A stretch of 64,000 nucleotides of DNA from Rhodosorus marinus CCMP1338. Taxonomy: Eukaryota > Plantae > Rhodophyta. Shown here in pieces: positions 1-64,000 of the stretch. The position numbers were made by a program, and so were the translations under genes. The stretch's first letter is position 1; every line of letters begins with the position of its first letter. The notes under the pieces were generated by a model, which did not search any database, had not been told where the DNA came from, and saw only the letters and a list, made by a program, of their open reading frames with translations. The stretch lies in NCBI GenBank assembly GCA_029953675.1, contig JAMWBK010000002.1, positions 992,001-1,056,000 on the forward strand, in the 5' to 3' direction.

Positions 1-1233
1 CCCCGGATGTACAGCATGTTTTGAAGGTATGACAGTTTACTTAAGCAGTGCATTGCTTTTCGTGAGTGATTCCGATGGCTAAGACTGACCGTTGGATCCT
101 TTATGACAGGTGAAATTGGAGGACCTGTACAAAGGCAAGACCACAAAGCTGGCAATTACTCGCAACAGAATTTGCACGAAGTGCCAAGGCAATGGTGCCA
201 TCGACACCTCAAAGGTTAGCACTTGTTCCGACTGCCGTGGAACTGGTATTCGCACACAGTTGCGCCAGATCGCACCCGGCATGGTACAACAGCTGCAATC
301 CCACTGCACCACTTGCAACGGTACGGGCGAAGTCATCCCGCCTTCTGCAAGGTGTGGAAAGTGCTCGGGTGAAAAGGTGAGTTCTATCCATTTTGTGCTA
401 CTGGAATTCACAGACTGTGGCTGGAGGCACAACTGTGCCGGAAACCGCTTTCCTGCACCGTCATGGCACATCTTTCGAACCTAAGACTCTTACCCGTTTT
501 GCGTCTCGCTTTTGTGGTAGGTGGTACAAGAGCGTAAGGTGTTGGAAGTATATGTCGAACCTGGCATGGAGCATGGCCAAAAAATAACTTTTACTGGAGA
601 AGCGCACGAAGAGCCTGGAGCTCTGGCGGGGGATGTGATAATGGTGCTCAAGCAGGAAGAGCATGATGTTTTTGAAAGAAAATCAGCAAATCTCATCATG
701 GAAAAGTCCATAACGCTACTCGAAGCCTTGAACGGCTTTCAGTTTGTGATTGATCATCTGGATGACCGAAAGGTCGTCATTACATCTACGGATGTTATTA
801 AGCCGGACGACCTGAAGAGTGTTCCTGATGAGGGTACGTGTGTCCACGCTGATGGCTTTTCATTGCAAGCTACTGGTGCCACGGGTGGTACTCCTATGAG
901 TTTTCTGTACTGCTTTGAATTGGATCTGACTGGGATGTTTTCTTTGAATGCACAGGAATGCCGCACTACAGGAACACCTATGAAAAGGGATATCTTTTCA
1001 TTAGGTTCAAGATTGAGTTCCCTGTGAGCCTGAATCCTCATCAGAAGGGAGCGCTTGAGAACGTCCTTGGGCCCAGGCCGGCTGTTAAAATTCCCATCGG
1101 TGACAATGTTGACGAAGCGAAGATGATCGACTTCCAGAAGGGACACGCGGAACAACAGCGTAGGGGTGGGAACGCGTATGATGAAGATGAGGATATGGAT
1201 GGAGGACGGAGAGTAGAATGCGCTCATCAGTAG
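1..1233 (+). CDS. DNAJA: Type I J-domain co-chaperone (YDJ1/DNAJA-like), 5' truncated by window edge
   Basis: Spliced exons (~110-377, 521-834, 957-1233). They encode four CxxCxGxG-type zinc-finger repeats (CTKCQGNG, CSDCRGTG, CTTCNGTG, CGKCSGEK), the C-terminal substrate-binding domain (VYVEPGMEHGQKITF, GDVIMVL) and a terminal CaaX box (CAHQ*). Confidence 0.95.
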
Positions 1234-2489
1234 CTTGTATAATTTGCTGAATGCGGTTAAAACTTGTCCCCCATAGCGTCAGATGGTTTCAATGCATCTG
1301 TCTCTCGCTGAGGTATGAATAACTTGGTGATGGAGTTCCAGGAATCTGACATGTAAAATTAGGACTCTGAGCTTGGTTCGTGGTGGATCAAGCTCTGGAT
1401 GGATTGTTCAAATGGATAATAAACTGAGTCGCTTTTGAGACTACATAGTTTCCAGTTTTCTATGGGTTCTGGTTGAGCTTCTGGAGGCACACTCCACAAC
1501 TGCGCAAAGGACCGAGGAGTATAAAATTGGCAGCGTGTAACAACCAGCACCAACAAGCTGCTGGCACCCTCCTACAGCGGCGCTGTAGAGGCACAAGTCA
1601 TCGCAGAAAGATGACGTATTCACGACTTCCTCAGTAGACCCACGCTTATCAGTTCAGAAAAGAATAACCGGAGGAGAAACCTGGTTTTATTCTCGGGACT
1701 GCTTTGGGAAGAAAGCCCAGCAAATCCCAATCTTCCGTATCGATGCATTTCCTCTTACCTCCATGGTCAAAGTCAAGCTAATGGAACGCCAAGCAATCCA
1801 ATCCGTGCAACACTAGATAGCGACCATTGCCCAAACCCCAAACCACACAGCCCGCTGGCAAAGAAACATCGGAAAAACAAAATACGGACAGGAGCCAAAT
1901 CTCCCCCAAAACATTGTCCACGTGTCCCTTAAATACAAAATTATTTAAAACAATAAGCCCCACATATATTATTAATCGAGAAAATATTTTATTACGGACG
2001 TGTGTCCTAATATAATTCGACTAACGGTCTAGTATCAAATGAGTTTTTAGTCCAAAAAAGAAGACCACGTCATTTTTAATTTTATTTTTGAAAAACTGAA
2101 TGAACGCTTAGTCGTCATCTGTCTGTTATGTGACGTGATAGGAAACGCAGTGGGGTTTGGGTGAGGTGGAATATTTAGGTGAGCAAAGTTGGAGAGACTC
2201 TTGGCGATGGTATGGAGGGGACAGAGAGAGAGAGAGAGTTTGGAGCCAGGATTTATAGATGATGAGAGTTGCGGAGAGAATTGGAAATTTTCTGTGTTGA
2301 TGGTTTCGTTTTGTTGGGTATGATGTGGACTTGAAAAAATCGGGGGGGGGGAGGGGATCTGGTATTTCTTGTACGATTTCGGTAGTTTTCTTATTGGGTC
2401 TTTGTGAGAAGCCGTTAGTAGCGTTATCTTAGGTTTTCGCCGCTGTATTTTCCGAACAAGCTACTAGCCTGGGCTTGATCGTTGCGAAG

Positions 2490-5015
2490 ATGCGTTCAAG
2501 GTGGCTTGTGGTATGGTTGACTGTCGGAGTTTTCTGTGCACTGGATTCCCGGGCTGAGATACTGGCGGATGGCATAGCCAAGTCTCCTGAAGAAGATGAC
2601 GGTAGATCTCGGCTGTTTCAGAGGTTTGATGTTGATAATGATGGTAATCAAGTCGTTCTCCTTCGGTCTATATGCGAGGCCGCCGCTGCATTAGCGCTTA
2701 CGTGCTCTGAACGTGCTCAGGTCAATTAAACGAGGAGGAAGTCGCGGAGATGCTGAAGCAGCTCGAAAGGGCGAAAAATAAAAAGGGAGATGGAGAGGAC
2801 TCGGACGGATTGCACGAAGTTTGGATAGATGGTGAGTCGGTCCAGGTTGGGGAGAGCGATTTTCAATTGCTTTTCAAGCAGCTGTCGAACTTGAAGCAGA
2901 CAAAGGTTGGCTACTCACGGGGGACATCCGAAGGAAGAATTTTTAAATTAGTCTCGTGCTAATGAATTACATCCTGTTCGTCGTTGCGTTTCGTACCAAC
3001 AGGATCCGAGCAAGGATCCGCGAATGAGCCTCCAGGAAGATATCATCTTCGTTCAGGACCTTGTAATTATCTTGGTTTCTGCTACTATTGGCGGAACACT
3101 TGCATCATTGCTCAAACAGCCACCGCTCATGGGGTAGGCTCTGTCGGCTCATCGCATCCTTGAGGTGGCCGCCCCCTAAGCATCACGTCCTTTTCTCTGT
3201 TCAGGTATATTTTCGGCGGCATGCTGATTGGACCGGGATGCTTGGGATTGGTGACTGAACTAGTAGAAATGGAAACACTGGCGAGTTTGGGCATCGCGTT
3301 CTTACTGTTCTCTCTTGGAATCGAGTTTTCCCTCACGGAACTGCAGAGGGGTAAGTTCATCTTGTGTCGGAATGTCCTGTGGGTGGTGGGTTGAATCAGA
3401 TCTTTAACACGGCCCGGACATTTTCAATTTGCAGCGAAGAGAGTTGCCGTCTTTGGGGGTTTGACGTCGATGTTCGGTGTTTCCGTGCTTACTGGAACCC
3501 TTGCGCGAGCTACGGGTCTCGTCAAATCGTACGTCATCCGGGCATCACCCTCTGTTTCCCGGTTTGCAGAACTTTTAGGGACTGGCCTTGGATCTCGATC
3601 TCCGTGAGGTCGTTTTTTGCTTAACCTAGATTGCAACAACTTCGTCGATTGCATAGGCTCCCAACGGCGATCGCTCTGGGTCTCGCCCTGTCGTTATCGT
3701 CAACTGCAATTGTTTTGCAATGCCTGCCAAAGCAGGACTCGTTGCCTACGGTACTATACTCCAGAAGCGTATCATGAAGTTATCCCGTTCACTTCGCATC
3801 ACAGAGTGTGGCTTCACTCGCTTTGCCCCCAATACTCACATGCGACCAATATCCATTCTCCAGGAGACGGCTGATGGGGAGATAACAATCGACGACCCGA
3901 AAGCTCGTAAGGTAGTACTGGCCCTTTTGGTGATTCAGGACATCATGATCGGGCTCATTCTAGCTTTGCTTCCAACGCTGAACGGTACCGCCTCAGAATT
4001 CACGAAAGAATTCATGAGCGCATTCCTCCGACTCGGAATATTCGGTAAGATCATGCCTTGAGCTGAACCGCGCGAGCGCATTCTTCTAGAACTCCTTGTT
4101 TGCGCGGCGGCTAAGCTTCTATATAACTCTTCGATAGTTGTCCTATCACTAATTGTTGCTGAGTACGTGCTGCCTTACGCCTTGGATCGACTTGACAAGT
4201 CGCAAAGCCAAGAGATTTTTACGCTCGGTATTGTTGGGACGTGTCTTATCATTTCGTACGTCAGCGAGAGACTAGGACTGGCCATAGAACTGGGTGAGTG
4301 GACCTCCTTCAATTGAAGCGGATTCGAGTAGTGGCAGGTTTGGGCCACTCCCGTGCGCATGGTAACACCCAGCTAATATTGCGCGATTGGGATCTTCACA
4401 TAGGCGCCTTCGTTGCCGGAATAATGATGTCTGAGTCGAAGTATCGGGACCGAGTTGAGCATTCTGTCGACTCCATCAGGTGCGTATTTCAAGTTATCTG
4501 AAGGGACTTTCTGTAGCGCTGGCGAAATTGAAAGCAGGCTAGCTTGACCTTAATCAGTTCTTCTGTCACTTTCATCAGGGATGTGTTCACCTCAATTTTT
4601 TTCGTGACGATCGGAATGATGATTCACTTCAGCTACTTTTACGCAAACTTCCTACGAATGTTGGGGCTCCTAGTAATCATTTTCGCGGTGAAGGGCTTCG
4701 TGATGACGGCAACATGTTTTCTCTTCGGTGACCTCCCTTTTAGAGCTTCTCTTGCAAGTGGATTAGCTATCTCTCAAGCTGGGGAGTTTACTTTCGTTGT
4801 TGCGAGCACGGTAAGCTTTTTCGGTAGCCAGTTTCTGCCACTCCACTCTGACAGATTGTCGCTTTTGCGGGAAATCCCAGGGTCAAAGTCTCCAATTGTT
4901 CTCAACGAGCGAAACCCGGATGATCAACGGTGCTACGGCGTTATCCATGCTGTTAACACCGTTCCTTATCACCTACATGCGACGATTTGGAAGGAGCATT
5001 GCAACCACGAAGTGA
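2490..5015 (+). CDS. CPA2-family K+/H+ antiporter (KEA4-6/TMCO3-like) with signal peptide and one EF-hand
   Basis: Multi-exon model: hydrophobic N-terminus; DLVIILVSATIGGTLASLLKQPPLMGYIFGGMLIGP; LGIAFLLFSLGIEFS; ALLVIQDIMIGLILALLP; LGAFVAGIMMSES; RDVFTSIFFVTIGM; SQAGEFTFVVAS. The last exon ends ...RSIATTK* at 5015. Confidence 0.88.
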
Positions 5016-5357
5016 GATGCCACATGCGAACAAGGAGCAAGCAATGTTCTGGCGTCGGTCGAGAACTAATTTGCATTCGCATTGCCGTTGGGGTTGCCAA
5101 TGCCAAACGAAGAGATTAGCTGGAGCCCGTTACACGTGCAATTTCGTTCCGCTCACAAGACCCGTCAATGATTTGCTCGTTTAGACCCCCGTAGTGGGAC
5201 ACTCGGCTTGGAAACTTTTTTGTTTTGTAATTTAATAATTGAATCAGAAGCTTCAGATATCTGGAATTCTGGGATAATAACGAACAGAATGGTCTCTTCA
5301 CCTCGTTCAAACGTTCATGCTGGGACAAATAAACTTATGTACATGGAAGGTATCGTA

Positions 5358-7222
5358 CTACGCGGTGACGGGCAACTCGGGATCGATCAGATCTCCGAGT
5401 GAACCCTCTTCCTCCAATTTCTTAATCTTTCCGTAACCCCCAACGTACTTTCCATCGACGAAAAGCAAAGGAAGCTTCCCCGATCCCGTTATTTCCTCCA
5501 GAGCATGACCAAGTCCAGGACCACTCTGGCTGTCTTCATCGAGATTCTGCTATCGATCAAAATCAAAAAAACATTAGAATCTCAAATCGACAAGGTGCAA
5601 AGAGGAAGCAATCGCCCGCGGATAACGGAGTCCGAATAGGAAAATACACGTACAATCATAACAGAATTGGCTCCCTGATCTTCCAACAGCTGTACAAGCT
5701 TCTGCGACTGATCACAATAGGACTTTCCAAAAGCAACTAGCTTGTCTTGCTCGATCCTTTCATTCAAAAGCTGATGCCAAGTGGCTTGCGAGCGATCTTT
5801 TGGTATGCTACTGAAGCGCTTGGTGATCTCCTCAAAAGTACCGCAGACGTTGAGATGGCTAGAGCCATCTTCCGCGTTCCAACCTGCGAGCCTGACAACA
5901 TGTACGTATCGAACAGGTGAGTACATGCCAGTCGGCAAGAAAGCTTTTATCTTCTCCATACCTTGGTACTGATCCACTATTGTCGATATCAGCGACAAAG
6001 TCCGCCTCGGAAGCTAGTTCGTAAACAGCTACCGGTACCCTCTTCAAGGAATCATTCACGTCCTGCTCTCGCACGTACCTTCCAGTCTTTTCCGCCCGCA
6101 TCCTGACCCTCTCCATCACCACCTCTCTTGTTGCGTGGACGTACAATATGGCAATTCTGTAATGGTTGTTCTCCCGACGTATTTGTTCAAAAACTTGTCG
6201 ATACCAGTCATAATCCCTGCACCAGGTTACAGTCCTTAGGTGAGCAACGGCAGTGCACAATTCGAGCCTACTACAAAACTACTAATTTTCACTCCCAGAG
6301 ATTGTAATGTCTACGTACCGAAACGAACCGTCGATCCAGATGTTCTTGTTACATCTTAAGGCCGCCTCCTGGCCAATCTCTACAAGGAGGCCGCTTTCCT
6401 TCTGGGTAAGGAAGCCGGCAGTTAATCTGTCGTGCTCAACGTACTTTCCCCATTCAGGTAGCGCGAGTTTAAACTTGTCCGGGTCAAGTTGGACAATATT
6501 CTCCAGTGGAAAATAGCCTTTCTCATTCATCCACTCCAACGTATGACTTTTTCCGGCTCCCATGGGTCCAGCGGTGAAAATAATCCAAGGATGCTCAACG
6601 GATTCTCCCGTTCGAAGAACCGATTTCACAAGCTTGTCCTGAAACCATTGCCTCTCCGGTGCGTAGAACCCATGGTAGCCAGTGTCCAGTTCGCGCCGAA
6701 TATCTTTGTAAATACCAAGGTGAGTCTGCTTCTCAGGATCATCGACTCGATAGTTTTCGGCAGTTGACAAACTGAAGTCATAGGACTTCGGAACTTTCCA
6801 TTCAACCTCCTCAAGTAAACTAGTGTAGCATTGTCGTCGAAGTCGAGAAATAATACCAGAGTGGACAGAAGTATCCAAAAACTGAAGAGCATCCAGAGAC
6901 GCTAGACAATCCTGAAAGTGTGAACACAGCCGTAGCAAGGAGGAAGACGACAGACCACGAAAACGAATCAGATATCCTGCCACTTGACTTGATTATCTAC
7001 AATCGCAGCCGAGGCCCGAGCTCATCACACAGAGCCGATCCCTTTATCCAGCCCCAAAAAGCTTACCTCAGACCTCGAGGGCATGAACCCTCCTTTCTCG
7101 GCCGGCAAGTCATCAACGCTGATACTCCCGTTAATTTTATTACCAACAAACAGTGGAGCAGCCACACCTCGCTTCTTTTCCGCCAGCATGTTTCCCTCAC
7201 GCCAAACAAAATCCGGACCCAA
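5358..7222 (-). CDS. Zeta-toxin-like P-loop kinase fused to a C-terminal glutaredoxin-like domain
   Basis: Kinase part: WIIFTAGPMGAGKS (Walker A), VQLDPDKFK, NIWIDGSFR, IAILYVHATREVVMERVRMRAEKTGR. Phase-compatible GT-AG introns lead into KLVAFGKSYCDQSQKLVQLL...GKLPLLFVDGKYVGGYGKIKKLEEEGSL, with the stop at 5358. The 5' exon structure upstream of ~6830 is uncertain. Confidence 0.75.
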
Positions 7223-8966
7223 TTCCTAACCAGGGACTAAATCTCAAACTCCCGTACCGGCCCCCCCCCCCAAAAAAAAAACAAAAAACTACTGCACAAC
7301 CGACAAAAAATACAGGATCTTACATCCCTCCTTCCCAACCCAACTCTCCTCAACCTTCCTTGTCCCATAAACATGCACAATCCCCCTCTCCCACTCTCTC
7401 TCGACCTCCTCTTCCCCCTCAACCCCCCCGAATGTACATGCTTACCAACGGCACGTACTTTATAAAAGCACTTCACATCTCAACACTCCCCCCCTCCCCA
7501 CCAGCGTTACGTATCAAGATGGCAAACTTCCCCTAAACACCAAACCGAACCTGGACCAAAATTCCGGTTATTTTTTATTCACCATTCAAGAATATTCTCC
7601 AGTCAAATACCTTTTTAGGGGATAAAAAAGGAACATCGGCCAAATCAGCGTGCCTCCCGCACGGCCAGCCACATTCTTCCATTTTTAAGGAAACTCAGCA
7701 AGGACAGGCATGACTGACGAGACTCACCCAAAACCGATCTAAGATATTAGAAAACAAACAACCAAACGTGAACCGGTTTTTATTGTATGAGTTACATGTA
7801 ATTAGACTATAACATTCATATAAACATAATTTGTATACTGTAAAGTAGGTTGTACCAATTTCCTATCCGTTGAAGAGGTCGTGTTCTTTTCAGGTGAAAA
7901 ACGTGAAGAGTTTTTTCTTCCGGTTGTCCACCTGATAAAACGATACATTATTTGTATTGAATAAGCTTTTTACAAGATAATTGGTTGAAGAATCGGTTGG
8001 AGCATATCAGTCATTTTGGGTGTATTCAGTCGTTTAATAGTTCGGGCTGCGTGAGATTCGGACGTTTAGCAGAAGTGCGGAGAGCGGCGGGACGCGGTAA
8101 ACCTGCTCGGCAGTTGAAGATTGGCTTCGTGATTTTTGTTTTGTTTTTCGTTTTCTTCTTCTGGCTGAGTAAAAGGTCAGAGAGAGCGTGTCCTGGGTGA
8201 GGAGGTCAACCAGCATTGCCTGTGTTCGCTTTGGCTAGATCTATAAAGTCAACCGATATCAGTAAGTTTACAGTACTGGAAGTTAATCGTGAATAATGAA
8301 TGCTTAATGCAGCGCTTTGGTGAATTTGAGCATTCCAAGACTGGTGAGTACTACAGTGCCCATATTTTCGGGATCAAGCGCTAGTTCACACGACTTCATT
8401 AGTTCAGGTCGAGAGATGTTATCCTGGCACGTGGATATCCTGTACAATACGGGGACAAGCAGGATAGTCTCCCTCTTCCAAAACCCGGAAAGAGTTTGAG
8501 TCTATCAGTTAGAAGCTGAGAAGATGGTGGCCCTTGCTGAACTCCGCTCAGCTTCGGAATTATTAGTTACGAAGTTGAGCGCCTCTCGGACGGGAGTAGT
8601 AATACGTCTGGCCGAGTAGAGCGATGAAAATTCTGTGGATCTCTTTTGCAGTGAAGCCCTCAACAGAAACGAGGAGTCAAGTCATCAATGCTCAAATGAC
8701 GCACAAAAGTTCGTACTCTTAAAACAGGATCACGTCTGGAATTCCACAGCTTCCCTGAATCTACATTAGATAGGGTGTTGACTTAACATATCAGCACCAC
8801 TCCAAACGCGTGGATTTAAGCTCCAAGCCAACATGGCGTCATCGCAAAATGATCTTCTTTCCAGGGCTCTGTCGTCGTGTTCTTGACGGACGCTGTTGCC
8901 AAACTTTCTTCTGTAAAGCTCTCCCCACACAGATCCAATGTCACCATCCCCCCTCCCCCTCCCCCC

Positions 8967-9172
8967 TTCAAAGTGTCCGCACAAGGCCTCCCATGATCGG
9001 TATGGCCAGGTCGTGAACGTAAATGACCACGTCCTCAATCCTCCCTCCTCTCCCTCCCCCTCCCCCTCCCCCTCCCCCTTCAAAGTGTCCGCACAAGGCC
9101 TCCCATGATCGGTATGGCCAGGTCGTGAACGTAAATGACCACGTCCTCAATCCTCCCTCCTCTCCCTCCCCC
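8967..9172. repeat. Direct tandem duplication, period 112 bp, bounded by (CCCCCT)n tracts
   Basis: TTCAAAGTGTCCGCACAAGG...CTCTCCCTCCCCC occurs at 8967 and 9079 and is identical by eye. Confidence 0.9.
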
Positions 9173-10654
9173 CCAAAAAAAAAAAACAAATAACCCTATA
9201 GCAATTGAATCCTCGCTCTTTCCTGACAATCCACTTTTTGGTCTTCTTGGCTCAACCCCTCTTCCCATCAATCACCGAAAATCCCCATCAACGGGGTGAC
9301 ACCGGAAAGCACGTTTTGTCAATACTTTGAATTCACTCCAATCGGGACGGCACGATCTCACGACAACGAAATTAAATAATAACAATAAAACTATTTCTGT
9401 TTTTTGTATAAAAAAAGAAAAATCCGAAAAAATATCCTACGGAAAGGCCTGGGAATTAATCCACATAATTTAGAAATTCATCTCCTCATATCTTCATTTA
9501 AAAAAGTTACAAAAATTCATTGAAGCTAGGTCACTCACCGCAGTTTCTTTTTCATTCACTTTTCAACCTGTTTGCTCACAGCCAACCAACCACGGGCAAT
9601 TGATTTTTCCTCCGCCGGAGATCAATTTCTAAAAACTTTCTTGATCGAGCACGCACAAAAAAATTAAATTCCTAAATAGACTCCCGTGTGAAAAAAAACC
9701 ACATTGTATTTGAAATAAATTTTAAAAATGGAGGACAAATACACTTAACCAATCAATGTTTCGGAAAGAGCCAAATCGATTCGAATACAATTCCCTATTT
9801 TTAAGTTATTTTGGTCATCTGTCATCTCCGCGGATTGTGTTTTCTCTTTTTTGCCTGAGAACCGGCACTTGTTAGCTCGTTGCCAGCTCAGGAAAATGTG
9901 CTCATGGAAGTTGTGGCGGAAGGCTTTTTCTTCGGTGATCGTTTAAACTCTTCAATGCTGCATGTGGTACTCATAAGAAATCCAAAAACTTTCGACAGAC
10001 AGCAGCTCTTCGAAAGCGACGAACCCCACCTATTGGTCTCTTAGTACTTTCCGAATTCGAGTGGAGTGAAGTGTATTCGTCGTGCTCAATGTTGGGATAG
10101 CAGAAATACTCGGATGGCATACCACCCGCACGCACCCGCTCGAAACTTCCCTCACTCCCCCGCCCACCTGCAGCCCACTGAGAAAGAGAATTTGACCGCA
10201 AATCTTTGTTCCCAGTAGTCCACTTCCAAGGCTTGGGTTGAGAATAAGATGTTCACTCTGCTTTCGATACGGCCCCTGGTCTTCACCCGGAGACGCAGGA
10301 CCACCCCTAGCATTCAAAACAATACTAGATTATCATCGCTGGACATGCCAAAGTTGTTACTGAGGACCATAGCTTCTTTCTGCAACTGCTAAGCTGCAAT
10401 CTTTTATTTAGTAGCTCCTCTAGTGACTGATGATCTACAGCGCAAACCTGCCCGAGGGAGTCGAGCTCAGTTCACGTCCTGTACTGCCTAGTCGGTTTGC
10501 CAAGGAGGTGGTGGTTGACGGAGCTGGCTAAGGAGGCCAAGTTGAGGAGCGCTCATCTGAGCATAAGGGAAGGCATGTATTGCGGTTGTTGAAGGCGAGG
10601 TTAGTAAAGGCTTAGGCAGCTTTGACCGCGGTCTATTGGAGAGAAAGTTTCACC

Positions 10655-11663
10655 ATGGGGACTATAGTGAAGCTGTTGTTCTCGCTGTGCGCTCTAGTTG
10701 CCTGGGTCTCTGAGTCGGAAGCCATGGATCCGACCTGGACCCGTGCTCGACTGGGCGATGGGACCGGCATTCCTGTGGGGTCTTTGGATACTGGGTTCAA
10801 TTTGTCGAAGTCTGAACGGCTGGTGCGTGGGAACCTGTCTGGGTCGATTAGGGAGTTCCCTTATCTCGTGGGCATTTTCAAGAAACAACCTGGAGCAGAT
10901 TTTTTTATTTGCACCGGGTCAATTGTACATGAGAGAGTAGTCTTGACTGCAGCCCACTGCCTTAGCCCGTTGGTCCGGGATGCGGCGTATGTCGTTTGCT
11001 ATGGGACTGACGACTTGTCAGACCCAACGCGTCGGAAGTGCACTCAGGTTGTGGGGAGAAAAGTGCATGAGGACTTTGCTGGCAAGGATACAGCTGGCCC
11101 TTTTGATGTCGCCTTGCTGAAGACGAAGGACCCAATGCGTTCGAAGCGTACTGGGATCGTAAAGGTCGACTTCAGCAGGAGAAGCAGCAGGGGAAAGCGG
11201 ACAGGCTTGTTGGTAGGATTTGGGCTGAATCCGAAGGGATGGGACGGTAGCCTTCGATACGTGAAAGCCAAACACAAGCCTATGTCACAATGTGCCGCTT
11301 TCCGCGATGCCAAGTACTTCCAGTGTGCACGCCCAAGAGGACTGAAGGGCTTTGGGGGTACATGTTCCGGAGACAGTGGTTCTCCGTTGATCGAAGGACC
11401 GAAGAAAAACCCCAAGAAGCACAGGGTGGTTGGAGTTCTCAGCTGGGCGTTCATAGGAGAGCTTGATTGTAAGTTGCAGTTGTCCGTCCAATACCGCCAA
11501 CGCAGAACGATTTTTCACTGACAATGTTCTTCTCTCCTCCCACCATCGTGCAGTTGATTGCTCAGAGCTGCCCTCCGGCTACACGCGACTCTCCACACCG
11601 TCCCATAAGAAGTTCCTCTTTCGTTCAATGAGAGAATTCGGGGCAAAGTTCAAGACCGTATGA
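10655..11663 (+). CDS. Secreted S1A (chymotrypsin-fold) serine protease, paralog 1
   Basis: Signal peptide; SER|LVRG activation site; LTAAHC, GPFDVALL and GDSGSP triad motifs. One phase-1 intron at 11469-11553; last exon DFDCSELPSGYTRL...FKTV*. Confidence 0.9.
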
Positions 11664-12480
11664 GGCAATTTTCTCCGCGACCGGACATCGACACTGACCT
11701 TACAGGTAGCACGAGGTCTTATTTGTATTTTACACAAGCGTCGGCAGTCAATGATTGACCTCAGACTGCTTGCTTGAAGCAGTACTTCTCCAGCATGAAA
11801 TACAACGAGAAAGGAGTATGGAATTTAACAGTGCCCCTTGCCATGGAGTCTCTAACAGATGCGAACGAATTTACTATCGTTTCTATGCTGTTTGTCCCAT
11901 TCATTCTGGCTTCCATACTGGCCGTCTTGGCGTAGAGCTTGGGCTCGACCCTGAAGTCGTGTTCAAGCACTCAGGGCGGATTTCTTCTCCTTGAAAGACT
12001 TGAAACGTATTGTACTAGCTACTTAGCTATTTCGTGCATTCTATGAGAGACGCTGATCGAAGCCAGGCACTGCACCCACCCTGTAGATTTCGACGGACGG
12101 TCAACGGTAGCTTCCCGCAAGGGGGCCCTAGAAAACCCCCTAGGTGAAATAATGGGTGTCGAGCAGTGGACAACCTCGGTCTCCACAGCATCTGAGAAAT
12201 TCCGGCTGTCCTCCAAAGGACTAATCGGCCTAACCCTATCCTTTGAAATCGCCTCTCCGGCTGGGGCTTATACCTGTATAGCCCGGAGGTGCACATCCCA
12301 AGGGGGCGGCAGCCAAGTAGTACGAAAAGTACTGGACCATCCTCAAAGCAACTTCCGTGTAGGGGAGTACCCAACAAAATTTTTGGCACGGGGGATCAGG
12401 TATTGTTGGCACTACGCTGGGATAAGTAGATGCCAAATGAAGGCTACAAGCTGAAAAGTTGCAGATCGGGTCACAAGCAC

Positions 12481-12584
12481 CCAGTCCACGGGCATTTGAA
12501 ACACAAAAAAACGGCCGAAGATATTGCTTATCTATACTACTCATCTTCCGCCGTTTTTTTTTGTTTCAAATACCCGTGGATTGG
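12481..12584. repeat. Inverted repeat: 42-bp arms, 20-nt loop
   Basis: 12481-12522 pairs with 12543-12584: 38 Watson-Crick pairs, 1 G:T and 3 mismatches by manual count. Confidence 0.9.
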
Positions 12585-13342
12585 GGTTACCAGAATTCAA
12601 GTGAATTCTCAGTAAAGGACCTTTTTGGGTTTGTACTTAAAGGACTACGAGCTAAAATACCACTACTACCTGCGTATCTGTAATGAAGTTTATAAGAACC
12701 CTCGCCTGCCACCAACCACTTCCAAACACTATTACTACCACTACCACAACCACCACCACGCCCCTTCCGAAAAAAAAATAGCAAATGCGGAGGTGCCCCT
12801 AAAATCAGACTAAATACTTCATTAAAAACACGCATTTTAATCATCTAGACTAAATATATAGCGTTTACTCCGCAGAAATTATTCTAGATTCCGTGCACCC
12901 TCATTTTTGAGTCTCAACGCAAAACAAAATGGAAATCTCAACCAAAATATAGACCACCAAAAACCCGTCAAAAGAATGGGTACGGTCCTGAATTAGAATA
13001 TTCTGTTCTTCTAGTCGGAAATTTAGTTAGAATTTTTTTTCACTTACCGAATACTGTAGCTGACACCCAGAACAAAATCGAAATGTTTTGTGAAAAAACG
13101 AAAATGGTGAAAATTGGGGTTATTGATTGATTTAATTTGTTTTTAAAAAAGGGATGTCATTGATTGATTTAGTTTGGAGTGGTTGAGAATAGAGCGTTAG
13201 TGCGTGTTTGAGGGCTTTTGAGTTGAGGACTGATGGTATTGGGGAAGGGAGTTTTGGGAGGGGGGTTGGGAGGGGGTTGGGAGGGGTTGGGTGCTGTGAC
13301 AGGGTTTTGAGGGTGTGATATTTGTTTAAGACAGTAACGAGG

Positions 13343-14347
13343 ATGCATTGTATAATTAGACTGTCCTTAACGCTGTGTTTTGTGTTGGTTTGTGTTTGTG
13401 GAAAGGGTGGCTTCGGTGCGTCGCAGCCGCGAACTCACGGGGTTGATGGAGGGGAGATACCGGTGAGGCGCCTGGATGGTGGGGTGGGATTGCCAACATC
13501 CGAGCGAATAAACGGGAAGGATGTGTTTAATATAGAAAGTTTCCCGTACGTCGTGGGGTTGTATCAGAGGCTCGGAGGGAGGGAGATTTACGTTTGCTCG
13601 GGGACGGTGGTGCATAGGAATGTGGTTTTATCGGCCGCCCACTGTTTTCTGGAATTCATTCCGGATTCTTCATATCAAGTGTGCTATGGAATTGCCAACT
13701 TGACAAAGAAGAACCGAATATGTACCCCCATGGTGGCGAGAAAGCTTCAAAACAGCTTCAACCGGGATGCGACAACCGGTCCGTTCGACTTGGCTCTGAT
13801 TAAGACGAAGGATCGCATTGATTCTCCTCGTACTGAAATTGCTACCGTGGACTTCAGACTGAAGAGCACGAAAGGGAAACGGGCTGGCTTTCTCCTCGGG
13901 TTTGGTCCTAGTGCGTCTGAACCAAGCGAAAGACTTCGATATCTGAAGGCCGTACACAGCCGTATGGAATTGTGCGTTAACCACACCAATGCAAAGTACT
14001 TTCAGTGCGCTCGTTCAGGTAAGAACAGCGGGTTGGGTGGGCCATGTGTCGGAGACAGCGGCGGGCCCTTGGTTGAGGGACCTGTTCACAATCCCAAGCA
14101 TCATCGCGTGTTGGGAGTACTCAGCTATACTTTTATAGACTCTGGTGGTAAGCTCGATCTCATTCTCTGATAACTACTTCTACTTCGCCCTTTGCCAAGT
14201 TCGCTGACCATGTTTGTCTGACTTCCAGCATCCCAAGGGTCATGCTCTAATTCACTATCCGGATACTCGAGGCTCTCACAACCGGCACATAAAAAGTTCC
14301 TTCTTAGAGCAATGAAACAACTGGGAGGTTGGTTCAAGCTCGCCTGA
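13343..14347 (+). CDS. Secreted S1A serine protease, paralog 2
   Basis: Signal peptide; SER|INGK; LSAAHC, GPFDLALI, GDSGGP. Phase-1 intron at 14148-14228; last exon ...SGYSRLSQPAHKKFLLRAMKQLGGWFKLA*. Confidence 0.9.
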
Positions 14348-16358
14348 GGTACAGCAAACCTGGTCTTATACGTAGACGGTGCCTTTGCTTCAAACTCGAT
14401 ACGGAGGAAGCGGTGACCGATGTGGAGTAGGGATATAAAAGCAGATGTTGAGGGACTCTTATGATGGTTATCTATCCAGGCCTTTGCAGTGGGCAGCAGA
14501 CTTCTACCCTCCCTAGGCAAGGATAAGTCCTTTTTATTGTCGTCTGCACCGCAACAGGTAGACTTGTTGCGCCCCGGACTCTGTAACAGTCTTTGCTTTG
14601 ACCTCTCAAGCCAGCTAAATCCATCGATTGACCAAGCCACATGATTTGTTAAGGCCTCGCCCAGCGGGCAACTAAACCCAAGCTCCCTGCTGACTCGCAG
14701 ATAGTGACGGTCACGGAAAACGTCGAGCGGGAAACTATTCACGCAGGGCTGGGCAGCCCGACTTGCAGTTCCTAGTCGTCCAGGTTCCTCATCGACGTAC
14801 TGAGAAAACAATGCTGAGGATCTGGACGCCATTTCTGTCCACCAGATCGGGTTTCGGGATATAAAACCGGGCGCTTTGGAATTTCACCGAAAGTCTTCTG
14901 TTCTTCTTCAGGACTCTTGAGAATGTGCAGACAGCACGAGCCAAATCTTATCACGCCGAATACCGTAGTAGGGTAGGATTTGTTTTACTGTGGGTTAGCG
15001 GGGGAGGGTGGCTTCTGCTGAGTTGACCATCCTTCAGACAAGCTCACGAAGCTACAAAGCGCTCTAGTATCCATCCATATATGCGCTTATGAAACGCACA
15101 TACGGATGCAACTTACGTCGATTCGACCTCGAAAAAAGCAACAGAAAAGAAAAGTTGGGCGTGGCCGTGGTGATTCACGCCGCGTTACTACAGGGACAAT
15201 CAACAAGACCAGTATTGCCTTCAAAAGTCCTGAGCGGAGCTCCTTAAACTCGGAAAGATCTTTTGTAGTAAAATTTACGTGACCACATGGGCTCCTTACC
15301 CTTTTTTGCCACCGAAGGAAACTAAATTTTGCCACCGAATGCAATGCTATTCTTCCCGTGGGGCTCGAAGGTTTTCACTGTGCAAGCTTTAATGAGCTTC
15401 CATCAACAACCGCCAAAGCCAAACCTTTGTAGGAGTTTCATCCTGTTGAAGAGCAAAGCCGTCTTTCGCCCTGTGAAAGCTTGAGTTGGAAATGGTCGAA
15501 CACGCCTTTCGAACTGGTCTCCGCGCAAAGTGCCCTAGTCAATACACCTAAGCAGTCTTCCTTTCCGTGTGTACGCACTGACCGCGTCGCCATGAACCGG
15601 CAACGCGTATATTATTTTCAACTAAAAACAAGTACACAAAATGTCGTATGTCTGATCTAAATTCTTTAAATAAACAGGTCCTATTTACCGTCCAGTACTC
15701 AATCAACATTTTGCTAATAATCAATCATCTCCGCAATAGCTATTGAATCATGATTACTTCTGAAAAACGAAAGCGACAGGCTGTCATAAAAAGGATGTCA
15801 CTGTTGTTCGACAGTCACTTCCAAACAGACCAGCACGCACGGGCGGGGCATTATCTGTGTTACGTGCAGCGTTTCGACGGTGGCAGTGATTTTGGATTAG
15901 AACACTGAATTCCGCGGTGAGTTTTGCTTCCTTGGGAGGGGGGTTGGCCTTAGCACAGAGTATCGTTGAGGTCACAAATATCGGAAGGCAATTCGGTCGT
16001 TATCGGACAAAAACCGAATGCAACCTCTTTAATTATTTTCTATTTCAGGTCTGATAAACTTATATAGGACGGAAGTCAAATAAGAAAAGGAACTGTATTA
16101 TTTTGAAATTCAGGTCCGAGCAGACCGTCTAATATTTACAACATTCGTACTTTTTTTTTTATCGCGCGGAGATGACAGCCTCGTCAGCTAGGGAGACAAG
16201 TTCTTCGAGACATATTCGAGCACTGGCTCCTAATAGTGGACGAGTTTGCCTTTAGGCAGAAGGTTGTCAAGTAGGCTTGCGGGGTGTGTGAAAGGGTTGG
16301 CCTTAAGGAATCGTTGAGGTGACAATTGTTTTTGTTGGTGTCGAAACAGTACGTGAGG

Positions 16359-17373
16359 ATGGGTTTTTCGATGGTGCTGAGGTGCTGCTTCGTGGCTTGT
16401 GCACTGCTAGTCACAGTGTCTGGTTTGGGTCTTTTGGATTCTCAATTGGAGCCTGCTCGTTTGGTCAATCGGACGGGGATTCCTGTGAACATATCGCCTG
16501 CTGATGACGTGCATTTGTCGACAACTGAGCGGCTGATTTTTGGGAAGACTGCTTCTTCTATCAAGAATTTCCCGTATGTCGTGGGGTTGTTTGCTAAAGT
16601 GGCTGGCGTGGAGATCTTTCTTTGCACTGGGATTATCGTGGACAAGAGGGTAATTTTAACTGCTGCGCACTGTCTAAATGACTTTATTTCGGACTCGCAG
16701 TACCGTGTTTGCTACGCCTCGGCTAACTTAGTCAACCAGAAGCTGAGAAAGTGCACTACAATTGTGGCGAAGAAGGTGCAAAACAGCTTCAAAAGCGAGG
16801 AGACAACCGGGCCATTTGACTTTGCCTTGCTTAAGACGAAGGGCAAAATACGCTCAAATCGCACTGCCATCGCCAGACTGGATTTCAGGACTTCCACCAC
16901 AACGAAGTCAAAACGGCTTGGTTTTTCGGTCGGATTCGGTCAGACTCCTTCTGGATGGGACGGCAAACTTCGATTCCTCCCTGTAACACATGGGCTTTGC
17001 GGTGATATTGATAATAACAAGTACTTCCGTTGCACAAGTTCAAATCGCCAAGATGGAAGCGGCGGATTGTGTTCAGGGGATAGCGGTGGTCCACTGATTG
17101 AAGGACGGATATCAGTGCCCCACACGCAGCGTGTGATTGGAATACTTAGCTGGACGTTGCAAGTACCCGGTTCACCAGGTGAGACAAATACAATATTCCT
17201 TGCACATTCAGACTCAACAATTCGCATATCTATCTCACTTTATTTTCCCCGTACGTCACAAAGCTCCCTGTAGTGAACTCGGAGGCGGCTACTCGCGACT
17301 GTCGCGACGAGACCACCAGAAGTTCCTACAGAAGGCAATCAAAGAATTGGGTGGAAGGTTTAAGACTGCGTAA
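16359..17373 (+). CDS. Secreted S1A serine protease, paralog 3
   Basis: Signal peptide; TER|LIFG; LTAAHC, GPFDFALL, GDSGGP. Phase-1 intron at 17179-17263; last exon APCSELGGGYSRL...FKTA*. Confidence 0.9.
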
Positions 17374-17544
17374 AGCAGTGTTTTCTGATCCAGAAGAAAG
17401 GGTTTGATGGTGAGATGGGTGAGGAGACTTGAATTTTTAGAGTCCCAACCTCGCGGGCGGCAAAGGGAGGGATTCATGTTGATATTGATCAGGGCATAGT
17501 AGATTACTAAAAGGAAGACTTATTGAAGATAAAACACGTCAACA

Positions 17545-18063
17545 TAAGAAAGCTAAGAAAGTCCTTCAACTGCATCACCGGGGAATCGAGCCCAGGACGT
17601 CTCGCCGTTCCCGAAAAAACACTCCCCCAGCAACATTCCTCACTTATGAAATTTTCTCTCAAAAAAAATTTCCACAACAACCACCAGACTGTCGCGAATT
17701 CGAAAAATTCACAACGAAATTTTTGGGCGAGATGACCTAAAAGCGATCCCAGAAATAGTCCGCCAATGACCGTTTTTACCAGTCGATAATTGAATCACGA
17801 TTAAAAAAGAATAGAAACGACTATATATTTTGCTGGCCTTATAAAAATACACGAAACACCCCGTCGAGGAGCTGAAGATGCCGTTTTGTTTATCGAGAGT
17901 GGAATTCCATGGGGTAAACAAGGCACGCACGCACGCGCGGCTACGTTTGACCACAGAAAACTTATCTAAAGCCCATTTTTCGACTCTTTTTGAGGGGGAG
18001 CGGTGAGACGTCCTGGGTTCGATTCCCGGGTTATGCTGTTGATGGGCTTTCTTAGTTTTCTTA
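17545..18063. repeat. Inverted repeat pair (68-bp arms, ~380-bp spacer) resembling a tRNA 3' half
   Basis: 17545-17612 versus the reverse complement of 17996-18063: 9 mismatches in 68. The right arm contains GGTTCGATTCCC (T-loop/B-box-like). Confidence 0.85.
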
Positions 18064-19724
18064 GAAGGTAGGTTAATCTGCTTGGCTTTGACTCGGTGGC
18101 CTCTTTGTAGCTACCCAGAGCAAACCAAGCTGTGACCTACTGGTTTAATTGGAGAGTAAAAGTAAACGCCGTGGGATTTTTCGTCACCCTCCGTTTGTCT
18201 TTGTTTAGTCGGTGCGTCGTTGACGGTCTTTTCTGCACCCTTCTGCCGGTAGACCTTGTTTACCGAACGGTTTGGTTTTTCTAGAAATTGTACGTTTGAG
18301 GTCACTTGCTTCGTACGGCCCTGCCACGTCTCGATAACCCCTCCTCCCCGTCCTCCCCCCACCCCACCCCCCGGCCGCTCTCAAGGTTCAGTGGAAAACT
18401 AACGACCCTGAGTGGCGTCCGAGGGAAAGGAGAGCCAAAAGCTGTCATCTAGTAGCTAGGCTCTGACTAAATTGTTGTTGTTCTTGTTGTGTAGCTGACC
18501 AGTGTGGTTTACATGGAAACTAGCGACCCAGGTTGTTCTTCTAAAGAGGGTGAGAGCGGGGTTAACAGGGTGGTGAACCCCCTCCGGTAAACCGCTCTGA
18601 CGTTCCAAACCGGATCACTTAGCAGCGCACCCCTCCTCCACCCCCGCAGAACCTAAAGATCCAGACTTCTAAATCCATTAGTTACAAGATTTTTGATCCC
18701 CTAGTCCCATCGGAATTCCCCTCCACCCCCCTTTCCCTACCACTAAAGCCATAAAGATGGAGCGGTAGTAGAGAACAGCTCTGATAAAATGTGCTGTTGT
18801 AAGTGACCCAAAATGTCCCAGAAGAAAAAAAACCGGAAAAAAAACCCACACACTCAGTGCAAAAACTCTAAAAAAAAAAAAAGTCGCTTCATCATGCTGA
18901 CAATGAAAATTCAATAAATAATATCCAGATATGAAAATCCGTTCTACAAAAAAAAACCTTCATCAATCTGTCGTCCTTGAAACATTTCCAAAAAACAAAA
19001 TAAACTGGTCACGAGGGTTAAAAGTTCTCCACGAAAAAAAAAAATAGGATTGAAATTTGTGTTGTTGGGAAGAAAGTTTGATGATATTAACGGTTAGGCT
19101 TTTTTAATAAATAAATAATCCGATATTTCTTGCTTTTTCGTATTGTTTCCTCCTCTTTTCTCGACGTGTTATTATTTTTAATACAAAAAATCCGTTGACG
19201 AAAAATAGAAAAACTAATTGTGGAAATATATACTTCTTGCTTTTCATGTACTCCTGAAATTATTAAAAAGTTAATAAACGGTCGATATGTTAATTGATTA
19301 AAAACCAACGGGGAAAATTCAATGTGAAAAGAGAGAGAAAAACAAAAGAAAACGCCGTAGTAAGCATCTCTTTTCATCGAGAGTTTGATGGGTGACGTGC
19401 AGAATGATGAAGCAGGGTGTTCTATGTCTCGGCCGGATGTGTGACCTAACCCGCTTTTACCTTTCTAACTGAAATTTTCCAGATTTCTGTCCGGATAACT
19501 AGTGAAAAACGTCAAACGGATTTTTTTGTCTTGGGGAGTGCGTTTGCCATCTGACGTGAGGATGCTATTGTCTGATGAGGTTCTTGGGGGAGAGAAGAGG
19601 GTTTTGGGAGAGAGCGAGGGGAGGGGGTTCGGGGAGGTTGGGAGGGTGGAGAGGTGAGTAGTAGTGATGCTTGGTCAGTGTACTTCTGGTTGAGGCCAGG
19701 GAGGGGGGTTACGGGTGGGATAAA

Positions 19725-20743
19725 ATGGGTTTGGTTGTTGAAATCTGTTTCTGGCTAACATTGCTTGTGGTTGCGGCGCATGGCTGGGAACTGGCGGATC
19801 CGAGTTGGGAGCGGGTGCGTCTGGAGAACGGGACGCACATTCCCGTAGAATCAGTTGACGATGGGGTTCGATTGTCAAGTTCTGAGCGGGTATACAAAGG
19901 CGCTGATATCAAGTCGATCAAGGAATTCCCGTATCTGGTTGGCATTTTTCTGAGGCGCGGTAAACAGGTTGGCTACGTGTGCACGGGGACTGTTGTGGAC
20001 AGGCATGTGGTTTTGACCGCTGCACATTGCTTTGATGATTCTGTCCCAAATTCCCAGTACGAAGTTTGCTATGCCTCTGCCAACCTTGCAAACAAGAACC
20101 TCCGCAAGTGCACGCGTGTGAAGACCAGAAAGGTCCAACACAACTTCGCTAAGCAGGATGCGACTGGCCCATTCGATATCGCCCTATTGAGGACGAAGAA
20201 CCCGATTCGGTCCCCACGTACGCAGATTGCAAAAGTCGATTTCAGAGTAAGCAGCACCAAGGGAGAACGGGATGGCCACCTAATTGGATTCGGCGTTACA
20301 GAAAGCGGTCCTTCTGCATCCATCTGGGACGGAAGGCTTCGCTATCTCCCAGCCAAGCACAGACCTATGGCACAATGCTCCAAGTACAAGGATCAAAAAT
20401 ACTTCCAGTGCGCACGCTCGAACCGCAAGAACGGAAAAGGGGGATCGTGTTCAGGAGACAGTGGGTCTCCATTGGTCGAAGGGCCGAAGAAGGATCCCAA
20501 AAAGCACAGGGTGATTGGGGTGCTCAGCTGGGCCTTCAGAGAAAACAACTCGAAAGGTATGCCCAACTGTCGATACTATTAACACAAATAAGCTAATTCC
20601 CTGACCATGTTTTGCTCCCCGAACGTCGACCAGTTTCATGCACAGAACGCGGCACAGCCTACGCAAAACTGTCACAGCCGGAGCACAAGAAGTTCCTCCT
20701 AGCAGCAATGAAAGCATTGGGAGGCAAGTTCAAGACCGCTTGA
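19725..20743 (+). CDS. Secreted S1A serine protease, paralog 4
   Basis: Signal peptide; SER|VYKG; LTAAHC, GPFDIALL, GDSGSP. Phase-1 intron at 20557-20633; last exon VSCTERGTAYAKL...FKTA*. Confidence 0.9.
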
Positions 20744-21235
20744 GGGGCCATCTTGGCGTAACATACGAGGCACGGATTTATGGATATTTGTATATTGATC
20801 CCAGAAGGGAGACCTAGCGGAGGTTGATCATTCCAATAGATGGGATGAAATACTCCGAGTATCATTTATTAATAAAATTTAAACCAGAAGAATTACGGAC
20901 TTGTGAAAAGTACGTATCTGAGCCACAACGTTGGTCCCACTGCCGTTCGCATCCCTCTGATCTGACTTTGGTTATAGCGGCTAGCCAGCGAGAGGTTCAT
21001 CGCGGCCCCCGCTGCTGGGTTTGACATACACGAAAAAACCTGGGTGGTGTTGATTCCCCAAGTTCCATTAGTGTTGAGCAAATGGAGAATTCTCGTTCCC
21101 GGTGGACAGTCTACCGAGAAGGGTCCTGAATACCTATGTGCTCAAGCAGGTCAATTTGGCGGGTTCTCCTTGAATGCTTCGTTGGTGGTAGTCAGTCGCG
21201 TCGAGTTGAACATGATGTATACCAATATCAGCTGC

Positions 21236-22196
21236 TCACTTCTGTGTAAAAACCTCCTGCTCCATGTGCCTTCTCCAATTCGGTCGAACATACGCCTTGG
21301 CTGGGTTTGAATCTAGTCTCGAGTACCCAAGTCCTTCTAGCAACGATGAAGCTGCTATCAGACTCAACCCCCAAAGTCTGGGCGGATGTCGGCTCCATCT
21401 TTGGATTGCCGATGGACTCGAAAAGGAAATGTTTCTTGCCAGATCCGTAACCTGAGTGCAGGGTTCGCAGTGAAAATTTTGCTTAGAATTTGACGTTTCT
21501 TCTGAGATGATTTTCTCCAAGTCCTACTCGTACCTCAACAGATGGATGAACAGAAGCATCATCGCGGGAAAAGCTTCTGGTAACGTAGTAGGGATCTATG
21601 ATTTGCTGTCCGTGCTCCATCAGCGGATTCAGAGGTACCCAGAAAGCCGCGTCCACTTCTTCCTCACTAAGTTTCAACCTTGGCATTTCTGAAATGTTCA
21701 GCAGAAACACTGCGAGTTTGTGAAAAAAGGAAAAGCCAAAATCAGTAGACTGAGCGCTAAGCACACGAGTTTCTGAAAAACACTCACCAAACGGAGAGAG
21801 TGTTGAATCCCGGAGAGGACGGCCTGAAATACTTAGAGGAATATCGTCAAGGCGACAAAGAGAGTTGAACCCGGACATTAAATCCAGTCCTATTTCTTCC
21901 CTCGTTTCTCTTACTGCAGTCTCCTGGTCGGTTTCCCCAGGGTCTGCTCTTCCACCTGGAAAAGCCACATGTCCACTCCAAGGATCCCCTTCTCTCAGTG
22001 CTCTCCTGATCAGCAAGAGCTCCAACCCTTCTCCAGTAGACCCACCTAGCCATTTTCCCCTGCCAAAGCTTTCGAAAGCGTTCGGACTCTGTGCTGTTGA
22101 ACCCGAAATTCTTAACACCAACGCTATGGACGCCCGAAATTTTCCCGGTAACACCCGGCCGGTCTGCCTCGCAAGCATTTTCACAAGCCTTTCCAT
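21236..22196 (-). CDS. Nudix hydrolase, CoA-pyrophosphatase-like
   Basis: LLLIRRALREGDPWSGHVAFPGG followed by the Nudix box GGRADPGETDQETAVRETREEIGL. Downstream exons encode EEEVDAAFWVPL and LWGLSLIAA. The 3' end is approximate. Confidence 0.85.
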
Positions 22197-24221
22197 AGCC
22201 ACAGCCGTCGCGCGGGTCGTCACGCCGAAGAAACCCAAAAAGAAAACAAAAACAAAAACTCAAAAGCGCGCTGCAATAAGATAAACACCTACTCCCTATG
22301 CTAAGGACCCTTTCAATCCCTCCCCAAAATCACATCGAAGTCAGGACAGCTCGAAAGCGCGGGGCGCTAAGATACATGCCAGCTCCCTCTGCTCAAGCTC
22401 TTCCAATCCTCCCCAGAGCATCAGAACGAACGCAAGCAGAGGGTACTCGGAAACCTTGTCAACTAAGCCCCTGTTCTCATGTTTAGCAGAAGCACACACA
22501 AAAAGGGTACTCTAAACCCTCCCTCAAGATAAACTCGCGGTTACTTCACCCCTTAAACCTTTTAGCACAAACGGAGAAAAACCCGCCAGAAAGTCAAAAG
22601 CCGTAGACGTTTGTTCTCAATTGTCCCCCTCCCCTTCCCCTCACTCTCTTTCTCCTTCTTTCAACACCACCACTCCCCCCCCGCAAAACCTTGAAACCAC
22701 CCAACTCACTCCTTACCAACCAAAAGGGCCTACGAGGAGGAAGAAGCTCAACCTCTTGAAACCAGCTTGCCGAGATTTTCCACATGGAAGATACCCAGCA
22801 AGCTCTCGGCGTTCCAAATATTTAGTCGAAAGAGAAAGCGGGGAAGGAGTGTTTTTTTCCCCCGTCGGATGGGCCTGTTCAATTCGTCCCAATCGATCAA
22901 AATGGTATTAAAAGCGATTTAGTATTTTGATAGCGGAAAGAAGCCTCTCGCTTGGGGGTGCTTCGCGAAATCCAAGCCTTGTTGCACTCATGCTCGTGGA
23001 ATAAATGCATTGTTAAATCGGGTTTAACTTCATCGACCCGACTCAATATTTATCCTTCGAGCACTCCGGACAAGATCTGGACGTGTATCCCAGCTTTTGA
23101 GCTTTTTTTGAGTGATGTAGGGGATGGAGGACGTTGGAGAATCGGATCTACCTGGTCAGCGGGACTGTCAGGTTGTTCGAAGAAATGTGAGCGACAGCTG
23201 GTTCAACTCCGTGCATTTCTGTTCGCTGAGGAACTTGATAGAGGTCCGTAAGCGTGTAAACTATTCCGCTGAGAATTGCTGACTTCCCTCCTAGAGATGC
23301 GAAGTACAAAAACACTTCCATAGCAGAGGTGACGCTTTAAAAAAAAGAGCGTGAAGAGAAGTTTTCACTGCTCTTCTTTTGGTGCCCTCCTTTCGTCAGA
23401 AACTTCTACTTCCTTCAAATGAGATCCCGCTCATAAGACCAAAGCCAACTCCTTCGAGTCCGCCCAGTCAAGTTCTCTCCCATCGACGTTGTCACCCAAA
23501 AGGAAGAGGCTAGGCTTTTCGTGGCTGGGGGTTATATAGGGGAATTGTCCTATGATTTCTCAAGATTATACGATAAGCGTAGCTTATTGGCTATAAGACT
23601 ATATATAAATAAAATATAATTTAACAATGTATTTTGGTAAATGTAGATATTTTATGGTATATCAATCAAAACCTCTTGAAACTATCGAATGATGTCTTAT
23701 ACGGCGGTTCGGAATCGGTTTCGGGTATCTAATTGGATGTAAGTTTGACGTTTGATGGTTACGGGATTCAGAATGTGTCCAATAGAGGGTGGCGATCGAA
23801 TCCGTGCGAGGAAGATCGCAGTTGGATCTCAAACGAGACAGTTGATTCTCGTACGATGAGTATCTTTATTATGATCTTGTGTGCTTCTCTTCTGAGGCTC
23901 AAACAGACTCCAGCGCGTATCGAACGGCGTGGTGGATTCAAAATTTTGGATTTGTAATTGGTTTCATCCACGGATATATCCAAACTACGTACTGCTACGC
24001 CTTGGCGTTGCTTCTCTACCGGGCTAACAGATTTCGTTAAGACTGTCATTTAGGCTCATATGGGCTGTTTAGTGTGCGAAAAGTTCCAGGGAGACGTTGC
24101 ATCCTTAGCAACGCGCGTAGACTTTTGGATAGAGGTTAATAATTGTTTAGTTGCTGCTCGCGTCGGTGACTAGCTTTGATTCGCGCATTTAAGTTGGTAA
24201 TGGACATTTGGACATTTGCAT

Positions 24222-27176
24222 TCAAAGCATAGCCTCCGCAACAACTGCGACGTCCGCCCGCTTCACTTCTTCAATGCGGGTCTCACCGTTAGGAAGCACC
24301 CTCAGTTTCTTGTTATGATATCTGCGACGAAACAAAGCAAATGAGCAACAGATAAGCATTTGCCGCGGTGGGCCCAATTGCCAGTGTTAAAGCAACGATC
24401 GGTTGTGGTTTGACTTTCGTACCTCAGCAAGCTTGGGCGGTGCCCTACACTCATCACCGTAATCCCGCTTTCGGCGAAGAACTCATAAAGTCTACCCTCT
24501 GCTTCAAGATCAAGTGCGCTTGAAGACTCGTCCAAAATTGCAAGAGCAGGCTTTCTTAAAAGCAAGCGTCCGAAAGCAAGTCGTTGCTGCTCACCAAGTG
24601 AAAGCACATCTGACCAGTCCCGTTCAGCTTCCAATCCTGGGGCCGGAAAATGGAGAAGAGAAAGCTGAGACAAACAAGAAACGGATCGTGTCTCGCAGAT
24701 CTTGATTCCTTCAACGAACCTCCGAATTTCTCCGGAAGCGAGCCTAGATCCACTCGGTTCAATACGTCCTGAAGTTCCTGGTCATCTGCGTTCGCATCCT
24801 CCGGTCGGATTGGGTATGTCAGCTGCTCCCGTAGAGATCCCAATGTGCAATATGGTCGTTGCGGAAGGAACAGAACTTCCGAGTCTTCGGTGCGGATAAC
24901 TTTTCCGGATCCACTTCTCCACAGTCCTGCAACTGCCCTCAGCAAAGAGCTTTTACCCACTCCCGAGGGCCCAACGATTAACACTCTCTCCCCCTTCTCA
25001 ACCTTGAGATCTACATTTTTCAAAAGCACTCTTTTTGCAGAATCTGGAGTACTCAAAGTAAGCCCTGTACCAGATAAACAAGCGAGTTAAGCGAGTTTAG
25101 AACGAGTCAGCACGATTGAACGCGAATTGCAACCAGATCCCTTAGTCCTATTCCAAACACGTGGAAGACAAACACCTTGCGAACCGCAGCTTACGCCACA
25201 AGAGCAAAGTTGTACCCTCCGCCGCGGACTAAGGAAGCTTTCGTGCATGAAACCTACCTTCGAGCACAACAGTTGCCTCTGGCGTTGTTTCGAGCTCAAT
25301 CCTCTCGCCTGGGCCATTCTTCTCTTCCTCGACTTTTCGCTCAAGGAACTCGGCAAATTCACCAAGCCTGTCAATGCCCGCGGAAAACTTACTCAAGGCT
25401 TCAAATCGGCTGATAACCAAACTCAAGTCGTTGAGGATGTGGTTGAATGCGGAGAAGCTTTGGTTTACGACCCCGAACTCGATTGAGCCCTAGCAGAAAG
25501 TAAACGCGGCGCAGACAAGGCACAATAGTTAGTCTCTACCCGACGGGTGTGCTTTCAATGCTTTCTCGTCTCATACGTACTTTGAAATACAGTGGAGCGA
25601 TTACCAGTGCTGGTAAGACTTGAATGAGGTACCTGCGAACGAGCCTACGAGTTAGGCAGTGCTCGATGAGGTACTTAAGATCATTGTTTTGGGAAGTGCG
25701 AACCTGTATCCGTTCGTAAAAAATTCCAGGTTTCTCTGTCCCTTGAGCAATTTTGCAAAATTGTCAACCGCACCACCAAATCGTTTCTCAATCGTGCTTC
25801 GTTCACGATCCTCCCCTCTGTAGAAGGCTATGCTCTCGGCATTCTCTCTCACTCGCACCAAAGAATATCGAAAGTCCTGATTGAAAATAGCAATACTCAG
25901 CGATCAAACATGACCACCCAAGTCTCTTCTACGTGCGAAGCAGCCTGGATCATAAGGATTATGAGGAAATAGCTTACCGCCTCTTTTTGGAGCTGAGCGA
26001 AATTGATGCTGATAAGCTGCCTCCCAATCACCTGCATTCAGCGAGAGTACTTTCAGCTTTCCCGTGTCTACGCCTATAGAGTTTCGCGAGCATTCTTGAG
26101 TCACCAAGATCTGCCTACCGTTGTAAGGAAAGTGCCCATGGACGCATATCCGACCAGCACCAGAAATAGGGGAGGGTAGATCGAGAAAAGAATTGTTGAA
26201 AAAGAAAGCAGGTCCACTGCTGATATAAGCAGCGTCAGGAAGAACTGAAGCGAGGTTTGTGTGAAAGCAGCCAAATCCTCCGCGATTCGCTGATCCGGAT
26301 TGTCCTGCGCGTCGTAGTACATGATTAGTCGGGAGCTGCGATCATCTGCACGGTTTGGAAGCTTTTCTTCACGAATCAACATTGCCTTGCTTACCACGTC
26401 CGAGTTATTTTCAATATCGTAATAGTTAATACTGTTGAAGTAATCCTCGAGAGTCTTTTTGGTCAACCACTCTCGCCAACGAAGTCCTAGCATATCGCGA
26501 GAATAGGTGTACAACACTACAATAGGCGTCCCAATGACAAGGGCTCCAAAAAAAAGTTCGGCTTGATACATGAATCTATTTTGCGGAAGGAAATAATCAC
26601 GTTTAGAAGAAGCGCATTCTTCGATCCAATGGGTATCAACAAGCACCAGACGGGGCTTGTTCGCTACAAAGGTCGAGATACTCACTTGTCCATGTTCTTC
26701 ATAGACAACGCTGTCCAAAAGTCCCTTCCTATGTAGCTGAAGGCCACGGATATTCCTGCCTGGGCGAGTGTTAGGACGATGACTCCACCGAGGCGAAAGC
26801 GTTCACCCTTTTCCTCCTTCCAAAATGGCGTCGCGAGCTTCATGAACAGAGTCAGAATTCGTCCCAGATCTCTCCTCTGCTTCTCCAATTCCTCAGGGTC
26901 AGGCTTCTCCGGAGGCGGCCCGGAGGGAATTGCACCCACCGCAGGTTGCGACATTCGCAGCACATCGTCAAAAACTCCGTTAGATTTGGCTCCGTTCCCT
27001 TCAGCTCCCATTCTCACAGCCGTTCGGACGGGTTCCGATCGTTTCCGAACCTGTACCCAGCGTACAGTGGACACCTTCGCAGGCCGCAGCCCAACAAACG
27101 ACCTCCTCCCATCACCCCCAACGGTCACGCCACCGCCCAAAAAGCATGGCGTGAAAGACAAACTGTACGATGTCAT
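24222..27176 (-). CDS. ABC transporter subfamily D half-transporter, probably plastid-targeted
   Basis: DNPDQRIAEDL motif; Walker A GPSGVGKSS; LFLPQRPY; signature LSLGEQQRLAF; Walker B ILDESSSALD; SVGHR. Ser/Arg-rich N-terminal extension; multiple GT-AG introns. Confidence 0.92.
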
Positions 27177-28948
27177 TCTCTTACCTCGTTTACCTAGAAC
27201 CAACCCTCCAGATTTCCAATTCTTCTAACAACCCCCCAAATCTCCCCAACCCTAACCCATCACCTACTCACCACCTCCCTCACCACCCCAACACCTATTC
27301 CATTTTCCCACCCCCCAAAAAGCCAAGAAGAGCTGCACTGCTAACACCAAAAACCAAACTGCAAAAATAGAAGGGGGTAAAATAATATGACTCTACGGCC
27401 ACAAACCCTTTCCAAGCAAAAACGTGAAATTTTCCAATGAAAACACTGCATCTCAACAAGCCCTCTGATCATGTGTTGAAATTTTGAATAAAAATTGGGC
27501 CATGCGCAACTGGCCATTGACACAGCTTTTTGTGTCAGAAAAAAGACGTGGTCAGAAACCCTCTTTCTCTCTAATGTAATAATTGATATGTATAAAGTAT
27601 TAATAATATTTGTATCGGTTTTTTAAATTTTAAACGCAGGGGGAGCGGAGCGAAAAAAACGAAGGTTTTGTGGATGTTGGAAGGTGGGGGAGGGAGACGC
27701 TTATCTCCATCTGTTGTATGAATTGATGTGAGGGGAAGTAGGAAGGATACTTCGGGTTGTCGTGTAACGCGAGCCTCGTTCTTGCACTCTCCGTAGGACG
27801 CAATTAACTTGGAGGTCTTTTGGCGCTCTTGATTCTCCTGGTCGTGCAACTCGTGATTCGTCGAAAGACCTTGACCGAATGAGTAGCTGAGGATGACCAG
27901 TGATTTGGATCTTGTGGTTTTGCAACCATTCAAATTCAGGGTGTTACAAATGTCTTGCACGCCTTGGGGATCCCGGGCCCAGAGAATGGATGGAAGCTGA
28001 AACGAATGTAGTTGTAGCGATCCTTGGGAGGAACAGAGCTTCTTGATGGATGGGTACAGTTGAGGCGGAAGCGACATGTCGTTCTTCAACCAGCCTTTCG
28101 AGCTCCTCCCTCTCCGTGTTCTGAAAAATCAGCTAGCTTACTATCTCCGACATGTCATCGATGTCAAGAGATGCTTGTACATCAGCGGTGCATACCCACT
28201 AGCCGAAACAGCAAAACCATATTTGTCAGGGTGAAGTTTCATTCTATTTGGAAGAACACACATGATCGCAGTGATTTGCGAGTTGAAAAGCGGAGCTGAA
28301 GGCCCCAGGAAGTTTCCGAACGCGATTGCAATTGCCCCTCCTTTCTAGTGGCTCGACTGCGCGGCCACCAATCCGCCCTCTCCCAAACAATAACTATTAC
28401 AACGGCGGGTTGGCCTGCGGCAATTACGCAAATCCTCACAAGACTTCTGTAGTAGTCGACCCTTCACTTAGACATACACGATGGCCCCGCGAAGTTTACC
28501 CACCCAAAGTTCCCGTGGGGCGTTTCCCCCCATCTTCCCAGATGACTGAAAATATTGTTGTATTGTTTCAAGTACAACGCTCGCGACCGCAAACCTAGGG
28601 GCGCGGAGCTAGTGATGAGGAAAAAATTCCTAGTAGCCACGTATGGACATGTCGGAAACGCATATAATGCATAAGTCCAACTTTTCGAGCAGATACTTGT
28701 CCCTACCGTCCCCTACCCACCCCGCTGGGACTCCCCTTTTGCGTGATGATGGATCACGCCATCACTGGCGGCACCTGACCGTCACCGAAAGGAGTTAGTT
28801 TGTTCTCGGGATCTGAGGTTCGTCTCGCAGAGAATTGGCTCAGGAAATCTAGACGGCGTCTGCACACACGAAGAATTGTAAAAGTGGTGATTCGATCCGA
28901 CTCCTGTTTCAACCCAAAACTAAAAGAGGTCTGACCTAACTATCTTAG

Positions 28949-29222
28949 AGCTCAATTTGGAATCCTTTCGGCGATTGCCGATGTCCTCGATCCAAAATCG
29001 CCTGAGAAGAGACTTCGTCAGACACAAGCCCGATCTCGCGAGACTCTTTTCGCAAACCGATCTAACCAGTTCGATAATCAAGCTCAGACCAATACGCAAA
29101 GAAATAATTCACTGGAGAACTCTTCCGGCACCTCTTGCCCTCACCCTCCTCCGAAGAAGAAGTGTTGCAAGAATTGCATGAGCGCTTGTCCGGTTATGGT
29201 TGGAAAAGTGCCTGACACGTGA
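28949..29222 (+). CDS. Possible terminal exon of a hypothetical protein with a Cys-rich tail
   Basis: CTGACCTAAC branch-like sequence, then TTAG acceptor, then an open frame AQFGILSAIADVLDPK...PPPKKKCCKNCMSACPVMVGKVPDT*. Upstream exons were not resolved. Confidence 0.3.
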
Positions 29223-31098
29223 TCTAAATGTATATCCCACAACGTAGCACAAGGACTGGACGTGGCATAAGCCAAACACCTGACACTCCAACAACGGGAC
29301 CGAGAAAAAGCCAATCCGTAATAAAACAAGTCTACGTATATCTACAATACGCATACGCTTGTCTACTCGACAGCGTCATCCCTAAACAGCCTTGCACTAA
29401 TGGCCATCGCCTCCTCCCCCTTCCCGCTCGGGTAAATGGATCGCCGGCAAATAGCGCTATCTCCTGATGTCCCAATCGACGAGAATTTGGTCAGTCATGA
29501 TGGCCGCCTAGATTGCGGCACACTTGATTTTCACAAAAATAATAATTCGGTCCAACTTCCATTTTCTCGTTGCCTTTCTGCATAAGACATTTGACGTCGT
29601 TGCAGATTCTTCCTTAGTGGGAAGCGGAGATATGTGAATTGATGGCAGTGGACAACTTCGGGGGAAGGTTTCAGAATGGATTTGTAGAATCTAGGCGTAT
29701 CTAGAACGCTCAGACTTGAAGTAGGACTATTTGGGATGTTGGATGTTCTATATCGCGTATTGTAGTGCAAAATTGTATACGATATCGTGGATGCTAGTTT
29801 TGGTTGTGTTCTTATCCGCACACCGAAGAGTAACCTAGATCTGGATTTAGACTTAGGGTACCGAGGACTAGCTTCGGTACTTCAGAGAAAGTTGCACCTT
29901 GTAGTAGAGGGGTAGCTGGAAGTAAATGGAATGGGGAGGCCTCTATTAACGGGAAAGAGCCATAGCATAACACCGTCAGGATTTTTTCTGAAATATGTTT
30001 ACTTTTTCCTGGGCAAAAGCCTACCGAAAAAACATCTGGCCTGTGACACTGCCTTTTGAGAATGGCTAAATCATTTTTTAAAAACCCGTTGGGCGGTTTC
30101 TGGTTCCAGGCGGACACGATGAGGACATGTGAGGATTTTCTTTCGAAAATACAGTCGACGCATCGTTTGCAGAAGGGCTCGCTTCGCTTCGGATGGGTTC
30201 CATTCTTGCCGTTTCTTGAAGCTCCCTTTCTGTTTGCGGGGGTCAGGAAGGGGACATGCGCAATACCACAATCCGTTGGAATGCGACGTTCGTCACGGTG
30301 TAGACCATTCTCAAACTGAAGTATCCCTTTCTCTGGCACTAGAAGTCACGCCCTTTGCGTTCTGCATTTCGGGGCTAGCCACGGCGCAAACCCTTCCCTC
30401 CCTCCCTCCCAGTCGAGTCAGGCGAGAGATTCATAGCTGGAGGGACCCGCTAGCCCCACCATTCCCTCATTGGTAAGTAAACGTTATCTAAGTACAATTA
30501 TTTTTTTCAATGTCCCATGGCCCCAGCGCGTGAAAATTTCAGATTCTTTTTCAAAGGATTTTTGCTGGCTTAACAATATCCTCCGCGCGTTTTACAAACC
30601 GGGAAAAAAAAGTCGGCCTGACTGTTTTGGTAGATTCAGTCTTGTTTTTTCCTTGATTTGGGGGGGGGACGGGGAGAAGAGGCTGGGGACCTAATCTTTG
30701 CATCTGCTTCACTATCAATCCTTGGAAACAATCAATGTCAAGATTTCCAGCTCCAAAGGCGCGACAGCATTCGGTGCCAACCACCCTCACTCATATGGAA
30801 AGTTTGACTCAACCGCAGTAGAGCTACGCAAAGGATTCAACCCCAAAGACGGTAAACGCTTTCGGGTACAAGAAAAGATGATGTTCTGGCGCGGTGGATC
30901 CCAAGACAAGACGTGACAGCTAGACGAGACTGAGCTTTCACGTTGTTTAAGCTGTATGGAATGAACACCACAAGCTTCAGCGTTGGTATGATTTCTCAAT
31001 CGGCAAACCTTCTTGAGTTTCCAAGTGCTTGTTGTACAAATTTAATGATAAGAATTAATAAATACTACGACCTATTACTACAACGCCAGATAGGCTCT

Positions 31099-31929
31099 TC
31101 AACACTGCTTCGGGTTCGAGGACAGCGCAGCTGTTTCACGAACCAGATATCGGCAGTCTTTCATATCAGACGGAGTTGTGTGGTTAATTTCAGCAGCGAG
31201 CCGATCCTCACTGATGCAGATTGTTTCAGACATTTGTTCAACCACCACTCGAACATTGCAGTGTCCGTATGTGTTTGTAACTTCTTCCATGAACTCAACG
31301 GCCTTCGCCGGTAGAGTCTGCCTAGGAAAGTACATGTCAGTCAACTGAACAGCAGCCACAATCGTCTTGTAGTCGACATCCACTCCAATCCTCTCATGAA
31401 GCCACTCCTTGTTTACGGTCAGGGCTGTGATAGTTTGCTCAGGGCTCATCTCAGAGAGCACCATTCCCGCAAACCTTGCGGAAAAGGCTGAGACTCTGTT
31501 CAAAAAGCTGTATGCGGAGGTGGTCACCACACATTGGAAGTTTCCGCGGCCAACTCGATCACAGAGCATGCCAAACAGACGTTGAGCCTCGCCGTTATCC
31601 GACCCAAAGAGCGACTGGCTGCATCCGTCCTCAATGATTTTCAGCATCTCAACTTCCGGAATATACAGAATCGCTTTCTCTTCTTCGGCGAAGTCGATAC
31701 GTTCTTCAATTCTAGCCGCGAAACCCTCACAGCTGCTGCACTCCCTCACCAAGGAGGCGAGATCCACCTCCACAACAGGCAAATTGAGTTTCCTCACAGT
31801 CTCATCAAATATAGTTCGCTTTCCCACTCCTGCCTTGCCGTGAATAACGACATTCTCACCCTGCATGAGCAGGTCAATGAGGTCCTCCACGTTTCTGTCT
31901 CTGAACATAACTCTTGTATACGGTGCCAT
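31099..31929 (-). CDS. Stand-alone degenerate Clp/Hsp100 first AAA+ module (NBD1)
   Basis: Collinear with ClpB/C NBD1: VIHGKAGVGKRT (Walker A), EVDLASLV, AARIEERI, ILYIPEVE (Walker B position), GRGNFQCVVTTS, ARF, LTDMYFPRQTLPAKAVEFMEE (compare FLPDKAIDLIDE). The ORF is uninterrupted; the first in-frame ATG is at 31929. Confidence 0.8.
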   Translation of the reverse strand: MAPYTRVMFRDRNVEDLIDLLMQGENVVIHGKAGVGKRTIFDETVRKLNLPVVEVDLASLVRECSSCEGFAARIEERIDFAEEEKAILYIPEVEMLKIIEDGCSQSLFGSDNGEAQRLFGMLCDRVGRGNFQCVVTTSAYSFLNRVSAFSARFAGMVLSEMSPEQTITALTVNKEWLHERIGVDVDYKTIVAAVQLTDMYFPRQTLPAKAVEFMEEVTNTYGHCNVRVVVEQMSETICISEDRLAAEINHTTPSDMKDCRYLVRETAALSSNPKQC

Positions 31930-32975
31930 TGTCTCAACCTTCAATACTTCAGTATTCCCATTCAAAAATGATGTCCTTAATCTCAACAACACTCTCTCAC
32001 ATACCTTGGCACAGCTTTCCCATCTTCACTCCCATGACTGAACCCCAGCCTTGCCCTATATACCCTTCACCATAAACGCCAACAAATCCAGGCAGGCAAG
32101 CCTCGTTAAAATTACAAAAAAATTCAACCATCGCCACCCCCCGGAGTAGTTTGATTGCCTAGCCTCCCATGTGACTAACATCAGCAGCACCGGTTTCAAG
32201 GGGAGAGTGACTGCCTCGCCTCAGCATCTTCATTATCTTCGAATTTTCAAGTCTTCACGTATAGTCTTTGTTCAATTTTTTTGAGGATGAGCCCAAATAA
32301 TGAATTTTGATATATTTTAATAAGAACGTGTTTAGTTATAATATAAATATATACTCGCCCTTAAGCAAGCTCGTAAGCTGTCACCCCTCGACAACCCCCC
32401 CCTTGGTCACGATTGTGACTCAAAAACGCCACTTTCAGTTCTTCGGTAATTAAGTGGAACTGGACACTTGAAGAGGTAGAAAAAGATCGTTATCGATCTC
32501 TAATTTGAACCCCACCGACTCAGCTAAGATTTCCTCTTCACTTCCCCGCATGACAGCTAAACTAAGGAGCTGCCCTTGGCTTGGCTTTCCCAATCTCTAT
32601 TTTTTAATCCTTTTTGAGGATTTTACGGCTTAGCGACCCAATGATATTTTAGGTCGCTGATGCTTACTCCCCTCGACTCCTGTTCCAGAATTTTCCTCTT
32701 GTTTAAAAATAAAATTGAAGATTGCTTTCTCCTTCGATTTCAGGGTTTGCGAGGATAGCTGGGGGAGAGTATTGTGCCTGCCTCACCCCTGGCCTGGGTT
32801 CTACTATTATTTTCTTATTCTTCTTGGTTTCTTTGCACAAAGGATATGGGAATGCCCTGACTCCCCTCGACCTTCGCCTGAGAATTTGTTTTTGAAATTC
32901 GAAGATTGCGGTCTCGCCTTTGACCGACTCGGCAAAGATTTGGATATCCATTGCCTTGGTTGATACACTATAGAT

Positions 32976-33031
32976 TTAGTGTAGTTGCCAAAAGTATTCA
33001 CTATTGTGAATACTTTTGGCAACTACGCTAA
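32976..33031. repeat. Perfect 21-bp palindrome arms with a 4-nt loop
   Basis: GTAGTTGCCAAAAGTATTCAC-TATT-GTGAATACTTTTGGCAACTAC (32981-33026), extendable to ~26 bp with one G:T. Confidence 0.95.
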
Positions 33032-33297
33032 TAATAGGGCGATCTAGGGTCGCCGTAGGATTTTATCCTCAAACCATGGTTCCAGCTAGGCCAATCATAT
33101 AGAGTTTCAGAGGCGTTTTTTGGATAGTCTCTCCCTCTGCAATTGTCGAAGGCGTGCATCGGGGGAGTCTATACACCCCTTGTGGGTATAACTGCTCTCG
33201 CCACAGCGTTTATGAATATTGCAGAAGAAATTGTACTAAAAGTTGGAACAAGATCGGTGTGAAGGCGATCCTGAAACGTGACAACGAGTATATTTCT

Positions 33298-33646
33298 TCT
33301 TGTGGAAGAAAAAAGGCTTTTGAACTGCCTGAGCATGCGATTGTAGCCTAAAAAGGGGCGCGAGTTGGAAATGCAACCGGGTGCACTTGCTGGAGAATGC
33401 CCTGAGACCGTTTTACAACAAGCAATAATCCTTTGGAAAGGATTTGGACTCATGAGGGAGGGTAGCGGTAGAACTTCTCCCGCCGAACCAAAATCGGCGT
33501 GTGAAGCGTCCAAGGACTTTGGTGACAAACGATTATTTCTCTTCTTGTGGAAGAAAAAAGGCCTGTGAGCGGCAAGAGACGTGGACAGAGCTCAAGAAGA
33601 GGTGTGGGGTGGAAATGCAACGGGATCCCACTTGCTGGAGAATGCC
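33298..33646. repeat. Diverged tandem duplication, period 245 bp
   Basis: Shared blocks TCTTGTGGAAGAAAAAAGGC (33298/33543), TGGAAATGCAAC and CACTTGCTGGAGAATGCC (33384/33629) lie at a constant offset. Confidence 0.8.
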
Positions 33647-36199
33647 GTGATACTGTTTTGTGAAAGATAACTTTGTGCAACGGTTCGGACTGGTAAGCGA
33701 GTTGGGGGGTATCCACGATCCCACAAACAGATTGACATTCCACGGAGCCAGCACCCGTAATGGCAGATTCCTTTTGGAGCCCAGTTGAAACTGCAATAGG
33801 TTACAAATGTTCAGTGGCACAACAGATCTGATTTTCTCCAAGCTCTCCCGTTTCCGAGGTACTAATGTTTAGCTAAGAATAAATTGGGAGCTACTTTTAG
33901 ATGTCGTTCTCAAAATCATCGAATTTTGGCCGAAAAGTGAGCTTCTTTCCTAGCTCAGATTTCTTTGGTGGACCAGAGCATATTTCTAGTTCACATAGAG
34001 GGGATAGGTAGTGTTTTTCCAGCTACACGGAGGTACGTTCCTGCTATCCATCCGATTCTCTCTCGCGAGCGATCACAATAATCCAAAAAAATCGGACACG
34101 AGAGCTCTCCATGATTTTCTTCGGAAATTCTTCCCCGCGCTTCGTGAGATCAAAATTATGGAAACTATGAATCTTTCAACACACCCATCTTGGAACCTCA
34201 AAATAGACTTGTTTGATAGAATATTGTTGAAACTAACACAGAATGCAATACAATAATGAGGTGGGTGAAGGTCGCGACCGCTGATCCGGCTCCTGAGTAA
34301 CAACTATATAGAAGATTAAATAGACTGAAATGGAATGGTGTAAGCTGCCCTGTCGATGGCATGCTCAAAAACCTCATTTGTTTTATGTTTTTAACCCCTC
34401 ACCAGAGGTAGCAAAGAAGTCCATATTCAATCATTTTGGATTGGGCGTTTCAAATCTTCTCTCTTTTCTCCCCTGTTCCGAGATGCCTGCAGTTTGCTTT
34501 AAAAAGAACATAATTTTGATAGTTGGTCCGCTTTGGGAGTTGGATTTTTTTTTGGCAGTAAGCTACGGATTACACACTGTCCTTGACCCTTTTTTCGAGA
34601 TTGAGCCAGGAAGGCCCATTTGGCCAACTCGTACATGAAATTGGTTCTCAGGGAGAGAAATGCTATTTTTGAAGTGTTTTTTTAACAGGAGAAACTGGAA
34701 ACTGGGCAGCTGCTGGGGAGCTGTTGAGCGGAGACGGAGGCCACACCCTTTCGTGGAGATCTGGCACTCGTTCACCGCGGCAACTACCTATGGGAAATTG
34801 TGTGAACGTTTTTCTGATTCTCCTGGCGGGCATTGATGGGAACGATGATGACGAATCGGAAAGGATCGCATCGGTTTGTTTATTATTGCTTCGGTTGAAA
34901 TTGTGGTGCGAATGACACGTGCCGCGCGCCGCGGGTTGGGACAATTCTGGACCAGCCCAAACTTAACAGAAAAGTCGCCCAGGTGCGTGCAAGGAACGTC
35001 CTCCCCCCATGCATATTTTTTTTTCTAAAGGTCACCTGCGCACAAGGGAAGACGCTCGGCTAGCGAAATTGATTGACTGGTGGCTCAAGTAGTCGTTGAC
35101 AACGGCTCTAACGGCGAGCATAATCATGGTTTCATGTGACCTGTGTGAATTGATAAACGTACCCGCCCTCTTGGACTCACTCAAGCTTGTGGGATTTGAG
35201 TTTCTGGGGGTGCTCAACAAGCCATTCTTTCGACTCCACAATATCGTGTTGGTCAAGGCTATCCCGCTGGGCAGTGCATCTCGCAAAAGGCCTGGAAGGC
35301 TGGCAATTGTAGCGGATTGCCCTGCTCTATTTGACAAGCGATCAACGCGGGCAATTGATTGACGCGGTCCCACCTGCTCATCGGTATGGACCTTAGAAAT
35401 ATCGTATCTATTTTTTACCGATAAGCAGCCTCAGCTTGGACCACAAAAACAGTGAGGGCGTTGGGGGTTTCTCCAAGCCCTCAATCCCAAAAGGTTTTCG
35501 AAGAAAACCACTCGTACAGTATTTCACGGCTGACTAAAATGCAACTCACAATCTATGAAGCAGAAAAACCGGGATTGAGGATATCCCTTCAACCCTCAAA
35601 CAAAACAAAGCGACCACCCTCAAGCAGAACTAGGACGACCCCCCTTCAATCGTGAAAAAACCCCTCCTAAATTGAAAAGGATTAATTCTCCGGCAGTTTC
35701 GAAACGGCGAAAAATTGGGCTGCGTAGAAAACACTCTGGAAAACAGAATGCTTCAGGGTGCTTTTCGGAGAAATGAGTATTTTTATTGGGAAAAGAGTTT
35801 CTGAGAGAGCTTTCTTGAGCGATGGTGAATTTGGGGTTCTTTCGAACTCATTTGTTAATGTTATCGAAGCTTTTGCTCAACCAGGTGGGATGGCTGAGTG
35901 GGGTATAGGGTGGTTGAGGGAGGGGAGATTCTGGCTTTTTGGTGGCGAGCGATACCCTCAGCCTCATCGTACGTATGCAAGGGAGGAGGTGGGAGGTGGG
36001 GGTTCTCCCGCTGATAGATTCATTTTTAGGGGCGAAAGATGTAGGCTTCTTTTTGTGTTGCACTATAGGTTCGCGGGCTGGACTGCAAGAAGCCAATGAT
36101 AGAATGGTGAGTCGGTGCTTCGGTTCCTAGTGGATATTTTATGGACCCGGGAAGACTCGTAAAGTGACTCTCACCACCAATTTTCGGCTAACCGGTCCT

Positions 36200-37209
36200 C
36201 GAAAAATCTCTCGCAAGCTTTCCCACGATGCACGTTTGGCCCGTTCTAGCCCAACGTACCACGCGGCGGCGGTATTCGTTAAGCCTCGCGTTGCCACCAG
36301 GACCTCTTGGTTTTCCTCCTCTACCTTGTAAACTTTGTGGTGAGGGTGCTGGACTTTGGAAAGGGAAATCCTCCACGTTCACGTCATCTTTCACCACTGA
36401 TGCAGGGAAGTTGCCACGGGGTGGACGCCTCGGTCTCTCGTCGCTTACTAGAAGCGCCAGTTTTCCGTCCGCTGATCGTGAACTTTCAGGAGCCACCCCA
36501 TCGAACGCAGAATACTTGTCATATCATCCGAGCTCGTTTCCGTAGGTTGATCCTCATCCAAGACCCAACAGTCCTCATCATGATGACCAACACTGAATGC
36601 GTTCGCGTTCTTTGGGGGTATAGGGTTGTCAGGTCACGCCTCAAGTAGAAGGGGCTCAGAGACTCTCGGGGAGGATCTAGCAGAGCTAGAGCCACGTATT
36701 TACCGTGAAAGATGACCAAGAGGCATGGACGATCTAAAATACATCCGTGCACTTCCAACTATCCACGCGCTCATTGAGTTATTTGGTTGCCGCTCTCGAC
36801 TAGTCTTCGGTGTTGCCCAGTTCTTCAGGGTCAGTGCTACGCAGTAACAGATTCAAGCATGCACTTGTCGCTTCTGGGTAGCACCTTGTAGCCTTTTCTG
36901 TGCCTTAGGAATATCTGGCGAAAACGGCGAAGCAGGTTTGCACCCACAGATAGACCTTCACTTACTCAGCGCACCCTTTGTCAGGTTATTCATGTTTTAG
37001 CTATCATCAGCGCCACAGTCCGTGGTTGGCAATAAAGTTCCTTGTCTCTCTGTTGTAAAACCAGATTACCAGGGTCTAGACCTCGACCTCACGGCTCGCT
37101 GTTTATCGTCTAGCTATCTTCAGCGCCGCGGTCCACCGTTGGCAATAAAGTTCCTTGTCTCTCTGTTGTAAAAGCAAATCACCAGGGCCCGAGACCTCAC
37201 GGCTCGCTG
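36200..37209 (-). pseudogene. Possible decayed retroelement gag remnant
   Basis: The minus strand shows GHHDEDCW (~36550), the H-x4-C half of a CCHC zinc knuckle, amid stops and frameshifts. There is no intact ORF. Confidence 0.3.
36998..37209. repeat. Imperfect tandem duplication, period 113 bp
   Basis: TAGCTATC...GTTGGCAATAAAGTTCCTTGTCTCTCTGTTGTAAAA...GACCTCACGGCTCGCTG occurs at 36998 and 37111. Confidence 0.85.
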
Positions 37210-38048
37210 ACGATAAGCCTCCCTTCGATGGCCCATTCACCAGTCGTCGCCAGGTGAACCATGATGGATTAGTCTGAGACAAGCTGTGACCATGCGCGGA
37301 GAACCAAGATATACATGGGAGAAGGGCCTCATTTCAGAGGGCCCAGGGTGCAGTCAGACAGGTTCAACTACGGGATTGCGCTCGATCCAAGCAAAACTTT
37401 CCAAAAAGCACTTTTTTGGCTAATCTCAGTCTGTGAGACCTTTAAACCCGTATTTCCACAAATCTTGACGCAAATCCCAAAAACTAGGATTATCGTAAAA
37501 GTCCAATAAGGTGTCCGAACGCGTCTGGTAAACAAGAAGCACCTCAAATATAGAATAAACGAATAAAATCGGCTGGGGCTGCCTCTTAAATAGCTTATTG
37601 AAGGGCATTTATCAGACAAATTGTTCAAACAATTCCCTTCGCGAGTACTCGAATTTTCTTCGATTATTCTATTATTATTTTTACTACTTGCGTGTACTAG
37701 GACTTTATATCGGACGAAACATTTGACGAGCCTAAAAAATGCTATTTTGGGTCTATTTACCCAAATCTGGATGCTTTTTCTCCAAATCGATCGCAACAAG
37801 TTCCTGGGTTCTTAGTACGTTTGTATACACAAAATTTTGTACTAAAAAGATTCTAATGGGGATGACTAACTTTCGTTGTAACTGAGTTCGAGATGAGTAG
37901 ATGAACAGGGAGAGGGAAAGGCGATGTGATGGTACAGGACTTTCGCCCTTTTGCTTAGCTTTTTGTTGGTTTTGTGGAGGCTTCTCTGTTATCTAGGTTC
38001 TCATATTGTAACAGGTTTGAAAATACAGGTCGGAGGTGGTCTTTTACT

Positions 38049-38762
38049 ATGGATATTGACACGGCAACCCCGGAGAAGAAACGGTTCGAGGTGAAGAAGT
38101 ACAATGCTGTCGCGCTGTGGGCATGGGGTGAGCATATTGTGCCGCACGCGGTTTTGGTTCTTGTCGTCTGGGAGTGATGAGGTGTTATGTTTGTTTTTCT
38201 CCTGCATTATGTCTTCCTCCCATCACCCCTTTTTTTTTTGCTCTTTTGTGGGGTGTTTTGCGCGACGAAAGTTTTGTGCTCGCGGGTCGCTGTTGGTGAC
38301 CTGGGCTGCTTTTGGAATGCGTCCCGTGCCTCGATATTTTAACCCGCCTGTATTTTTGATTTGAAATCGCTTTAGAGGAACTTGTTTTCAGGGTCTGAAT
38401 GCTGATTCGTTTTCCCCATGGCGTAGATATCAGGGTTGACAACTGCGCAATCTGCCGAAACCATATCATGGATCTTTGCATCGAGTGCCAAGCCAAACAG
38501 ACCGCTGTAGTGAGGCCTGAGGAGTGTGTTGTGGCTTGGGGTGTTTGTAACCACGCCTTTCACCTTCATTGTATATCGAAATGGTTGAAGACGCGAAACG
38601 CTTGTCCTTTGGGTACGGCCCCATTCAATAAGAATCCTTGGTATCTCCGCGTTCCCGTGTTTTATAAACCGCTATTCTAATTTACCCTCATTCTTGTGCT
38701 TCTGTATCTTCTAATGGCCAACAGACAACAGAGCATGGGACTTCCAGAGGTACGGGCGGTAG
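38049..38762 (+). CDS. RBX1: RING-box protein 1 (cullin-RING E3 subunit)
   Basis: Exons 38049-38127, 38427-38612 and 38725-38762 encode [39 protein letters not shown]...[37 protein letters not shown]. Confidence 0.97.
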
Positions 38763-39000
38763 GAACGTTCGGAGATCGTTGGCACTTGTTTCCCAGCTGC
38801 CAACGGTGTTCCCGAATACAGCTATTGACTTGCGATGTGTATTTGGTAGACGAATTTTTACAGAGTTAGACGTGGAGTGCCAAGCATCTCACAGCCAGCA
38901 ACAGAGGCAATGTTCGCATATTAGAAACCGAGGTCGACTGGTGCATCCCAGTAACCCGAGAATAAATAATCTAGTACAGATTTTCTAGCGCCCGTCCTGT

Positions 39001-40116
39001 TTAGAGCGCTTCTTCTGGGTCCATTACTTCGTCATCACTTGGCATCTTTGGGTCCACAGTTTCATCATAATTCAGAGCAATATCAATCTGAAGCAGTAAG
39101 TTCTCAACTGCGTCCTCTTCGTTATAGTCCAAGGGTACGAAGCTGACCATGTTGTACTCTTCCAACAGTGCAGCAAGTGCCTTGGGCGCCAAAGAAAGAT
39201 CGTGGGATGGTTAACACGAAGATTTCGAAGTCGGGAGAAAAAAAATGCAGACACTCTACCTGATTGAGTCCAGAGAACTTTTTATCTACTTGCGTGTTAA
39301 GCTCAGCGGCAAGAGAGTCGTAGTCTGGATGAGTGAATGAATCGATCCGCCGTCTATCGACAGCTCTGACAAGATCCATCTTGCTCAGAACATTGATATG
39401 CGTGATCTGTAACTGAACCATTGCCGACAGCGCCGTCGTACATCCGCCGAAGAATTTTGCAGTATCCGCCATGAATTGAGAGTCAACAAAGTAAAGAGCG
39501 CACAGTCGAAAATCAAGCCTGGCATTGGCGACAAGAGAAGCAAAAAAAGAGCCAGAAAACAACCGGTTTACATAACGAGATCAGAGGAACGACACCATGC
39601 GCACAGATCCAGTGACGCCAACGGTAACCCCAACACTACCTCTGAAGCATTTCGACCATCTTCCTCATCACGCTGAAATGAGTGTACAGCTCTATCTGTC
39701 CAGGGCAGTCGAAGCAGATATAATCTCCATCTACAAAGTCTTCCAACTGCTCCTCGAGCCACTCAAAGTTGTCCAAAAGGTACTCCATGCAGAATACAAG
39801 GCCCCCATTAGGTCCGTACTTCATTTCTTCCGCCACATCATCTATGCTAATCAGCTCTCTCATATCGACTGAAAGCTTATAATCAAAGTTTTCAGCAGCC
39901 TATTAGAGTGACGAAGTGAGAAAGAGCATCCAGTTTCAGTAACAAGAACCAAAAAACAGAATAGAGGAAGGTCTCCCAAGGACAATAACATACAGGATCA
40001 AGGTTTACTACGTGAATCGTCCTGTTCACATCTTCGCAGTACTTTTGCAGCTGAGAACAGTAGGTACTTTTACCACTGCCCGCAGGTCCAATGACCAGCT
40101 GTCCAAAACGAACCAT
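39001..40116 (-). CDS. GPN3: GPN-loop GTPase 3
   Basis: [71 protein letters not shown]3 is preferred over GPN2 from the PAGSGKST motif and the C-terminal pattern. Confidence 0.88.
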
Positions 40117-41038
40117 TGCGGAACTATCTACCACTGCTCGAAAGCATCATCACTCTCCCCCAACCTGACCAGTAACCTCCGGCGAAACGCTGTTCACCAG
40201 TTCAGTTCACGAGCGCTCCTCGACGCTGCATGGGATTGGGTTTGTATAAGCGGATTGGGCTTTGACTTCTTCACTACTTAGCGCCTTGGAAAGATCCAGT
40301 TGGTGTGGGCCACAACTTATGGTCCATCAGTAGATTGTGACGTAACCCTGTCGAAAAGGGGGAATCACTTCAGGGTGATCATCCCGTTCATCACGTCGGA
40401 GCCACCGGGTTGAGAGGTGAAGTTCTGCTCGCTTCTAACCGGTACACCCGGTGAAGGGTAGCAGGCGCAAAATTCATTCCCGCATGGCTGTTCTTAGGTA
40501 GATGTTTCATGTATTCGAGTACATTCGCGAATGACACATTGAGAAAACATCCAGTCAGAAGTACACAACTACCGTTCCGAGCCAGCTCGCTTGGTGGATG
40601 GAATAGACTCCAGGGTTACGCTCTCCTGCTGCATAACTGTGTCCTGGAGTTGTAGTCCGGATAGTAGATATCCTTTGTCTAAGACTTACTTGGATTCAAC
40701 AGTCTGAATAATGACGTAAACCCCTTTGTTCGGTCTCTGACATGCCTGGACAGGTACATGGTTCGGCATTGGACCTTGATGGCAAAGGTCGGGTGGGGGG
40801 GGTGGGGGAGCGGGGCATGGTATTATCTGGGGCGTCTTCGTCCTTTCACTTCGGAACAAAGGATAAAAAAATTGCCCAGTGCAGGTTTACAGCTCTTTAG
40901 TAGCTTGGATCTGCTCCTGTGGGAAAGATTTGCTCGTAGGCATTTTGGTGGTCTTTGAGCCTCGTTTAGAACCGTTTTGTCTAGAGCACCTGTTTCGCCG
41001 CTTTTTTGGAGTTGCTAAAAAAGGGGCTGATCTCGTTG

Positions 41039-41461
41039 ATGGGCGATGCCGAGGAGAGGTTCTACTCGCAACTGGAGGAAGAAGGCGAGTCCTTCTTCTT
41101 CGAGTATGTTTTACCACAGCAACGGAAGTCTTACCTCTGCAGCGCACAGTGCTGCGATTCCCCGAAGGATCCGATGACATCGCGTCTTTGCGTCGCCCAA
41201 TGTCGCAGGCTCGTCGATACGCTCCGGAAGTTTTACGTTGAGGAGCTTAGGAGTTTGGCTGGTAGATACGAAAAATGTGCAGAAAGATGCGAAAGTGTGG
41301 GGGACGAAGCCAAGGCCAACCCAATGACCTACCCTCGAACGAATTTTGGAAAGTGTTCCGAATTCTGCGCTTTGGAGTTCCTCAACTTGGTGCCGAAAAC
41401 TATCGAGTCACTGAGGACAACAGCAAGGACGCGACTTGCGGATGCATCTCAGAGCAATTGA
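41039..41461 (+). CDS. FAM136A/DUF842-like twin CX3C protein
   Basis: YLCSAQCCD...LCVAQC...EELRSLAGRYEKCAERC...KCSEFC...LVPKTIESL matches the Cys spacing of the FAM136A family. Confidence 0.75.
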   Translation: MGDAEERFYSQLEEEGESFFFEYVLPQQRKSYLCSAQCCDSPKDPMTSRLCVAQCRRLVDTLRKFYVEELRSLAGRYEKCAERCESVGDEAKANPMTYPRTNFGKCSEFCALEFLNLVPKTIESLRTTARTRLADASQSN

Positions 41462-41938
41462 GGGCGCAAAAACTGTCATGTAGCCTAACTGGGGCGCGAC
41501 CCTTTAAAGAAGAAAGACAGCGGAGTGACTCCTGCTGGGGAGTTCAAAATTTGCTATTTGCACTGCTTCCAGGGGGAGCTCTTAGTGTGGACAAACCCCT
41601 CGAGGCCAATCATAAATCCCCCACCCAGTGCTTTGCAAGAGATCCTGGGCGCACGAGAGCACCCGCGGCGTTGAAAGTGCAGCAAAAATAATTCTACTCT
41701 TTCGTCACGCTTGTCGCAGCTCAACAGTGAAAGCAGCTTGAAAGGTTTTCTTCCATAAAGGCGCATGAGGAAACGAGCTCGGGTTTCCACTCTAAATAAA
41801 GACTCTCGGGATCTGAAATTGTGACCCACCGAATCTTCTCCAGAGCCCGGATGATTATCTTCCTACAGGTCCCATCTTACAGACGCTCTTCCTAGACTTC
41901 TCCAGATTTCCAGAATCCTCTTTGAAGGGGGTCAGCTG

Positions 41939-43837
41939 CTAACCACCTATGGTTATCATCGGGCGATTTTTCCTGGATGCAATGTCATACATATCCTTTC
42001 GAACAAGATGCGATTATTGTTCTCGTTCAGCTCTCAAATCCATCGTCCCACCCGTTCGACAGATAGATGCGCTTTGACTCAAATTCTGAATTACCTGATT
42101 TCCTCCGAGAGCGTAATATTTCTGATAAATAGCTGCTTCTACGACCTCGCCAAGCTCGTCATCTGTGGCCCCATCCCGAAGCATGTCTCGTAAAGAGACT
42201 TCCGAACTCCCGAACAAGCACACCTTCAGATTCCCATCCGCGGTCATTCGTAGCCGGTTGCAAGTACCGCAAAAATGGCTGGTCATCGACGTGATGAAGC
42301 CTTTAGCAATGAAGAGAACAACGCTAGATCAGCTCAACGATACACTGGCAGGAGCATCGTGGACGCGAGGACTTGCATGAAACCGTGAACCGCCCAACAA
42401 AGCAAAAGCTTTGACGCACTTACCAATTCGCCCGGCAAAACCTGAAATCTTGTAGTGCTTTGAAGTATCGTTCTTATCGTCCACCACCTTTGAGAGTGCA
42501 CCAAACTCTGCAGTGATCTTCTCCATCGCTTCGGCGTATGACATGAATCTAAGACAGCATGACGCCGATAGAGCGTTCGGTCAGTACACCGGTAGATTCC
42601 AACGTAATCCATATCAACCTCGTAGTGCTCTTGGAAAGAGAAGAGTACGAGGAACCGTTCATCAACATACTTTTTGTCACTCCATCGATTTCCGTCAAAA
42701 GGCATGTACTCAATGAATCTAATATCTAAATCCTAGCCCATGGAGAAAGACAGCTTGTGAAGTAAGCGCTCACGTCCTGTCAGTCATGTTTCCTCACGGC
42801 ATACACTGAGCAAACCTTATGTTCAGTCATTCTACAAAAGTCGAGAAGCTCATCGTCGTTTACACCTCTGTTTGTCAGAAAGCGTTGAAGATTGCTGTGT
42901 ATTAGGGTCTGTACGAGCCGAGTGGAAAAACGGTTGTCCAGGAGTTACCTCATCAACACGCAGTTCACCTTGACTGGGCCAAAGTTGGCATCCAGACAAG
43001 CATCGATGGCGTCGATAACTCTCTCATGTCCCTGTCGTGTTCACGGGAGACAAGCGTTCTAATTACTTCTGCTAGTGTAGAAGGCGAGTGGGTATAACGT
43101 CTAAAGCTGGTGAACTTACCCTTCGCCTAGTTATCAGCTCGAACTTTTGAGGAACCAAAGTGTCAAGACTGATGTTCACAGCTGACAATCCACTGTCAAC
43201 CAAGGTTTTCAACTTCTTCTTCAGCGTAATTCCGTTTGTGGTAATGGCGATTGTTTTCCTTAACACGAGCACAAGCGCAGGTCAGTTTTCTTCATCAAAA
43301 AGCAAAAAACAAGTTCAAGCAGTCTGGTTCAGGCCCTCACAGGTTGTAACGCGGATCTCGTTTGTACGCGCCTATTCTTTGCATGATGTCATCGAAATCT
43401 TTTCGGACGAGCGGCTCTCCTCCGGTCAAACGGATCTTGTCCACTCCATAACTTAAAAAGACTTTTGAAATCCGCTCAATTTCGGAGGCGGTCAGTAGTT
43501 CATTTGACGGGCTCAATTCAATTCTGAAAGAGATGAATGGATACGGAGAGATCAACATCCGCTCAAACACTTGACAAAAACTTCTCTGCCTCTTTCTACC
43601 TACGGGTTAAGGCATTATTGGAACGTACCCCTCCTCAGGCATGCAGTACAAACACCTTAGATTACAACGCTCCGTGAGGGAGATTCTAAGGTACGTGTGC
43701 TTCCTTCCAAACGAGTCCTCCAGAATCTTTTGACGGGGGTTTATACCCTCCTTGACCAGCACAGACTGCTCCGAAAGTTTTGCATGCTTCACGCCATTCA
43801 AGACGCGGCCGCTGCTCATGTACCGCAGAAATTTCAT
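41939..43837 (-). CDS. CNX2: GTP 3',8-cyclase (molybdenum cofactor biosynthesis, MoaA/CNX2/MOCS1A)
   Basis: [27 protein letters not shown] (radical SAM CX3CX2C), [51 protein letters not shown]-terminal [10 protein letters not shown]-terminus [11 protein letters not shown] resembles a mitochondrial presequence. Confidence 0.95.
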
Positions 43838-44784
43838 TACAAACTCGTCGATAGATATTTCTCCAGCGCGGAATTTCTCTTCCAGCAAGTCACGACATCA
43901 GCTCCCAAAGTCAACTCCGTACTTGCAACCAGTCCAAAACCAAACTGGAACAAAGACTTCGAATCCCTGATCAGCGGTGGATAGACAAGCAAAGTCCAGC
44001 AAAGACAAAACACCCAGCAATTCCTTCCAGAGCAAAAACAGATCTGACCAGGTGCCGACTTCACAGTCCATCTACAGCAATATATCCAGGTTCGAATGTC
44101 GCTTTAAGACACCTCGTCCATCACCAATAAGGCCAGCAAGAAGCTCCCAAATTTTCAGCTAGGACAGTTACATTCACTACCGCAAACCTGCCCCGAGGAA
44201 AGCAAATAAGGAAGAATACTGACGAATTGCCTTTCGCGAGATGTAAGTACATCTCATAGTGTCTAAATCCATTCGCTCCATCTAGATGATGGACAAGGGC
44301 AGAGCTTTGGTCCGTTGATCGGCCGAGTTCCTGGGATACAGCTTGCTCTGGATGGTTTGTTGATTGACGTAGGGGACATAAATCCAAGCGCTCCGTCGAG
44401 AACATGTAAGAATCTACACGGATTCCCCTGCGGGGAGGCTATTAAACCGAACGGCACCATTAAACATGAGACAGTCTAAATCGAGCGATTGTTCTAGAAT
44501 ACGGTAATTTTCATATACTTTTGACTAATATTATCCTTTTTTCTCCACATTTAGTGCGGCTTCCTGCTACTTAAGCGCTCAATATGCGTAGAACCTCGGG
44601 AGTCAACGGGCCTCGAGTAAGCACCCCGATATCCACCCTCTGGCATCAAGTTCGTTAATTAGGGAACTCATATTCTCCAATATTGAAAACTAGTCGGCTT
44701 ATTTTCTTAATTATAGAAGGTATTAGAGTTCGAACTTTCAAGAAATAGAAAATCTTGGTTTTTATGGTACGAACGGTTTCGTTC

Positions 44785-45090
44785 TGTTGAAACGGTCACA
44801 CGAACGGTGACCATACGCTCTCAGCACGTAGAAGGACAATCCTCACATCGTCCTACATATGGTAGCACCAGTGTGTGGATAGTATACGGTAGGCTAACCG
44901 GATGGAGGTTCAAACGTATGAAGTAGTTTGAACCGTACAAGACATCGATCATTTCCACGGTATAGTAGATTACTTAAGTGGGAGTAAGTGGGAGATATCG
45001 ACCCCAATGGTCAGGGAAACAATAAAAAAACCATCGAAGTTTGGCTGACGGGACTTTGATCAAGGTTCGGGAACCCCGAAAAACGCAACA
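44785..45090 (+). repeat. 5' LTR (306 bp)
   Basis: TGTTGAAACGGTCAC...AAAAACGCAACA. Differs from the 3' LTR by about 7 substitutions and two indels (3 and 10 bp). Confidence 0.95.
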
Positions 45091-45105
45091 TGGTCTCATC
45101 GCAGG
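45091..45105 (+). promoter_or_regulatory. Putative primer-binding site
   Basis: TGGTCTCATCGCAGG begins immediately after the 5' LTR; TGG is complementary to tRNA CCA. Confidence 0.7.
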
Positions 45106-45171
45106 TTGCGATGTTATGAGAGAGGCGTTTATCCTTAAGGATTGGACTTTAAAGATTGGGTTTTCGAGAGT

Positions 45172-45604
45172 ATGGCGGCGAGGACCAGGGGGAGCGCTAG
45201 CGAACATGAAGCGCGCTTGAAGGTCTTCGCGCTACCGTCAGTGTTTACCGGGGATCAGGATTCGTATCGATCCTTCCGGAATTGGAGCCACCAGGTAGAA
45301 TGCTACCTGACGGTCAAAGGTCTAAGGGATGTACTCGTCAACCCCATAGACGCGACCGAAGCAGAGAAACAGTATGTTTCAGCTGTGTTCTCCAAAGTGC
45401 TGGACGGGCCAGCACTGGACACTGCCTTCGCCTCTTCCAGAGAGGCCGCTCCGGAAGAGGTGTGGGCGACACTACGGGCTAGGTATGAGCCCTCATCACG
45501 CAAGGCGGCTGACAAGGTATGGAGCAGAGTGTACAGGCGGAAACTACACTCTGCTGAGGCCCCTCGGTTCCTTGTTAACTGGTTAGAAAATCAGTTTGCG
45601 GAGA
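45172..45604 (+). pseudogene. Truncated copia gag
   Basis: MAARTR...LPSVFTGDQDSYRSFRNWSHQVECYLTVKGL...WATLRARYE... It is interrupted at 45605 by the inverted RT copy. Confidence 0.8.
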
Positions 45605-46719
45605 TGGTCGCGTTCTGGTCCTTAGGTAAAGGAGAGACCCAGTTAGCTCCTGAAATGGTAATGTGGTCATTTCCATCAATGTCTCTTTCGTAGAAGGTGC
45701 GACGGTGGATGGCGTGGATATGGTGCGGCTGCCCTTCAAAGCGTATGTGGTGGTAAGTTTACGGATGTAATCTCACTGCGAGAGGTAGATTTCCTTTTTC
45801 CTCCTGTCTCGCTCGATTCTCACACCAAGGAAATCTTGTGGCTCTCCTAGGTGTTTGATGTCGTACAAGTCGGACAACATCAGCTTCGCCGTCTCCACCT
45901 CAGTACGGCTTCCGATGATTAACATATCATCCACGTATACCGCGATCAAGCACTTCTCTCTACGGTAGACGCAACTCTCGGTACGTAGCTTCTGAAATCC
46001 TTGCGCACCGAGATCATTGCTGAAGCCTTTAGGGAGCATGTCATGGTAATGAAAACGCAACATAGGGCAAATGTAAAAAGACTCAAAAGTGACAACGCAC
46101 TTGAGTATAGTAGCATGAAACCCCTACTACGTGACCTCGGGTCCCACGTCCCACGTGATACGCGACCCACGTCTCACGTGATACCCAGGTCACGTAGTAG
46201 GGGTTTCATGCTACTATACTCAAGTGCGTTGTCACTTTTGAGTCTTTTTACATTTGCCCTATGTTGCGTTTTCATTACCATGACATGCTCCCTAAAGGCT
46301 TCAGCAATGATCTCGGTGCGCAAGGATTTCAGAAGCTACGTACCGAGAGTTGCGTCTACCGTAGAGAGAAGTGCTTGATCGCGGTATACGTGGATGATAT
46401 GTTAATCATCGGAAGCCGTACTGAGGTGGAGACGGCGAAGCTGATGTTGTCCGACTTGTACGACATCAAACACCTAGGAGAGCCACAAGATTTCCTTGGT
46501 GTGAGAATCGAGCGAGACAGGAGGAAAAAGGAAATCTACCTCTCGCAGTGAGATTACATCCGTAAACTTACCACCACATACGCTTTGAAGGGCAGCCGCA
46601 CCATATCCACGCCATCCACCGTCGCACCTTCTACGAAAGAGACATTGATGGAAATGACCACATTACCATTTCAGGAGCTAACTGGGTCTCTCCTTTACCT
46701 AAGGACCAGAACGCGACCA
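45605..46719. repeat. Long inverted duplication: 533-bp arms, 49-nt spacer
   Basis: 45605-46137 is the reverse complement of 46187-46719. The ORF track gives the same 96-aa RT peptide on both strands (45773..46063 - and 46261..46551 +). Confidence 0.95.
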
Positions 46720-47394
46720 GATATAAGTTTTGCAGTTGGCCTGATCAGGCGAAAAATGTCAGATTATTCACTTGGAGATTTTTAAAAGGCGCGGCGGATC
46801 CTGAGATATTTGGCGGGAACACAAGGCAAAGTCATGAAATTGGGCGATGTTTCGAAAGTGGATCCAGATGGCGAAGAGCCCCCGAAGGATGGCGAACAGG
46901 GGTTATTCAGATATCAAGTTACCGGATACTCAGACGCGAGCTGGGCAAGCCACCAAGACAGCAAGAGCACTACAGGGTCACTGATAATGATCAACGGATC
47001 GCCGGTGGCGTATAGATCGTGGAAGCAGAGGGCAGTTGCTCAGTCAACGGCGGAAGCTGAGTACCAGGCGCTGGGGGATATGTTAACAACTCAGCGATGG
47101 GTAAGTGAGCTGATAATTGAGACTGGCCGAGAAACGAGTACGCCGATGGTGGCATACACAGATAATGTGTCATGCCTACGGTGAGCGACAACCGGAGACA
47201 GCAGGATGTCGCGTCACGTATCGGTTAAACTGCAATATGCAAGGGAGAGATGCACATTGGGAGAGGTACAACTGAAGTACCTCAGCACGAACGAAATGGT
47301 AGCAGACTTGCTCGCCAAAGCTTTAACGAAGGAAAGGACGAGGGTCCTACTGTCTGACCTGGGAGTTGTAGATCGATCTTCTACTGTGGCATGA
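46295..47394 (+). pseudogene. Degenerate copia reverse transcriptase-RNase H
   Basis: GFQKLRTESCVY, YVDD, TRPDISFAV, RILRYLAGT, SDASW and STAEAEY are present, with in-frame stops near 46549, 46783 and 47182. Confidence 0.9.
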
Positions 47395-47407
47395 GAGCGA
47401 GGGGGAG
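47391..47407 (+). promoter_or_regulatory. Polypurine tract
   Basis: ATGAGAGCGAGGGGGAG lies directly before the 3' LTR. Confidence 0.85.
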
Positions 47408-47706
47408 TGTTGAAACGGTCACACGATCAACGGTGACCATCCGCTCTCAGCACGTAGAAGGACAATCCTCACATCGTCCTACATATGGTAGCACCAGTGT
47501 GTGGATAGTATACGGTAGGCTAACCGGATGGAGGTTCAAACGTATGAAGTAGTTTGAACCGTACAAGATATCGATCATTTCCACGGTATAGTAGATTACT
47601 AAAGTGGGAGATATCGACCCCAATGGTCAGGGCAACAATAAAAAAACCATCGAAGTTTGGCTGACGAGACTTTGATCAAGGTTTGGAAACCCCGAAAAAC
47701 GCAACA
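47408..47706 (+). repeat. 3' LTR (299 bp)
   Basis: TGTTGAAACGGTCAC...AAAAACGCAACA, followed by AGTTC. Confidence 0.95.
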
Positions 47707-48701
47707 AGTTCTCCACCATGCTAGCATAAAGATGATGTTTGCCTGGCGAGGAATTAATTTAGCTTTTCATATATATACTTGTTCTTAAATATGAAATAAG
47801 TTCTAAGCTGAATCAGGATTCGTCGTATGGATTGCTCGATAATTTGATTTAAAGAAATATTTAAGTGAATTATATCGTATATCCTACCGTGCACAACTAA
47901 GTCAATTCTATTTATTCTTAATTATGATGTTGAGATCTTTTTCTAAACAGCTGCTAAGGTTTGAATCGGCATCGCAAGCTATCAGCGTGGAATCTAATTG
48001 GTTGGATGATAATCCTACATTAAAAGGAGCATCTCTTCCAGCCCTTTGTCGTCCTGAGCAAGAAACCCATCCTGCGAATGGCCAGAGATATGTTCCCCCC
48101 TATTGTATTCTAATGTATTGTCATATACGGCAATTTTATTGTATAATAATTAAACATTTGGAGAAGTACCAAACTCTTTGTTGCCAAGTGTTGGAGGCAA
48201 TGGCACCAGGTAGATAGGGGGTTATGGATATCTCAGGAGCCCTATCCGGTTCTCTCTAAACATATGTGAATTTCTCTTAATTGTTTTAGCTTTGGTTCTA
48301 GCTAATATTACTTGTGGAGGACTGGATTGTGTGAGAATGCCTTGATCCCATTTGAATGCTAAGCACGTGAAGCCCTGAGAAACCAAATTCCTGCCAAAGT
48401 GTCACCACCCTTTCAGTCTATTTCATGATCAATACTGTGTTTTTAGCAACAAATTGACAATTATTCAATCAATTGGATTTGTAGATTGCTTTTTTGTATA
48501 TGACACTTATCTCATGTCTTCTTTTTCCAGATGCTATCTCTCAATGTCAAATGTCAGGTACTTTTTGAGGATGGAAAGGGTGAAAATGTATAACTGCGGG
48601 GGGTGGGGGGTGGGGGGGAGATGGGGGTGATAGAGGTCGAGTAGGGTATGGTTTTGAAGAAAATCTGTTTTGTTTGATGTTAAGGTTCAAGCGTTTGAGA
48701 G

Positions 48702-50087
48702 ATGATTGCAGACAGGTGTGGCAATATTCTTGAACCCGCGTTTGTTTGGTCTTGTTTCCGGTTTTGTTTTCGGGACAGAATTCGTGTTGCTAGGGTTAAC
48801 CCTCAAGGGAGGGGCTATCGAGCGCTGAGACGACTTCAGGAGAACGAGAAGGAAAACTCGGAGAACTTCTTCTTCGCTTTTTCCAATGCGAAGGAAGTTG
48901 TAACTAGCCTAGATGAACGACGCAGACTGTGGGCGGAGGTAAGCAGGGCACTCTTGCGCCTGGCCTGTTCCTCCTCCTTCAAGTGCACGAAAATCCGTCG
49001 AAAGAGACGGGTTGTAGACGTCCAGTATGTTTCTGTAATGGGCTTTCGGACTACCCACCTATTTTATTATTGCCTTTACTGTAACTTCATCATCTGATGA
49101 TCTTGATGTGGGGGGGATGTGGCCCAACTTTTTTACGTTTTGTAGATTCTGTCCATGGAAAAGTACTTGGATAGGCTCGTGCAGCTCGAACGCTTCGCAG
49201 AAGCTGCTGAAGTACGAGATGAAATCAGAGGGTTAAGGAACAGAGACCTATGGGCGATCCTTGAAGCGGAGCTGAAATGCGCTGTCCAAGAGGAGCGATA
49301 CCTGGATGCAGCCAGAGTAAGACTGGACCGGGTTCGAAACTCAGTTCTGGACGTTTCGGATATGTTTGCTTACTTTTGATTTTTGCTGTTTAATCTTCAG
49401 ATTCGTGACGAATTGAAGCTGGTGCCTCCGCCTCCCGGTGTGGAAGCGGAATGTGCTTCCACAGACGAACTGCCTCCGATCAACGCGTCTCCTGCGAGCG
49501 AATGCGTAAGTGAAGGGATAAGAGTAGCAGCACAGAGTTTTCTACTTGAAGAAGAGAGCAGCCCACCAGATAACACTTTTGTATTTGGCTACAAGGTGGG
49601 AAAGCAACACATACCAGGAATCCCAACGCAGAGCGTGTCGTATCAATGTATTGCAGGGGATCTCAGTGCCACTGTTCGCCCTTCCATCTTGCTACGAAAG
49701 GTTGTAATAGCGAACGAATCTCTACGCACCGTACAGCTTGTTCGGAGACACTTGCGGATTAGGACAGAATCCGGCACTGTGGCAGAGTTAAATGGAGTCG
49801 GAGTAATTGGAAGGCAGCCAGTCCTGACTCCCAACGAAAAGTTTTCGTACACATGCATGTGTCCATTGATTGCTTCAGAGGTAAGCAGAGCCACACACAA
49901 TGGTGTGTGATATGGCTTGTTTTCTTAACCCCGCACACTCTACGAAAATTTGCAAAACTGGTTCTAGGGAGGCAAAAGCGGCACCGTACTGGGGTCCATG
50001 AAGGGCTCATACGACTTTGTCACTGGAAACGCTGGGCTCAAGACCTTCCAGGCAAGGGTACATGAGTTCTTTCATATCCTTCCATAG
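48702..50087 (+). CDS. Protein with tandem UVR motifs and an ApaG (DUF525) domain
   Basis: LVQLERFAEAAEVRDEI and AVQEERYLDAARIRDEL (UVR-type coiled coils), then FVFGYKVVIANES...VQLVRRHLRI...GVGVIGRQPVLTPNEKFSYTCMCPL...GSMKGSYDF...ARVHEFFHILP*. The start codon is uncertain. Confidence 0.85.
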
Positions 50088-51839
50088 GGATTCTGGAGAG
50101 TGCGAAGGAAGTATTCACGTTTCACGATCTGTAGCGAACCGAAACCCTCGAATTGGCTGCCCGCCGGGGGGAGGAGGAGAACGGCACCTTGAAGGTCCTT
50201 TGTAGTGTTCCTTGGTCGCTGACCTGTCCTCTACAGTCCGCGCTACGATTTGATGGAGACCTATGAAATATCTCGAGAGCACAGTAGGATAAGAGTAAGA
50301 CCAATGTACCGAACAGCCAGGAGATCGCGCATTCACTAGCCCTCCCAGACAAAGAGCTGATGGGGCTGCAATAAAAGTTTTTCCAGAAGATTTTAACTCA
50401 GATTCTCCTCATTATCAAATGGGAAGCCTGCACGCAAGCCTTGAGATACTTCAGCGTCCAGATTTTCATTGAACGACCGCCCCTACCCTTGCGAAAGTCT
50501 GCCCAAAGTCTCCTACTTTCGAGCAAGACAACCCGGAAATGACAGAAAAGAAACGACCGTTCTGCTCCGCCCATCCCACCCCTCCACGCCCACATCAAAA
50601 GAGCGCAAAAAGATAATATCCATATCCAATGCACTCCTCCTCCGCCACTCTCTCACCGCCCCCCCCCCTCCCTCAAAAATTCAATATATCCATCCTCAAT
50701 CTTTTGCCATCGACCATGTCTTTCTACCCGATCCCCTTTTGTTTTCTGACAATCATCTTCAACCCAATAAAATATTGCGGATTACATTTATATATTAAAA
50801 AAGACCAACAAAATCGATCATCGCGAAGCACCACTATCCCCCCCCCCTCGCTACCCCACCCGCGACTTGCTCCCTTTTTCCATTCGTCTGTTTGCGCCTG
50901 TCACGCTCCTTCACGAAGAGATTTTTTTCTCGTTTCCATTCCGTTCATTCATTGGCTTGTTATTTTTATTTACCATTCCACTATAATAACAACCAATTAA
51001 AAGTGTGATGATACGTCAACAGACAAATTCTTCCACTATTCTGAAACTATTTTCCCCAATACATTTCTCTTACATGGTCGTGGGGGCTCTTGACGGGGAA
51101 AATTAACAGCCCCCCATATTCCATATTTTTCACTTAAAAAAGGCCGGAATTCACCTGCATCCTGGGAAATTGTGGCCCGGAGCATTGATTTCAGGGAAGG
51201 CTATAAGAATATTTCAATAAACAGTATTTTGACACGTGTAATAAAGATGGAGATCCAGCTCGGAGATCAAGAAACCATCAGCAAAAATGATAAATTAATA
51301 AGAAGAAATTGGAGATGAGGTGAATGGGATTAAAAAAAATGAGGAGAACCGTCCTGGATTCACAAGGGGGGCTATGACGTGTGGCACAACTTGATTGGAT
51401 AAAGGGGGGTATGCTTTAAGCAGAAAAGGATTGTTTTCTTTAGAAAAGCGATGGCATTTTATGCTGAGATTCAATAGTTTGGGGATGAAGATTGCACTTT
51501 TTACGCGTTTAGGGTGGGAGGGTTTTTGTTGGGGAGTATTGGATAGAAGGGGGCGGGGGGAAAAAGGGGTGCAAGGGAAAAGGCAACTTTCCGCTTGGTA
51601 AATAGATACAACACTATTACTACTGGAGAGCCCGTAGTGTGGGGAGGGGAGTGAGAGGGGAGAGGGTTTGGAGGAGTAGCAGGTTGCTTTGTTCTGCTAC
51701 CTTTTGGCTTGTTTGGGGACTCTTTTTGCCCTTTCTTTGTTTGTCGTTGAAGACTTCGTGACTGCCTTGGTCGAGGAGTGATATCTGATCTTGTCGGTGA
51801 GGGGCGAGCAGGGAGTGAATTTGCGGAGGGGTTTAAAGG

Positions 51840-54050
51840 ATGATGATGATGAGACCAATGTTTGATGAGTAAGTGCTCGAACAGCAGGTTTATAGTTGTA
51901 CCGCATATGCGGGGCTTTTACCGATTTGAGGTCGCCATGAAACCTGTACCTGTATGCTGATACCCTCAATCGCTTGAATGTTTCTATTGAATTCTAGGGG
52001 TGTCAAGGAGGCGCAAAGTATTGACGAGCTCCTCGCGCAAATTGACAAAACTGATCTTTTGAAGGTGGGAATCACTGCCCTGTGTAGAGATCTCGCTCAA
52101 ACCTATTTCTTATCAGAAATACTGCTCTACTCAAACCCGCAGGAAGTTAATTCGGAAGATTCCTATGCAGTGAACGTGAAAATTGACGAAGTCCTCTCAC
52201 TCATTGATAGAACTGACATTGTCGCGGTATGTAGAACATTGAAGCTCTTTGTTTCAGCTGGTTTCTGATCATAATTTGGTATTTATTCGAACCTCCCAGG
52301 ATGTAGAACCTGAAGAAGCCTATGCGGTGACATCGGAAGATGAAGCGGAACTTGAAAGGGCATATGCTATCCCAAGGGCTCAAAAGTCCTACAAAATTGC
52401 GATGTTTTCGTGGGAATCAATGCATTCTATTGCGGTAGGGGAGGTCGCACCTCACCTCACGAACATTTCATCCGCTCTGGAGAAGAAAGGCCATGAAGTC
52501 CACATGTATGTTCGCACCGGGAAGGATCAGTCTGCGTATGAGAACATTGAGGGGGTTCATGTACACCGCGTGAGCTTCGAGCTCTGTGAGAACTTCGTAC
52601 AGGAGGTTGAGAACATGGTGAGTCAAGGGAATCTCATGGCCGCAATATAGCGCCCGCGGTGATCCGCTTGGTTACTCTGACACATGCTTGTCTCTGTATC
52701 CTACAGTGCAATGTAATGGTTACAGAGTTCTTCAATACTGAGAGGTTTATGGGTTCCCAATTCGACATTGTTCACTGCCACGACTGGCTCGCAGCACCAG
52801 TTCTGCTCAACTTGAAGAAATTCCACGATCGATATTGTGTCTTTACAGTCCACTCAACCGAGTTCGGACGCTGTGGGAACAACTTTTACGGAGGTCAATC
52901 GGAAGCCATCCGCGGAATAGAAGCCGAAGCAATCAACATCGCAAACAGGGTCATTGCAGTTTCAGGAGTTCTCTGTGATGAGGTAGGAAGGAACTAGTTG
53001 AGTTTGATTTCGTCCGAATCCCTGAGCTATTTCTAATGCGTAGCTTGGTCTTCCCCTTCGTCGATCTTCTAGCTTAAAGAGCACAATCAGTTCGACTGGA
53101 GGAACCTGAGGTGTGTCCCCAGCGGCATTGATGTTCTGCCATACGACGGCGAATTGTGGGACCCTGCCTACATCCGTGGCTTTTACAAAGTAGGACCACT
53201 TGATCCAATGGTTCTCTATAATGGCAAAATGGTGGGTGAGAAAGGTCCGGATATATTGATCGATGCAGTGCCCATGGTAAGCCTACAGCGAAGAAAAAAC
53301 AAGGTTGGCCTTTGTGGTAGTATCGAAAAAACAGTGATAGCTCACCTTGCTGTGTGTTCCTGTGTTGCAGCTCCTGGCATCTCGTCCGGATGCGAAATTT
53401 GTAATGGTCGGTGATGGATACATGAAGGACGAGCTGATTGGTCGATGTGAGTCAATGGGCGTTTCTGGATCTGTTGTCTTCCCTGGAGCACTGACTGGGA
53501 GACAGCTTATTGAACTGTACAAGACGACTGATGTCGTTTGCATGCCGAGCCGGAGCGAGCCTTTTGGAATGGTTGCGTTGGAGGCCTGGGCTTCTAGTAA
53601 ACCTGTTGTCGCCACGAATTGCGGTGCTCCTCGAGAGTTCATTACTCACGATAACGATGGTAGGACATTAGTCTTCTATTTCTGATGGTCATGCAGGCTG
53701 CCCGTACAGAGCCTCACGAATGTTTTCTCAACCACTTCGCAGGTTTCGTTGTGGACGCGAACCCAGAAGGCATTGCGTGGGGAGTGGGAACCATTTTCGC
53801 AAATTTCGACCACGCTAGGTGGATGGGCTCACAAGGACAATTGAAGGCATCGAGTGATTTCTCCTGGGTTAAAATTGCGGAGAAAACTAACGAAGTGTAT
53901 GATGAGATGACTGGATTTGTTCCGAAGAAGATTGGCCGGGTGTCTGCAGTAGCTTCAAAAGCGAAGAAGGCGGAGAAGAAGAAGAAGAAGCAAAGGAAAG
54001 TGCAGGAAAACGCGGCGGTTGCGTTTTTGTCGAAGATGGTCGGAGCTTAG
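51840..54050 (+). CDS. GT4-family (GT-B) glycosyltransferase with acidic N-terminal repeats
   Basis: KIAMFSWESMHSIAVGEVAPH, VHCHDWL, FTVHSTEFGR, GEKGPDILIDA, VCMPSRSEPFGMVALEAWASSKPVVAT. Lys-rich tail; multi-exon. Confidence 0.9.
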
Positions 54051-54739
54051 TAAGGTGAATCTGCCTCCAGCGTATCGGCCGCTCGAAGGCTGGAAGATTC
54101 GATCGGATTGTTATTATATTGCTTTAAGGTCCGAATGAGAGACACGCGCTGTTTGCTCCTATCGTTTTTATTTGCGGTTAGTAAGGGGTGTTGTTGTCAG
54201 GTCTTACGATTACTGTGGGGTTCTGGCTGTGTGCTATGCAAAGTAGCTTAGTGATAATGTATTGAATTTTAAGACAACCAAAAAAGGTCCATCGCTTCTG
54301 CTATTCTAGAGCTCGAATTTTTCGCGTCCATCTTCGGAAAGTTGTTTGAGCGCTTGCGATGATACGCACACCGTCGTCGGCTGCTGCTTGTGGCAGGGGA
54401 CAGAAGCCCCGTCAGAGTTCATCTGCCGGGGCATGACCAACGTCCAAACTGTGAATCACTTGTTGAAATGATACCTTTCTCTCCTGGTAACGCTAGTCCG
54501 CTGGTTTCGATGGCTCAGCGCTCCTCTCAGAAGCTAGCCCAATGCTGGCAAAAACGGCGTTTTGATAGGCTCATATCTACCCACAAACTGAAAATCATTG
54601 TGGTTTTCTCTCTGGTGTGATCATCTATGCGCTTGGAGTTGAGCAGTGATTCCATGAAGGATAGCTGAATATTCGAACACCAATCGGCTTCTATCGTTCA
54701 CATTCGTGTTGCTTCCAGTACTCGCGGTTATCAATATCA

Positions 54740-55960
54740 TCAACGAGTTTCAAACTCCCATTCACTAGAGAGAAGAACATCAGACATTTCAGGGCTTTCC
54801 AAATAGTTCCGACTGGCTTTGGGAAACCGTCTGCTGAACTCCATCTGAGCAGCTTGCTGCGCGGCTGGGAAGAGGCTGTCAGGAATAAGTGATCGGCTTT
54901 CCAGCAGGAAAGATTGTACAAAACTCAGATCTATTGCCGTTGGTTGATGGGACAGAACGAGTGACTCCGTCAAATCGATGACAAGGAGGCGTCCGGAGTC
55001 TGTGTCGAGGAGAAACTTAAGACAAAAGGCACGAGGAGAAGCGCTTTGAGAACGTTAATTTGCAAGTATGGTAGCTTCGGCCCAAAAGAAACATCGATTC
55101 ATGTACCTGTAGATCGACACAGACGATGCCTTCGCACAGCATGGCACCGACCGTTTCACCTATCGCTTTTGCTGCTCTCGCCTTGATGGAAGGGTCCATT
55201 GTATCGAAGAGACTGCCTGTCAAGTTTCCATTGGCTTCCGGGTAGTACACGGCCGCAACTACTTTCGAACCCGAAGGAGATGCATCAAGGAGCCTGATGG
55301 GAGTCTCAATGTTTGGAACTTTTGCTGAACTGAGCCGTTGGATAACGTCAAACTCTAACGCGACCTGCCTCCAGGATTGAGCAGAACTAATCTAAAGCGA
55401 GCATACAGAATGGTTTCCATGCTTACTTTAGGGGAATCGCATATCAAAGCAGCCTCCAAACAACCAAAAAGCTAGCCAAAGTGTCCAAATGTCTTTCCAG
55501 ATACCTTTACAACGAAGGGTTGATCACCACCTTCACAGGTCGCAGCGTAAACCACTCCAGACCCACCTCGTCCGAGAAAACGCCAGCTTGGCACCGAAAA
55601 AGACGGCGCACATAGATCACAGGAATTCTGAAAGGGAGTCCACTCCTTCGGCGCGGGTGCGGTTGCTGCCAGAAGGGAACCTTCCCCGAGAGCCATTCCA
55701 ATCCCCCTCCCCATACCAATGCATGAGACGATGAAGTCGCGGCGCTCGAGCGAGCATTGTGATAAGCATCGCTTCCGAGGAAGCAAGCAGGAAGCTAGTA
55801 GGAACCCTGACATGCCGCATTTACCCCTCGCACGAAACCGATCCAGACGGTTCCTTAGTTTTAGTGACCTTAACACCCGTTGTGGCAGTACCGGTAGCAA
55901 CTCGCTGACGAAGGCTTCGTTGACGCACGATCGGCTGAGGACACCAGGAGAGAAGCACAT
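54740..55960 (-). CDS. Protein-kinase-fold protein with a degenerate catalytic loop and a predicted plastid/thylakoid signal
   Basis: FLGRGGSGVVY (Gly-rich loop), FVVK (VAIK Lys), ALEFDVIQRL (helix C Glu), VCVDLQ, LLVIDLTES, short C-lobe. N-terminal ERRDFIV followed by a hydrophobic stretch. Start is at 55960 or 55813. Confidence 0.65.
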
Positions 55961-57459
55961 CGCTTTTGAGTGGGTCGACTTGCCAAGTGGAAGCTAAGGT
56001 AGTCTTAGTGACTCTAAGCAATATCTCCAAGAACAAACTTGGAAATCTGTTGCAATCGCCCGCTAGAGGAGGCTCAGACGACATCAGTGAAATTATTCCT
56101 TCCGCGTCGGTCTCAGTTTAGGCCCCGCATATAATCCCCGAGGCTCTGAGCTTCTTAAAGACGTGTTTGAGCCTGTAAAGCGCAGATATCTTTTTTGGAG
56201 CACTAGGAACGTGACCTCCCCCACACCCCCAAAAGAATTGTAGGTTGCGGACTTCTCTCTGAACTAGCTGGTGATGAACTTGGGTTGTGAGACTGGCCAT
56301 TCCACGGCGAGCCGAATCTGGAAGGTAATAGAGACTGTGCCGAAAAGGGTTGCTGGTTGAGAAAAAGGAAAAGCACTACCTCAGTAGCCTAGTAACTTTA
56401 CTAGTCCTTGACGTAATCCTGGCGTCCTAATGGTTAATTTTGGGTGCCCTGAAGTCGCCCGTCGTGAAGCCCGTAAGCGCTTGGCAAGAGTTATTTTCAA
56501 ACTTTCCCTGTGATGAGCTTGGCAGTTTGCTTCCAAACGGTTGCGAGAACGTGAGTATATCTGGGAAGATCCAATCGCCTAAAGCTACTTTATCAGAAAA
56601 CTATGGCATCCCACTTCACCACCTTTCATTAGATTTACCTCTCGTTCCGAAAATAGTGATAGTGTTGTGTCGAACAGCGTACAACGTCGTTTCAATCGTT
56701 TCCAACCAGCTACTCACCGGCACATCCTGTGACATTAAGGATCTCAAAGTCTAGATAGTGTCTACTCCCACTTCACAAAGGCAAAGTCGTGAAACCAAAC
56801 CACGAACCAAAACCCGTCGCAATTATTGAACCATCCTTTGATTCTACCAACCAGCATGGAGCCAGCCAACCCACAATAATCCAAAAGACTCAAACAGATC
56901 AAAGCTCGAGTCGGAGGAAAACTCTGTAGTAGCGATCCAGGAGAGTAGCAATCCACTCAGAACATCTCCACGTTCATTGTTTTGCAATTTCACCGAGGCG
57001 TCCCTTACCACCAGTGAAAGGAAGAACCTTCCAGCCTAAGCTCAATCAAAACCCCTCATAATGACTAATCCATGGATTGGTTGACTTGGTGCTGATCGCT
57101 TTGCTGGCAATATACTATATGCCAGGGACGCGGCTTCTGATTGTTCGCGGAACGACGAAGCTTCTAATTAACATATGATTTTACCTGAAAACTGATCACA
57201 TCCGTCTGTACTATGTTTCTGCTACCCACCGTTTCTCTGGTATCCGTTCTGTCTTCTTACGGTGGTGTGTAAGCTCCTCGTGACCAGTCTTAAGAGGGCT
57301 TGGCAAGGGGGGAGTTTTTGGTCTTTCCGGCTTGACGGAGAGAGAAAAATATTATATTACTGATTGTACACTTGGATCTCTGCCTGAATCGTCAAGGATC
57401 GTCCCTGGGGGCTTGAGCTCTGATGTTCATCTGCGCAATTTTCTCCGCCGGGCCTCTGA

Positions 57460-58755
57460 TCAGGGAATGTATTGTGCGGAATGCAAAGAGTTCTGCATTC
57501 TGACCCGGTGGTCTTGGCGCCTTCGTCTCGAGACCAGGACTGCGAACAGGGTAGCGATTCCAAAGGTGAGGAACAGCACTCCGATGAGCAGTCCTGCCTT
57601 CGTACCCAGCGTCAGAGTTGCTATTGCCTCCACCCAGTCCTTCGCCAAGGAGATTAGAATTTCGATGGTTATCAGGCCGATGATCACCATTTCTAGGTCC
57701 GACGAATGCTTGAACTGAAGTTCTTGGCTCAAGAGATCGTACAATTCTCTAACCATATCGAGCCGCTTGAATAAAAACTCTGCCCTTTGTCTGACGTCGA
57801 GATACTTTGCTGCTGCCGAATACAGCCATTCGTGGGTCTCGTAGTCCCAGAAGTAGTCAGGCGTATCCAGTAAGTCTGCGTACAGGTAGACATTGTGCCT
57901 ATCTAAGAAAAGGCGCCCCACGTTCTTTTGCACGTCTCGCCTAGAGGCGGATATTTTGCCGTTCATGGCTAGCTCTTTTGGCAAATATCTAGTCTCCATA
58001 ATAGTTTCCTGGACAGATCTCTCAAACGTAGCCAGTTTAACACTCTGAGCGAGCGCATGAGACAGTGCAAGCCGTTCAAGGATCGTCTCCTGTTATTTAG
58101 AAAGGTGATTGATCTCAATCAGCTTTGTCTGAAAGCTTTCAATGTTACCGTTGAGCTGGAGACTCACTTCACTGTCGACGCCAATGGTCAACTTCACGGC
58201 TTCGTTCGTGATTCCCGGCGTGGAGTCGTACTCATACCGAAACTCATCCCCCTCCGGCTCCCTTAGCGGGGAAAGTTGGAACCTCTTCAAGTCCCTGAGC
58301 ATGACCTGTTCGCTGCCAACGTCCATGCCCCATATTACAACAGAACCATACGGGAATACGAACACTGACTCCTCGGATCGTTCTTGGTTTCTGAAATGGA
58401 CTGAATCATCGAAGGTGAGGACCTCAGCTGACGGCTCCCGCTTGAGGAAGTCCACGACATCCTCCAAATCAAACTCCTCGCACGTACAATAGGATCCAAC
58501 CCTCCCAACTTCGTCAGCAGTTACCCTCCTCGACCTTTGAGATTTAAGTCTCCTCTGCCTGACCGAAGGACCACCACCACTTGAACTTTTGCCTTTAGGT
58601 CCGTCTTTGCGATACCCGTCCCGTGATTTTCCACCCCCCTGATCAGCAGTTCCCGAGCTCCAAACCTCACCCTTGTTAACCGGACGACTGGACATCACCA
58701 CACAGCGCCGCCGACTTAGGAATCCAGGACTTGTAGCAGCTACAAATAAGGTCAT
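57460..58755 (-). CDS. DUF155 (RMD1/RMND1/YagE family) protein with C-terminal TM helices
   Basis: YCTCEEFDL, VFVFPYGSVVIWG, LALSHALAQSVKLATFE, LLDTPDYFWD, YLDVRQRAEFLFKRLDMV, LEMVIIGLITIEI. One intron at ~58074-58168. Confidence 0.9.
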
Positions 58756-59629
58756 CGTCTACAGAATTTGGCGTGCTGCCAAAAAAAAAAAAAAAAAAAA
58801 AGACCCCAAAACAGCAACCCAAAACCTCCAAGCTCCCCAGACAAAGGCACACGACAAACCTCCGTCTGTACAACCTAGCGCGGCAGGCTCTCCCTCCTCT
58901 GAGGATAAACTAAACGTCTCCTCGCCCTCGCTTCCTACTGTCTCAACACCTTGCCCACTCGTTCACAATAAAACGTGAAACAAATACACAACCCCACCCC
59001 CGATTTCCCCAAGAAAACAAACTTCCAACCATACCAGACAGCAGAAAATAGCACGTAGGCCTATTTGAACCCATACCTAACAACCCAGAAACGCTCCTAG
59101 TTGACCATGGCTACCCCCATTCCATCCACCCCAAAGACCTCCCCCATTGTCACTTAGATTTCTTCGAGACGAGACTTTGTTCGCGACCTTTATCCCCATC
59201 CTCCGTACAATGATTGAATACTTCATTTAATTATTGAAATTAAAATAATATAATGACTGATTTGTCAGACTCGGGTCTCCTGGTGGTTGCGGGTTGTAGC
59301 TTGTGGAGGCTAGTGGAGGCTTGTCGAGCCCTGTAGAGAAGCATTAGGAGGTACTTAATAAGCTATGGTCTGGAAAAAGCGTCTGATCCTTCCCCTTTTG
59401 GGCCTGAGAGTTTCTCTCATGCGTTTGGCGCCTTCCGCAGGGGGTTTCCTGTTCAGGAATTGGACGTGACTTGGAGAAGAGGTACCTGGAAGAGCATATA
59501 TGCTTTTCGAAGTGAGGCAATCTAGTGACTGAGGAAGAGCGAGAACGGCATGTGCTTTCAAAACCTAAGTTCGCTCAGACACCGTGTCATATGTAGTGTG
59601 ATCCCTGGGGCTTCAGTAGGGTTTTGGCC

Positions 59630-59660
59630 ACCATCTTGGCGGGTAATCCGCCAAGATGGT
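59630..59660. repeat. Perfect 13-bp hairpin, 5-nt loop
   Basis: ACCATCTTGGCGG-GTAAT-CCGCCAAGATGGT. Confidence 0.85.
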
Positions 59661-61666
59661 CGACCTGTACAGTGAATTTTTTTTTGGACGGATCGCTTGT
59701 GCGATTTTGAGTGGTAGAGTAGAGGATTAGGTTTGGAAGGGAGGGAAGGTCTGAACCGAATGGTGACTGTCAGCAGTTGTTGCTTATAGCCACGCTTGTG
59801 GGTTCTATCTTGGAGAATGGGCTCAAACATCTTCAACTCCAGTGTATGATTGCTTCCATTTGCTCCGGACGGATTGCTGGACGGAGTGGACTGATGTAGT
59901 AGAGGATTTGCTTCGGCATGGATGAAGATCCTGAATAGAATGGTGATCCTCAGCTGAAATTATTTGTCGTCCTCCGCAGGTTGCTCTTCGTCACTTCGCG
60001 TGAACGGTTGTCATGAATCTCAGCCGGGGGGGGGAGGGCGCATCTACTTTCGCTCGCGAGCTTAACCTTTCCCAAGTGATGAACCCGAACGTATCCGAGC
60101 TGTCCCACACCAAAGTCGGATTTCAGCGGGAATATCATCAGCCCAAGATTGCCGTGGGCAAAATCCGATTCATCATCTCTCCCATGTCCTATGCCGCCAT
60201 CGAATCCCTCCCTCGAATCTCAACGGAAAACTCGGAGACAATTGATCTCTCCGTTTTTTCATTCTCTCTTCTTCGAGCCACCCTTCGAGTTGGACAACGG
60301 ATAAGGATTCCCTTTTCCGAATGCGACCAGTTCGAGCATTCAGCCGTCCCTACGCCGATAAGGGAGTCTGTTCAGAAGCAATGGAAGCTATTCTAAAGCT
60401 TCTTTTGCCCCTCCCTCAATCCTGCTGCCAGTCGCGCAGCGCGAGCCGCGGAAAGGCGCCGTATAGCGGAAACTCTACTAGCCGACGTTAAGCAATGGCG
60501 CCCTCAAAAAAAAATCTACCCCATCCAAACATGAAAATTAGATACGTATATCGTATATATGACAAAGTATTTAAATTAAGAAAACTTCTTTAACCAAAAT
60601 ATTTCTTTCATTAAACAACAAACGATACTACCCTAATTACCCACTTCCCGACCGTCCGCCACCTGAAATCTGGATTCTTTACAGATTTGGGTAGAAACAT
60701 TCCAGAAATATCTTTTTTCCTATTCGGAAGACGATTAGTGGCCAATAGGGGAAGATAATAACTTATCCGAAACCAATGATCATACAAGATCTATTCCCAG
60801 GGACCAGTTATTTCTTAACACACGCCATGTCCCATCTTAAACGGAGAATGATTTTTTTTTCTCTTTTTGATTACCTAATGCATTTTTTTTTCCGCGAATT
60901 CCCTTGTCATTGTCCAACCCACGCCCACCCACGCCCACCCACCCCTCCTTCTTTCTCTCAATATCCCCATACGTACCAAAATCTATCATAAGACACGAGA
61001 AAAATGTACATCCTCGTTTTTGAATGCTTCTGGAAAGGCCTTCTAGACGGACCCGCCTCACGCTCGGGGGCAAACTACCCCTAAAACGAAAACTTTTACG
61101 GCATATCTCAGATATTGTCCTACAAGCACATGCAGAGGGATTTTTTTTTTGAATCCAGTTTCCTGAAAAATCCAGGAAACCGTTTTTCAATCCAAAACAA
61201 TTCAGTCAAAAAACATAAAAACAATATTTTAAATATTTATTAGATACGAGTAGATTGATATTCAATCACAAAACGATTCAGGATATTTTGCAACGGTGGG
61301 GGGGGGTTTCTACATACCTTTTTCTTCGTGGAGATCGAGGCCTTGATATTTTTTTCTTTTTTCTTGTTTGTCGTTCGTACGTATGGCCCCCAACGATGAG
61401 AGTCGTTATTTGCTTTTTTGAGGCAGTTGGCTCGATTTGACTATTTTTCTTTAAAAAAAAAATTTTCCTCAATGGAAAGAGTGTCTTTTCCTGGTCAATG
61501 GCTTCGTCCGATCTGGAGGGTATATAAAGGCGGGGATATGCTGGGGGATGGTGTTTTAAGGGTAAGGAGAAGGGTGCGAGTAAAGTTGCAGTTGTATGTG
61601 TGGGTGCTCTTTGTGTAATTTACTGTTGTTTGTAGTGTGTGTGTGTGTGTTTATTGTGTGGAAAAA

Positions 61667-62346
61667 ATGGTTGGATTTGTGAACACTATTGCGACTCCGG
61701 TTCAGGGTGCGAAGCGGGCGAGCTGCGCTTCGGCCTCCAGGAGGATGGTTGTCGTGTATAACAAGGAGATGATCAGAGACAAGATTGCGGTAAGTGCTTG
61801 ATATCAGCTGAGCGTATTGTTTTGCTTCTGGTGGTGGATCTGCTCGAGGGGTCCCGGTTGTGTGCGATCGTGTGGTGATTGCTCTTTTTATTTGGGTTGC
61901 ATATGTGGTGCTTTGTTTTGTTCATCTGGGCGTCTGGGCTTTGGTTTGATTGGCTGGTTGAGGCTAGTGCTAGGGCTGGGGATAGGATCATAGATAATGA
62001 AACTCTCGGATTCGAGGATACTGGTTCCTGACGGAGAGGTTCTTTTTTGATCGGATTATTGCAGGCCGCTGTGAAGGAAGCAAGCGAGAAGTCTGACAAG
62101 TTTGGAAAGCAATCCCAGGAGGCTGCCGTTGCATGGTAAGTTTCCAATTGAGCACGAGTTATCTGACCAAGCCGATTCGGTCGATGGTAAGCTGACGTCG
62201 GATATATTGCGTGTAATAGGGACGTTGTCGAAGAGCTCAGCGCCGAGCTCTCTCACGAGAAGGCCAATGACCCGAAGGCGGATCCTTTGGACGTGTACTG
62301 CGAAGAGTCGCCGGAGGCTGATGAGTGCCGTACTTATGAAGATTAG
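61667..62346 (+). CDS. CP12: Calvin-cycle regulator CP12, plastid-targeted
   Basis: Exons 61667-61789, 62065-62135 and 62220-62346 encode MVGFVNTIATP...AAVAWDVVEELSA...DPLDVYCEESPEADECRTYED*. Not shown in the ORF track because of the introns. Confidence 0.95.
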
Positions 62347-63536
62347 AAGTCGATTAAAGTGATCTGATTCCTTTGTTAACATTGCAAGTCCGCAAACTTG
62401 TATCGGACCTCTTCCCATGGAACCAGGAGGTTGAATATGAGTTTGAACGTGTCAACACACTGAGAGCTTTTGTTGAGCTGAGCTGCGTCCGCCCTAACCG
62501 TGTCCACCGCAAAATCCTCTCAAGTACTAGACTCCGCTTTCCTTCAGGGCTGCATCGGGTGTTTAAGCACATCAGCGACGGCTTAGATGACGAATTATAA
62601 CTGAACCTTCACTGCAGGCCACTACAACCTAGAGTGAGATGGACAGATGGCTTTCGGGGACTTCTTTTGTTCAAAGTTCGCAAGCTACGCGCCCTTCCCC
62701 CCGGTGTGTCGTATTTCTTGCATTACTGTTACGCACAAGTATGTATGTTTATTTTTTTTGTCTCTGCGGCAGCAACTGCACAGCTCCGACAAGCATTGGT
62801 GCGCTCTGATTCGAATAGAAGCGCGGACTCCAGAAGGTAGCAAGAATCCCTGGCAGCACCAGATGCAAATCAAGAGAGAGGGTTTTGATGGTTGTTCTTG
62901 GCATGAAAGGTTTCTTCTTTGTTTGCTTGTTGTCACCGCGGAATATGAAATCTTCACCGAAACCTAGATCCAGTGAATGGATGATGACGACAGATAACGA
63001 GTGCACGTGCATGACGAGTCATTACTGGGCAGCGCGCAGCAAATCCGTCCATACTCGCCATCAACCAAGTGTGCTGGGCCTCCACAGGCAATCCGCAAAA
63101 AGATCAAATTCGTACAAGCGGGGAAAGCAAAGGAGGTGGGAGCATCCACAAAAACTGCTCTGTCTAGATGTTCCACATTATGGCTCATCGTAACTCCGTC
63201 GACGCGCTGAGAACTGACAGACCTCCTCTCTCAACCAGATCCATCCAAGCGGCCCCTCCCCCACCCACCCCCTCTGTCCCAAATGCAGCTACTTTAGTTC
63301 CAAACTGTCCCAATCCCCGCTACAACGCGTGTCTATCAACAATTGGATGCAATCAGGATAGAGTTCGTTATTTAGAAATAGTTTCTACAAGTACGTCAAC
63401 TCAAATGAATATATATATTCATATTTTTCAGATAACTGGAGCAATTGTCAAAATTTGGGATTAGTTCTGTTTAGATTTTGGATTTAGCTTAAGGAGCTTG
63501 TTGATGTTTTGGGGCAGGTGCATCGAAGTGTTTACC

Positions 63537-63998
63537 CTAGGGCAAGAGTTTATGATGAGAACGGGACGGAAGAGAGATGCGTTCGACTGGTTCTGAGATT
63601 TCTCGAATAGAGGACCAGGTACCCCACTGTCCTGGGATCAAGTTTGTGCATTTTTGGGCTTGTTTGATCGCTTGACGAAAGGCAGGTTTGGGCTGGTGGT
63701 GGAGGGTCAGACCGCATTCCCTGCTGTATGATGTGGAACGCGTAGGGTTTGTTGGACAGCAAAGGCTGGGAATCTTGAACAATTTCGATGCTAGTGTGGG
63801 TGTGTGTAGTGAGTTAAATCTTTCAAGTGAACTACGATGATGTAGGATCACGGCCGTTGGGGCAGCCTTGCGTGCAAAGCTGTATAGACTTTTCTGAGTG
63901 CCGGGGCAAGGACGAGGTGTTCTTCTCGGTGGCCAGGAATGAACGTCCTCAGAGGCGTACTCGGCGACGAAATATCGCTCCTTCAGTATGAGCTCAGA
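63537..63998 (-). CDS. Hypothetical 3' gene fragment, open to the window edge
   Basis: One minus-strand frame is open from the window end (SELILKERYFVAEY...) to a stop at 63537. No recognisable motif. Confidence 0.25.
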   Translation of the reverse strand, partial: SELILKERYFVAEYASEDVHSWPPRRTPRPCPGTQKSLYSFARKAAPTAVILHHRSSLERFNSLHTPTLASKLFKIPSLCCPTNPTRSTSYSRECGLTLHHQPKPAFRQAIKQAQKCTNLIPGQWGTWSSIREISEPVERISLPSRSHHKLLP

Positions 63999-64000
63999 AG

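Follow-up and report, generated by a model that had tools for sequence, protein, structure and literature searches.

The window, the whole stretch of 64,000 nucleotides that was analysed, carries on its minus strand a gene from the nuclear genome of a Rhodosorus-like red alga (Stylonematophyceae) in which a zeta-type kinase is fused to a glutaredoxin. Its five exons, separated by GT-AG introns, form a single ORF of 465 aa. After a poorly ordered N-terminus come a conserved extension of 70 residues, a zeta/PezT-type P-loop kinase domain (residues 145-350; 5813..6602, a span that takes in introns 2 and 3) and, at the C-terminus, a class I glutaredoxin domain (residues 372-452; 5400..5749, taking in intron 4), which makes four sections in all.

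Coding exon 1 (7067..7189) encodes residues 1-41 from the start ATG at 7189-7187, which is preceded by an in-frame stop 12 codons upstream and by a 5' UTR, with the cDNA alignment reaching 7242 (bases 1-177 of the Rhodosorus marinus contig L001 against 7242-7066). The sequence-only reading had begun the gene at 6830 and so missed the first exon, together with intron 1 (6912..7066; 155 nt, GTAAGC...TTTCAG, phase 0), which lies outside the range it considered. That start can be ruled out, as it has no in-frame ATG, and Met1 of the L001 orthologue aligns with the ATG at 7189.

Coding exon 2 (6319..6911; residues 42-239) contains the N-terminal extension, the Walker A motif, DPD, E219 and the DGSF(R) loop, and intron 2 (6217..6318; 102 nt, GTACGT...GTGCAG, phase 2) splits the codon of R239. 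Coding exon 3 (5962..6216; residues 239-324) provides the C-terminal half of the kinase core with R275, R279 and R285, followed by intron 3 (5892..5961; 70 nt, GTATGG...TGTCAG, phase 2). Coding exon 4 (5654..5891; residues 324-403), covered in the ORF list by a continuous ORF at 5582-5998, runs from the kinase tail (PRLAGW...FEEITKRF) through the linker into the glutaredoxin, of which it encodes the first half including C383-D-Q-S386, and intron 4 (5547..5653; 107 nt, GTACGT...TAGCAG, phase 0) separates it from coding exon 5 (5358..5546; residues 404-465 and the stop TAG at 5360-5358). This last exon encodes the second half of the glutaredoxin, with K427-L-P429 at the cis-Pro position and G439-G-Y-G-K443. 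It had been described as absent from the ORF track, which holds for most of it, but the segment 5358-5468 is listed. Introns 2, 3 and 4, proposed from the letters alone, all proved to be canonical GT-AG introns.

The acceptor of intron 4 is a NAGNAG tandem (TAGCAG), at which use of the proximal AG would insert one Gln; the optional Gln that had been bracketed in the first translation reflects this tandem acceptor. As the orthologous transcript takes the distal AG, exon 5 was set to start at 5546 and the protein to 465 aa.

Expression of the fused mRNA was shown by this transcript from the sister taxon. Contig L001 aligns with the window in five blocks, which are the five exons, and its product of 465 aa has 93% protein identity to the window gene and carries both Pfam domains. 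Between the two sequences, dN/dS was 0.11 over the full length, with 0.046 for the kinase and 0.22 for the glutaredoxin. Next to the fusion gene lie a convergent Na+/H+ exchanger and, at some distance, a protease-like ORF; inspection of these neighbours found no small partner gene, in agreement with the earlier remark that no antitoxin lies nearby. No tRNA or Rfam features were found within the window.

Distribution of the zeta-like kinase family

The kinase belongs to a mostly protist family of 1,150 clusters at E<=1e-30. A fused glutaredoxin was found in 15 of 150 representatives and in 42 of 145 clusters at 90% identity. These glutaredoxin-fused forms, which cluster together in the kinase-domain tree, belong to Rhodophyta, Phaeophyceae, Xanthophyceae, dinoflagellates, one cryptophyte and diplonemids. 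The other recurrent add-on domain is the EF-hand, present on the N-terminal side in 14 of the 79 representatives (out of the 150) that were scanned with Pfam.

The architecture was initially described as hidden and unrecognised. However, a search across algae and protists found the same fusion in many protist lineages, comprising at least 42 clusters at 90% identity, and for Rhodosorus marinus itself it is already present in UniProt (A0A7S0G7Z0) and MMETSP. The fusion is thus widely recorded, but by automatic annotation only, under names such as 'Zeta toxin domain-containing protein', 'glutaredoxin' and 'Glutaredoxin-C4'; the proviso that it might already be widely annotated, which had been named as counting against the first reading, holds in part. 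Our literature search found no paper on a zeta-toxin/glutaredoxin fusion and no biochemical study of any member of the protist zeta-like kinase family.

Within bacterial and archaeal genomes, the scan returned only two homologues (38% identity), in near-identical MAG loci, both adjoining two NADPH-dependent FMN reductase genes. Because the two loci are near-identical, this operon context is a single observation and a weak clue. One family member, P0223, carries a fused Exo_endo_phos domain whose sole PDB sequence match is Nocturnin (E ~1e-3), and the homologues of this partner domain are mostly unfused dinoflagellate proteins. Nocturnin is an NADP(H) phosphatase, and the fusion may give a weak hint of a connection to NADP metabolism.

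The kinase domain and candidate acceptors

The assignment of the first domain to the zeta toxins was upheld by the profile search that had been suggested and by structure prediction. Pfam Zeta_toxin (PF06414) matched residues 145-313 with 79.5 bits against a cut-off of 22.3 (2.9e-22), and the family profile matched PezT (2.1e-7) and zeta (1.2e-4) in the PDB. The AlphaFold model has a pLDDT >90 over the kinase core, and the top Foldseek matches were zeta (1gvn_B, 1.8e-9; 3q8x) and PezT (2p5t), followed by the weaker match to AvrRxo1 (E 1.4e-6).

The motifs GPMGAGKS, DPD and DGSFR, which had been picked out on the minus strand, are all present. Within the Walker A motif (residues 156-163; window 6569-6546), G159, G161 and K162 are invariant in the family. 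The catalytic DPD occupies residues 184-186 (window 6485-6477), and its invariant D186 (QLDPDKFK) takes the alignment position of the second Asp in the zeta D-x-D motif (zeta D67, PezT D66). The invariant loop D235-G-S237-F-R239 aligns with zeta E116-G-T118-x-R120, with conservative changes of E to D and T to S; E219 aligns with zeta E100, and R275 and R285 with zeta R158 and R171, all three being invariant in the family. In zeta, D67 is the catalytic base, E100 contacts the ribose 2'-OH and the E116-G-T118-x-R120 loop touches the UDP phosphates (PMC3062530). Judged by these alignments, the phosphotransfer residues of the kinase are all intact.

Our preferred reading, to which we give a probability of roughly 0.55, is that this catalytically intact kinase phosphorylates a metabolite containing a nucleoside diphosphate (NDP) and that the fused glutaredoxin couples its activity to thiol redox. 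With a nucleoside triphosphate as donor, the kinase would place the gamma-phosphate on a hydroxyl group of a small NDP-containing metabolite. The conserved contacts make a compound such as NAD+ or a UDP-sugar the most likely acceptor, on alignments of only 16-18% identity. We infer, in other words, an active kinase, the class of its acceptor and redox control of the kinase.

Bacterial zeta and PezT toxins are UDP-GlcNAc 3'-kinases (PF06414; PDB 1gvn, 3q8x, 2p5t). The fusion protein has in common with them the fold, the Walker A motif, the catalytic Asp in D-x-D-x-F-K, the [DE]-G-[ST]-x-R loop, the ribose Glu and the two Arg. It differs in being eukaryotic, spliced and monocistronic, at about 16-18% identity and with no epsilon/PezA partner, and in adding an invariant 70-residue N-terminal extension and a glutaredoxin. 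The extension (residues 78-144) is specific to the family, with R113, D117, H121, R128, Q132 and D133 invariant. Epsilon/zeta (PezAT) systems are prokaryotic operons with a cognate antitoxin, whereas here the gene is spliced and has other neighbours. The fusion protein is presumably a regulated enzyme and not a poison. The substrate first proposed for it, UDP-GlcNAc or another nucleotide sugar under glutathione regulation, is plausible, and NAD+ is an equally good candidate.

The zeta-domain enzyme NADKc of Arabidopsis produces NADP+ when activated by Ca2+/calmodulin (bioRxiv 10.1101/521658). It is a serious, if tentative, possibility that the fusion protein is likewise a non-canonical NAD+ kinase, in which the glutaredoxin would sense glutathione oxidation and raise the supply of NADP+, providing more NADPH for glutathione reductase under oxidative load, with the EF-hand paralogues as the Ca2+-switched form. 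Both are eukaryotic zeta-domain small-molecule kinases with an aligned core and a PRL-x-x-W tail, a motif outside the Pfam core that is common to the family and NADKc-1, and an hhalign comparison of the family profile with NADKc-1 gave 96.9% probability over 188 columns (23% identity). The activity of NADKc is gated by a signalling input, bound calmodulin, the regulatory module here being a covalently fused glutaredoxin and, in other family members, N-terminal EF-hands. The residues conserved from zeta bind diphosphate and ribose, both of which NAD+ has, and the FMN reductase genes beside the bacterial homologues and the Nocturnin-like domain of P0223 point in the same direction.

However, the family lies no nearer to NADKc than to PezT, with 34.8 bits for NADKc-1 and 33.6 bits for PezT from the same profile, and NADKc has no equivalents of E219 and R239, which the family and zeta have in common. 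Only the kinase core aligns: the N-terminal domain of NADKc, about 200 aa long with a 1-5-8-14 calmodulin-binding site, finds no counterpart in the fusion protein, and its N-terminal hydrophobic membrane anchor is absent. The highest 19-residue Kyte-Doolittle mean of the fusion protein is 0.93, so that it has no transmembrane-like segment. With an alignment confined to the core and a score equal to that of PezT, orthology with plant NADKc was ruled out. In addition, the two bacterial loci count only once, and the Nocturnin match is marginal and its fusion rare.

The acceptor could instead be a UDP-sugar or other NDP-sugar resembling UDP-GlcNAc, phosphorylated as a regulated metabolic step and not as a poison, an option that we hold more lightly than that of an NAD+ kinase. 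It would fit with zeta and PezT being the top matches both by sequence and by fold, and with five of the six zeta contacts to UDP-GlcNAc being retained, either unchanged or as conservative replacements, and not varying across the family (D186, E219, D235, S237 and R239). AvrRxo1, the next structural neighbour, is a zeta-like NAD 3'-kinase effector of a plant pathogen, and zeta-like kinases can therefore use NAD. AvrRxo1 (PMC5087710) and NADKc are both without the zeta acceptor-binding motif that the protist family keeps. Against a nucleotide sugar, the uracil-specific contact zeta T128 is replaced by V247, and the additional invariant extension at the N-terminus suggests that the acceptor site has been reshaped. 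The conserved contacts reach phosphate and ribose only and thus specify neither sugar nor base. Moreover, we know of no physiological role for a 3'-phosphorylated UDP-sugar in eukaryotes.

The glutaredoxin domain and redox coupling

The second domain is a class I glutaredoxin according to Pfam, the PDB and Foldseek alike, and the reading of a complete glutaredoxin fold joined to the kinase in a spliced eukaryotic gene was borne out by these searches, by the AlphaFold model and by the orthologous transcript. The protein string that had been read as glutaredoxin, beginning KLVAFGKSYCDQS, was recovered with the Cys codon (TGT) exactly at 5716-5714. Pfam Glutaredoxin (PF00462; 3.7e-6) scored 27.5 bits on the full-length protein and 30.8 bits on the domain by itself, both above the gathering cut-off of 22.9, while the NCBIfam GRX_euk equivalog score, 40.6 bits, was far below its cut-off of 87.25. 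For residues 372-452, the best matches were class I glutaredoxins: poplar GrxS12 (3fz9; 2.1e-10) and Arabidopsis GrxC5 (3rhb) by PDB sequence, and human Grx2 (2ht9). By Foldseek, the model superposes on 5zvl, 2e7p, 3fz9 and 2ht9 with TM 0.85-0.91 and rmsd 0.8-1.6 A. The model of the whole fusion has a pTM of 0.68, with a pLDDT of ~60 in the linker. The fusion protein, which is soluble and 465 residues long, models well, and C383S is its one obvious mutation.

Like the class I glutaredoxins, the domain has a thioredoxin fold, an N-terminal active-site Cys, a cis-Pro and a GG pair. The first active-site Cys (C383), at the start of helix 1, does not vary among the fused proteins (40 of 40); the second active-site position holds Cys in 26 of them and Ser or Thr in the other 14, which is the pattern expected if only the monothiol step is essential. 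The fused-family consensus CS[FY][CS] is also the motif of GrxS12, GrxC5 and Grx2, and the monothiol CDQS site (C383-S386), present as originally read, is a derived form limited to Rhodosorus. Among the glutathione-binding positions, P429 and G439-G440 are kept, whereas T-V has become K-L (KLP for TVP) and the Asp position is K443 (GGYGK for GGCxD). As these contact residues are atypical and the NCBIfam score is so far below its cut-off, canonical glutathione binding may be weakened.

In the reading that we prefer, the glutaredoxin would tie kinase activity to the glutathione/thiol redox state through C383, by a monothiol mechanism involving a mixed disulfide or S-glutathionylation. No conserved cysteine was found in the kinase domain across the family alignment, which leaves the glutaredoxin with no obvious target inside its own polypeptide; a [FYW]C-x5-C pair is confined to part of the family and is absent from the Rhodosorus protein.

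The Rhodosorus domain might alternatively be a redox-inactive remnant that has lost glutathione binding and serves only for structure or docking. The lineage-specific changes at the glutathione contacts, relative to the other fused proteins and to GrxS12 and GrxC5, and the weak profile scores would be explained in this way. We consider it unlikely, however, as the domain keeps its catalytic Cys, cis-Pro and GG pair, is modelled confidently and superposes on glutaredoxins at ~1 A, the dN/dS is 0.22 with motifs identical in both Rhodosorus sequences, and monothiol CxxS sites are frequent among family members.

The classical zeta domain is a toxin paired with an adjoining antitoxin, and the last exon is not a long ORF, but two adjacent mis-joined genes, or a selfish toxin-antitoxin-like module, are hardly credible here, because the kinase tail and the active site of the glutaredoxin are encoded together in the single exon 5891-5654, the spliced cDNA of the sister taxon covers all five exons, the fusion is kept across eukaryotic supergroups and the neighbours include no small partner gene. 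The fusion is therefore no artefact of the gene model, and a separate glutaredoxin gene was ruled out. Chance can also be dismissed, since both Pfam domains exceed their gathering cut-offs and the L001 blocks match the exons.

The known zeta-type kinases comprise bacterial poisons, a single effector of a plant pathogen and a single plant enzyme, NADKc. The eukaryotic branch that includes the fusion gene is large, with more than 1,000 clusters, and has repeatedly added a sensor to the kinase. These modules, N-terminal EF-hands or a C-terminal glutaredoxin, would be expected to respond to Ca2+ or to thiol redox, respectively. As the fusion is conserved across several eukaryotic supergroups, it is strong evidence for a functional link between small-molecule phosphorylation and thiol redox.

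Ca2+-dependent NAD kinase activity was reported long ago in protists such as Euglena. There is a modest chance that the protist zeta-like family is a second, non-canonical class of NAD+ kinases, wired to Ca2+ through EF-hands and to glutathione redox through the glutaredoxin. If so, the glutaredoxin fusion would be a feedback loop within one polypeptide, from glutathione oxidation to NADP(H) supply, and the EF-hand forms would be candidates for the Ca2+-dependent activity.

To summarise, finding the acceptor of this kinase would give the metabolism of algae and protists a new regulated node, perhaps in the supply of NADP(H) or in nucleotide sugars, and would also reveal the route by which a toxin fold came to a housekeeping role.

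Structure and expression of the fusion gene

Five exons on the minus strand (7189-7067, 6911-6319, 6216-5962, 5891-5654 and 5546-5358) join into a single reading frame of 1,398 nt, from 7189 to 5358, which encodes a 465-aa protein with a zeta-type kinase and a C-terminal glutaredoxin. All four introns (155, 102, 70 and 107 nt) are GT-AG, with phases 0, 2, 2 and 0, respectively, and an in-frame stop lies 12 codons 5' of the ATG at 7189. The sequence-only reading had given the gene as 5358-6830, leaving out exon 1 and the true start. Its motifs GPMGAGKS (residues 156-163), DPD (184-186), DGSFR (235-239) and the glutaredoxin string KLVAFGKSYCDQS were all found in the spliced protein, and the active-site Cys codon is exactly where it was placed, at 5716-5714 on the minus strand. 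At the 3' end of intron 4, the sequence TAGCAG forms a tandem acceptor of the NAGNAG type (5547-5552), which explains the Gln bracketed in that reading: the proximal AG would add one Gln (466 aa), and the ortholog cDNA takes the distal AG.

The proposed kinase-glutaredoxin fusion is confirmed, and the gene is genuine, expressed and conserved. A search with the spliced protein retrieved a protein of 465 aa from Rhodosorus marinus (UniRef A0A7S0G7Z0, labelled 'Zeta toxin domain-containing protein'), 93% identical over its full length, with the optional Gln as the sole gap. Its source is L001, a 3.6-kb transcript contig without introns, which matched the window by BLASTN in five blocks (7242-7066, 6913-6318, 6217-5961, 5893-5654 and 5543-4880) with limits at the predicted exon boundaries. 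Exon 4, which lies inside an unbroken ORF (5582-5998), by itself encodes the kinase end, the linker and the N-terminal half of the glutaredoxin with its active-site Cys; therefore, a mis-join of two genes is ruled out. Between the two Rhodosorus sequences, dN/dS was 0.11 overall, 0.046 for the kinase and 0.22 for the glutaredoxin, the last resting on 6 synonymous and 5 non-synonymous changes.

Past this gene, L001 runs into exons of a convergent, multi-exon Na+/H+ exchanger gene with EF-hand matches (window ~2220-5015, plus strand; L001 1789-3456), so synteny is conserved too. As L001 covers both genes, either they overlap at their 3' ends or the contig is a chimeric assembly. Just upstream of the start of the cDNA alignment at 7242, adjoining homopolymer runs of ~11 T then ~11 G (~7262-7285, minus strand) may belong to a promoter or mark the start of transcription. 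The ORFs of the window (GC ~47%) are short and broken up, as expected of a eukaryotic nuclear genome, and no tRNA or Rfam matches were found across it. Elsewhere, a 112-bp unit with C-rich ends occurs in two tandem copies of 99% identity (8949-9172), and a 299-aa ORF (10622-11521, plus strand) carries a hydrophobic N-terminus and the trypsin-like serine protease motifs TAAHC and GDSGSPL.

Kinase and glutaredoxin domains

Both domain assignments of the sequence-only reading were borne out by Pfam, with Zeta_toxin (2.9e-22, residues 145-313) and Glutaredoxin (3.7e-6, residues 376-439) above their gathering cut-offs in the spliced protein. When the N-terminal extension and kinase together were used as a profile against the PDB, PezT (2.1e-7) and zeta (1.2e-4) were matched. 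An AlphaFold2 model built from 40 fused homologues (mean pLDDT 82, above 90 at residues 80-350; pTM 0.68) had zeta 1gvn and 3q8x (1.8e-9) and PezT 2p5t as top structural neighbours, AvrRxo1 (1.4e-6) as a weaker one, and class I glutaredoxins as neighbours of the C-terminal domain (TM 0.85-0.91, rmsd ~1 A). The nearest glutaredoxins by sequence were poplar GrxS12 (WCSYS) and Arabidopsis GrxC5 (WCSYC), and the glutaredoxin score was well under the NCBIfam equivalog cut-off.

Kinase residues were mapped by profile-to-zeta alignment, overlaid with the roles given for the zeta-UDP-GlcNAc complex (PMC3062530). The catalytic base D67 corresponds to D186, the ribose 2'-OH contact E100 to E219, and R158 and R171 to R275 and R285, while E116-G-T118-x-R120, which touches the UDP phosphates, is conservatively replaced by D235-G-S237-F-R239. 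These residues are invariant family-wide, so the phosphotransfer and nucleoside-diphosphate-holding machinery is predicted to be intact; the uracil contact T128 is not conserved (V247). A 70-residue extension without counterpart in zeta or NADKc, with six invariant positions (R113, D117, H121, R128, Q132 and D133), probably reshapes the acceptor site.

The sole characterised eukaryotic zeta-domain enzyme found was Arabidopsis NADKc, a Ca2+/calmodulin-dependent NAD+ kinase (bioRxiv 10.1101/521658), whose sequence is given in the supplement of that report. With hhalign, only its kinase core aligned to the family profile (probability 96.9%, 23% identity), a PRL-x-x-W motif being shared. Under one HMM, NADKc-1 (34.8 bits) and PezT (33.6 bits) are equally distant from the family. 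NADKc lacks equivalents of E219 and R239, and the window protein lacks the N-terminal domain, calmodulin site and membrane anchor of NADKc, and so is no ortholog of it. NADKc offers a precedent for function rather than a family placement.

Distribution of the family and its fusions

An exhaustive profile search returned 7,992 representative clusters at E<=1e-3, 4,082 at 1e-10 and 1,150 at 1e-30, the N-terminal extension being included in all top matches. A C-terminal glutaredoxin was present in 42 of 145 clusters at 90% identity (word-indexed searches) and in 15 of the 150 best representatives at 50% identity. Among 79 aligned representatives, Pfam detected it in three, EF-hands in 14 (as pairs, without exception on the N-terminal side of the kinase), and a single fusion each to DEP, protein kinase and Exo_endo_phos domains. 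Several top matches have two tandem kinase domains.

Glutaredoxin fusions of named source came from Rhodosorus and Purpureofilum (both Stylonemataceae); Ectocarpus, Pylaiella and Tribonema; Polarella and Alexandrium; Guillardia; and Diplonema and Rhynchopus, under labels such as 'Zeta toxin domain-containing protein', 'glutaredoxin', 'Glutaredoxin-C4' and 'glutaredoxin/predicted ABC-type ATPase'. The architecture, called hidden when first noticed, is already in public databases and widespread among protists, so it is neither hidden nor unique to this genome; no description of it was found in the literature searched. Fused forms mostly cluster on the kinase-domain tree (a rough neighbour-joining distance tree without support values), which suggests that the fusion is old, with subsequent loss or contig truncation.

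Candidate acceptors and proposed redox control

A pyridine nucleotide of the NAD type is a tentative candidate for the acceptor, to which three clues point. The family's EF-hand fusions resemble the way in which calmodulin controls NADKc. The bacterial relatives found, two near-identical MAG loci only (L002 4356-7413 and L003 332-3757; 38% identity, signal peptides), each have a kinase homologue that includes some of the N-terminal extension; after it come two paralogous genes for NADPH-dependent FMN reductases, which also have hydrophobic N-termini. An Exo_endo_phos domain is fused to the kinase in one Trinity transcript product (P0223, 1,107 aa), and the sole match to its sequence in the PDB is Nocturnin (E ~1e-3), an NADP(H) phosphatase. 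This fusion is rare, with a second case in Symbiodinium pilosum (P0270), and homologues of the phosphatase-like domain are mostly stand-alone dinoflagellate proteins. An NDP-sugar acceptor is slightly less likely, and one clue points to it: the family retains the zeta acceptor motif, which NADKc and AvrRxo1 (PMC5087710) lack. Clues of both kinds are weak and none is decisive, and the remaining probability falls to some other acceptor.

In the glutaredoxin, C383 is invariant in 40 of 40 aligned fusions; 26 have CS[FY]C or another CxxC and 14 have CxxS or CxxT. As the monothiol mechanism requires the first Cys alone, this pattern fits a glutathionylation-type role. The monothiol CDQS motif had been read correctly, and represents a derived state of the Rhodosorus lineage, which differs from other fusions at three positions (CDQS; KLP, not TVP; GGYGK, not GGCxD) and may have altered glutathione binding. 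The family alignment showed no family-wide conserved Cys in the kinase domain. In part of the family, fused and unfused alike, the PRL motif is followed by a [FYW]C-x5-C pair (columns matching residues 326-340 of the window protein), in place of which Rhodosorus has N and S. If the glutaredoxin regulates the kinase, it would probably do so via its own redox or ligand state, not by reducing a fixed intramolecular disulfide. The best mechanistic reading, to which we give a probability of roughly 0.55, is that thiol redox gates a zeta-type small-molecule kinase.

Follow-up and report, generated by a model that had tools for sequence, protein, structure and literature searches.

That hairpins can set off silencing is an established principle in maize, Arabidopsis, flies and fungi. 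Hairpins from transposons that have become rearranged or nested count among its accepted triggers (PMC3440606, PMC11624286), and two systems are useful for comparison. Mu killer, which silences the maize DNA transposon MuDR, is a defective copy carrying an inverted duplication of its own coding sequence; its hairpin of ~4 kb comes from transcription that reads through from a neighbouring gene, and both small RNAs and heritable silencing in trans have been demonstrated for it (PMC3440606). In the Arabidopsis Copia family EVD, rearranged copies with the potential to form dsRNA against their own family arise as antisense nested or tandem insertions, the inverted sequences being the LTRs of two separate insertions ~2-2.5 kb apart (PMC11624286). 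Among red algae, small RNAs have been reported in mesophilic species including Porphyridium and Chondrus (PMC12026948), while the cyanidiophyte red algae have lost both Argonaute and Dicer (PMC12770821), so that RNAi is not to be assumed in a red alga.

The window considered here, meaning the whole 64-kb stretch of DNA that was analysed, contains at 44785-47706 a 2,922-bp derivative of a Ty1/copia-type LTR retrotransposon with a long perfect palindrome at its centre (Table 1). The initial annotation had taken it for a candidate hairpin-RNA silencer of its own family, and this reading is partly supported: the locus is a defective LTR retrotransposon that has been rearranged and could give a hairpin, and the structure and the relative dating that had been proposed for it hold.

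Table 1. Parts of the Copia derivative and their positions in the window
Feature	Coordinates	Strand	Remarks
Left target-site duplication candidate	44780-44784		CGTTC; 4/5 positions identical to AGTTC
5' LTR, 306 bp	44785-45090	+	TGTTG...CAACA; TATA-like TATAGTAG, AATAAA, 10-nt tandem duplication
PBS	45091-45102	+	TGGTCTCATCGC, starting TGG; directly adjoins 5' LTR
Gag remnant, ~155 residues	45142-45604	+	open frame continuing into left arm
Left arm	45605-46137	-	RT on minus strand, 45605-~46026 (P0001 residues 116-255); integrase-like on plus strand, ~46027-46137
Spacer (loop), 49 nt	46138-46186		non-symmetric
Right arm	46187-46719	+	integrase-like on minus strand, 46187-~46297; RT on plus strand from ~46298
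RT C-terminal half and RNase H	~46298-47394	+	single frame
PPT	47393-47407	+	GAGAGCGAGGGGGAG; adjoins 3' LTR; conserved in L001 and L002
3' LTR, 299 bp	47408-47706	+	TGTTG...CAACA
Right target-site duplication candidate	47707-47711		AGTTC; 4/5 positions identical to CGTTC

The outer frame is that of a complete element, and the LTRs, PBS, PPT and imperfect, candidate target-site duplication previously described around 2.9 kb of sequence were all recovered. The same 12-mer PBS adjoins the LTR in a Rhodosorus marinus transcript of the family (L002). Scans of the 64-kb window for tRNA genes and Rfam families found no tRNA gene and no Rfam match. A small hairpin, CATCGCA-GGT-TGCGATG at 45097-45113, overlaps the end of the PBS, and L002 has a similar one, ATCGC-TTGG-TGCGAT, in the equivalent position. 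The two LTRs differ by seven substitutions in 296 aligned nucleotides (2.4%, or 97.6% identity; four transitions and three transversions) and by two indels of 3 and 10 nt, in agreement with the earlier estimate of ~2-3% plus indels. A 10-nt tandem duplication, AAGTGGGAGT at 44975-44984, follows closely on the TATA-like TATAGTAG of the 5' LTR and has no counterpart in the 3' LTR; it might alter the function of the 5' LTR as a promoter. The poly(A) site of the LTR is putatively placed from the transcript of a second R. marinus relative, L003, which is polyadenylated ~25 nt after an AGTAAA in its 3' LTR.

Within this frame, little of the coding capacity of an autonomous element is left. The intact order of protease, integrase, RT and RNase H typical of autonomous Ty1/copia elements is absent: the protease, most of the integrase (of which at most a fragment of 110-160 nt may be present) and the first ~115 residues of RT are missing, and the RT-RNase H frame is broken by in-frame stops at 46549-46551, 46783-46785 and 47182-47184, the first of which lies within the right arm and has its mirror image at 45773-45775 in the left arm. 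The copy is a dead, non-autonomous Ty1/copia-type relic. Its class is clear from the RT, which matches Pfam RVT_2 (E = 5e-13) over profile positions 138-242 of 244 only, and all 395 homologues are RVT_2 proteins. The closest of these, P0001, is a 479-residue RT-RNase H protein from the Logan assembly of run SRR32518362 and is 73% identical in amino acids to the RT-RNase H frame; the alignment takes in its residues 116-477 at 46300-47385, with residues 116-255 matching a second time, on the opposite strand, at 46024-45605. The gag remnant, which gives a weak Pfam match to DUF4219, is 75% identical in amino acids to its only relative found, the R. marinus transcriptome protein P0121, and its homology to L002 stops at ~45604-45606, which is the boundary of the arm.

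No full-length parent of the family was found in a metagenome scan with P0001, which returned only Copia elements at 55% identity or less, and exact-word scans with a 29-mer of the RT against bacterial/archaeal genome and viral collections gave no matches. A scan of the window for promoters and terminators of bacterial type is uninformative for a eukaryote. The nucleotide sequence of the closest RT relative (L001, Logan SRR32518362) carries an 18-nt direct repeat, TGTTGGAAATCCTAGGGG, twice within its positions 1-60, with an in-frame stop shortly before the RT, and this copy may be truncated or rearranged as well.

The element is flanked by two host genes, one MoaA/MOCS1-like (42014-43888, minus strand) and one with an ApaG domain (49383-49910, plus strand). 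Elsewhere in the window, four trypsin-like serine protease genes stand in tandem on the plus strand between 10622 and 20582 (10622-11521, 13322-14170, 16326-17273 and 19671-20582), spaced ~3.0-3.4 kb apart and all with the Pfam Trypsin domain. In Logan run SRR32518361, whose accession adjoins that of SRR32518362, the source of the closest RT, the last of them has an orthologue that is 87% identical in DNA over 1,044 nt; its next named relative is an R. marinus protein, 56% identical in amino acids. Together with the R. marinus relative of gag, these matches make a Rhodosorus-like (stylonematophycean) red alga the most likely source of the window. Also present are an open reading frame on the minus strand at 6285-6983 that matches the Pfam family Zeta_toxin, a P-loop kinase (E = 1.3e-12), although the genome looks eukaryotic, two tandem units of 111 nt that are 96% identical (8950-9172), and two units of 86 nt, 113 nt apart and 85% identical (36989-37187).

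The palindrome was located by a repeat finder as a single inverted pair, 45605-46140 and 46184-46719, and a base-by-base scan at the symmetry axis resolved this into 533 perfectly complementary nucleotides in each arm around the 49-nt spacer, exactly the figures given in the initial annotation. The complementarity ends abruptly at 45604/46720 in the same scan, and there is no further inverted repeat of at least 60 nt anywhere in the 64-kb window. A perfect inverted repeat of 533 nt cannot have arisen by chance. Homology to RT begins at 46298-46300 in the right arm and ends at 46024-46026 in the left, and each arm is therefore composite, consisting of ~420 nt of RT joined to ~110 nt of integrase-like sequence in the opposite orientation. 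The interior thus holds at least three strand-switching junctions, since the integrase-like piece runs opposite to the RT within the arm: from gag into antisense RT at 45604/45605, between RT and the integrase-like piece at ~46026/46027 (mirrored at ~46297/46298), and at the turnaround, 46186/46187. The second of these is present in both arms, so that it either predates the copying of the arm or was formed in the same event.

The spacer has a structure of its own. Two 19-mers of the form CCCACGTC(C/T)CACGTGATAC, at 46143-46161 and 46166-46184, repeat with a period of 23 nt and a single mismatch and constitute a tandem duplication. The self-complementary tetramer ACGT occurs four times in the 49 nt against 0.14 expected (P ~1.6e-5), although these counts are not independent of one another because of the tandem duplication, and CACGTG occurs twice. 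The ends of the spacer, GGGT (46139-46142) and ACCC (46183-46186), are complementary to each other, with an offset of one base from the register of the arms.

The identity of the inner ~110 nt of each arm is the least certain part of this anatomy. On the plus strand, the inner segment of the left arm reads ...AFREHVMVMKTQHRANVKRLKSDNALEYSS..., which can be aligned with the F..F...IK.LRSD.GGEF pattern near the second catalytic Asp of Copia integrases. Searches of ~46027-46186 returned no Pfam match even at E = 10 and no homologue in a word-indexed protein search; tblastn of the segment against integrase-bearing Copia loci gave only alignments at E = 5-7, at the right place. A home-made HMM of the integrase core scored 3.5 bits, a score matched by 15 of 2000 shuffles of the core and 8 of 2000 of the core plus spacer (~0.4-0.75%), and the two orientations of the spacer gave 3.6 and 4.1 bits. 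These results are suggestive only, and the segment is called integrase-like here, not integrase. The central segment was also considered as the N-terminus of RT or as further gag, and both were rejected, as neither residues 1-115 of P0001 nor L002 has similarity to it. Of the earlier claim that the arms cover RT and integrase, the RT part therefore stands for ~420 nt, a simple uninterrupted stretch does not, and integrase is suggested at most.

The contrast between arms and LTRs provides a relative date for the palindrome. Had the arms diverged as far as the LTRs have (2.4%), 12.6 differences would be expected between them, and none is observed (Poisson P ~3e-6), which places the 95% upper bound on arm divergence at 0.56%. 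The statement that the arms are more alike than the LTRs is accordingly correct. Such a deficit means that the arms are young, or have been homogenised by gene conversion, or are artefactual. Gene conversion is known between closely spaced inverted repeats, and conversion from arm to arm could give an old palindrome a young look. That the inversion post-dates the insertion, as had been claimed, is therefore a reasonable reading of these numbers and not one that they force.

The explanation that accounts best for these observations, and to which we give about an even chance of being right, is that strand-switching template switches of the fold-back type reorganised the interior of a dead copy already inserted in the chromosome, the palindrome being a neutral by-product. 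Followed along a full-length element, the path would have led forward through the 5' LTR and gag to 45604, backward through RT (45605-~46026), forward through the integrase-like piece (~46027-46186), backward through the same piece (46187-~46297), and then forward through RT and on into RNase H and the 3' LTR. The original would be one arm, which may be either of the two, together with the spacer, and the other arm would be its copy. A growing DNA end is proposed to have folded back at short self-complementary motifs (ACGT or CACGTG, and GGGT:ACCC), to have copied its own strand or the sister strand, and to have switched again, either to gag or invisibly within RT. The route could have been template switching during replication or the repair of a break. 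The short self-complementary motifs and the small duplication at the turnaround would be the expected trace of fold-back priming or serial template switching; against this model counts the GGGT:ACCC pair at the turnaround, which is one base off the register of the arms. Deletion derivatives are normal in this Copia family, the R. marinus transcripts L002 and L003 both joining gag to the tail of RNase H. The arms being identical and the LTRs 2.4% diverged, the fold-back copy was most likely made after insertion, on chromosomal DNA. Mechanism and timing are what we infer from this pattern of junctions and identities; neutrality is assumed, and a by-product of repair is the most likely status of the palindrome. 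A perfect hairpin of 533 bp in the genomic RNA of an element would be a poor substrate for reverse transcription, and the structure probably does not spread.

Template switching by reverse transcriptases is established for retroviruses and Ty1, and an alternative origin places the rearrangement one step earlier, in the aberrant reverse transcription that created this copy, with the arms kept identical since then by gene conversion. The nascent strand would have switched to a second cDNA, snapped back to copy itself and jumped to gag. Reverse transcriptases make strand switches like those at all three junctions, the family readily gives rise to internally deleted copies such as L002 and L003, and the rearrangement sits neatly within an otherwise complete frame of LTR-PBS...PPT-LTR. 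Arms made at insertion should however have diverged as the LTRs did, and the absence of any of the 12.6 expected differences means that this origin needs gene conversion as an extra process; it also requires a template of minus sense for the integrase piece inside the particle. We regard an origin during reverse transcription as unlikely, and post-insertion rebuilding on the chromosome as the better account.

A different question is whether the palindrome has a function. The RNA spanning 45560-46760 is predicted to fold into one uninterrupted hairpin of -1148 kcal/mol, as the earlier proposal of ~0.5 kb of dsRNA in a spanning transcript had anticipated, and on this folding model any RNA left by a polymerase that crosses both arms must form 533 bp of dsRNA. 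By analogy with Mu killer and MuDR, the locus might then be a natural hairpin-RNA silencer, its transcript starting from the 5' LTR or a neighbouring promoter and being diced to silence the intact Copia family in trans. Besides the predicted hairpin, the 5' LTR retains its termini, a TATA-like box and AATAAA, and a poly(A) transcriptome from R. marinus includes members of the family, polyadenylated after the signal in the LTR. These transcripts do not speak for initiation in the LTR, however. In L002 (1-1672) and L003 (1-1747), both from the R. marinus transcriptome JGI 3300017118, gag abuts the final ~70 codons of RNase H, and both run from flanking DNA through the entire 5' LTR; because they begin upstream of it, they are read-through RNAs and not LTR-initiated ones. 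The 10-nt duplication beside the TATA-like box in the 5' LTR of the window copy also weighs against a promoter there. Targets are lacking among the sequences compared, the window holding no second copy of the family and no 21-mer of the arm outside the element, and the relatives found are 70-76% identical in DNA and share with the arm an exact word of 19 nt at the longest. Literature searches that combined Rhodosorus with retrotransposon or with Argonaute returned no papers. A silencing function, modelled on Mu killer and on the hairpin-forming arrangements discussed for EVD, is a legitimate but improbable hypothesis, and it is still more doubtful that the locus is a trans-silencer of the Mu killer type in Rhodophyta, a transcribed hairpin that feeds RNAi in a presumed stylonematophycean host and silences the Copia family from which it came.

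A sequencing or assembly artefact has also to be weighed, in which a fold-back chimeric long read, or an error of consensus or polishing, made or perfected the palindrome at what is in truth a simpler deletion derivative. Perfect identity of the arms is what chimeric reads of template and complement would produce, short-read polishing is able to erase small differences between near-identical repeats, and a single assembly is the source of the structure. When four open reading frames of the element (125 aa across the centre, 183 and 174 aa across the junction of gag and arm, and 96 aa of RT) were looked up by exact sequence, no record and no independent assembly came up. The literature yielded one nuclear Rhodosorus assembly (PMC10250338), which is at chromosome level, was put together from Nanopore data with NextDenovo, was polished with Pilon and is accompanied by RNA-seq; it may or may not be the source of the window. 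Against an artefact, a fold-back read keeps its symmetry to the end. Here the left arm continues into gag, the 5' LTR and unique DNA, and the right arm into RNase H, the 3' LTR and another stretch of unique DNA; with flanks that do not mirror each other, an artefact would take two false joins, independent of each other, at the same locus. No 11-mers of SMRTbell, Nanopore, Illumina or Nextera adapters occur in 45501-46800, the spacer is element-like, rich in ACGT and possesses its own tandem duplication, there is no other palindrome in the 64 kb, and the locus lies inside the contig, its target-site flanks matching at four of five positions. The caution attached to perfect foldbacks from the beginning remains justified in general, but the usual artefact of a fold-back read is disfavoured by the asymmetric flanks, and an artefact altogether appears very unlikely. 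A nested antisense insertion, finally, was rejected as the origin of the palindrome, there being no internal LTR and both arms showing the RT/integrase-like junction in mirror image.

What the locus means depends on which of these readings holds. A palindrome that is both real and transcribed would offer a natural test of whether dsRNA controls retrotransposons in a red alga outside the well-studied seaweeds, and a clean example of how an accident of repair can make a dead element give rise to RNA directed against its relatives. If the trans-silencer were true, it would fall in a lineage, the Rhodophyta, in which very little work has been done on small-RNA silencing of transposons and some members of which have lost RNAi. 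If it is a silent relic, it is still a well-resolved rearrangement with three strand-switching junctions inside an LTR retrotransposon, in which perfect arms beside diverged LTRs give the event a relative date.

In its junctions, the locus resembles FoSTeS/MMBIR rearrangements or snap-back duplications made by reverse transcription, having an inverted copy, a short spacer, a self-complementary turnaround, a small tandem duplication and a loss of sequence between the switch points. Those mechanisms have been defined by experiments or from many junctions with known parents, whereas the parent is missing here and microhomology can only be guessed. With Mu killer, the window copy has in common that a defective element bears an inverted duplication of its own coding sequence with the potential to form a long hairpin (PMC3440606). 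Mu killer derives from a DNA transposon, however, and its RNA products and effects have been demonstrated, while the present case concerns an LTR retrotransposon of a probable red alga, with arms of 533 nt and a predicted hairpin. The antisense nested and tandem insertions of EVD are similar in that a rearranged Copia copy could give rise to dsRNA against its own family (PMC11624286), and differ in that two separate insertions supply the inverted LTRs; here, an internal piece of RT is duplicated in inverse orientation within one copy, around a loop of 49 nt and with no internal LTR. As internally deleted, non-autonomous derivatives of this family, the R. marinus transcripts L002 and L003 share with the window copy the LTR, the PBS TGGTCTCATCGC, the PPT and gag, and in them, as in the window copy, the protease, the integrase and most of RT have been lost. 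The R. marinus derivative is a plain deletion, whereas the copy in the window combines strand-switch junctions with a perfect palindrome.
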